In this document: in pieces, positions 1 through 32,622 of the stretch
Position numbering within the stretch: position 1 is the first letter of the stretch
Layout of the letters: each line of letters begins with the position of its first letter
Origin: a virus
Taxonomy: Duplodnaviria > Caudoviricetes
Reading direction: 5' to 3' (one strand)
Virus record (IMG/VR): IMGVR_UViG_3300027653_000038
Location: 1 to 32,622 of that record
DNA length: 32,622 nucleotides
The notes under the pieces: generated by a model
The model's input: only the letters and a program-made list of their open reading frames with translations
Databases searched by the model: none
What the model was told of the DNA's origin: nothing
Translations under genes and position numbers: made by a program

Positions 1-1
1 T

Positions 2-643
2 TTCGTTTAATAGCTCAAAATAGTTATTAGATCCGTTAACACTAGAGATCATTAGATCCATATCTTGCATAAACGGGTGAACTGTAACGTCACCCGCGTT
101 GTAAATCTTAAACGCCTCACCTCTACCCACAGTGTGCTTATATTTAAACGTGTCTTCTTCCGACTGTAACCCCATACCAAAAGACCATAATTCAGAACTA
201 GCATCCAAGTCGTTATTTTGAATATCTCTTGTTGTTCCAATTGATTCGGCAAATGGAGACCCTACAATTGTGCAAGCTACACTAGCTTCAGCAACACGCT
301 GATTGTTCGGCATTCTTTCAGGGATAAACGACTCATCAACGGATACTTTATAACGTTTGCTACTCTCATATGTTTCGCTGATATAAAAGGTATCTTTTTT
401 TTGAAACATTGAGTACACGGCATTTCTCAATAATCGATAATCTTGCGTATCTTTAGACTGTAAAAGCAAATCTAGTTCTACACTTCTTTCATTAAATGTT
501 GAACCAAAATCAATCTTACCGTCCATGCCCTCTAATCGTTCGGTGACTCTTTCTTTGTCGATAGAAGATATAAAAATATCCAGTGGCTGAGCGCCATCTG
601 GAAAAGGTATAAGATTCATTTTATTGTCGTACATAATAAACAA
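2..643 (-). CDS. Distal tail protein (Dit / siphovirus tail component), truncated by the window edge
   Basis: Not in the ORF track. Manual translation from TTG at 643 (SD GGGGGTGA): MFIMYDNKMNLIPFPDGAQPLDIFISS...PFAESIGTT...IYNAGDVTVHPF..., open to the edge. Lies directly after the tape measure gene. Confidence 0.85.
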   Translation of the reverse strand, partial: MFIMYDNKMNLIPFPDGAQPLDIFISSIDKERVTERLEGMDGKIDFGSTFNERSVELDLLLQSKDTQDYRLLRNAVYSMFQKKDTFYISETYESSKRYKVSVDESFIPERMPNNQRVAEASVACTIVGSPFAESIGTTRDIQNNDLDASSELWSFGMGLQSEEDTFKYKHTVGRGEAFKIYNAGDVTVHPFMQDMDLMISSVNGSNNYFELLNE

Positions 644-658
644 TGGATCACCCCCCCC

Positions 659-3600
659 TTAAAAATAGTCCATTCCTAGAGAATCAATGGAATTTTGGTC
701 ATTTACAGAGTCTGTAATATCTTTCTTACTTACTTTTATGCTAGGATTTTTAGCGAGTATCTGCATCAATATCTGGTTTTGCTCTAGGGTGGCTTGAAGT
801 AAGTTTTTTAAAGTTTTGTCCTCTTTGCTCTCATTTTTATTTCTTCTATCTTGATCAGTCGTTCTTACTTTTCTTTGAAGGTTCTTGCCAGCTAATGCTA
901 ATAATTTCATGAACTCACTGTTCCTCAAATTATCAAAATTGAAGTCGCCTATACCGTTAGCATAGTGTGGAGTGTTTTTTAATATCCTTTCTGTTTCTCG
1001 GTGCGGCATTACATGCGTACCCTTAGGTAAGTTGAGCATTGTGTCCGTATCAGGCGATAAAAAGGATGCTCCACTTGGAGTTTGGATTAATTCACGACCA
1101 CCACCGTCACCGACCACCGCCATTCCTCCAGGGTGTCCACTAGATGGTGTTCCTTTAGCGTAAGCTTTTACCGATCGAGAGGAACCACCAAATGATCTAA
1201 TCATTTTTTGACTTACGTTTATTCTCTTGGATATTGGTGCTGATAGCGCCTTGTTAATATTCGCTACTGTGGGATTAAGATTTGTTTTGACACTTTTATT
1301 TACGTCTTTAGATAATTCATCAGTCATTGTTTTAGCGCTCTTAGCACCAGTATCTATCTTACTGTTGTTTGTGCTTTGTTGACTGCTAGCACCCTTTAAA
1401 CCTCTGATTTGATCGGATATAAAGGTGGACTGGTCTTTCAGTATACTTGCGCCCGTTTTAGATTTTGTGTTCTTCTTATCGATATTGTTAGATGATAGAT
1501 TAATGCTGCCCTTCACATCATCCCAAATACCAAGTTCCTCTAATATCTGTTTTTTGACATCATCATTTGATCTGATTTTATCGCCAATCGCATCAATCTG
1601 CTTGTCTATTTCTTTTTTGTTTGCACCGTTCTTCTTTTTCTTTTCTTCGAGTGACCCTATTTCTTCAAGATGTTTTTTGTTTTTACTGTCCAACTGCTTT
1701 ATGATATTGCCTTCTTCAACTTTTATATCTGCAGTTTTAGCTAAGTTTTCTATCTTTTTTTGACCTTCGGAATCAAGATTATCTAGTTTGTGTTCCGCTA
1801 AAGAATTAACATCTTTATAAAGACCAAGTTCTTCAAATATTAAATCCCTTGCTTCTTTCTGTTTTCCGTTTGTTTCCGTTAATGTATCATATCTTTCTTG
1901 CTCTTCTTGGGTAAGTTTTCCGTTAGTTTCTAGCTTATTATTCAGTTTTTCTAACTCTTCATCGCTTTTAGTTATAGACTTATCTAGTTTTTCAAGTCCT
2001 TTTTCGCCTTCTTCATTTATACCAACGTTGGCCAGGTAAACATTAGCCATTTGCTCATTGACCAGGTCTAATTTTTCTAACTTTTCTTCTTCACCTTCAA
2101 TACTTTTTTCTATTACTTCTCTTTCTTCCTTAAGATCCTCTAATATCTCAGCCGTCTTACCTCGTTTTATCATTAGCAAGTCATTACGTTCTGCATCCAA
2201 GGCATAAGCTTCTTCTTCTGATAAATTACCATCGGACAATTTGTCATTTATTTCAGATACTCTGTCACTAATTTCGGACTTTGACATTTCCGCATTTTCA
2301 AGAATGGCATTTGTACGTTTTTCAGTTTGTTCTAACTCCTTGGATTTTTCGCTGATCTTACCGCGTATTTCATCCTCTTGCTCTAATAGGATCCGTCTTT
2401 CTTCTTTTAATTCCATTTCTGATAGTTTTCTTAATGCATCGATCTGCTTTTGGACCGCATCAGTACTTTCAGCAAAGGCATTCCCTTGATCAGAAACGGA
2501 CTTTTTAACATCTTTTGATTGTTCTATGATATTACCGTTGGCCTTAAATAAGTTCTTTAACTCATCTTTTGAAAGACCGGATTTTTCAGCAAGTGCATCA
2601 TATTGCTTTTGCAACTCTTTTATTTCACCGGGGTTGCTAGATTCAGATATCCTAATGTTTAAATCGTTCAATTCAGCTAATTGCTCATTACTTATTTTTG
2701 CTTTATCAGACAACTTATCAAACGTATCAGCGCTTTTCTCAAGTTCCCCGGCTTGTTTGCTAAATGATTCAGCTGAATCTAAATTAACTTCTTTAGATTC
2801 TTTAGCCCTTTTAATGTATTTGTATGTCGCATAACCAAGCGCTCCAACCCCTGCAATTGCTAGTCCAGCAACACCAGCTTTACCAAGACCGCCCAATGCG
2901 CCTAGTAATCCAGCACCCTTAGACAAACCAATTGCCTTAGCTAGTTTACCGGTACCCTGCATTAAGCCCCCTATGCCTGTTGTGAACTTACCAACAAATT
3001 CTAATGCTGGTCCACCAGCTACTGCTACAAGTCCTAGTCGCTTAAGCATAGTCTTTTGTCCATCGTCAAGGTTCTGATACCACTCAACGACACCCATAAT
3101 ACTATCTTTCATTTTGGTAAACGCTTCTCTTGCTACTTCTCCCATTTCTGCCGCTCGTTGCTGTATCTCAGGTGATTTAAGTACCTCTATAAAGTCAGCC
3201 AGCGACTTTTTAGAGTCCTCGAATACACCTTGCAGGAATGACTCTCCTATAATTCCCACATAAGCTTTAGTATTATCAATCATACCGTCCCAAGTCTTAG
3301 AGTATTCTTCAGCCATACCACCTGCGAAATCTTCCATTACATCCTTGAAATCACTTGAGCTTACCTTTCCTTCCGTTACCATTTCACGGAGACTTTCAGT
3401 TGATACGCCTAAGTGTTTAGCCATTGCTTGGGAAAATCCTGGCATACCTTGTTCGATCATATTTAATTCCTGTGTCATTAATTTACCTGAACCCTCGACA
3501 CGGTTAAATATCTGAGCCATCTCTTCGACGGGTCTGTTAGCGCCGATAGCTGCATCACCGACTAGCTTTATATACCGTTGTAATTCTTTACCCTCTTTAA

Positions 3601-4336
3601 CACCGGCCGCCATAGCTCCTGCTGCAACTGCTGTACCTTCAGCCATGGTTGTCATGCCGCCGTCGATTGCTTTGGTCACATCTCCGGATATACGTCCTAC
3701 GTCCTCTGTACTGTAGCCCAATCCTTTTAGCTGCGCTTGTGCGCTGTCTAGCCCTGTGAGCCTACCCCAACCAAACGCCGCAACGATTCCGCCAACGGCT
3801 GCAGTAACACCGACCGCGGGAACCGTTATCCCTCTAGTCATTTTACTTCCTACATCGCTCATGTTAGTTCCAGCAGTCTTTAGTTTTCCGCCCCAATTGT
3901 CCATACCATCGGCAACTTTATACCAACCCTGAGACTGGATGTCCTGGACCCTTTGGAACTCTTTGAATTCATTTGTCATACTATCTAATTCTCTACCTGT
4001 TTCCTGATAACGAGCTATTTGAGTATTTAAGTCTTGTGCTGCTGCTTGAGCTTTAACAGAGTTTTCTCCATATGTGGCTGACATATCGTCATACTTAACC
4101 TTTGCTTCATCCACCATTGCAGCCTGTATTTTGTGCCTATCAGATAGACCTTTTATGACAGTGCTATATTTATCTGCTGACTTCTCACTACGATCAAAAG
4201 CGGATAGTTGAGCACCCATGGCCTTATTAGATGACTTGAGTTGTCGTTGTAGTCCGGTCATAGACTTCTCAACACCTACTGAATCTAAGTCTACCTTTAT
4301 GATCATGTTACCAACTGGGGTACCTCCAATTGCCAT
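659..4336 (-). CDS. Tape measure protein
   Basis: 1225 aa, helical/coiled-coil and Ala/Gly-rich. Has a tape-measure core (ELNMIEQGMPGFSQAMAKHLGVS...GKVSS) and a C-terminal YAKGT..HPGG motif. Follows the tail chaperone genes. Confidence 0.95.
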   Translation of the reverse strand: MAIGGTPVGNMIIKVDLDSVGVEKSMTGLQRQLKSSNKAMGAQLSAFDRSEKSADKYSTVIKGLSDRHKIQAAMVDEAKVKYDDMSATYGENSVKAQAAAQDLNTQIARYQETGRELDSMTNEFKEFQRVQDIQSQGWYKVADGMDNWGGKLKTAGTNMSDVGSKMTRGITVPAVGVTAAVGGIVAAFGWGRLTGLDSAQAQLKGLGYSTEDVGRISGDVTKAIDGGMTTMAEGTAVAAGAMAAGVKEGKELQRYIKLVGDAAIGANRPVEEMAQIFNRVEGSGKLMTQELNMIEQGMPGFSQAMAKHLGVSTESLREMVTEGKVSSSDFKDVMEDFAGGMAEEYSKTWDGMIDNTKAYVGIIGESFLQGVFEDSKKSLADFIEVLKSPEIQQRAAEMGEVAREAFTKMKDSIMGVVEWYQNLDDGQKTMLKRLGLVAVAGGPALEFVGKFTTGIGGLMQGTGKLAKAIGLSKGAGLLGALGGLGKAGVAGLAIAGVGALGYATYKYIKRAKESKEVNLDSAESFSKQAGELEKSADTFDKLSDKAKISNEQLAELNDLNIRISESSNPGEIKELQKQYDALAEKSGLSKDELKNLFKANGNIIEQSKDVKKSVSDQGNAFAESTDAVQKQIDALRKLSEMELKEERRILLEQEDEIRGKISEKSKELEQTEKRTNAILENAEMSKSEISDRVSEINDKLSDGNLSEEEAYALDAERNDLLMIKRGKTAEILEDLKEEREVIEKSIEGEEEKLEKLDLVNEQMANVYLANVGINEEGEKGLEKLDKSITKSDEELEKLNNKLETNGKLTQEEQERYDTLTETNGKQKEARDLIFEELGLYKDVNSLAEHKLDNLDSEGQKKIENLAKTADIKVEEGNIIKQLDSKNKKHLEEIGSLEEKKKKNGANKKEIDKQIDAIGDKIRSNDDVKKQILEELGIWDDVKGSINLSSNNIDKKNTKSKTGASILKDQSTFISDQIRGLKGASSQQSTNNSKIDTGAKSAKTMTDELSKDVNKSVKTNLNPTVANINKALSAPISKRINVSQKMIRSFGGSSRSVKAYAKGTPSSGHPGGMAVVGDGGGRELIQTPSGASFLSPDTDTMLNLPKGTHVMPHRETERILKNTPHYANGIGDFNFDNLRNSEFMKLLALAGKNLQRKVRTTDQDRRNKNESKEDKTLKNLLQATLEQNQILMQILAKNPSIKVSKKDITDSVNDQNSIDSLGMDYF

Positions 4337-4356
4337 CGTTTTACCTCCTTTCTTTT

Positions 4357-4919
4357 TTATTTACCGAATGCAGAAAAGAGAGAGTCTGTTTTGATTACCT
4401 CTTTCTTTTTATTGTGATTCAAGTTAGATAATCTCAATAATTCCAGTACATCCATTTCATAAACATCGTTTAGTGTATATCCACGCTTTAGTAATGTGGC
4501 AAAGAGTCCATCTATCCATTCTTGCTGTTTTGTAAAACTAAAATCATCATCTGATAGATCCTCTTCGCCCTCTACTCTTTTTTTGACGGATCACCTTGTA
4601 GAACACCAAATAGGATCGTGATATACGTATTAATAATTTTCTCTTGATGAATACCTTCTGTTAATTCTTTGGTAGTAAATTGCTTACCGTAATAATCAAC
4701 AATAAATGTCGTTAACCGATCGAATAAATCTGAAGGGACAACAAATTCGTTTTTCTCTAATTCAGCGCCTAGATCGATCGCCTTTTTAGTGAAAATACCT
4801 TTAACGAAAATTGGATATAGGTATTCTTCTGAATCAAGTTCTTGTTTCCCATCAACCTCTTTAATTCCCGTAACCAAATTTAATGTTTTAGTATTTTCAT
4901 CATAATATTTAAATGTCAT
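4357..4919 (-). CDS. Tail assembly chaperone gpGT-like -1 frameshift product
   Basis: Slippery A AAA AAA at 4578-4584. The -1 frame continues RVEGEEDLSDDDFSFTKQQEWIDGLFATLLKRGYTLNDVYEMDVLELLRL...SAFGK* to 4357, just before the tape measure SD. Confidence 0.85.
4572..4919 (-). CDS. Tail assembly chaperone (gpG-like)
   Basis: 115 aa, between the major tail and tape measure genes. Ends TCA AAA AAA GAG TAG. Confidence 0.85.
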   Translation of the reverse strand: MTFKYYDENTKTLNLVTGIKEVDGKQELDSEEYLYPIFVKGIFTKKAIDLGAELEKNEFVVPSDLFDRLTTFIVDYYGKQFTTKELTEGIHQEKIINTYITILFGVLQGDPSKKE

Positions 4920-4942
4920 TGTTTTTCCTCCAATTTAAATGC

Positions 4943-4973
4943 AAAAATAAAAGAGCGAGGAATACCCCCGCTC
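4943..4973 (-). terminator. Intrinsic terminator-like hairpin after the collagen-repeat gene
   Basis: Minus strand GAGCGGGG-gtatt-like loop-CCTCGCTC followed by TTTTATTTTT. Confidence 0.7.
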
Positions 4974-4981
4974 CAAATTAA

Positions 4982-5482
4982 TTATTCTGTTGGTGCATCT
5001 TCCCCTGGATCGCCTTTATCACCCTTTGGTCCTGCTGGTCCAGTTTCACCCTTCGGTCCTTGTGGTCCAGTTTCACCTTTAGCGCCGTCCTTGCCATCTT
5101 TTCCGGCTGGACCTGGATCACCTTTAGGACCCTTTTCTCCTGAACCTCCGCTAGACACACGTACAATTTCAACTTTTTCTCCAGGCTTGGCGGATTTAAC
5201 AGCATAACCAAAACTATCATCTGACTCTACTACTGTCCCACCTTCCCCGACTCCTACATCGGCACCCGCTGTTATGTCTTCACCAGCTTCGACATCCCAA
5301 GATATAGCGTCTTTAATAGTGACTGTTACCTCTTGGCCTTCTTTCAATTTACCTGTTGACCTAAACTCGGGTGTGTCTCCTGAGCGAGCAACCGAGAGAC
5401 CAAACAGCCCCCTACTCCTTGACTTGATCATTAATCGATTAGCTTCAATATCTTCTGAAACTACTGCTTTAAATTTCGCCAT
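4982..5482 (-). CDS. Virion decoration/fiber-like protein: DUF2190/head-fiber-base-like N-terminus plus collagen (Gly-X-Y) repeats
   Basis: N-terminal VEAGEDITAGADVGVGEGG...GYAVKSAKPGEKV pattern and 16 consecutive G-X-Y triplets at the C-terminus. TAATG overlap with the major tail stop. Confidence 0.7.
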   Translation of the reverse strand: MAKFKAVVSEDIEANRLMIKSRSRGLFGLSVARSGDTPEFRSTGKLKEGQEVTVTIKDAISWDVEAGEDITAGADVGVGEGGTVVESDDSFGYAVKSAKPGEKVEIVRVSSGGSGEKGPKGDPGPAGKDGKDGAKGETGPQGPKGETGPAGPKGDKGDPGEDAPTE

Positions 5483-6102
5483 TATCCTTCGACACCTCCA
5501 TCGTCGCCATCAGCTGATGGCTTGAAAACCTTGTCCATTAACGATTTACGTTTATCTTCATCTTCTTTACCTACATGCACAAAAACTTGAGAAACATCAT
5601 CAAAAGTACGTCCTGTAAATTCGCCGCTGAGAGTATCGCTACCGAACTCAAGTGTATCTTCTTTCGTTTGTGCTTCGAGTGCCGGAAGCGTGAACATGCC
5701 TTTAGCCAAACCTACAAGTTCAGCAGTCCCATCACCTTTCGTTTTTTCCAACACAATAGCCACATTAGGTGGATTAACTTGCGACTTTTGAATAATCAAG
5801 CCATCATCATCTTCCTCTAACCCTAGCAATACCACACGGTCTTGTAACGGAACTGTATGGAATTGAAGCTCAACTGTAGAAACTCCAGTTGATACCGCCA
5901 TTTCTGCCACTTTATTATCTCCATAAGCCTTAGCGATCTCTTGTTCAGTCTCAATGGCAACATTCTGGACATATAGCAATCTCACCATATCCTCGTATGT
6001 CGCACCTTCCTCTGTGTCGTCTTTTAAAACTGCATAGTACAGCTTGTCAATACCTACAACTGCACTTCTATTTCTCTTCTCTTCTTCTGCCATTTTTTTC
6101 AT
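5482..6102 (-). CDS. Major tail (tube) protein, phi13-like family
   Basis: VGIDKLYYA...AYGDN...GKFT-like motifs and position. The start may be ATG 6093. Confidence 0.9.
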   Translation of the reverse strand: MKKMAEEEKRNRSAVVGIDKLYYAVLKDDTEEGATYEDMVRLLYVQNVAIETEQEIAKAYGDNKVAEMAVSTGVSTVELQFHTVPLQDRVVLLGLEEDDDGLIIQKSQVNPPNVAIVLEKTKGDGTAELVGLAKGMFTLPALEAQTKEDTLEFGSDTLSGEFTGRTFDDVSQVFVHVGKEDEDKRKSLMDKVFKPSADGDDGGVEG

Positions 6103-6124
6103 TCCCCTTTATAATTTATTGCAT

Positions 6125-6151
6125 AAAAAAAAGACCTACATCAGTAAGTCT
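6125..6151 (-). terminator. Terminator-like hairpin before the major tail gene
   Basis: AGACTTAC-tgat-GTAGGTCT followed by a T run. Confidence 0.55.
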
Positions 6152-6560
6152 CTAAATCTGCTATTATTTTTCCGCGATATCGTCTACCGTCACGAATGAG
6201 ATAGGTATCTTCATCAAATTCATAAATTGGTGTTGATTGTTGAAAGTTAATTGTTTTCATCAACTCATTTATTTTCATTGCTATCATTCTAGAATCAGAT
6301 ACGTCCCACACGTCAATCTGCAGGATACAGTCCCACGCTAATTGCTCATTATCTGCGTATTCGGTTGGTAATTCTGATATAGGACTGATACGCACTATAG
6401 GTGGTAACTCTCTAAACTCTTCCGGAACATGATACTTAAATATTTGATTTTTATTGCCTACTAGATTCATTAGCTTTTTATCATTGACTAGCAGCTGATA
6501 AGTTATGTCCAAAGAATCTATTTCATATAAATCTAATCCTTTAATTAATTCGTTCATCAA
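6141..6560 (-). CDS. Tail completion/terminator protein (DUF3168-like)
   Basis: Position and YADNE...LQIDVW motif. Confidence 0.8.
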   Translation of the reverse strand: MMNELIKGLDLYEIDSLDITYQLLVNDKKLMNLVGNKNQIFKYHVPEEFRELPPIVRISPISELPTEYADNEQLAWDCILQIDVWDVSDSRMIAMKINELMKTINFQQSTPIYEFDEDTYLIRDGRRYRGKIIADLETY

Positions 6561-6949
6561 AACACCTGCTTAATAGCTTTAGCCATTTCTTTTACAACTT
6601 CGCCCTCTGTTTGTTGGACGGTTTTGATCATGTATCCTTGTGGTCCTTGAGATATAGATCCGAATTCTGGAATGTGCGCCCTAAAGTTTGCGGACCGATT
6701 GAAACCAACAGCAACAAAACTTTCATAAGTTGCGTTATCAGTTCTATTACCACTCATGACAACCGCATCTGCTAGCCTTGCTTGTGGATTTGGTCCACTG
6801 TATCCACTTCTAGGAACATTCCTTTTCAACTTTTCTAAAACAACTTTACCACCTGCTATATTACCTGCTCTTGCTGCTCTTTTGATATCTTCCTCTTTTT
6901 TTGAAAGATTAGATAACAATTCTCGTAGACCTATAATTTCTACACTCAT
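6557..6949 (-). CDS. HK97 gp10-like neck/tail protein
   Basis: MSVEIIGLRELL...AHIPEFGS...QGPQGYM pattern and synteny. Confidence 0.85.
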   Translation of the reverse strand: MSVEIIGLRELLSNLSKKEEDIKRAARAGNIAGGKVVLEKLKRNVPRSGYSGPNPQARLADAVVMSGNRTDNATYESFVAVGFNRSANFRAHIPEFGSISQGPQGYMIKTVQQTEGEVVKEMAKAIKQVF

Positions 6950-7290
6950 GACCTACTCACTTCCTCGGCAATAAGGATAGTGAATCCACTTTGTCGATAA
7001 TCATAAAGCACTTGCTTAATGTTATAATCGTGCCCATTATGATTTACCGTCATTTTATTGGTAATATCAGGATAATTACGAATGAACGCTTTTATTTCAT
7101 TCTGTGTACCCATCTGTACGCTGTTTTGATAGTCTTTTAATCCTACCGACTCAACATGAGCGAAACATTCTAAAAACAGCTCTGACTTAGGTTTTTGAGG
7201 AACTCCATTTTCAACAACCGTTTTAACCTCATAAATACCAATAGGTTGATTCAGTTTTGAAAAGTTAAATCTCATGTTATTTAGTTTCAT
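6946..7290 (-). CDS. Head closure / head-tail adaptor protein
   Basis: Position, size and IRNYPDITNKMTVNHNGHDYNI pattern. Confidence 0.85.
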   Translation of the reverse strand: MKLNNMRFNFSKLNQPIGIYEVKTVVENGVPQKPKSELFLECFAHVESVGLKDYQNSVQMGTQNEIKAFIRNYPDITNKMTVNHNGHDYNIKQVLYDYRQSGFTILIAEEVSRS

Positions 7291-7601
7291 AGATATCTAT
7301 CCTTGTGCGCCCTTAAAGTATGGATCGCATTGGTGACTGAAAATGGTGCTTCACGTTGACTAACCTCACTAATCATTAATCGATTTTCATAATAATAAGT
7401 GGTTAGCATAATAATCGCCCTTTGAAATGCGGGATCCAGTTCTAAGTCCTTCATCTTAAGATCATCATCATAACTATCAAAAACAGCTTCTACAATGTCG
7501 TTTTTTGCAAAGTGAAGATAATCATCTATTTCCGCATCCTCTAATTGATGTGGGATCCTTAGGTGGCCTTTGATTTTTTCCAAATCCACTGGAAATCTCA
7601 T
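7287..7601 (-). CDS. Head-tail connector (HK97 gp6-like)
   Basis: LEKIKGHLRI...AIIMLTTYYYENR motif. Confidence 0.9.
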   Translation of the reverse strand: MRFPVDLEKIKGHLRIPHQLEDAEIDDYLHFAKNDIVEAVFDSYDDDLKMKDLELDPAFQRAIIMLTTYYYENRLMISEVSQREAPFSVTNAIHTLRAHKDRYL

Positions 7602-7617
7602 TTTTAACCTCCTTCAT

Positions 7618-7647
7618 AAAAAAAGAAGTGACTATTAATCACTTCTT
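7618..7647 (-). terminator. Intrinsic terminator after the major capsid gene
   Basis: AAGAAGTGAT-taat-AGTCACTTCTT-type stem followed by a T run. Confidence 0.75.
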
Positions 7648-8851
7648 ATCCTTCAACTCCATTTCCCCCGCCAAAATCAATAACAATAGCTGACTTCTCA
7701 TCAAGAATACGAACGTCTTGACGAATTGCGACCATTAAAGCTTCACCATAGTGCATGTAATCAGTCCATGATGCCTGATATTGACTACGATCGAATAAGA
7801 CGATTGCATCCTTTAAGTTACCGATGATAATCGTCTTTTGTGATGCTTCACCCAACATTTCATCAGGTAGTGGAATGACTAAAGCACCAAGCAAACGTTT
7901 TTGGGTACTATCTTTTACATCTGGTTGCAATAGGTAATTTCCGTTATCGTCTTTTAACTTGTCAAGTTCAGCAAATGCCGTTTGTGAAACAATAGCAACG
8001 TTATGCTCATAGTTAGGTTTTAATTTAAGGTTAATGGCATCTTTAATACCATCAAGGTCTGCAGCTTCAATCGTTTCTAATTTTAATGTTTTTCCTTCTT
8101 CTCCTGGAGTACCTTCTTTGATCGCCTTAATGATTGCCACATTACGAGTAGCTGCAATGGTACGTGCCATCCACGTCATTAATTCAGCAAGTACGTTAAC
8201 CGCTGCATCATCGATCGCTTCACGAGAGACTAAGAAATATCCTCTATAAGTCTTAATATCGTAAGCAAGGTTATAGAATGGCTTAACTGCTAGCTCTGGG
8301 TTTTTAGCAAGTTCTGCAACCTCTGGGAGTGCAGCAACTTCCGATTGACGGACAACTGGGAACTTACCGCTACCGTTAGAAACTGGCTTTACAGTTACGT
8401 ATTGATCAAGATTAAATTCCGATTCTTTTAATTTCATAATTTCTGTTACAACTTGTTCTGGGATAACTACAAAGCCAGAATCTGTCTTTAAAGATCCACC
8501 ATCGATTTCACGTGTTTCAAGATAGTTACTAAATGCATCACGCTGTTCATTTGTTGGCTCGATTACAGTTTGTCCAGGGATATGAGCTTGTCCTGCATGA
8601 CTGCGTTGTTCTTCCGGATTATCTGATTTGCTGTCCTCTTCGCCTGGTTCTTCTCCGCCCTTATCTTCAATGATTGCATTGATTTGGTCGTCTAGAGCAG
8701 TAATCTCACCTTTAATTTTATCAATCTGTTCTTTTAATTTTTTTGCACCTTCAAGGTCTCGCTTTTCAATTGCCTGGTTTGCTTCATCTACTTTTGTCTG
8801 CAACTCCTGGCGCATCTCTTCTCGTTTTAATCTCAATTCAAATAAATTCAT
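7646..8851 (-). CDS. Major capsid protein, HK97 fold, with N-terminal coiled-coil delta domain
   Basis: GFVVIPEQ, LDKLKDDNGNYLLQPD and IIIGNLK motifs. ATG 8851 has an AAGGGAG SD. Confidence 0.95.
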   Translation of the reverse strand: MNLFELRLKREEMRQELQTKVDEANQAIEKRDLEGAKKLKEQIDKIKGEITALDDQINAIIEDKGGEEPGEEDSKSDNPEEQRSHAGQAHIPGQTVIEPTNEQRDAFSNYLETREIDGGSLKTDSGFVVIPEQVVTEIMKLKESEFNLDQYVTVKPVSNGSGKFPVVRQSEVAALPEVAELAKNPELAVKPFYNLAYDIKTYRGYFLVSREAIDDAAVNVLAELMTWMARTIAATRNVAIIKAIKEGTPGEEGKTLKLETIEAADLDGIKDAINLKLKPNYEHNVAIVSQTAFAELDKLKDDNGNYLLQPDVKDSTQKRLLGALVIPLPDEMLGEASQKTIIIGNLKDAIVLFDRSQYQASWTDYMHYGEALMVAIRQDVRILDEKSAIVIDFGGGNGVEG

Positions 8852-8894
8852 TTTTTCAATCTCCCTTTTTGTGTAATAAAAAAACAACTCACGA

Positions 8895-9479
8895 TTATTC
8901 GTAAATTGCTTGATTGATTTCTAATTCTGTTTTTAATAACTCGATTTCATTTTCATTTTCTTCTTTTGCCTGTTCCACACTTCTTACACTAACCGCCGTA
9001 TCCTCATAAGCTGGGAATGCGACAATTGATATTTCTGATAGTCGTTCAATGTTTTTAACTGTGCGCTTATAAATGTTGTCTTCTTTATCAAATCTAACCT
9101 CATCACCATTGGGAGCAATACGGAAACCGTAAGAACACTTATCAATGTTCCCTACTTTTAAATTCTCGTACAAGTCCCTGGCATATGTTGTATTAGATAA
9201 TGTGCATTCAAATCGTAAACCTACACTATCCACGACGAGTGAGAGTGACTCATTTTTTGTTCTTCCTAATACTTTCTGTGGATCATGATTAAACAATGCT
9301 CGTACATCATTAAGTGGCGTGTCCTTCAAAGCTTCACGGCTAACCGTTTCCTTGAAGCCGCCTAAATCATGGCTCCAAGTATCAAACTTTAAAGCATACC
9401 CCTTGATAGTCATGTTTTTCTTATCGTCTGATCTAACTTCAACAGATTGGGAAACGGTTCGAATTTCCTTTTCGTTCAT
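8895..9479 (-). CDS. Prohead protease (HK97 family)
   Basis: GYALKF, ALFNHD...LGRT, SYGF and EISIVAFPAY motifs. Confidence 0.95.
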   Translation of the reverse strand: MNEKEIRTVSQSVEVRSDDKKNMTIKGYALKFDTWSHDLGGFKETVSREALKDTPLNDVRALFNHDPQKVLGRTKNESLSLVVDSVGLRFECTLSNTTYARDLYENLKVGNIDKCSYGFRIAPNGDEVRFDKEDNIYKRTVKNIERLSEISIVAFPAYEDTAVSVRSVEQAKEENENEIELLKTELEINQAIYE

Positions 9480-9637
9480 TCATTATCACCACCTTTCAAT
9501 GGGTAAGTGACTGTAATTGTTAATGCACTAGAACCATCATCATATTTGGTGCTGTCGACATCTATCGTTTCTATATCGTCGGTATCTACATCGCTCAATA
9601 ATATTACAGCTGACTCTTTTAGCTTTTCGTTATTCAT
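9476..9637 (-). CDS. Small acidic hypothetical protein (53 aa) between portal and protease
   Basis: Not in the track. MNNEKLKESAVILLSDVDTDDIETIDVDSTKYDDGSSALTITVTYPLKGGDNE*. Overlaps both neighbours and fills the gap exactly. Confidence 0.7.
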   Translation of the reverse strand: MNNEKLKESAVILLSDVDTDDIETIDVDSTKYDDGSSALTITVTYPLKGGDNE

Positions 9638-10853
9638 CGCCTCCACCACCCTTCAATTTTCCTTTTGCCTTAGCCATCTGATATTCTTCCAACTGATCTA
9701 ATGTGGTGTAATTTAAGCTTATAAAGTGTTTAGCTCCATGCTGGTTGTCTAAAGGCCTTCGTCCAAGTCTCACCCTAGCTTCGTCTAAGCTTATAATTCC
9801 CTTTTCAAATTCCTCCAGGGTTAATTTGGTGTGCGTTTCTACATCTGTTGTTTTAAATGGTGCAGTGTCGAACTTAAATGCACTATTAGGATCATTAGTC
9901 AGTTTGTAATTCAGTTCATTTGTAATAACTTTTAAATAACTGTGTAATGTAGATGTTAGATAATCCAAGTTTGCTTGCGCTAGTGACATGTTCGATGTTT
10001 CCAATCCCAATTTGTGACGTGGAATACGGTACACCTTACCGATTGTTTCCGTGCTGAACGTACTAGCATTGATCAGCTTTAAAATCTCTGTATCGACCTC
10101 TATTGGCTCATAGTCAAAAGTATCATCAATTACCAATACTTTGTGAGCATTATTTACACCTGCATTTGATTTTTGCCACTCTTCCTTGATTTTGTCCCTA
10201 GCATCCTTCGATAATTTACCATGTTTCATCTTTAAGAGACCGCCAGTTTGCGTATCGTTTCTAAAAAAGTTTGCAAGGAATCGTTTACTGTCTTTTTGCA
10301 TAGATAAATCATCTTTAAGGGACCTCAATGGACTAATGCCCCGTATTCCGTCCAACGTAAAGAACTTAAAGTGCAGTATGTCCACTGTTTCTAGTCGTCT
10401 TATTACACCATTGGAATCACTTACGTCATAAACGAGCCTATACTTTGTTTCTTCATCCTGTTTAATAGCTACTTGAGAGTTATTGAGATGGTATAAAGCT
10501 ATAACCTTACCGTTTGGATCTCGTATAATTTCGCAAAATGACTCACCATTGAGCAAGGCATTGGCCGTAATGATAAATTTAAGTGATCCACCCGAATACA
10601 AGCCGTTTGGTGCAACGTTAAGCAATCTCGTTATTTCGTTAGGACTGGTAATGTCGTCTCTAAACATATCGACATCCAATGATGCAACGTCACTCGCCAA
10701 CAGGTTTACAATTGTAAACACATCGCTATTTTCAATTGCTTTAGCAGATGTAAAATTTGTTGATGTTCCAGTAAATCCTGGAAGCATACTAATCAAAACT
10801 TCCGCTTCATCTTCCGTATAATTTCGTGTTTCCGTATTGCTGAATATCCTCAA
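9630..10853 (-). CDS. Portal protein (HK97 family)
   Basis: LLNGESF, ILHFK..TLDGIRGISP, YRIPRHKLG and DEARVRLG motifs. Confidence 0.95.
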   Translation of the reverse strand: MRIFSNTETRNYTEDEAEVLISMLPGFTGTSTNFTSAKAIENSDVFTIVNLLASDVASLDVDMFRDDITSPNEITRLLNVAPNGLYSGGSLKFIITANALLNGESFCEIIRDPNGKVIALYHLNNSQVAIKQDEETKYRLVYDVSDSNGVIRRLETVDILHFKFFTLDGIRGISPLRSLKDDLSMQKDSKRFLANFFRNDTQTGGLLKMKHGKLSKDARDKIKEEWQKSNAGVNNAHKVLVIDDTFDYEPIEVDTEILKLINASTFSTETIGKVYRIPRHKLGLETSNMSLAQANLDYLTSTLHSYLKVITNELNYKLTNDPNSAFKFDTAPFKTTDVETHTKLTLEEFEKGIISLDEARVRLGRRPLDNQHGAKHFISLNYTTLDQLEEYQMAKAKGKLKGGGGDE

Positions 10854-10859
10854 GTCTCA

Positions 10860-11057
10860 TCACCCCCTTTCTTTTGCTAGAATTAGAGAAATGATGACTA
10901 AGCATGCTCCTAATGAAAAGAAACCTGTGTTTGTAGACAATCTAAAGAACGTATACACGACCACACCTAAACCACCTAAAAAGATGATTCCAGTTAAATT
11001 TGCCAATAAAAAAAGACCTATCTGCTTGATAAAGTCATTTACTTTGTTGATATTCAT
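10860..11057 (-). CDS. Small two-TM membrane protein upstream of portal (DUF1056-like)
   Basis: Two hydrophobic segments. This position is commonly occupied by such a protein in cos phages of Firmicutes. Confidence 0.7.
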   Translation of the reverse strand: MNINKVNDFIKQIGLFLLANLTGIIFLGGLGVVVYTFFRLSTNTGFFSLGACLVIISLILAKERG

Positions 11058-11078
11058 TTTTTCACCACCCATTAACTA

Positions 11079-11222
11079 TTAGTTACATCCTCTCGCATCA
11101 AAGCAACCATTAAGCAAATCGCCTAAGTCCCCACCTTGAAGAAACCATAATCCGGTGACGTTCAAAAGGATTATTAATAACACAAAAGACATAAACGTCA
11201 CATTGTCAATAAACCTTTTCAC
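11079..11222 (-). CDS. Small single-TM hypothetical protein (47 aa)
   Basis: Not in the track. GTG start with GGGGTGA SD: MKRFIDNVTFMSFVLLIILLNVTGLWFLQGGDLGDLLNGCFDARGCN*. Confidence 0.65.
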   Translation of the reverse strand: MKRFIDNVTFMSFVLLIILLNVTGLWFLQGGDLGDLLNGCFDARGCN

Positions 11223-11233
11223 CTGTTCACCCC

Positions 11234-12961
11234 CTAAAAACCAAAATCATCACTTAGGATGTATTCTTCTATCTGTTTAATGTCCATGCCCTGGTACTCA
11301 TAGTCTTTAGCTTCTGCAAATGCCGTTACTGTTGCGACTATAGGGTCAATCTTCTCTCTGTTCTTCTGCTTGTCCAACATCATATTAGCATTGTTGTCGT
11401 ATTTAATGACCGCATTGTTAATTGCTATGTTTAATAATGGGTTATTGCTATGCTGCACCTTTCTTTCATAGACAGAAAACCTAAATTGTTTAATTGGTTC
11501 GGATAAAAACTTATAATTCTGCGGAACTTCTATGAACGGTATGTCTATATCAGGATATTGTTTTTCCCACTCACTTAAAAAGTTTGCAATGTGCCAACTG
11601 TCATAACAAAAGGCTTGTACATTCAAGTTATTGTTTGTGATTAGTTCGGCTGCATACTCAACCACTTGATCGATGTTAATAAACCCACTTTTCAAATTAG
11701 ATTTAGTAGCATATCCATTATCTATCAGCATTTGATAATCGATCTTATCACGTTTAGACTTGGCTTCTAATCCCTCAACTGTAGCAACAAAAGAATGGCC
11801 ATCAACGTAAAATTTTTCATTTTCCAAAGGATATATAGCGTATAATGCCGTTAAATCTCCTGTTCGTGACAAGTCCAGCCCTAGAAAGACATCACGACCG
11901 TAAATATTAATCGGATCGGTTTCACATGCCTGCCATTCTTTAGCTGGTAGAAATGAATTCTCTGCACCTTGCTTCCACATATTGAAGTTTTTAACGACTA
12001 AACCAAGCAAATCTTTTTTTGCAACAGCTTCATTAAATAAACTTCTTAAATTACGCATTAATGTTCCTTTTATGGAATCAACTTCAAGTAATGGATTGGA
12101 TTTAATCCACATATCTTCATTGTAAATTTCTTCTTCGTCATCTTGTTCATAAACCAATACAAAGTAATTGTCCTGGTCCACTTCTTTATTCAGTATTTTT
12201 TCACCATGCTTATACTCCTGTGAATACATAGGACTATTCAAGTCAAAATAAGCTGTTGAGATAATCAGAGTGAGCGCATTCTCTTGTAGAATAGTCCCGG
12301 ATTCAAGAACCTCCATCATACTGTTGTCTTTACTTGCTCCGTACTCGTCTAATATAGATAATGTTGGAGCTAGTCCGTTAATGTTTCCTGTGTCCTTGGA
12401 TAGTGGCTTCAGCACACTGTAAGATGGAGAATGATTTATCTCATTTCTTACCTTTCGTACAGATTTTCGTATTGGTTCTGACATTGAGAGCAAACCATCT
12501 AAACGCTGTACAACCATATTGAATACAATGGAAGCTTGTTCTCTTGATTGCGCTGTGCAATAAATTTGTCTGTTCTGTAATGGGTACTTACCTGCTAATA
12601 ATTCGAAAATAGCAGGTCCACTTATTAAGAACGACTTTCCGTTTTTACGTGCCATTGATATTAAAGCTTTGTTAAAACGTCTTAACTTATCGTTTTCTTT
12701 TCTATACCAACCGTATAATGAATATATAATGAACAATTGGAATTGAGCCATTTTTACAGATTGACCTGTTGAGATATCCGGTAACAACTCCATAAACTTA
12801 ACTGCTATTGCAGCACGTTCAGGAAGATATACATAATCAAAGTCTTCTTTCTCCAGGTCATCTAAATGTCGCTGACATGCTTTAATAACCTTTTTACCAG
12901 CAACAATATCGCCATTTACTATTTTTATAGCGTATTGCGTGCCTGGATCGTTGAAGGTCAT
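11234..12961 (-). CDS. terL: Terminase large subunit
   Basis: Walker A MARKNGKS, Walker B ILDEY, IISTA, nuclease GLDLS...DLTA and KIDP motifs. Confidence 0.97.
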   Translation of the reverse strand: MTFNDPGTQYAIKIVNGDIVAGKKVIKACQRHLDDLEKEDFDYVYLPERAAIAVKFMELLPDISTGQSVKMAQFQLFIIYSLYGWYRKENDKLRRFNKALISMARKNGKSFLISGPAIFELLAGKYPLQNRQIYCTAQSREQASIVFNMVVQRLDGLLSMSEPIRKSVRKVRNEINHSPSYSVLKPLSKDTGNINGLAPTLSILDEYGASKDNSMMEVLESGTILQENALTLIISTAYFDLNSPMYSQEYKHGEKILNKEVDQDNYFVLVYEQDDEEEIYNEDMWIKSNPLLEVDSIKGTLMRNLRSLFNEAVAKKDLLGLVVKNFNMWKQGAENSFLPAKEWQACETDPINIYGRDVFLGLDLSRTGDLTALYAIYPLENEKFYVDGHSFVATVEGLEAKSKRDKIDYQMLIDNGYATKSNLKSGFINIDQVVEYAAELITNNNLNVQAFCYDSWHIANFLSEWEKQYPDIDIPFIEVPQNYKFLSEPIKQFRFSVYERKVQHSNNPLLNIAINNAVIKYDNNANMMLDKQKNREKIDPIVATVTAFAEAKDYEYQGMDIKQIEEYILSDDFGF

Positions 12962-13182
12962 TGATCCTCATCCTTAGATAGCTTTTTCTTTATTATCTTT
13001 TCGGCCTCATCAAAAGAGAGATCGCCATCATGATGTATTTTCATACTGGAATCAATGGATGATCCATCTACCATAATGATAAAACCGACATGATACTCGC
13101 TTGACTCCCTAGCATCCAGAACTTGATCATCTGAATACATCTCTATAATTTCTCTATCAATACTATCTACAATAATTTTCAT
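12958..13182 (-). CDS. Hypothetical protein
   Basis: 74 aa ORF with AAGGAGG SD and ATGA overlap with terL. Confidence 0.75.
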   Translation of the reverse strand: MKIIVDSIDREIIEMYSDDQVLDARESSEYHVGFIIMVDGSSIDSSMKIHHDGDLSFDEAEKIIKKKLSKDEDQ

Positions 13183-13206
13183 TTAAGATATCCTCCTTTT
13201 TGGCAT

Positions 13207-13238
13207 AAAAAAGACACCTACAATTAAGTAAGTGTCTT
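13207..13238 (-). terminator. Terminator-like hairpin between terS and terL
   Basis: AAGACACTTAC-ttaatt-GTAGGTGTCTT followed by TTTT. Confidence 0.7.
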
Positions 13239-13256
13239 GAATGTGTTCCTATTTAA

Positions 13257-13490
13257 CTACTTCCATTTATGATTGATATCAAACAACTCTTGCCCTACCG
13301 CTTTCCAAGATACGAAACCATTCTCTGTTAGCTTAACGACATGCTCAACATTATCTTCGTCCCATATAGTCAGAGCATTGTTCAAGCCTTTGAATGGTCT
13401 CATGTCTTGAAACGGCCTTAAGTACTCCAATGATTCATCCTTTATCATAAGGTCCATTAATTCGGTGTATGTTAATTCGTATATATTCAT
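13257..13490 (-). CDS. Hypothetical protein
   Basis: 77 aa ORF directly after terS, with GGGAG SD. Confidence 0.7.
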   Translation of the reverse strand: MNIYELTYTELMDLMIKDESLEYLRPFQDMRPFKGLNNALTIWDEDNVEHVVKLTENGFVSWKAVGQELFDINHKWK

Positions 13491-13494
13491 TTCA

Positions 13495-13995
13495 TTAACT
13501 CCCTCTCAACAACTTAAGGACTTCATCCTCTTCTTGATCATCATCTGGAACAGTCAATTCTAATCGACTATTAATCGTCATGCCTAGTTGATTAGCAATC
13601 ATTCGTATTTCTTTAACCGTAGAAAGGTATTGATTGTATGCAGGGTTCGCTCTTCGACTCGTTATGTTCCCATCACCGTCAAAGAACTCATTTACATGGC
13701 CGTTATCAATAACATCTTTTTGCAATCGTCTTTTGAAGCCATGCAATTGACAATACGACTCAATCATTTGTCTATCAAGTTCTGCAATTGGCATCTGCTG
13801 CAACAAAGGAATAACCCTCTTCCACTCTTGCTTACCAAAGTAACAAAGATGACTTGGAATAGGTTTAACTTTGATTTGATCATAGTCGTTTAGTGATTCT
13901 TGCCTCGCTAATTCTTTAGCAATATGGTCTTTTCCCTTTTTATGACTTTTCAACTCTTTTTCGGTATATAAACCTCGTGACGGCTTGCCCCTCAT
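13495..13995 (-). CDS. terS: Terminase small subunit, P27 family
   Basis: PSHL...EWKRV...YCQ...NPA...QLGMTINSR motif set. Confidence 0.93.
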   Translation of the reverse strand: MRGKPSRGLYTEKELKSHKKGKDHIAKELARQESLNDYDQIKVKPIPSHLCYFGKQEWKRVIPLLQQMPIAELDRQMIESYCQLHGFKRRLQKDVIDNGHVNEFFDGDGNITSRRANPAYNQYLSTVKEIRMIANQLGMTINSRLELTVPDDDQEEDEVLKLLRGS

Positions 13996-14064
13996 ACAAT
14001 CTCACCTCCATTTATGTATAATTAACTTTTTTGACTTTCATAATCGCAAAATTCGAGAAGGAAA

Positions 14065-14075
14065 CTGCGCACCGT
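14065..14075 (-). other. Candidate cos site (ACGGTGCGCAG on the minus strand)
   Basis: GC-rich segment in the HNH-terS intergenic region, where cos lies in HNH-dependent cos phages, with a C run about 40 bp upstream. Exact ends unknown. Confidence 0.5.
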
Positions 14076-14141
14076 CCTTTAGATCCCAATATGACAAGGG
14101 TTCCTTTTAGCAGGGGGTCACACTTTCCTATTATCTACTTT

Positions 14142-14267
14142 TCATTGTTTTCTATTTTTTCCATTTTCTAACTTTGTTACATTTCCATAAATGACATTAC
14201 CTTCTTTATGTTCACCTTCTATAGTAGCAAAATACATTTCATTGATATCTATGGTTTTATCCTTCAT
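14142..14267 (-). CDS. Possible 41-aa hypothetical protein
   Basis: MKDKTIDINEMYFATIEGEHKEGNVIYGNVTKLENGKNRKQ* with AGGATG upstream. Short, so uncertain. Confidence 0.4.
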   Translation of the reverse strand: MKDKTIDINEMYFATIEGEHKEGNVIYGNVTKLENGKNRKQ

Positions 14268-14280
14268 GTATTCTCATCCT

Positions 14281-14661
14281 CTATATATTATATTCCTTTT
14301 TATCATCCATTGTTATCTTGTTGTGACATTCAAAGCAAACACTCTGGACATTATCTATATCTAATCTCAAGTCCCATCTAACTTTAGTTGGAACGATATG
14401 ATCACCAATGGTTGCTTCAGTATAGATGCTATGATCTAAACAGATCACACATACAAAGCCATCTCTTATCATTGCTTGATACCTAACTGACTTCCATTCC
14501 TTTGTATCATAGAAACGTTTGTATGCTCTTCCTTCTTCTGTTGATGTTCTTATCTGTTCATACTGCTTATGATTATGGTTCGTATGTTTACTGCAGTATG
14601 TATCAGTGATGTCTATGAGTTCCTTACAGTTGATCTTATTGCAGCGCTTCTTTATGTTCAA
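14281..14661 (-). CDS. Terminase-associated HNH endonuclease
   Basis: C-x4-C...YCSKH N-terminus and RDGFVCVIC...DHIVP...NVQSVCFECHNKIT. Lies upstream of terS. Confidence 0.92.
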   Translation of the reverse strand: MNIKKRCNKINCKELIDITDTYCSKHTNHNHKQYEQIRTSTEEGRAYKRFYDTKEWKSVRYQAMIRDGFVCVICLDHSIYTEATIGDHIVPTKVRWDLRLDIDNVQSVCFECHNKITMDDKKEYNI

Positions 14662-14732
14662 TGAGTATCATCTTCCTTGATAGCTTATCGATTCTTTCTG
14701 TACGATCATCTTTCATAAGTAGGTATCTTTAC

Positions 14733-15287
14733 TTATTCAATAGGATATAAAAGCGCCTGAATATCTGTTTTTATATCTTCACCCTCATTTGCATTGAAGG
14801 TGTACTCTTTTGTTTCATCATTACCAAACGTTTGTGCAAAGTCTTCATCACCGTGAAAGTATATATTCCCATGTTCCCCATCTTGATAAGTTACTTTATA
14901 CCGACCTTCTTCTAAATCTTCACCGAAATAATAGGTTCCGGGATTTATTTTAATTGGATCATCTTTTACTTTCACTAAATCACCATTGATTTTATTCAAT
15001 TCAATTTCTTTTTCTTCTATCTCTTCATCTAATTCTGTTATCTCTTCTCTGTAGTAAAGAGAACCATCCAACAACTCCTGGTGTTCTTCTTCTATTTCTT
15101 GTAATTCCTCATAGTGATTTTTGTTTTTATTTAAGTCTATTGTTATTTCATCAAGTTCTTCTTCTTTTTCTTTTATCTTTTCCTTCAATTCATCATAAGT
15201 AACTTTTTCTCCCTCGATGTCAACTGACTTACTTCCACACGCCACCAAAAAGAAAGCAACCGTTAATAAAACAAATACTCTTTTCAT
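14733..15287 (-). CDS. Lipoprotein with coiled-coil stalk and C-terminal beta domain (moron)
   Basis: MKR, hydrophobic core and lipobox LVAC; acidic coiled coil; PGTYYFGEDLEEGRY motif. Confidence 0.85.
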   Translation of the reverse strand: MKRVFVLLTVAFFLVACGSKSVDIEGEKVTYDELKEKIKEKEEELDEITIDLNKNKNHYEELQEIEEEHQELLDGSLYYREEITELDEEIEEKEIELNKINGDLVKVKDDPIKINPGTYYFGEDLEEGRYKVTYQDGEHGNIYFHGDEDFAQTFGNDETKEYTFNANEGEDIKTDIQALLYPIE

Positions 15288-15316
15288 TTGACCACCCCTT
15301 CTTATTATATAGGACT

Positions 15317-15345
15317 ATTATCCTAAAGAAGGTCAATTAATGCAA
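15317..15345 (-). promoter_or_regulatory. Candidate sigmaA promoter for the lipoprotein moron
   Basis: TTGCAT-17 nt-GATAAT on the minus strand, about 30 nt before the ATG. Confidence 0.5.
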
Positions 15346-15485
15346 CTGAATATTTGGCGCTCAACCCTAAGGTATCTTGCGCCCTCTTGTGTAAAATAGT
15401 GTAGTACATTTGTTAGAACACTATATATTGTAGTATGTGGTTTCCGCCACAATACAATAATCTCATGGTTTTCCTCTCGTGAATG

Positions 15486-15944
15486 TTAATTTAAAGGGAA
15501 TAAAGAGGGAATTAAAAGGGAATCTTTTGTTACTATCATAATGTATAATTTATTAAATGCTTCCTCTCTTATCTTCCTGTAAGTCTTTGCACTCATTGGC
15601 GGATCCATACCGATTTCATATACAGTATAATCACTAATGTAATCATGGTTCTTTGTCATATACCTTTTCTTTATTATTTCTCTTTCTGCATCAGGTAGTC
15701 GCTCGACTGCTTGTTCTATCATTACTACATAGTCCATCGCTTCTTGTTTGCGATCCAACGCCCTGATAACATGATTGCCTACCTTATCAGATGTTTCATT
15801 AGACCTTCCACCTCCTATATCATCTATTTGAGAAGTGACGGATGTATCATAATCATTCATAAAAAGAGTGTAATATTTATGCTTGCGATAATCTTCAAAG
15901 ATCAATTCAATTTCACATCTAACATCATTAAAATTCAAATGCAT
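15486..15944 (-). CDS. RinA/ArpU-family late transcriptional activator
   Basis: IEQAVERLPDAEREIIKKRYM...DYTVY..MSAKTYRKIREEAF sigma4-like motif. Last gene before the packaging module. The start may be TTG 15938. Confidence 0.88.
   Translation of the reverse strand: MHLNFNDVRCEIELIFEDYRKHKYYTLFMNDYDTSVTSQIDDIGGGRSNETSDKVGNHVIRALDRKQEAMDYVVMIEQAVERLPDAEREIIKKRYMTKNHDYISDYTVYEIGMDPPMSAKTYRKIREEAFNKLYIMIVTKDSLLIPSLFPLN
15495..15523. promoter_or_regulatory. Three AGGGAAT repeats at 11-bp period; likely late-activator binding site
   Basis: Copies start at 15495, 15506 and 15517, within the 3' end of the RinA-like gene and upstream of the late operon. Confidence 0.6.
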
Positions 15945-15960
15945 CACTCCTTTGTTCATT

Positions 15961-16299
15961 GGTGTCACAGGCAAACGTCATAGGATAAAATCATAGTTTA
16001 ATCCTTGGTGTCACTGGATGGAGTTCGTGTCACAGGATGTTTTATATCTTTCTTTTATATTTATTATTCTTCTTTTTCTTTTCATTTTCTTATTATTATT
16101 AACAACACTGTACTATCTTGTGACTTTATAAATAAAAGTACTATAACACTATATATAACAAGGTCTTGTGACTGTCACAGGATGTTTTTTGATCCCGTGA
16201 CACCACCTTATGATAAAAGAACCTGTAACACTTGCTACATCAAGCATATTGACTGTCACAAGATGAATGCTTATATTTGTGACACCATCCTATGACAAC
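15961..16299. repeat. Probable replication origin: about 10 GTCACAGGAT-like iterons in both orientations around an AT-rich core
   Basis: Copies near 15961, 15977, 16007, 16027, 16115, 16164-16182 (palindromic pair), 16192, 16250, 16278 and 16288. AT-rich stretch about 16040-16160, immediately downstream of the primase-helicase. Confidence 0.8.
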
Positions 16300-18138
16300 C
16301 TATATCTTTTCATAAACCCTCAATCTCTTACCTTCTCTTCTAATCTGCTTTCCTTCATACCCTGCACTGCGTAACCTCCGACCGAACTCGGTATTTCCAA
16401 CAGCTGTTAAACCTAACTCCGCACAATATGCCACGTACTTTCGATATGCTGCAGTAGTCACCACATCCACCACATTGTGGTTTTCTAAGAAAGAAACAAC
16501 ACTATCACTAGAAACAAAGTATTCCTTGGTCTTATTGTCGATCGTATCTGATTGAGATATATCACCGTTTTGAAGTATGCGATCAAGTCCCTCGAGTGCT
16601 AATTTTAATAAATATGACTTGGCATTTTCCGTTGATAGCTTTTCATCTATTTGAAAATCACGCTCTTTAATTTTATTATCACAAGGAATAACAACCATTC
16701 TCCTGGTAATTCCACCGCTCTTATCCCTAAATGTTGGCATCTCATTACACGTAAAAATTAATGTAGCCTTGTTATTTATGTTAACTGGTGGACTATAGAT
16801 AGGTCTGATTAATAACGGATCTCCAGATGCTAACGTTTTAAAGTTACTTGATCGATCCAGATAACTGGCATCTATATCATCAGCTACGTTTAAAAGCTTG
16901 CCTATAAGACTGTACACGCTCGTATCATCATCAAACTTGTCCAAGCTAACACTCGTGTTTAAACCGCTTGAAAAGTCTTGAACCATCTTAATAAACGTGC
17001 TCTTACCATTTCCCCCATGTTCTCCTTGAAAGAAGAATGCTCTATGTGGGAAATCTTTCGTCATAATAACGTGTGCAAATGTTTCTTCAACTACATTCCT
17101 TAGATCTTTTCTATCGTATGTGAGGAAATTCAAGAACTCATCTACATCCTTATCATAGGCATCTTCGATATAATCAATATCAAAATAATAAGGAGTAAAA
17201 CCCGGATCCACTTCTACAATCTCATTTTCATATAATGTATAACCATTTCTGAACTGTACCGGAAGATCATCATCCTCTTGGAGAAACGATTTTATTTTAA
17301 ACAGATCCAGTAGCTGCTTATGTTGGTTCGGACTTAATCGTATAAGATCATCAATGTCTCTAAGAAGTAAGTTTTCATCTGAAATAAAATGAGTACCTTT
17401 TTTAAAGTATAATTTCCCTCTAAAGTAATGAATATCTAACTTCTCAACCAACACTTCTGAAGTCATAATAATATCTTTTGGATCTAAGTATTTTGGTTTA
17501 CTTTGAGCGGGCTTTTTAGTCTTAACTGAATTAATCGTATTAGTAAGCTCTGTATCTTTTAGTGGTTTAGCAAAGACACCGTCATTAATGAATTTAGCAA
17601 GATTGTTAAGCGTTTCATCATCTAGGTGGTATTGTTCCAATGTAGACAGCAAGTGACTGTACATGGCGCTATTACGTCCATCACCATCACCTAATCCATA
17701 TATGTCATGACTTAGCTTTGATGGGTAAAGAAGGATCGGAAGCTCCGGTAACTCATCCCATTTATAAAGTAAATCTTGATTATCCATGTGTCTCAATTGT
17801 CCGGACTGTTTTATTGTTGCTTGTGACCTTATGCCTGTCTTAAAATCAACCTTGACTCCAGCAACGACTAATTTATTCGTATAATTTCTTATTGGCGTTT
17901 TGATAGAATCCGTTTTTGGCCGCTTGTAATAAAGATGAAAGCCACGATCTGTATATACTTTCAATGTAGGTGCTAAATTATAGATGATATCGCCTATTTC
18001 ATTATAGTCATCAAAATCAACGACCACCATCTTATTATCCAAAATCACGCCTGCATCATCATAGTTTTTATGATCTGTACTAAATGTTTTAAAGTCATGC
18101 TTAGGAACTTTACCGTCTAGTTCAATGTATTTTAAGAT
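16300..18138 (-). CDS. P4/D5-like primase-helicase (prim-pol, PriCT, SF3 helicase)
   Basis: VVVDFD and TDRGFHLYY prim-pol motifs, GDGRNSAM, Walker A GGNGKST, NVADDI, IFTCNEMP and ITRR. The track start is GTG 18048; the SD points to ATC 18138. Confidence 0.92.
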   Translation of the reverse strand: MLKYIELDGKVPKHDFKTFSTDHKNYDDAGVILDNKMVVVDFDDYNEIGDIIYNLAPTLKVYTDRGFHLYYKRPKTDSIKTPIRNYTNKLVVAGVKVDFKTGIRSQATIKQSGQLRHMDNQDLLYKWDELPELPILLYPSKLSHDIYGLGDGDGRNSAMYSHLLSTLEQYHLDDETLNNLAKFINDGVFAKPLKDTELTNTINSVKTKKPAQSKPKYLDPKDIIMTSEVLVEKLDIHYFRGKLYFKKGTHFISDENLLLRDIDDLIRLSPNQHKQLLDLFKIKSFLQEDDDLPVQFRNGYTLYENEIVEVDPGFTPYYFDIDYIEDAYDKDVDEFLNFLTYDRKDLRNVVEETFAHVIMTKDFPHRAFFFQGEHGGNGKSTFIKMVQDFSSGLNTSVSLDKFDDDTSVYSLIGKLLNVADDIDASYLDRSSNFKTLASGDPLLIRPIYSPPVNINNKATLIFTCNEMPTFRDKSGGITRRMVVIPCDNKIKERDFQIDEKLSTENAKSYLLKLALEGLDRILQNGDISQSDTIDNKTKEYFVSSDSVVSFLENHNVVDVVTTAAYRKYVAYCAELGLTAVGNTEFGRRLRSAGYEGKQIRREGKRLRVYEKI

Positions 18139-18168
18139 GGAATGACCCCCTTTCTTCGATTCGACATT

Positions 18169-18303
18169 TTACCAGTTCTTGAACACATCCTTGTATTGGC
18201 GATTCCAATAGTTTGATAGTTTAAGATCAGGTCTATTTATATTTCTTATTTCTTTAATTCTTCGTGGGTTTATCACCCATTTTAATTTAATATCTTTTAA
18301 CAT
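18169..18303 (-). CDS. Small basic hypothetical protein (44 aa)
   Basis: MLKDIKLKWVINPRRIKEIRNINRPDLKLSNYWNRQYKDVFKNW* with upstream GGAGGGTAAGGA. Confidence 0.55.
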   Translation of the reverse strand: MLKDIKLKWVINPRRIKEIRNINRPDLKLSNYWNRQYKDVFKNW

Positions 18304-18592
18304 ACGGATCCTTACCCTCCAGTTGATCCAGGAGGACCATTATCTGATCGTGTACCATAGGTATTGTATTGTTCTTTATGAGCAACCGTATCTGATCGGT
18401 AATATGCTTACGTTTAACCTGTTCAGCGTGTAAATATTTGAACCCATCTACTTGCTCCTCTATGGCCATCTCAAGCCAATCGTATTGTTTGTCGAGTGGG
18501 TCAAGGGGCTGTCCATATTTTTCGAGACCTTTACCTTCTTGTTTCTTAGCTCCATCCGTAAATTTATTGATACTGGATTTTAAGTGCTGCAT
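18287..18592 (-). CDS. Hypothetical protein, possibly all-alpha NTP pyrophosphatase-like
   Basis: KGLEKYG...DWLEMAIEEQVDGFKY (EExxD) motif, adjacent to dUTPase. Confidence 0.55.
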   Translation of the reverse strand: MQHLKSSINKFTDGAKKQEGKGLEKYGQPLDPLDKQYDWLEMAIEEQVDGFKYLHAEQVKRKHITDQIRLLIKNNTIPMVHDQIMVLLDQLEGKDPYVKRY

Positions 18593-19083
18593 TAGTAACC
18601 ACTGCTCCCATATCCTTTATTTCCACGCACTGTAGTTGGCAGTTCATCTATTTCATATCCTTCAACCATTGGAATTGCCTGTATTACTAATTGTGCTAGT
18701 TTGTCGCCTTTGCGAATGCAATAAGATCCTTCTGTACCACGCTCTGATAACCTACCATCTATTGTACGCACCCAATGCGCCGGACTTCTTCCGATGCGAT
18801 AATTATTATCGACAATGATCCCAATCTCTCCCGTATAATCATTGTCGATCGTTCCAAGCTGCACTCTTAATTTTGTTTTGCTAGTAACACCTGAACGTGG
18901 TCTAACTTGTGCTTCATATCCAATTGGTATATCAATGGCTATACCTGTAGCAATAACTACTGTTTCACCTGGTTCGATCACAATGTCTTCACTTACGAAT
19001 AAATCAAAACCACTATCCCTTGCATGTGCTTTTATTGGTAAAACTGCATCGTCTGTTAATCTTTTAAAACCTACTTTAATCAT
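18592..19083 (-). CDS. dut: Trimeric dUTPase
   Basis: All five motifs present: SGFDL, RPRSG, GTIDNDYTGEI, GDKLAQL and RGNKGYGSSG. Confidence 0.96.
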   Translation of the reverse strand: MIKVGFKRLTDDAVLPIKAHARDSGFDLFVSEDIVIEPGETVVIATGIAIDIPIGYEAQVRPRSGVTSKTKLRVQLGTIDNDYTGEIGIIVDNNYRIGRSPAHWVRTIDGRLSERGTEGSYCIRKGDKLAQLVIQAIPMVEGYEIDELPTTVRGNKGYGSSGY

Positions 19084-19107
19084 TGTTTGAACCCCTTCTC
19101 TAAGCAT

Positions 19108-19314
19108 TTATTTATTACCTGGATCGTACACGTACCGCTTACCTCTATACTCAATCACCGTATCCACATTGCCTTTACGCTTAGTTACCAATACGTTATT
19201 TCCCTTGTGCGATATGTTCATCGTCTCTAATATGTTTCTTAACTTAGGTATCGAAATCGTCTGCTGATTATCCAAGGCTTGTTTAAACTGTTTGCTAGCC
19301 TCATGGTATTTCAT
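19108..19314 (-). CDS. Hypothetical protein
   Basis: Likely start MKYHEASK at 19314, with ATGA overlap with the upstream small ORF. Confidence 0.7.
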   Translation of the reverse strand: MKYHEASKQFKQALDNQQTISIPKLRNILETMNISHKGNNVLVTKRKGNVDTVIEYRGKRYVYDPGNK

Positions 19315-19436
19315 GTCTTCACCATTCTTGTTTTCATTTTCTTGGAAAACAGCTTGAAACAACCAACACACAATAGAGATCCTGTAACTCTGACTTTTCT
19401 ATTTCCGCAATCAAAGCACACCATTTTTCTAGCCAT
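19311..19436 (-). CDS. Small Zn-finger-like protein (41 aa)
   Basis: Not in the track. MARKMVCFDCGNRKVRVTGSLLCVGCFKLFSKKMKTRMVKT* with two CxxC pairs and a GGGGAGG SD. Confidence 0.7.
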   Translation of the reverse strand: MARKMVCFDCGNRKVRVTGSLLCVGCFKLFSKKMKTRMVKT

Positions 19437-19449
19437 TTATATCCTCCCC

Positions 19450-19623
19450 TTAAAAATATTGGTTGCTTTCACTCTCGTAATTTATGTTTTTCATGCGCTC
19501 TATCGTTAATTTATGTCTTAGTTCCTCGTATGATAAATGGTCTAAATCCGTAAACCCTAGCTTATTTAACTGATCCTGGAAATGCGCCATCATGCGTTCT
19601 TCATCTGTTAGGTATAATTTCAT
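19450..19623 (-). CDS. Small hypothetical protein (57 aa)
   Basis: Not in the track. MKLYLTDEERMMAHFQDQLNKLGFTDLDHLSYEELRHKLTIERMKNINYESESNQYF*, ATGA-coupled. Confidence 0.7.
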   Translation of the reverse strand: MKLYLTDEERMMAHFQDQLNKLGFTDLDHLSYEELRHKLTIERMKNINYESESNQYF

Positions 19624-19919
19624 AGTTTTATCCCCAATCCTCGATTTACTATCATTAATACATCGGTCATCATCAACGGCTTATCGTTATCAGGGACATT
19701 ACTTGTTTCAAGATAGATCTTTATATTTTCTAACGCTTTACGATAGCGATCCGCTTCCAGTACGTAATGACCGTATATTTCTTCAACGATTCCTCTTGCC
19801 CCCATCATTGAATCTACTCGATCAATAAGAAACCGTATATCCCCTTGAATATCAGGATCTAGACTTTTCATAGACGAGTAATACTTCTTTATGTTTGCTA
19901 CTCTCTCTTCGTCACTCAT
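19620..19919 (-). CDS. Hypothetical protein
   Basis: Likely start MSDEERV at 19919 with GGAGGGTGA SD. Confidence 0.7.
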   Translation of the reverse strand: MSDEERVANIKKYYSSMKSLDPDIQGDIRFLIDRVDSMMGARGIVEEIYGHYVLEADRYRKALENIKIYLETSNVPDNDKPLMMTDVLMIVNRGLGIKL

Positions 19920-20199
19920 TTGAATCACCCTCCAATGCTTCGCTTGTAACATCAACGACAAAATGTGAATTCGTACCTATGGAAGCTTTTATATCCCGCC
20001 AAGCAACATTGTTTAATAGATTTATCGCTTCACGGTAGTGCTCGATTTCTTTTTCTAGCTCCGGAACTCGTTCAACTTGTTCGAATAATTTAGTTAGTAC
20101 TGTTAAGGAAATTTCTACTGCTTCATTACCGTTTTCATTAATGAACACAGTTGCACTTTCTAGTTGTTTCTTTTTGTCCTCTACCCATTCTTTACTCAC
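19912..20199 (-). CDS. Hypothetical protein
   Basis: 95 aa ORF coupled to both neighbours. Confidence 0.7.
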   Translation of the reverse strand: MSKEWVEDKKKQLESATVFINENGNEAVEISLTVLTKLFEQVERVPELEKEIEHYREAINLLNNVAWRDIKASIGTNSHFVVDVTSEALEGDSNE

Positions 20200-20405
20200 T
20201 CTGATTCACTCTCCATTCCCACGATTTCTAGCAATGGTATTCTGCTAGGCGTTATCCTAATGTCATTGCCGTTAACATCTCGAAAATGAAGATAACCATT
20301 CTCTTTTTTTATGTTATTGAGATCACTTAAAATAGTTTCTTTTCTTTCTAAAATTTCATAATCAAATTTAGCACCGTCAAATATAACTGTGATTCTTGTT
20401 TTCAT
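20196..20405 (-). CDS. Hypothetical protein
   Basis: 69 aa ORF coupled to both neighbours. Confidence 0.7.
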   Translation of the reverse strand: MKTRITVIFDGAKFDYEILERKETILSDLNNIKKENGYLHFRDVNGNDIRITPSRIPLLEIVGMESESE

Positions 20406-20851
20406 TCCGATTCCTCCAGCACACTTTCTAATCCATCAATTGCATACTCTAATCCATCAACATGCCCCAGACTATAGCTATTAGTGTCAAAACTAATATA
20501 TCGTTTTTCCTCATTCGAGACGTTTATCAAATCCATTAAAAACTTATTTACCTCTTCACGAAATCGCTTGTTCTTTATTCGTAGGTTTAGTGCTTCTATG
20601 TGACTATCCGCAAGATTATCGTCATATTCTTTTTTTGATTCCCGCAGTCGCTTATTTTTGAGTATACTTATTTCCTTTTGTGCGTTGTAATAAGCGACTG
20701 ATAGCTCAGATATTGAATCTTCCATCTCCGCAACAGTCTCCTTGTGATGCACATTCAACCGCTCATACTCTCCCTGAAGAACCGCATAACCTTCCTTCAA
20801 ATCCTTATACATGACTTCATATACTTGTTCGCCTGTACTTTGTTTACTCAT
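20402..20851 (-). CDS. Hypothetical coiled-coil protein
   Basis: 149 aa ORF with GGAGG SD. Confidence 0.7.
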   Translation of the reverse strand: MSKQSTGEQVYEVMYKDLKEGYAVLQGEYERLNVHHKETVAEMEDSISELSVAYYNAQKEISILKNKRLRESKKEYDDNLADSHIEALNLRIKNKRFREEVNKFLMDLINVSNEEKRYISFDTNSYSLGHVDGLEYAIDGLESVLEESE

Positions 20852-20862
20852 TTTCCGCCCTC

Positions 20863-22536
20863 CTAAAATAAAAGTTTATTAACCTCACGTATATACCAAT
20901 TCAAGTCGATTCTACGTTTGTTAATTTCACTAATTGGACCATTATGAATAAAACTTCTTTCACTGGTATAAGGTGTTTTAACATATTGTTTTTCACGTGC
21001 ATTTTTAACTCGATAGATTGCCCCATCCATATCACTCCTGGATGCAAATACTCTATTTACCTGTTCTATTGGTTCAAATGAACTTGTATATGTTCCCTCG
21101 AACAGCGTACCGTCTTTAATCTCACGTGCCATACCATCGAATGATCCAGACTTTACTATTGATTGGAACTTTTCAAGTTCATCATTTTTATATGCTTCCA
21201 TGATTGTTCGATTTGGCTTAGTTCCTTTTAGAAAATAAATAACTAATGCTCTATCAATGATCGATATGCTATTTCGTTCAAAGTCTCCGCCTTCATATTT
21301 GGAAAATATTCCACGAGCTATGATCTTGTCATCTTCAACCATCTGCATCACATAATTGTTTACATCACGTTGAGCAATCTTTTTTATATAATCAATATCA
21401 AGATCAAGTCCATAATGACTTCCAAACAATTCGATAACCTTTAATATGGAAGGCTTCATATGGTCCTCATACTTGATGATTAATCCATCTGTATTTGATT
21501 GAATCAACTCACAAAAATTACTTAATAGTAATATCAGATGAGTTAGGATCAACTGTCCATTAACAGTCACTGTGTTGGCTCCTTGTGGATTGTAGAAATC
21601 ACTGTATTTATTTTTCATGGAACCATAAACGCTGTTCAACAAAACCTTGTAAACTTCTTCTTTATCGTCTTTTTTATGTTTTAATTTCATCCTGGTATCG
21701 TATATCTTTTGATAGTCTGATAGATTGTCGATCAATTTATTATTTAAGATAAGCGTTGGATAGTAACTACTTATATCAATTTGCATGTAATTGCCTGTGC
21801 CTTTGTAATTTTCCTTAGCTGCATGTAATCCACCAAAACCATAGAGATGATCTAATCCATTTAAACGATACATAAACCTTTCTTTTTCAAGTGCTTGAAA
21901 ACCTTGGCCACTTTCATATTGCTTCATTAAACTTTTATAGAAGTTAATAACCTCTATTGGCAACTCATCCACATTGATGCGTTTATCAAGATTTATATTA
22001 AGTCGATCCTTATCTGTTTTAGGTTTTGACTTAAGGACTTGTGCTGCTAAACTTGCACGTGTCTTCTTTACATTTTCAGCAGTTAAATTGAACTCTTTTA
22101 CAATCCGGAACTTACTAGCAAAATAACTTTCTCTTTTTGTAAAAATATCTTTAATCGTTTTTACCTGGTTCAGAAGTAACTCATTAATATGTTTGTTGTC
22201 TATCTCCTGGAGCATGTTCGCTTGTGCTTCTTCAATTTCTAATTTCCTTATTTCTTGGCCAACATCAATTGTTATAGGGTTTTGAATAGCCAATCTAAAG
22301 CGTTCATTACTTTTTATTTTTTTGTAAGAATCCTTTATATCTAAATCTCGCAATATAGAAGCAAGTATTTTGTCATCAAACTGGTAATTATTAAAGCCGA
22401 CTAGGTAGTTTATTTTAGACAAAAGGCGCTCTAAAGCGCCCTTGTCATTTTTAATAAGTGCCTCTTTATTGTCCTGGTCAATAAATAATGCGTACCAATT
22501 GTTTTCAATAACTTCTACTTTATAAAAAGTAAACAT
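20863..22536 (-). CDS. Family B-like DNA polymerase with degenerate 3'-5' exonuclease domain
   Basis: Motif A DISSYYP, motif B KVLLNSVYG, motif C SNTDG, and upstream FGGLH. Confidence 0.88.
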   Translation of the reverse strand: MFTFYKVEVIENNWYALFIDQDNKEALIKNDKGALERLLSKINYLVGFNNYQFDDKILASILRDLDIKDSYKKIKSNERFRLAIQNPITIDVGQEIRKLEIEEAQANMLQEIDNKHINELLLNQVKTIKDIFTKRESYFASKFRIVKEFNLTAENVKKTRASLAAQVLKSKPKTDKDRLNINLDKRINVDELPIEVINFYKSLMKQYESGQGFQALEKERFMYRLNGLDHLYGFGGLHAAKENYKGTGNYMQIDISSYYPTLILNNKLIDNLSDYQKIYDTRMKLKHKKDDKEEVYKVLLNSVYGSMKNKYSDFYNPQGANTVTVNGQLILTHLILLLSNFCELIQSNTDGLIIKYEDHMKPSILKVIELFGSHYGLDLDIDYIKKIAQRDVNNYVMQMVEDDKIIARGIFSKYEGGDFERNSISIIDRALVIYFLKGTKPNRTIMEAYKNDELEKFQSIVKSGSFDGMAREIKDGTLFEGTYTSSFEPIEQVNRVFASRSDMDGAIYRVKNAREKQYVKTPYTSERSFIHNGPISEINKRRIDLNWYIREVNKLLF

Positions 22537-22985
22537 TATTCAAACTGTGGTTCATCGGCAATAAAGTTTTGACCACTCTTACCAGTCTTTTTGTTTTCCC
22601 AGTTTGTTAATTTGAGATCAACTTCCATACCCAATCCATCTTGAAATGCTTCTACTAGACTTGTTTCAGGTGTCTCAAAGTCATCTGCTGATAGTTCTAC
22701 TCCGACCGCTCCAGCTACTCTTAAAGCTAGTTTGATGTTCATATTCAAGAAACGTTCATTATTGAAACTGATCATTCCAAAGAACTTTTTCCCTTCAAAA
22801 CCTTCCGATAGTATTTCATACTGGAGTGACAACCATTCGAAACCACTGTCACTCGTTCTCCACTCAACGTTTTCAAGTAGTGCTTCATACGTACCTTCTG
22901 GTAAATCTTCAAAGTCACTTACTGCACCTTTCTTTACATCAAAACCATCTGCTAAAATTTGCGCTGCTGCATCCATTAAACTCAT
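22536..22985 (-). CDS. DUF669-like putative ssDNA-binding protein
   Basis: FEDLPEGTYEALLENVEWRTS.SG pattern, acidic, near the AAA ATPase. Confidence 0.75.
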   Translation of the reverse strand: MSLMDAAAQILADGFDVKKGAVSDFEDLPEGTYEALLENVEWRTSDSGFEWLSLQYEILSEGFEGKKFFGMISFNNERFLNMNIKLALRVAGAVGVELSADDFETPETSLVEAFQDGLGMEVDLKLTNWENKKTGKSGQNFIADEPQFE

Positions 22986-23015
22986 TATTAATCATCCTTT
23001 TCATATGTTTTATTG

Positions 23016-23294
23016 TTATTTTTTTGATTGTAAATCTCTAGCACACATTGGACAAAAACTAATTTGCCTTTTCATTATTAAACCATTGTTTCTAAACATT
23101 ACTTTTCCATCTTTTGATACGTCTTTAGATTGAATAACTAAAAAGTATTTCCTTTTATTGTTCTTTTCCCGATAAATTTTGAATACATTTCGTTTGTATC
23201 TACCTACATCTGCATATCTTCGCATTAAATATTTGTCTATATTTAATGGTTTACGACGACCATGTTTATTAGGTGTACAGTATCTACAGGTCAT
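23016..23294 (-). CDS. Basic Zn-binding hypothetical protein
   Basis: N-terminal CRYC and C-terminal FCPMCAR. Confidence 0.7.
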   Translation of the reverse strand: MTCRYCTPNKHGRRKPLNIDKYLMRRYADVGRYKRNVFKIYREKNNKRKYFLVIQSKDVSKDGKVMFRNNGLIMKRQISFCPMCARDLQSKK

Positions 23295-24251
23295 TTATTT
23301 AGTCGCTACCCTTCTACGTCTGCGCCTTGGTGCTGGTGCAGGCACTTCTTCAGTAACTTCTTTTGCTATTTCTTGAACCTTTTCTTCTACTGGTTTCGCT
23401 TCATTATTTTCATTACCAACAGGTGAAGGCTTGTCCTTTTTATCGACTTTAATATCTTGTTCACGCTCTTTTTGTTTAGCGACTTTCTCAACCTGTTGCT
23501 GTTTTTCTTCCTCGCTTACAATTGCTTCCTGTTCTTTTTTAGATGTTTTTTGTGAACGATCATAAGCACCGGATACTGTATCAAGTAAATTCTGAATAAC
23601 TTCATCATCAACTTTGTCTCGTTCATAGTTCTTTCGTTTATCCACTGCTCTACGAATGTAGTTCTTTCCAACCTTTCTACATAGGATCGTATAGTCACTA
23701 TTACCATTCACGATGTTCATCCATTTCAATTTGAGTGACGGAACATATCTTTCAACATCATTTTCAACAATTGTGTTTAAACGTGACAGGTAAAGGACAT
23801 TCATGTTCGTTTTCATCGTCAATTCTTTAAGTCTCATTACAAACACTCGGACCATCATCTCTAACATTTGGTGACCCTTCCCCCAGGCAATGTCACTAAC
23901 TGATTTAACTCCTTCTGATTCCGTTATTTCCTGTTCAAACAATGTAACAACATCATCAATCACATCAATTACAACTGTTTCGTACGTGTGCTTTCCTGCT
24001 TCTAACTCCGTGATAGCCTTGATCAACAACTCACTGGCTGGTGTGGTGATATCACCTTTCGGACCACGTTCATTTCTGATAGTGATGGACGGTGTTTCAA
24101 TCATTTCAGCATTACCATCTGTATTTAGATTTAATGGATTAGGGAACTGATCTGCAAAGTATGTCTTTCCGTGCATTGTTCCGCCGAAAATAACAAAGTT
24201 ACGTGGTATTTCTTTAGCTACTTTTCGTTCATTTTTAGGTAAGATTGACAT
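23295..24251 (-). CDS. AAA-family ATPase (Sak4-like / AAA_24 phage recombination NTPase)
   Basis: Walker A GGTMHGKT, NTDGN and Walker B TVVIDVID. ATG 24251 has a GAGGAGG SD. Confidence 0.85.
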   Translation of the reverse strand: MSILPKNERKVAKEIPRNFVIFGGTMHGKTYFADQFPNPLNLNTDGNAEMIETPSITIRNERGPKGDITTPASELLIKAITELEAGKHTYETVVIDVIDDVVTLFEQEITESEGVKSVSDIAWGKGHQMLEMMVRVFVMRLKELTMKTNMNVLYLSRLNTIVENDVERYVPSLKLKWMNIVNGNSDYTILCRKVGKNYIRRAVDKRKNYERDKVDDEVIQNLLDTVSGAYDRSQKTSKKEQEAIVSEEEKQQQVEKVAKQKEREQDIKVDKKDKPSPVGNENNEAKPVEEKVQEIAKEVTEEVPAPAPRRRRRRVATK

Positions 24252-24255
24252 AGCT

Positions 24256-25818
24256 TTATTCCTCCTCAATAATTTTGAACTGAATCTCTTCATGTTTCAT
24301 AAATTCTTCAAGTGCATCAAGTTGAGATTCTGTTCCAATTACTTCATATACTTCAAGAAATTCCTCAACTGGTTCAGATACAACCGCCTTAGCTTGTTCA
24401 GATGCTTTAGATTTTTGTTCCTGTTCATACTGTGCTTTCATTTTCTCTGCACCAGCGATACGCTTTGCTTCAAGTTCCTTCTCTTCTCTCTCTAATTCTT
24501 GTTGTCTACGCTCAAGTACAACTTGTGAATCCTTATCTATCACTTCTCTTATTTCTTCAATTGTTTTATGTGCTGCTAGGTTCAGATAACTACCATCAAG
24601 TAAATTTAATTCATTCCTTAGATTTACGATTTCAACATGTGCCTTGATCAAATCAATATTCTGTTGTTCATTTTGTTTTTGCGTGATAATATCGTTTGCC
24701 TGTTCGTGCATATCTTCTTCAATCGATTTCAAAGTCGTAGATTTATTTAAGTATCGATCTTCTATTGTAATAAGATCCGCTATTTCTTCAGTGATACTCA
24801 AATCTGCAATTACCTGGTCCTTGATTTCCTCAACACGCTTTAACTTTTCTTCACGTTGTTCTTTATCAAACTCTTTCGACTGTTCGAGAAGTGGATTAAT
24901 GACTGAGTCAAACTTTACATTCAACGTTTTACATTGTTCTTCAAATGCTTTAACTGGTTCATTTAACTGTTTTTTTGTTTTGATGCGATACTGATCAACT
25001 AATGTTTTACCTTTTCTAAGTTCAGCAACCACCCGATTACATTCAGCTGCTTCTTTATTCGTAAAGGTAAGGCCTTGATATCTTTTAAGGTTTCCATCTA
25101 ATTGTTTCTCAATTTCTTCATAATTAAATTCAATTACAGCTGGTTCGAACTTTGTTGTTTTAACCTGTAATTCATTCGCCATTTTCCTTTTCCCTCCAGG
25201 TATAATACTTTCTGGTAAGCAATTGTTATAATCCCATTCACTAGCACCATGGTTTTTTTCTAACCACTCGCACCTTTTCCAGAAGAGCTCAATTTCATGT
25301 AGCATAATTTCGATAAAATAATCATCACGTTTTACATAGAATGAATCGAAATTGTCACTATCAAACTCTAAATTAAAGTCTTGTGGTCTTTGATAGAGTG
25401 CTAGTAAGGCCTGGTCTAAATCACTTTGAAACATATACAGTTGCATTTGTGCTTTGTATATTTCAATTGTTGGTGTCATACCATGTGTTTTAATTTCAAG
25501 AAGTGTTTTAGCTGCATGATCCACACCATCGGTATTACTTCTTAGTCCACGTTCTTCACATACTGTTGATGTTTCCACGAATTCATAATCAGTTGTTAGA
25601 TTGATATACTCTCTTATTTGTGGCTCCATGGCATGTCCGTATTGTGTATATTCATTACCTTTAAAATCCGACTTAGTGATACCTACTTTTTCAGATGCTA
25701 GTTCAAATTGGTTCTTGAATTTACTTAGACCAAGAATGACTGGAACATCTGAACCACCAACATATATGTTTCTGTTTTCTGTTACGTTTGGTTCATTCCT
25801 TTGGAGTAGGTGGGTCAT
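24256..25818 (-). CDS. YqaJ/lambda-exonuclease-like nuclease fused to a DUF1351-like coiled-coil protein
   Basis: N-terminal half GGSD..ILG.SKFK...GHAME...SNTDG...LEIKT...QMQLYM. C-terminal half begins MANELQVKT...IEFNYEE. Confidence 0.82.
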   Translation of the reverse strand: MTHLLQRNEPNVTENRNIYVGGSDVPVILGLSKFKNQFELASEKVGITKSDFKGNEYTQYGHAMEPQIREYINLTTDYEFVETSTVCEERGLRSNTDGVDHAAKTLLEIKTHGMTPTIEIYKAQMQLYMFQSDLDQALLALYQRPQDFNLEFDSDNFDSFYVKRDDYFIEIMLHEIELFWKRCEWLEKNHGASEWDYNNCLPESIIPGGKRKMANELQVKTTKFEPAVIEFNYEEIEKQLDGNLKRYQGLTFTNKEAAECNRVVAELRKGKTLVDQYRIKTKKQLNEPVKAFEEQCKTLNVKFDSVINPLLEQSKEFDKEQREEKLKRVEEIKDQVIADLSITEEIADLITIEDRYLNKSTTLKSIEEDMHEQANDIITQKQNEQQNIDLIKAHVEIVNLRNELNLLDGSYLNLAAHKTIEEIREVIDKDSQVVLERRQQELEREEKELEAKRIAGAEKMKAQYEQEQKSKASEQAKAVVSEPVEEFLEVYEVIGTESQLDALEEFMKHEEIQFKIIEEE

Positions 25819-26075
25819 ACCTCAATCACTCCGTCCCACTCGTCCAGGTCTAGATATACATCTATTTCACCTTCACAATTTAAAGATTGATGACAACTAA
25901 CAATCCAATTTTGTAATCCGTCCCTTAGTTCTTTTAGTGTTAAGAATTGCTTTTCAAAATATGTTGACCGTTCATTATCAACGGCTAATATCGCTAGATG
26001 TTTACCGTTTTTAATGCTGTCCACTGACAACGCGTAAGCTTGATCATTTACCATTACTGATTTAATAACCTTCAT
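25815..26075 (-). CDS. Hypothetical protein
   Basis: 86 aa ORF with ATGA overlaps. Confidence 0.7.
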   Translation of the reverse strand: MKVIKSVMVNDQAYALSVDSIKNGKHLAILAVDNERSTYFEKQFLTLKELRDGLQNWIVSCHQSLNCEGEIDVYLDLDEWDGVIEV

Positions 26076-27283
26076 GTCCTAACCACCTTTTTAAACAGTT
26101 CTTCTGTGAAGTCTTCTTTTCGATCGAGTGCTGCATATACCGCTTCTTCAATAGAATCTTCGGTATTGTAATGATAGATCGTCACCTTGTTCTTATTCCC
26201 ATGCCTTACTGCTCGTCCAAGTGCTTGCGTATGATCGATATACGAATAAGATGGTGTGTATATAATTACTTGACTACAATACTGTAATTCAATGGCTGCA
26301 CTACCAGATTGATACTGTGCTATGGTAATGCTGTTATTTAGTTCTTCTCTTTCATTCTTAGATGGTAAATTGAAATCTTGACCACTTACTTCATACAATT
26401 TCTTCTTTAACTTCTTGGCTAACTTGACCAATGAATCACGTTCTTTTTTAAAATTATAGAAGATCAATATATTTTCATTTGTTCCCTCCGCTAACATTTC
26501 AGTGTATTTAAGCTTGTCCTGTTGGTTAGCATGAAACCTAAGTCCAGCTTGCAGTTTGGGATGGGTATCAAACAAGACCAATTCACCATCGATCTCAAGA
26601 ACACGATCTTTTTCAAGTTTGTTATAATCCGACGACTTCTTGAAGTTAATCAATTTAGTTTGCGTATCTGGTAAATCTACGAAATATGTTGTTGGTTTTT
26701 TAACACTGAATGAATTAAATTTTTCTTTTAAATCTTCTTTGTTTGTCCAGTCAACTGGTTTCTTTATAACTCGATCACCTAAATATAAGTCTCCATAAAT
26801 GGCATGTTGTTTTAAAAACTGTGTTTTGTTTTTATAAAAATCCCACATAATAAAGTAATTTATTGTATCTTCCCAACTAGCACTGGATGTTGCCGTCAAT
26901 AAAACAAAATCAGTAGCGTGTCTTGTTAAATGCATTGCAGCCTTTCCGCGTTTACTAGTGGGGTTTTTCACCAAATGCGCTTCATCTATGATCACAAAAT
27001 AACCTTTAAAGTCTTGCCAACTTTTAGCTAACATACCAACTGACAACTGCTCAAATTCAATAGTTATATTTTCCGCTTGTTCAACCACTTTAATCTCATC
27101 TATCCACTCACCAGTCTTTAACTTTGCTGGTGGCATTATGATTAATAATGGTTCACCATTTGAATGTTTCAAATAATGATAGATTGATATTAAGGTCTTG
27201 CCGCTTGATGTACCTAGTTCATATAAAAATGATGATTCTGCTTCATTTAATACTTTTTGTTGTGTTGGATAAAGAATTGTCAT
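26072..27283 (-). CDS. SF2 (SNF2-like DEAH) helicase
   Basis: SSGKT, IIDEAH, LTAT and QALGRAVRHG motifs. Confidence 0.92.
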   Translation of the reverse strand: MTILYPTQQKVLNEAESSFLYELGTSSGKTLISIYHYLKHSNGEPLLIIMPPAKLKTGEWIDEIKVVEQAENITIEFEQLSVGMLAKSWQDFKGYFVIIDEAHLVKNPTSKRGKAAMHLTRHATDFVLLTATSSASWEDTINYFIMWDFYKNKTQFLKQHAIYGDLYLGDRVIKKPVDWTNKEDLKEKFNSFSVKKPTTYFVDLPDTQTKLINFKKSSDYNKLEKDRVLEIDGELVLFDTHPKLQAGLRFHANQQDKLKYTEMLAEGTNENILIFYNFKKERDSLVKLAKKLKKKLYEVSGQDFNLPSKNEREELNNSITIAQYQSGSAAIELQYCSQVIIYTPSYSYIDHTQALGRAVRHGNKNKVTIYHYNTEDSIEEAVYAALDRKEDFTEELFKKVVRT

Positions 27284-27882
27284 AAATAACTAGCCACCAA
27301 CCTTTTTGGATCCGTGCCTTTTTCCCTAATTGTTTTTGTCAATGTTGAATAAGGTACGTCTATTTTATTACTCCAATCTTTTAAACATTTAGTTTCATTA
27401 TTTATCGTTATCATGATGTTGTTACTCTTGTTTCTTGCTTGTTCTTTTCTTGTTGCCCACTTACAATTACTTGGTTCATAATCTCCATCTACATCAATTC
27501 TTTCTATACTTAAACTGTCGTCATATCCATTATTGACAGCCCATTCATAAAACTTTGATGGATCACCGAACCATTCTTCACACATTTCAATTCCTCTTGC
27601 TCCATATCGTGTGTATGACTCTTGATTAGGGTTATAACATCTGCTTTTTATACCATAATAAATACGTTCTATTCTTGAATTTGAAAATCCATGTTTTAGT
27701 AACCTATTACGGCATGTTTTTTTACGTAGGCAACCGCAATTAGTAGATCTTCCGGATTTTAAGTCATTAAAATTAACATTTCTAGAAGTTCCGCACTCAC
27801 AACGACACTTAACAAATGGCACGTATTGTTGTTTAATAATATTTCCAACAATCTCCCAACTGCCAAACTTTTCACCAATCAA
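27280..27882 (-). CDS. Free-standing HNH-like (homing-type) endonuclease
   Basis: CRCECG...NCGC N-terminus and RCYNP...YGARGI..CEEW...SIERIDVDGDYEPSNCKWAT..EQARN. Confidence 0.8.
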   Translation of the reverse strand: MIGEKFGSWEIVGNIIKQQYVPFVKCRCECGTSRNVNFNDLKSGRSTNCGCLRKKTCRNRLLKHGFSNSRIERIYYGIKSRCYNPNQESYTRYGARGIEMCEEWFGDPSKFYEWAVNNGYDDSLSIERIDVDGDYEPSNCKWATRKEQARNKSNNIMITINNETKCLKDWSNKIDVPYSTLTKTIREKGTDPKRLVASYL

Positions 27883-28202
27883 ATCAATCCCGCCTTTCTC
27901 AGTTCGTGCTTCACATCATCAAGTGAATATGCTACGAACGCCGTTCCTCCAGCCTTTTTAATCAATTCAATATGTGCTGCTTGTAATGGACTAACGACTC
28001 CACCCGGTTGTTTAACTTCAATGGCCACGAACAATCCATTTATACATGCCGTTATATCCGGTGTTCCTGCACGACTATATACAGATCCATGATTCTTAAT
28101 ATGGTAAGCACCCAATGAATCTAAATAACGTTGGATACTATTTTCTATACGCTTTTCACTCAATAAAATCATAGATGTCTGTTTGTTGAAGCTTTTCAAC
28201 AT
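27879..28202 (-). CDS. VRR-NUC domain nuclease (resolvase-like)
   Basis: GTPDI...FVAIEVK.PGG.VSPLQ PD-(D/E)xK motif. True start probably 28163-28172. Confidence 0.9.
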   Translation of the reverse strand: MLKSFNKQTSMILLSEKRIENSIQRYLDSLGAYHIKNHGSVYSRAGTPDITACINGLFVAIEVKQPGGVVSPLQAAHIELIKKAGGTAFVAYSLDDVKHELRKAGLI

Positions 28203-28587
28203 CCCTCTTTGTTGCTTTTTTAACTTTTATTTTTGGTTCAGCTTCTTGAAACCAGTAATCCTCTAAATCTTCAGATTGTATTTTGTTTTCTTCTACTAAT
28301 TCAGCTACACCAGGAATATTTAATTTGTTTTGTGTAACTCCTAAATCATTTGCAAGTTCAGCACGATCAAATTTCTTTGATTTTTTAATTTCAACTTTCA
28401 ATAAATACGGTTCATCATTTTTATAAACAAGAATTTCCTGTTTGGGTTCTAAAGACTCAATTATCTTCTCGGTTTTCTTTTTAACGAGATCCATATCTTT
28501 TTTACGTTGGTTTTTTAAAACTTCTACCTCATTAAACAGCCCATTAATTTCAGATTGTTTCATGTGCGTGTTTACATTAACGTCCAT
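28156..28587 (-). CDS. Hypothetical protein
   Basis: 143 aa ORF with AAAGGGG SD. Confidence 0.75.
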   Translation of the reverse strand: MDVNVNTHMKQSEINGLFNEVEVLKNQRKKDMDLVKKKTEKIIESLEPKQEILVYKNDEPYLLKVEIKKSKKFDRAELANDLGVTQNKLNIPGVAELVEENKIQSEDLEDYWFQEAEPKIKVKKATKRDVEKLQQTDIYDFIE

Positions 28588-28668
28588 GTATTAAATCCCC
28601 TTTCGTGTTATAATGTAGCTAATATTAGTTTTCAACGGATCCGTGTTGGTGCACGGGTCTTTTGTTAT

Positions 28669-28743
28669 TCAAGATGTAATGATGACTAGAATAACCGCTA
28701 TTGATATTGCTCCAGTAAAGCCGAATGAGTAGTGTCTTATCAA
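28669..28743 (-). CDS. Possible 24-aa hydrophobic peptide
   Basis: GGAGGTG SD, TTG start: MIRHYSFGFTGAISIAVILVIITS*. Confidence 0.5.
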   Translation of the reverse strand: MIRHYSFGFTGAISIAVILVIITS

Positions 28744-28757
28744 TTATTGTCCACCTC

Positions 28758-28838
28758 CTAAATCGTCATTGCGTAATACAAGAAAATAAATACTAGTGCT
28801 GCACAACCGATATAAAACATATCTATTAACTTACTCAT
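28758..28838 (-). CDS. Possible 26-aa hydrophobic peptide
   Basis: MSKLIDMFYIGCAALVFIFLYYAMTI*, overlapping the upstream stop. Confidence 0.5.
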   Translation of the reverse strand: MSKLIDMFYIGCAALVFIFLYYAMTI

Positions 28839-29076
28839 AGGCTTCTACCACCCTTTTTAATATTTTTAGTTTTTCGGGATCCCTCGCGACATCTTCTAAT
28901 AACTTCTCTGTCTCATAGATCGATTCTTCTTTGTTTTTAGCGTCCTGTATTTCTTCTAATGAATAGATAGCGTTTTGCAAGTTTGTTTTTGCGCTGTCAT
29001 ATCTTTTCTTTTCAAAGCATGTTTTTGACTCGATCAAGTAGTAGTTGAAACATAGCTCATTGTTTATGTGCGACAT
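28831..29076 (-). CDS. Hypothetical protein
   Basis: 81 aa ORF with GGGAGG SD. Confidence 0.75.
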   Translation of the reverse strand: MSHINNELCFNYYLIESKTCFEKKRYDSAKTNLQNAIYSLEEIQDAKNKEESIYETEKLLEDVARDPEKLKILKRVVEAYE

Positions 29077-29136
29077 TGTGGTCCTCCCTTTCCTCTCCCT
29101 CTCTGTTAGAATGTTGTTTAAGGGGAGGTGTTAAAT

Positions 29137-29397
29137 TTGAATAATATTGTATTTACTTTAGAATTCGATGATGATCCGGCTAATTCAAGAGCCAATTCTT
29201 ATTTAAAGAAGGGATGGACTCTATTACACGTCGGAACGAAACTTATTGATGTTTTAGACAATGGACAGGCTCTCTACAACACCACATATGTTGTAGGTGC
29301 TAATCAACAACAATATGATGATCATAAAAATGAATCGCCAGATGATGCTAATTTAGATGCACTTATTGCTAAATCTGAGAACGACGTCTCCAAATAG
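29137..29397 (+). CDS. Counter-oriented hypothetical protein (moron-like)
   Basis: GGGGAGGTG SD then TTG 29137. Extended -10 TGTTAGAAT at about 29104-29112. Confidence 0.75.
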   Translation: MNNIVFTLEFDDDPANSRANSYLKKGWTLLHVGTKLIDVLDNGQALYNTTYVVGANQQQYDDHKNESPDDANLDALIAKSENDVSK

Positions 29398-29572
29398 TCC
29401 TTTCAAAAAGTCCTTTATCCGCAAGATAGAGGGCTTTATTTACTTCTACATAACTCAGTCCACTTTTTAAGCTTAATTCCATTATTTTATCTAGAAGGCT
29501 GACCACTTCTTTAGGTTGATCTTCTGATAAAATATCTGTCGGCATTCCATCTGATAATTGAATTTTCTTCAT
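29369..29572 (-). CDS. Hypothetical protein
   Basis: Likely start MKKIQLSD at 29572 with GGGGAGG SD. Confidence 0.7.
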   Translation of the reverse strand: MKKIQLSDGMPTDILSEDQPKEVVSLLDKIMELSLKSGLSYVEVNKALYLADKGLFERTIWRRRSQI

Positions 29573-29581
29573 TATGAATCC

Positions 29582-29618
29582 TCCCCATCGATTGTCCCTA
29601 AAACGCGTATACCCACGC
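29582..29618. repeat. 37-bp direct repeat, copy 1
   Basis: TCCCCATCGATTGTCCCTAAAACGCGTATACCCACGC; 36/37 identical to 31186-31222. Confidence 0.97.
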
Positions 29619-29628
29619 ATTATTTTTA

Positions 29629-29844
29629 TTACCATTCAGCTGTAATTTCATCAATTGCCTCAAATGTAGGCTGAGCCAACCACCAACGCTTACGTCTTTT
29701 TCTACGTTCATGAATTCGTACTCGTGAATCACGTAATATTTCATCTTCCAAGTACCTGGCCGACATACACGTAATTTCTGTAAGTTTATTAATATCCACT
29801 AGCAATAATTGGTGATGAGTCTGTTTCTGTAATTCCTTTTGCAT
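29629..29844 (-). CDS. Excisionase-like winged-helix DNA-binding protein
   Basis: Small and basic (VDINKLTEITCMSARYLED...RKRRKRWW), second gene of the early operon. Function inferred. Confidence 0.6.
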   Translation of the reverse strand: MQKELQKQTHHQLLLVDINKLTEITCMSARYLEDEILRDSRVRIHERRKRRKRWWLAQPTFEAIDEITAEW

Positions 29845-29862
29845 AAGCTCTGTTCACCTACC

Positions 29863-30045
29863 TTAAATAGATAATATTTTTCGAATATGCTTGATGTGTT
29901 CTTGTGGTTTTGGTCCATCTTTTCGACCGTTTATAATGTCTGATAGATATACTGCTGAGATTCCAACTAATTTAGCTAATTCTTTTTGACTCATTTCTCG
30001 TTTAAATAACTCTGATCTAACCATCACTCCTAAGTCCTTTGACAT
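29863..30045 (-). CDS. Cro-like XRE HTH regulator
   Basis: MSQKELAKLVGISAVYLSDIINGRKDG. ATG 30045 has an AAAGGAG SD. Divergent from the repressor. Confidence 0.9.
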   Translation of the reverse strand: MSKDLGVMVRSELFKREMSQKELAKLVGISAVYLSDIINGRKDGPKPQEHIKHIRKILSI

Positions 30046-30107
30046 AAAAACTCTCCTTTCGAAAATGTATATATAAGCTAGATTATTAACTAATTTCCTA
30101 AAATACA

Positions 30108-30136
30108 TTGACCAGTAATGACTTTTATGCTAATAT
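30108..30136 (+). promoter_or_regulatory. Lysogenic promoter (repressor-immA-int)
   Basis: TTGACC-17 nt-TAATAT with an extended TG. The spacer contains an operator half-site AATGACTTTT. Confidence 0.65.
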
Positions 30137-30268
30137 CAAACCATAGCTAAATAAGACTTGTAAAAGCCTGTAACAATACATTCATCCGTTCCCCAACGCA
30201 TAAAATTGTATTTTGATAGGTCGTATTTTTTGTACTTATCTTTAGCTAATAAACTAGCTTATGAACAT

Positions 30269-30297
30269 AGTATAATGACTAAAAAGTCATTTGTCAA
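30269..30297 (-). promoter_or_regulatory. Lytic early promoter
   Basis: TTGACA-17 nt-TATACT on the minus strand, with the operator palindrome in the spacer. Confidence 0.85.
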
Positions 30298-30321
30298 TAC
30301 GTAAGTGACTTTTTAGTCATT
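30274..30321. promoter_or_regulatory. Two repressor operator palindromes
   Basis: AATGACT-aaaa-AGTCATT (30274-30291) and AGTGACT-tttt-AGTCATT (30304-30321). Confidence 0.8.
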
Positions 30322-30348
30322 ATGATGGTTTTATAAGCTCACGAAGGG

Positions 30349-30669
30349 TTGATTATAGTGGGTTTAATAGCAAGAATTAAGTTTCTTTGTGATAACAAAA
30401 AAGTAACTTTTGCAGAAGTAGAAAGAAAAATAGGGATTTCTAATGGACAAATTAGAAGGTGGGATAAAACTTCTCCCAATAGTGACACTCTAAAAAAAGT
30501 AGCCGACTACTTCAATGTATCTGTAGATTATCTACTAGGTCGTACAGATGATGAAGAAATACATACAATAGCAGCACATCATGATGGTGAGGATTGGACA
30601 GATGACGAACTAGAAGAAATTGAACGTTTCAAGGAGTTTGTGAGACTAAAAAGAAAACAACAGGAGTGA
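30349..30669 (+). CDS. CI/ImmR-like XRE repressor
   Basis: HTH with KVADYFNVSVDYLLGR and C-terminal TIAAHHDG..ELEEIERF. No peptidase domain. Start may be GTG 30358. Confidence 0.92.
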   Translation: MIIVGLIARIKFLCDNKKVTFAEVERKIGISNGQIRRWDKTSPNSDTLKKVADYFNVSVDYLLGRTDDEEIHTIAAHHDGEDWTDDELEEIERFKEFVRLKRKQQE

Positions 30670-30675
30670 TGCTAC

Positions 30676-31140
30676 TTGCGTTATGAATGTCTTTTGAACG
30701 AGGCTTATCAAAAAAATATAGACATCTATGAGGAGCCAATGAAATCTAGAATTAAAGGCCTATATGCGGATAATATAATTTGGATTAATAAAAACATTAG
30801 TACTTCCACAGAAAAGGCTGTTGTACTTGCTGAGGAACTTGGGCATTATCACACCACATCTGGAGACATACTGGATCAAACAAAAGTAGCGAATGTAAAA
30901 CAAGAAAAACTTGCTAGAAAATGGGCTGCAGAACGGCTAGTAACTCCAGCTAAATTAGTAGAAGCATTTGACTGTGGTTGTCGATCAAGGTTTGAAATTG
31001 CAGAAAAGTTAGAAGTGACAGAAGGTTTTTTATTAGAGAGTTTAAATTCTTATCGTGATAAATACGGTATTGAAATACAAGTAGATGAAGATCACACTTT
31101 GTTTTTAGATCCGTTAGCAGTATTTAAAGCAATTAAGTAA
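30676..31140 (+). CDS. ImmA/IrrE-family metallopeptidase (anti-repressor)
   Basis: IKGLY, LAEELGHY and KQEKLARKWA motifs, coupled to the repressor gene. Confidence 0.92.
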   Translation: MRYECLLNEAYQKNIDIYEEPMKSRIKGLYADNIIWINKNISTSTEKAVVLAEELGHYHTTSGDILDQTKVANVKQEKLARKWAAERLVTPAKLVEAFDCGCRSRFEIAEKLEVTEGFLLESLNSYRDKYGIEIQVDEDHTLFLDPLAVFKAIK

Positions 31141-31185
31141 TACATTATATTTAAGGAGGTGTTGCCTAGTGTATCTTTCCGGTTA

Positions 31186-31222
31186 TCCCCACCGATTGTC
31201 CCTAAAACGCGTATACCCACGC
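31186..31222. repeat. 37-bp direct repeat, copy 2 (integrase leader)
   Basis: TCCCCACCGATTGTCCCTAAAACGCGTATACCCACGC, ending 19 nt before the int ATG. Confidence 0.97.
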
Positions 31223-31241
31223 GATAGAAGGGTAGAGAAAG

Positions 31242-32429
31242 ATGAAGTTACACAATACGAAGGTTGATCACGATCTATACTATTACATCTTAAAAAGCGG
31301 TGAAAAGCGTTGGATGTACCGCCATAAATATTATGACAGATCTGGTAAGAGAAGAGAAAAGAAGAAAAGTGGCTTTAAAACGGAAAAAGCAGGCCTAAAG
31401 GCACTTTTAGAAGTAAAGTCCGCACTATTAAGTGGACATACTACGCAGATAGAACATGATCAAATGACTGTTTCTCAATGGTTGGATATTTGGTATGAAA
31501 CGAATGAGAGGTCCTGGGGAGTTAAAACGAAAAAGAATAGAAGGTCCCTTATTGATAATCACTACGATCCTTTATTAGGAAAGTACAAACTAAATGAATT
31601 AAGCAGAAACATCTATATAAGGGATTATATTAATGCGTTGTATAATATGGATCTAGCCCCCAGTTCAATTCAACAATATCATAATGTTTTTAAGGTTGCG
31701 ATTAACGCTGCCGTAGACGATGAAATAATTAGCAGAAACAGAATTAGAAAAGTCGTAATCGAACAAGATGATAAAAAAGACAACTTTTTAAATCCTGATG
31801 AATTAAATGCTTTTCTATCTTATGTGAAAAGTTATGGTAATATAACTAATTATACATTTGTTCTATTGCTAGCTTATTCCGGCCTTAGAAGTGGTGAAGG
31901 TGCTGGACTGAAATGGTCAAGCATCAATTTTAAGGAAGAAACAGTCACAGTAGAGTACACTAGAGACGGACATGGTTTAAGAAGGCCAAAAACAAAGAAC
32001 AGTAACCGAACAATAAAGATGGATAAAATAGTAATGAAGCAATTAAAAATATACCAAAAATGGTGTATTGAAACTAAGTTTTCTTATGGTAAACAACTAG
32101 ATAAGGAAAACGACTTTGTATTCATTTCACATCAAGGAGGAGAAGAAGTAAGTCATTATTATTTGGGACAATTTTTCGATAAATTTTATAAGAAAATTGA
32201 AGAAGATGATATTGACTTAAAAAGAATTACGCCACATGGTTTGCGCCACACACACGCTACAATATTGATTAGTTTATCTATTCCACCTAATGCAATAGCT
32301 GAACGCTTAGGTAATACAATAGAAATGATATATAAAATATATGCGCATTTCTATAAAGAATTAGAGACACAATCAGTAACTGTATTCGGTGAATTTCTAG
32401 CAAGTGGGGCTGATATTGGGGCTAAATAA
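31242..32429 (+). CDS. int: Tyrosine integrase
   Basis: Arm-binding N-terminus (KSGFKT), SGLRSGE, PKT, HGLRHTHAT and RLGN...IYAH motifs. Confidence 0.97.
   Translation: MKLHNTKVDHDLYYYILKSGEKRWMYRHKYYDRSGKRREKKKSGFKTEKAGLKALLEVKSALLSGHTTQIEHDQMTVSQWLDIWYETNERSWGVKTKKNRRSLIDNHYDPLLGKYKLNELSRNIYIRDYINALYNMDLAPSSIQQYHNVFKVAINAAVDDEIISRNRIRKVVIEQDDKKDNFLNPDELNAFLSYVKSYGNITNYTFVLLLAYSGLRSGEGAGLKWSSINFKEETVTVEYTRDGHGLRRPKTKNSNRTIKMDKIVMKQLKIYQKWCIETKFSYGKQLDKENDFVFISHQGGEEVSHYYLGQFFDKFYKKIEEDDIDLKRITPHGLRHTHATILISLSIPPNAIAERLGNTIEMIYKIYAHFYKELETQSVTVFGEFLASGADIGAK
32405..32423. repeat. Tandem TGGGGCT, probable integrase arm-type sites of the att region
   Basis: Copies at 32405 and 32417, at the 3' end of int. 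Confidence 0.55.
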
Positions 32430-32622
32430 ATTTAATAGTATCAGGATCCCTTACTAGTAATGGTTTATAAGCCGTCTTAACTGGACAGTTGTTCCTACGT
32501 CGCTTAAGTTAGAAAACGCCCAGTGGAACATCGACCGCGGCAAAGTGAAATCTATAGTAAAACTAATCTATTGCAATGTATTTATTGTGGTAGCCTTCGT
32601 TTCGCTTATGCAGATAATATTT

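Follow-up and report, generated by a model that had tools for sequence, protein, structure and literature searches.

The window, i.e., the whole stretch of DNA analyzed here, is the 32,622-nt IMG/VR record IMGVR_UViG_3300027653_000038 from a member of Caudoviricetes (Duplodnaviria). A divergent switch region separates a minus-strand early operon with an xis-like gene from the plus-strand immR-immA-int genes (Table 1). This region includes a sigma-A-type promoter match (11/12; minus strand, 30297-30269). As judged from its consensus match only, this promoter is the likely source of the transcript that carries xis and copy 1 of a 37-nt repeat. No tRNA was found in the window.

Table 1. Features of the int/xis region in the window.
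Feature	Coordinates	Strand	Remarks
Next early gene after xis	29369..29572	-	Weak phrog_640 match; SD 29579-29586 overlaps copy 1
Copy 1, putative antisense element of the early lytic transcript	29582..29618	-	10 nt past the xis-like stop
Xis-like gene	29629..29844	-	71 aa (89-90 aa in relatives); putative excisionase
Cro-like HTH gene	29863..30045	-	Opens the early operon
Divergent switch region	30256..30339	.	37-nt inverted repeat (operator-like) and promoter match
ImmR-like repressor gene	30358..30669	+	
ImmA/IrrE-like metalloprotease gene	30676..31140	+	PF06114
Upstream strong SD-like element	31153..31161	+	Candidate STAB-SD/standby site
Predicted int leader fold	31172..31244	+	Three pairings, given in the text
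Copy 2, putative int-leader target	31186..31222	+	Anti-SD and apical stem-loop; ends 6 nt before the SD
Tyrosine integrase gene (int)	31242..32429	+	395 aa; arm-binding, SAM-like, and catalytic domains

The two copies are direct repeats with 36 of 37 positions identical. An earlier note on this DNA had described them as intergenic, with copy 1 just past the xis-like stop, and the repeat and ORF coordinates agree. Exact repeats in the window reach 30 nt, compared with a longest of 14–18 nt across 20 shuffles. In copy 1, an A-rich linker is followed by a small hairpin, predicted at 29605-29618, whose loop is G-rich; the tail is complementary to the int anti-SD and includes part of the SD of the next gene. 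This overlap with the SD of the following early gene (ATG at 29572) is absent from the earlier note. Copy 2 is located at -56 to -19 relative to the int ATG. An exact search of viral contigs for the repeat core of the window returned zero matches, such that conservation is limited to the arrangement and the motif family. In Rfam, no family matched either copy, at the gathering level or weakly, and seven related loci had only sub-threshold or weak matches elsewhere. An origin from a CRISPR repeat or Racr was rejected, as neither an Rfam CRISPR match nor an array was found.

The int leader is predicted to fold into a hairpin that occludes the RBS (pairing probability of SD and ATG 0.98–0.99). 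In this fold, 31172-79 pairs with 31237-44, which includes the int ATG; the pairing of ATCTTTC (31173-79) across the ATG that the earlier note had proposed was thus recovered (P 0.98). The two anti-SD candidates in the same proposal did not hold, with RBS-region pairing probabilities of 0.001 for TATCC and 0.000 for TACCC. The predicted anti-SD is CCCT (31200-31203), which pairs with AGGG (31229-31232) of the SD (P 0.98), and TACCC forms the apical loop. The apical stem (31208-12/31219-23) is predicted to enclose a C-rich loop (31213-18). The SD-like element farther upstream was found in 42 of 83 relatives. STAB-SDs, as outlined in PMC4113751, are SD-like sequences that do not initiate translation. 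In the window, a GTG is located 7 nt downstream of the element (31169) and opens a possible uORF to 31267. A conserved uORF as the leader opener was rejected, given that the start codon is absent in 32 of the 42 relatives and the frames are mixed.

For conservation, the comparison covered 88 loci in which the Xis-like gene occurs with this integrase clade. In 83 of these loci, a copy of the int-leader sequence is present within 50 nt past the xis stop as located by HMM, although the loci are related and raw counts exaggerate their independence; the remaining five score below 10. Among the 83 loci, the copy sits 3–28 nt beyond the stop, and the int-xis distance is 0.8–5.2 kb. A blind 7-kb scan recovered a direct copy (score at least 13) in 57 of 68 leaders and an inverted copy in none. 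The early transcript is thus complementary to the int leader, as the earlier note had claimed. One of the 57 direct matches (L083) is a chance AT-rich match. In most relatives, the conserved core comprises only the 13–16 nt of the apical stem-loop, and the 37 nt of the window is the longest match seen. The match spans the apical loop, with its 3' limit at -16 to -21, ahead of the SD, in 74 of 83 loci. A conserved terminator past copy 1 was not supported (T-run in only 14/83).

The arrangement was found in Bacillaceae, Paenibacillaceae, and Caryophanaceae, as well as in one staphylococcal phage and in phages of streptococci. Isolated phages with the pair include Spoks and phi575. The phages phi575, Javan311, MissG1, phiNIH1.1, and Javan568, as well as 27 streptococcal-type viral loci, have the same arrangement with unrelated sequence; copy orientation in the streptococcal loci is 25:1. 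In the stretch examined, 13 of 19 named phages lacked the pair, namely SEsuP-1, TMW 1.706 P2, phi105, B13, BCJA1c, EH-TP1, phBC6A52, BVE2, phiCp-B, Javan623, Javan53, Bacillus phage 1, and Lj928. The leader of Javan623 and Javan53 resembles that of phiNIH1.1, and no partner for it was found in that stretch. The pair was also absent from all 27 loci of a sister Xis family associated with distant integrases (best score 8).

The two copies change together. In comparisons of cognate with swapped pairing over independent tree pairs, the cognate combination wins 26, loses 2, and ties 14 (p 3e-6), i.e., the post-xis and pre-int sequences differ between phages and match within them, which was the covariation check set out in the earlier note. 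A non-regulatory duplication, a recombination substrate, or an assembly artifact could account for direct repeats that bracket xis-cro-immR-immA, and the near identity of the copies suggests recent copying in the lineage of the window. However, this explanation is contradicted by the fixed position and the co-change over the tree, as well as by the presence of the pair in isolated phages and its absence from the sister clade, and is highly improbable. Within the leader, the apical stem has 27 both-side changes compared with 11.6 in shuffles (0/500), although a +2 slide also pairs well (81.5%; score 0.204 vs. 0.263). For the lower stem, cognate pairing is better in 72 of 83 loci. Pairing past the identical core, which extends toward the anti-SD, is likewise cognate-specific (38 of the 52 loci with a short match; p 0.002). 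RNAalifold gave no consensus structure on the MAFFT alignment.

The Xis-like family has a predicted small MerR-type/winged-helix fold that resembles known excisionases (Z 6–7). In structure comparisons, Pukovnik Xis (Z 6.3, rmsd 2.6, 53 aligned) and TorI (Z 6.0) tie with MerR regulators, and the result is therefore a fold assignment only. Searches against Pfam, PDB sequences, and Foldseek returned no significant name for the family and no Pfam excisionase match. The two Xis-like families have no significant alignment with each other (probability 2%). Based on the modeled fold, the gene adjoining copy 1 is a putative excisionase gene. Some excisionases, such as Cox, Apl, AlpA, and RdfS, double as transcription regulators. 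Both copies may accordingly be DNA sites of the Xis-like protein, for autoregulation and for activation of an int promoter, with the direct orientation being inherited. The core forms a short, spacer-interrupted palindrome, and the motif type mostly follows the Xis subfamily (identical in just 7 of 1777 distant-Xis pairs), both of which fit such sites, as does the predicted DNA-binding fold. However, the core 11-mer (up to one mismatch) was located near the int-proximal att end of just 2 among 45 loci, and there is none beside the Spoks attP. Moreover, Xis proteins with 80–82% identity have different motifs (L140 vs. L073, L047, and L142), whereas proteins with 45% identity share one (L037 vs. 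L026). DNA sites also leave unexplained the SD-covering hairpin, the extension to the anti-SD, and the streptococcal orientation bias. Although this alternative is unlikely, the G-U asymmetry among Bacillales (core 11:7, extension 12:9, together 23:16) is not significant and is thus compatible with either Xis DNA sites or silencing.

Binding of the early RNA is predicted to open the int RBS. In line with the folding check proposed in the earlier note, the leader is predicted to be closed alone and open with this RNA. The pair in the window cofolds into a 37-bp duplex (-81 kcal/mol), and the predicted RBS opening cost decreases from 11.6 to 5.1 kcal/mol once the antisense is bound. Among the relatives, the median predicted cost falls from 11.2 kcal/mol for the free leader to 6.5 when the matched core is occupied and to 2.3 with the extended duplex, although masking of paired bases reduces the cost partly by construction. 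Distant integrases have a median of only 5.2 kcal/mol (n = 17; p 2e-5 vs. 11.2). Many loci have linkers of at least 9 nt, such that the lower stem need not open. RNA libraries compared with one relative (L022) yielded assembled contigs, which may derive from DNA and are uninformative as to strand, ends, or level.

The pairing may be real but silence int, by RNase III cleavage of the duplex or by added occlusion, which would block re-integration in the lytic phase. The 37-bp duplex of the window could serve as an RNase III substrate, the match extends to -40 or further in 21 of 80 loci, and the phage c4 RNAs, as described in PMC12197685, repress. Silencing is nevertheless quite unlikely, given that the int RBS is already predicted to be closed, the antisense leaves the SD uncovered, the match starts no further than -36 in 52 of 80 loci, and Int is required for excision exactly when the early operon fires.

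The direction of control may also be reversed or two-way. The int leader RNA would then block the SD inside copy 1, favoring Int over Xis for integration; the blocked gene would be xis itself in streptococcal phages and the gene after xis in the window. Consistent with such a target, the copy covers the RBS of a 93–96 aa Xis-like gene in 26 of 27 streptococcal-type loci, and in Bacillales, where 29 loci have an SD of the next gene within 60 nt, 26 of them place it inside the predicted duplex. However, such an SD is lacking nearby in 54 of the 83 Bacillales loci, the gene downstream of copy 1 varies, and reverse targeting has no need of a conserved hairpin that occludes int. As the sole explanation it is very unlikely, but it is compatible with activation of Int as a second effect. 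The mismatch types in the streptococcal loci favor leader-U/antisense-G (12:3), a bias confounded by the SD inside the antisense copy.

Taken together, the repeat is probably a bipartite RNA switch: the early xis transcript would pair in trans with the int leader, and this pairing is predicted to expose the int RBS. The presence in relatives, the co-change, and the predicted folds all support the earlier note in its reading of a closed int leader relieved by lytic RNA. In the lysogen, the immR-immA-int mRNA would be made with the int SD locked in the hairpin. Upon induction, the cro-xis operon would fire, and the G-rich loop directly past xis would contact the C-rich apical loop of the int leader. 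A duplex of 13–37 bp would then grow in the direction of the anti-SD, opening the stem, such that Int is produced only alongside Xis. Such pairing-based switch-on of int by xis mRNA is likely in many Firmicutes prophages. No description of this control was found in the literature searched, with most subscription papers outside the search. More tentatively, and with somewhat less confidence than doubt, these loci may represent a class of natural toehold-like switches, as yet undescribed and widespread among the prophages and satellites of Firmicutes. In this class, xis mRNA would license Int in trans and the int leader could block the RBS in the early copy, setting the Int:Xis ratio. The sequence types would insulate co-resident prophages, and a LexA-box int promoter (about one third of cases) would complete an AND gate for excision.

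An int gene behind the repressor gene is usually regarded as always on, with Xis as the sole switch. The element suggests a second, translational lock, through which the supply of Int would depend on the lytic transcript. Such a lock bears on how these prophages keep spontaneous excision in check and on the timing of integration versus excision. The element also predicts int/xis module compatibility in mosaic phages and would be a source of natural RNA activator pairs for use in Gram-positive hosts.

Structured elements upstream of phage integrases are known, including the int-alpA motif. The Lacto-int motif (Weinberg 2010, PMC2864571) is similar in this respect; the three alignment rows compared by eye differ in sequence from the int leader, and no antisense partner was seen in them. 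The table of that paper lists no Rfam model for the motif. ICEBs1 likewise has int behind immR-immA and xis in a divergent operon; however, in a review of it (PMC5812530), int is described as constitutive, only xis is switched, and an RNA link is unmentioned. The lambda PreS (LPR1) RNA also derives from an early left operon and activates translation by exposing an RBS, but is described as Hfq-dependent and targeting the host dnaN (10.1101/2024.10.31.621285). In contrast to PreS, the int switch would act on the integrase of the phage itself, through near-perfect complementarity that changes together with the target.

Phage antisense control is exerted by the P4 CI RNA and the c4 RNA. The c4 RNA of P1/P7 resembles the int switch in RNA-RNA control, loop complementarity, and a target in the RBS region, with the complementary sequences thought to lie in loops (PMC12197685). 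However, c4 acts as a discrete small RNA and represses the synthesis of an antirepressor, whereas here the partner is an intergenic part of the early mRNA, int is the target, and activation is predicted. The Rfam c4 model had no match in the window or in the seven related loci. Membership in the c4/CI family was rejected, as the target is the int leader rather than an antirepressor RBS and the SD is left uncovered.

In lambda, pI and sib retroregulation set the Int:Xis ratio post-transcriptionally. This control works in cis on one transcript, through RNase III and decay, whereas the int switch would join two divergent transcripts in trans. The closest likeness is to anti-antisense activators, such as DsrA-rpoS and RNAIII-hla, and to the engineered crRNA/taRNA and toehold switches, in which an RNA in trans opens a cis RBS hairpin, as predicted for the int leader. 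As in these riboregulators, the target RBS is predicted to be occluded, the partner is complementary to the inhibitory arm or loop rather than the SD (74/83), and changes in the partner are compensatory. Unlike these riboregulators, the int switch would be a natural device internal to a phage, with its activator part of an mRNA and linked to xis, and diversified into many sequence types.

The two 37-mers that the earlier note had taken as near-identical direct repeats differ at a single base, and the longest exact repeat in the window is 30 nt, against 14–18 nt in shuffled sequences (n = 20). This region is a Bacillales lysogeny module whose minus strand carries a cro-like gene and a 71-aa ORF, and whose plus strand carries immR-like, immA-like, and tyrosine integrase genes. 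The closest integrases to that of the window stand at 68%, one of them from a Virgibacillus genome. Copy 1, located after the stop codon of the xis-like gene, is likely transcribed, because a promoter match faces cro and a terminator scan of the window found none on the minus strand ahead of this copy.

Coordinates of features in the window and in related loci (L handles denote individual loci)
Feature	Position	Strand	Remark
Late-region repeat (family D7)	6115–6140 and 13197–13222		26 nt, 85% identity
Small gene (phrog_6634)	29128–29397	+	Moron-like, inside the minus-strand early operon
Terminator-like stretch	29407–29437		Own terminator of the phrog_6634 gene
Repeat copy 1	29582–29618	-	Beyond the xis-like stop
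Xis-like gene	29629–29844	-	71 aa, about 18 N-terminal residues short of the 89–90 aa family
Promoter match	30297–30269	-	11/12, directed toward cro
Possible uORF	31169–31267	+	32 codons, GTG after upstream SD, overlaps int start out of frame
Repeat copy 2	31186–31222	+	int leader
SD stem (predicted)	31229–32 with 31200–03	+	P 0.90–0.99
Start-codon stem (predicted)	31237–44 with 31172–79	+	Includes ATG; P 0.8–0.99
L139 leader	680–760		Integrase relative, 97% identical; SD stem better paired (z -3.85)
L296; L466	6826–6930; 6825–6911	-	Antisense, immediately before the int leader: sub-threshold Rfam matches to S. pyogenes sRNA Spy779816

Relatives of the integrase were gathered from viral, genome, and metagenome collections, and further ones through the xis alignment. 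The blind test set comprised 95 rows, giving 68 distinct leaders with duplicates merged and the window included; 11 rows were left out, of which six were distant integrases, three had short flanks, one was N-masked, and one was broken. A direct copy of the leader scoring at least 13 was found within 7 kb upstream for 57 of these 68 leaders, the match of L083 being a chance AT-rich one, and an inverted copy for none. When an HMM was used to place xis independently, 83 of 88 distinct loci had a match scoring at least 10 no more than 50 nt from the xis stop, and 78 reached at least 12; this set takes in the contig of the window itself as well as relatives almost identical to it. The pair sought in related prophages is indeed present. 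A match scoring at least 10 near the xis stop is missing in L009, L094, L114 (score 9, with a single loop mismatch), SEsuP-1, and TMW 1.706 P2. The copy starts 3–28 nt beyond the xis stop whether xis and int are 0.8 or 5.2 kb apart, and the intervening linker is 67% A.

Four clade members (L009, L094, L083, and L045) have an occluded leader, but their antisense copy is weak or absent or xis gives no match; they are candidate locked or decayed prophages. The xis-like genes of L123, L125, L126, L127, L276, and L277 retain the post-stop hairpin, and the cognate integrase was not found in the available DNA (the contig ends, an IS has inserted, or the prophage is decayed). One Bacillus contig carries the same prophage module twice, about 39 kb apart (L054 and L055).

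The expectation that the copies would differ between phages and match within each was borne out. Across 42 disjoint pairs on a FastTree integrase tree, cognate copies matched better than swapped ones in 26, worse in 2, and equally in 14 (p 3e-6). Changes on both sides of the apical stem numbered 27, compared with 11.6 in shuffles (0 of 500 shuffles). The stem slid by +2 also pairs well, probably due to a second subfamily in another register, and RNAalifold returned no consensus structure. In 72 of 83 loci, the 5' arm of the leader pairs better with the SD arm of its own locus than with those of other loci. The pair is real, conserved, and co-evolving, and links the xis transcript to an int leader predicted to occlude its RBS; that it is non-functional is extremely improbable.

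The predicted fold of 31141–31270 pairs both the SD and the start codon, with an apical stem and C-rich loop inside copy 2. Compared with shuffles, the shorter leader is more stable (z -2.4), whereas the 130-nt leader is not (z -0.28). Neither of the two anti-SD elements proposed earlier is predicted to pair with the RBS. The proposed opening of the leader by post-xis RNA was recovered in the co-fold prediction, in which a long duplex leaves the SD unpaired (-81 kcal/mol, compared with -27 and -9 for the separate parts). The L139 leader has copy 1's base at the sole position where the window copies mismatch.

The match ends at -16 to -21 in 74 of 83 loci, and thus spares the SD. Opening -16 to +6 has a median cost of 11.2 kcal/mol, compared with 5.2 in 17 lower-scoring integrases without a xis match. 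With the matched core occupied this falls to 6.5 and with the extended duplex to 2.3, and in the window the cost goes from 11.6 to 5.1, although part of the decrease is built into the masking. Outside the identical core, the tail of the antisense copy pairs better with its own leader than with others in 60 of 80 loci (38 of 52 among short matches), which may also be explained by decayed duplication. Since many loci keep linkers of at least 9 nt, binding to the loop may not by itself break the lower stem and may just weaken it. From these models we infer that pairing would activate Int translation, and activation in trans by the early xis transcript is the probable explanation. The opposite sign, with pairing silencing int, is unlikely, and control mainly in the reverse direction, with the int leader acting on the early copy, is very unlikely. 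The G–U asymmetry is 23:16 in Bacillales, which does not distinguish an RNA role from a DNA role, and 12:3 types toward wobble in streptococcal loci, the latter confounded by the SD.

Pfam and PDB sequence searches gave no match for the 89–90 aa Xis-like family. Its model (pLDDT 87) fits a MerR/winged-helix fold (Pukovnik Xis, Z 6.3; TorI, 6.0; GIsul2 Xis, 5.8), with MerR regulators tying with excisionases. The gene beside copy 1 is likely the excisionase. Among the ESM Atlas look-alikes is DUF771 at 0.88, which counts as no more than a lead. Both copies could alternatively be Xis DNA sites, and motif type does mostly track Xis subfamily; however, such a site is expected to recur in the att arms, yet only 2 of 45 loci have the core close to the int-proximal end, and Xis proteins 80–82% identical can bear different motifs, leaving this explanation rather improbable.

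In a distant sister Xis family, none of the 27 loci with an opposite-strand integrase (33 loci in all) has the pair (best score 8); in one member, L265, a sequence similar to the Bacillales motif comes after xis, and a matching int leader is absent. The pair occurs in 6 of 19 named phages, with leader/copy matches of 15/15 in Spoks, 16/16 in Staphylococcus sciuri phi575 (copy 5 nt past the xis-like stop), 25/27 in Javan311, 28/31 in MissG1, 15/15 in phiNIH1.1, and 27/28 in the satellite Javan568. Scanning for the S. mitis-type motif yielded 170 stretches, 80 with flanks, and both int leader and second copy are present in 27 distinct streptococcal-type loci (same orientation in 25, opposite in 1). 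In 26 of the 27, the second copy lies on the RBS of a 93–96 aa gene, whose model also fits the folds of excisionases (Z 7.1 with GIsul2 Xis and 6.9 with Pukovnik). In streptococcal-type loci such as L308 and L313, a sequence resembling TATTATATCA precedes the antisense copy by a few bases, so transcription of the Xis-like gene may begin at the hairpin. L467 (Javan623) and L469 (Javan53) have phiNIH1.1-like leaders, including the upstream SD, with no partner in the 7 kb examined.

Of 83 loci, 42 have a strong SD-like element 60–110 nt ahead of the ATG, compared with 1 of 17 distant integrases, and in 32 of the 42 it lacks a start codon. It is similar to STAB-SD, which blocks RNase J1 according to the available text of PMC4113751, and by analogy could protect silent int mRNA. 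The possible uORF of the window lacks conservation among relatives. A Bacillus SOS-box-like site, defined by a consensus that the accessible part of PMC6182141 does not confirm, precedes int in 26 of 83 loci (1.7 expected from shuffles; 8 of 83 inside int), although not in the window. These sites lie 70–125 nt before the ATG (e.g., L063, L067, and L148), often just before the upstream SD, and suggest a damage-inducible int promoter in the relatives bearing them. Similar sites precede some distant integrases.

No Rfam family matches the element, and our literature search found no description of it, although the supplement of Weinberg 2017 may bear on novelty. Integrase and excision are unmentioned in the accessible portion of a 2025 phage sRNA review (PMC12197685). 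The available text on phi575, whose integrase is closest to those of Bacillus and Lysinibacillus phages, is silent on an int-leader/xis element (PMC5390265). The element's role in Int/Xis coupling appears undescribed, and the pair would work like an anti-antisense activator. Lambda sib, P4 CI, RNAIII, int-alpA, and engineered switches are further systems for comparison. ICEBs1 and PreS were compared from the accessible parts of PMC5812530 and of the preprint 10.1101/2024.10.31.621285, respectively.
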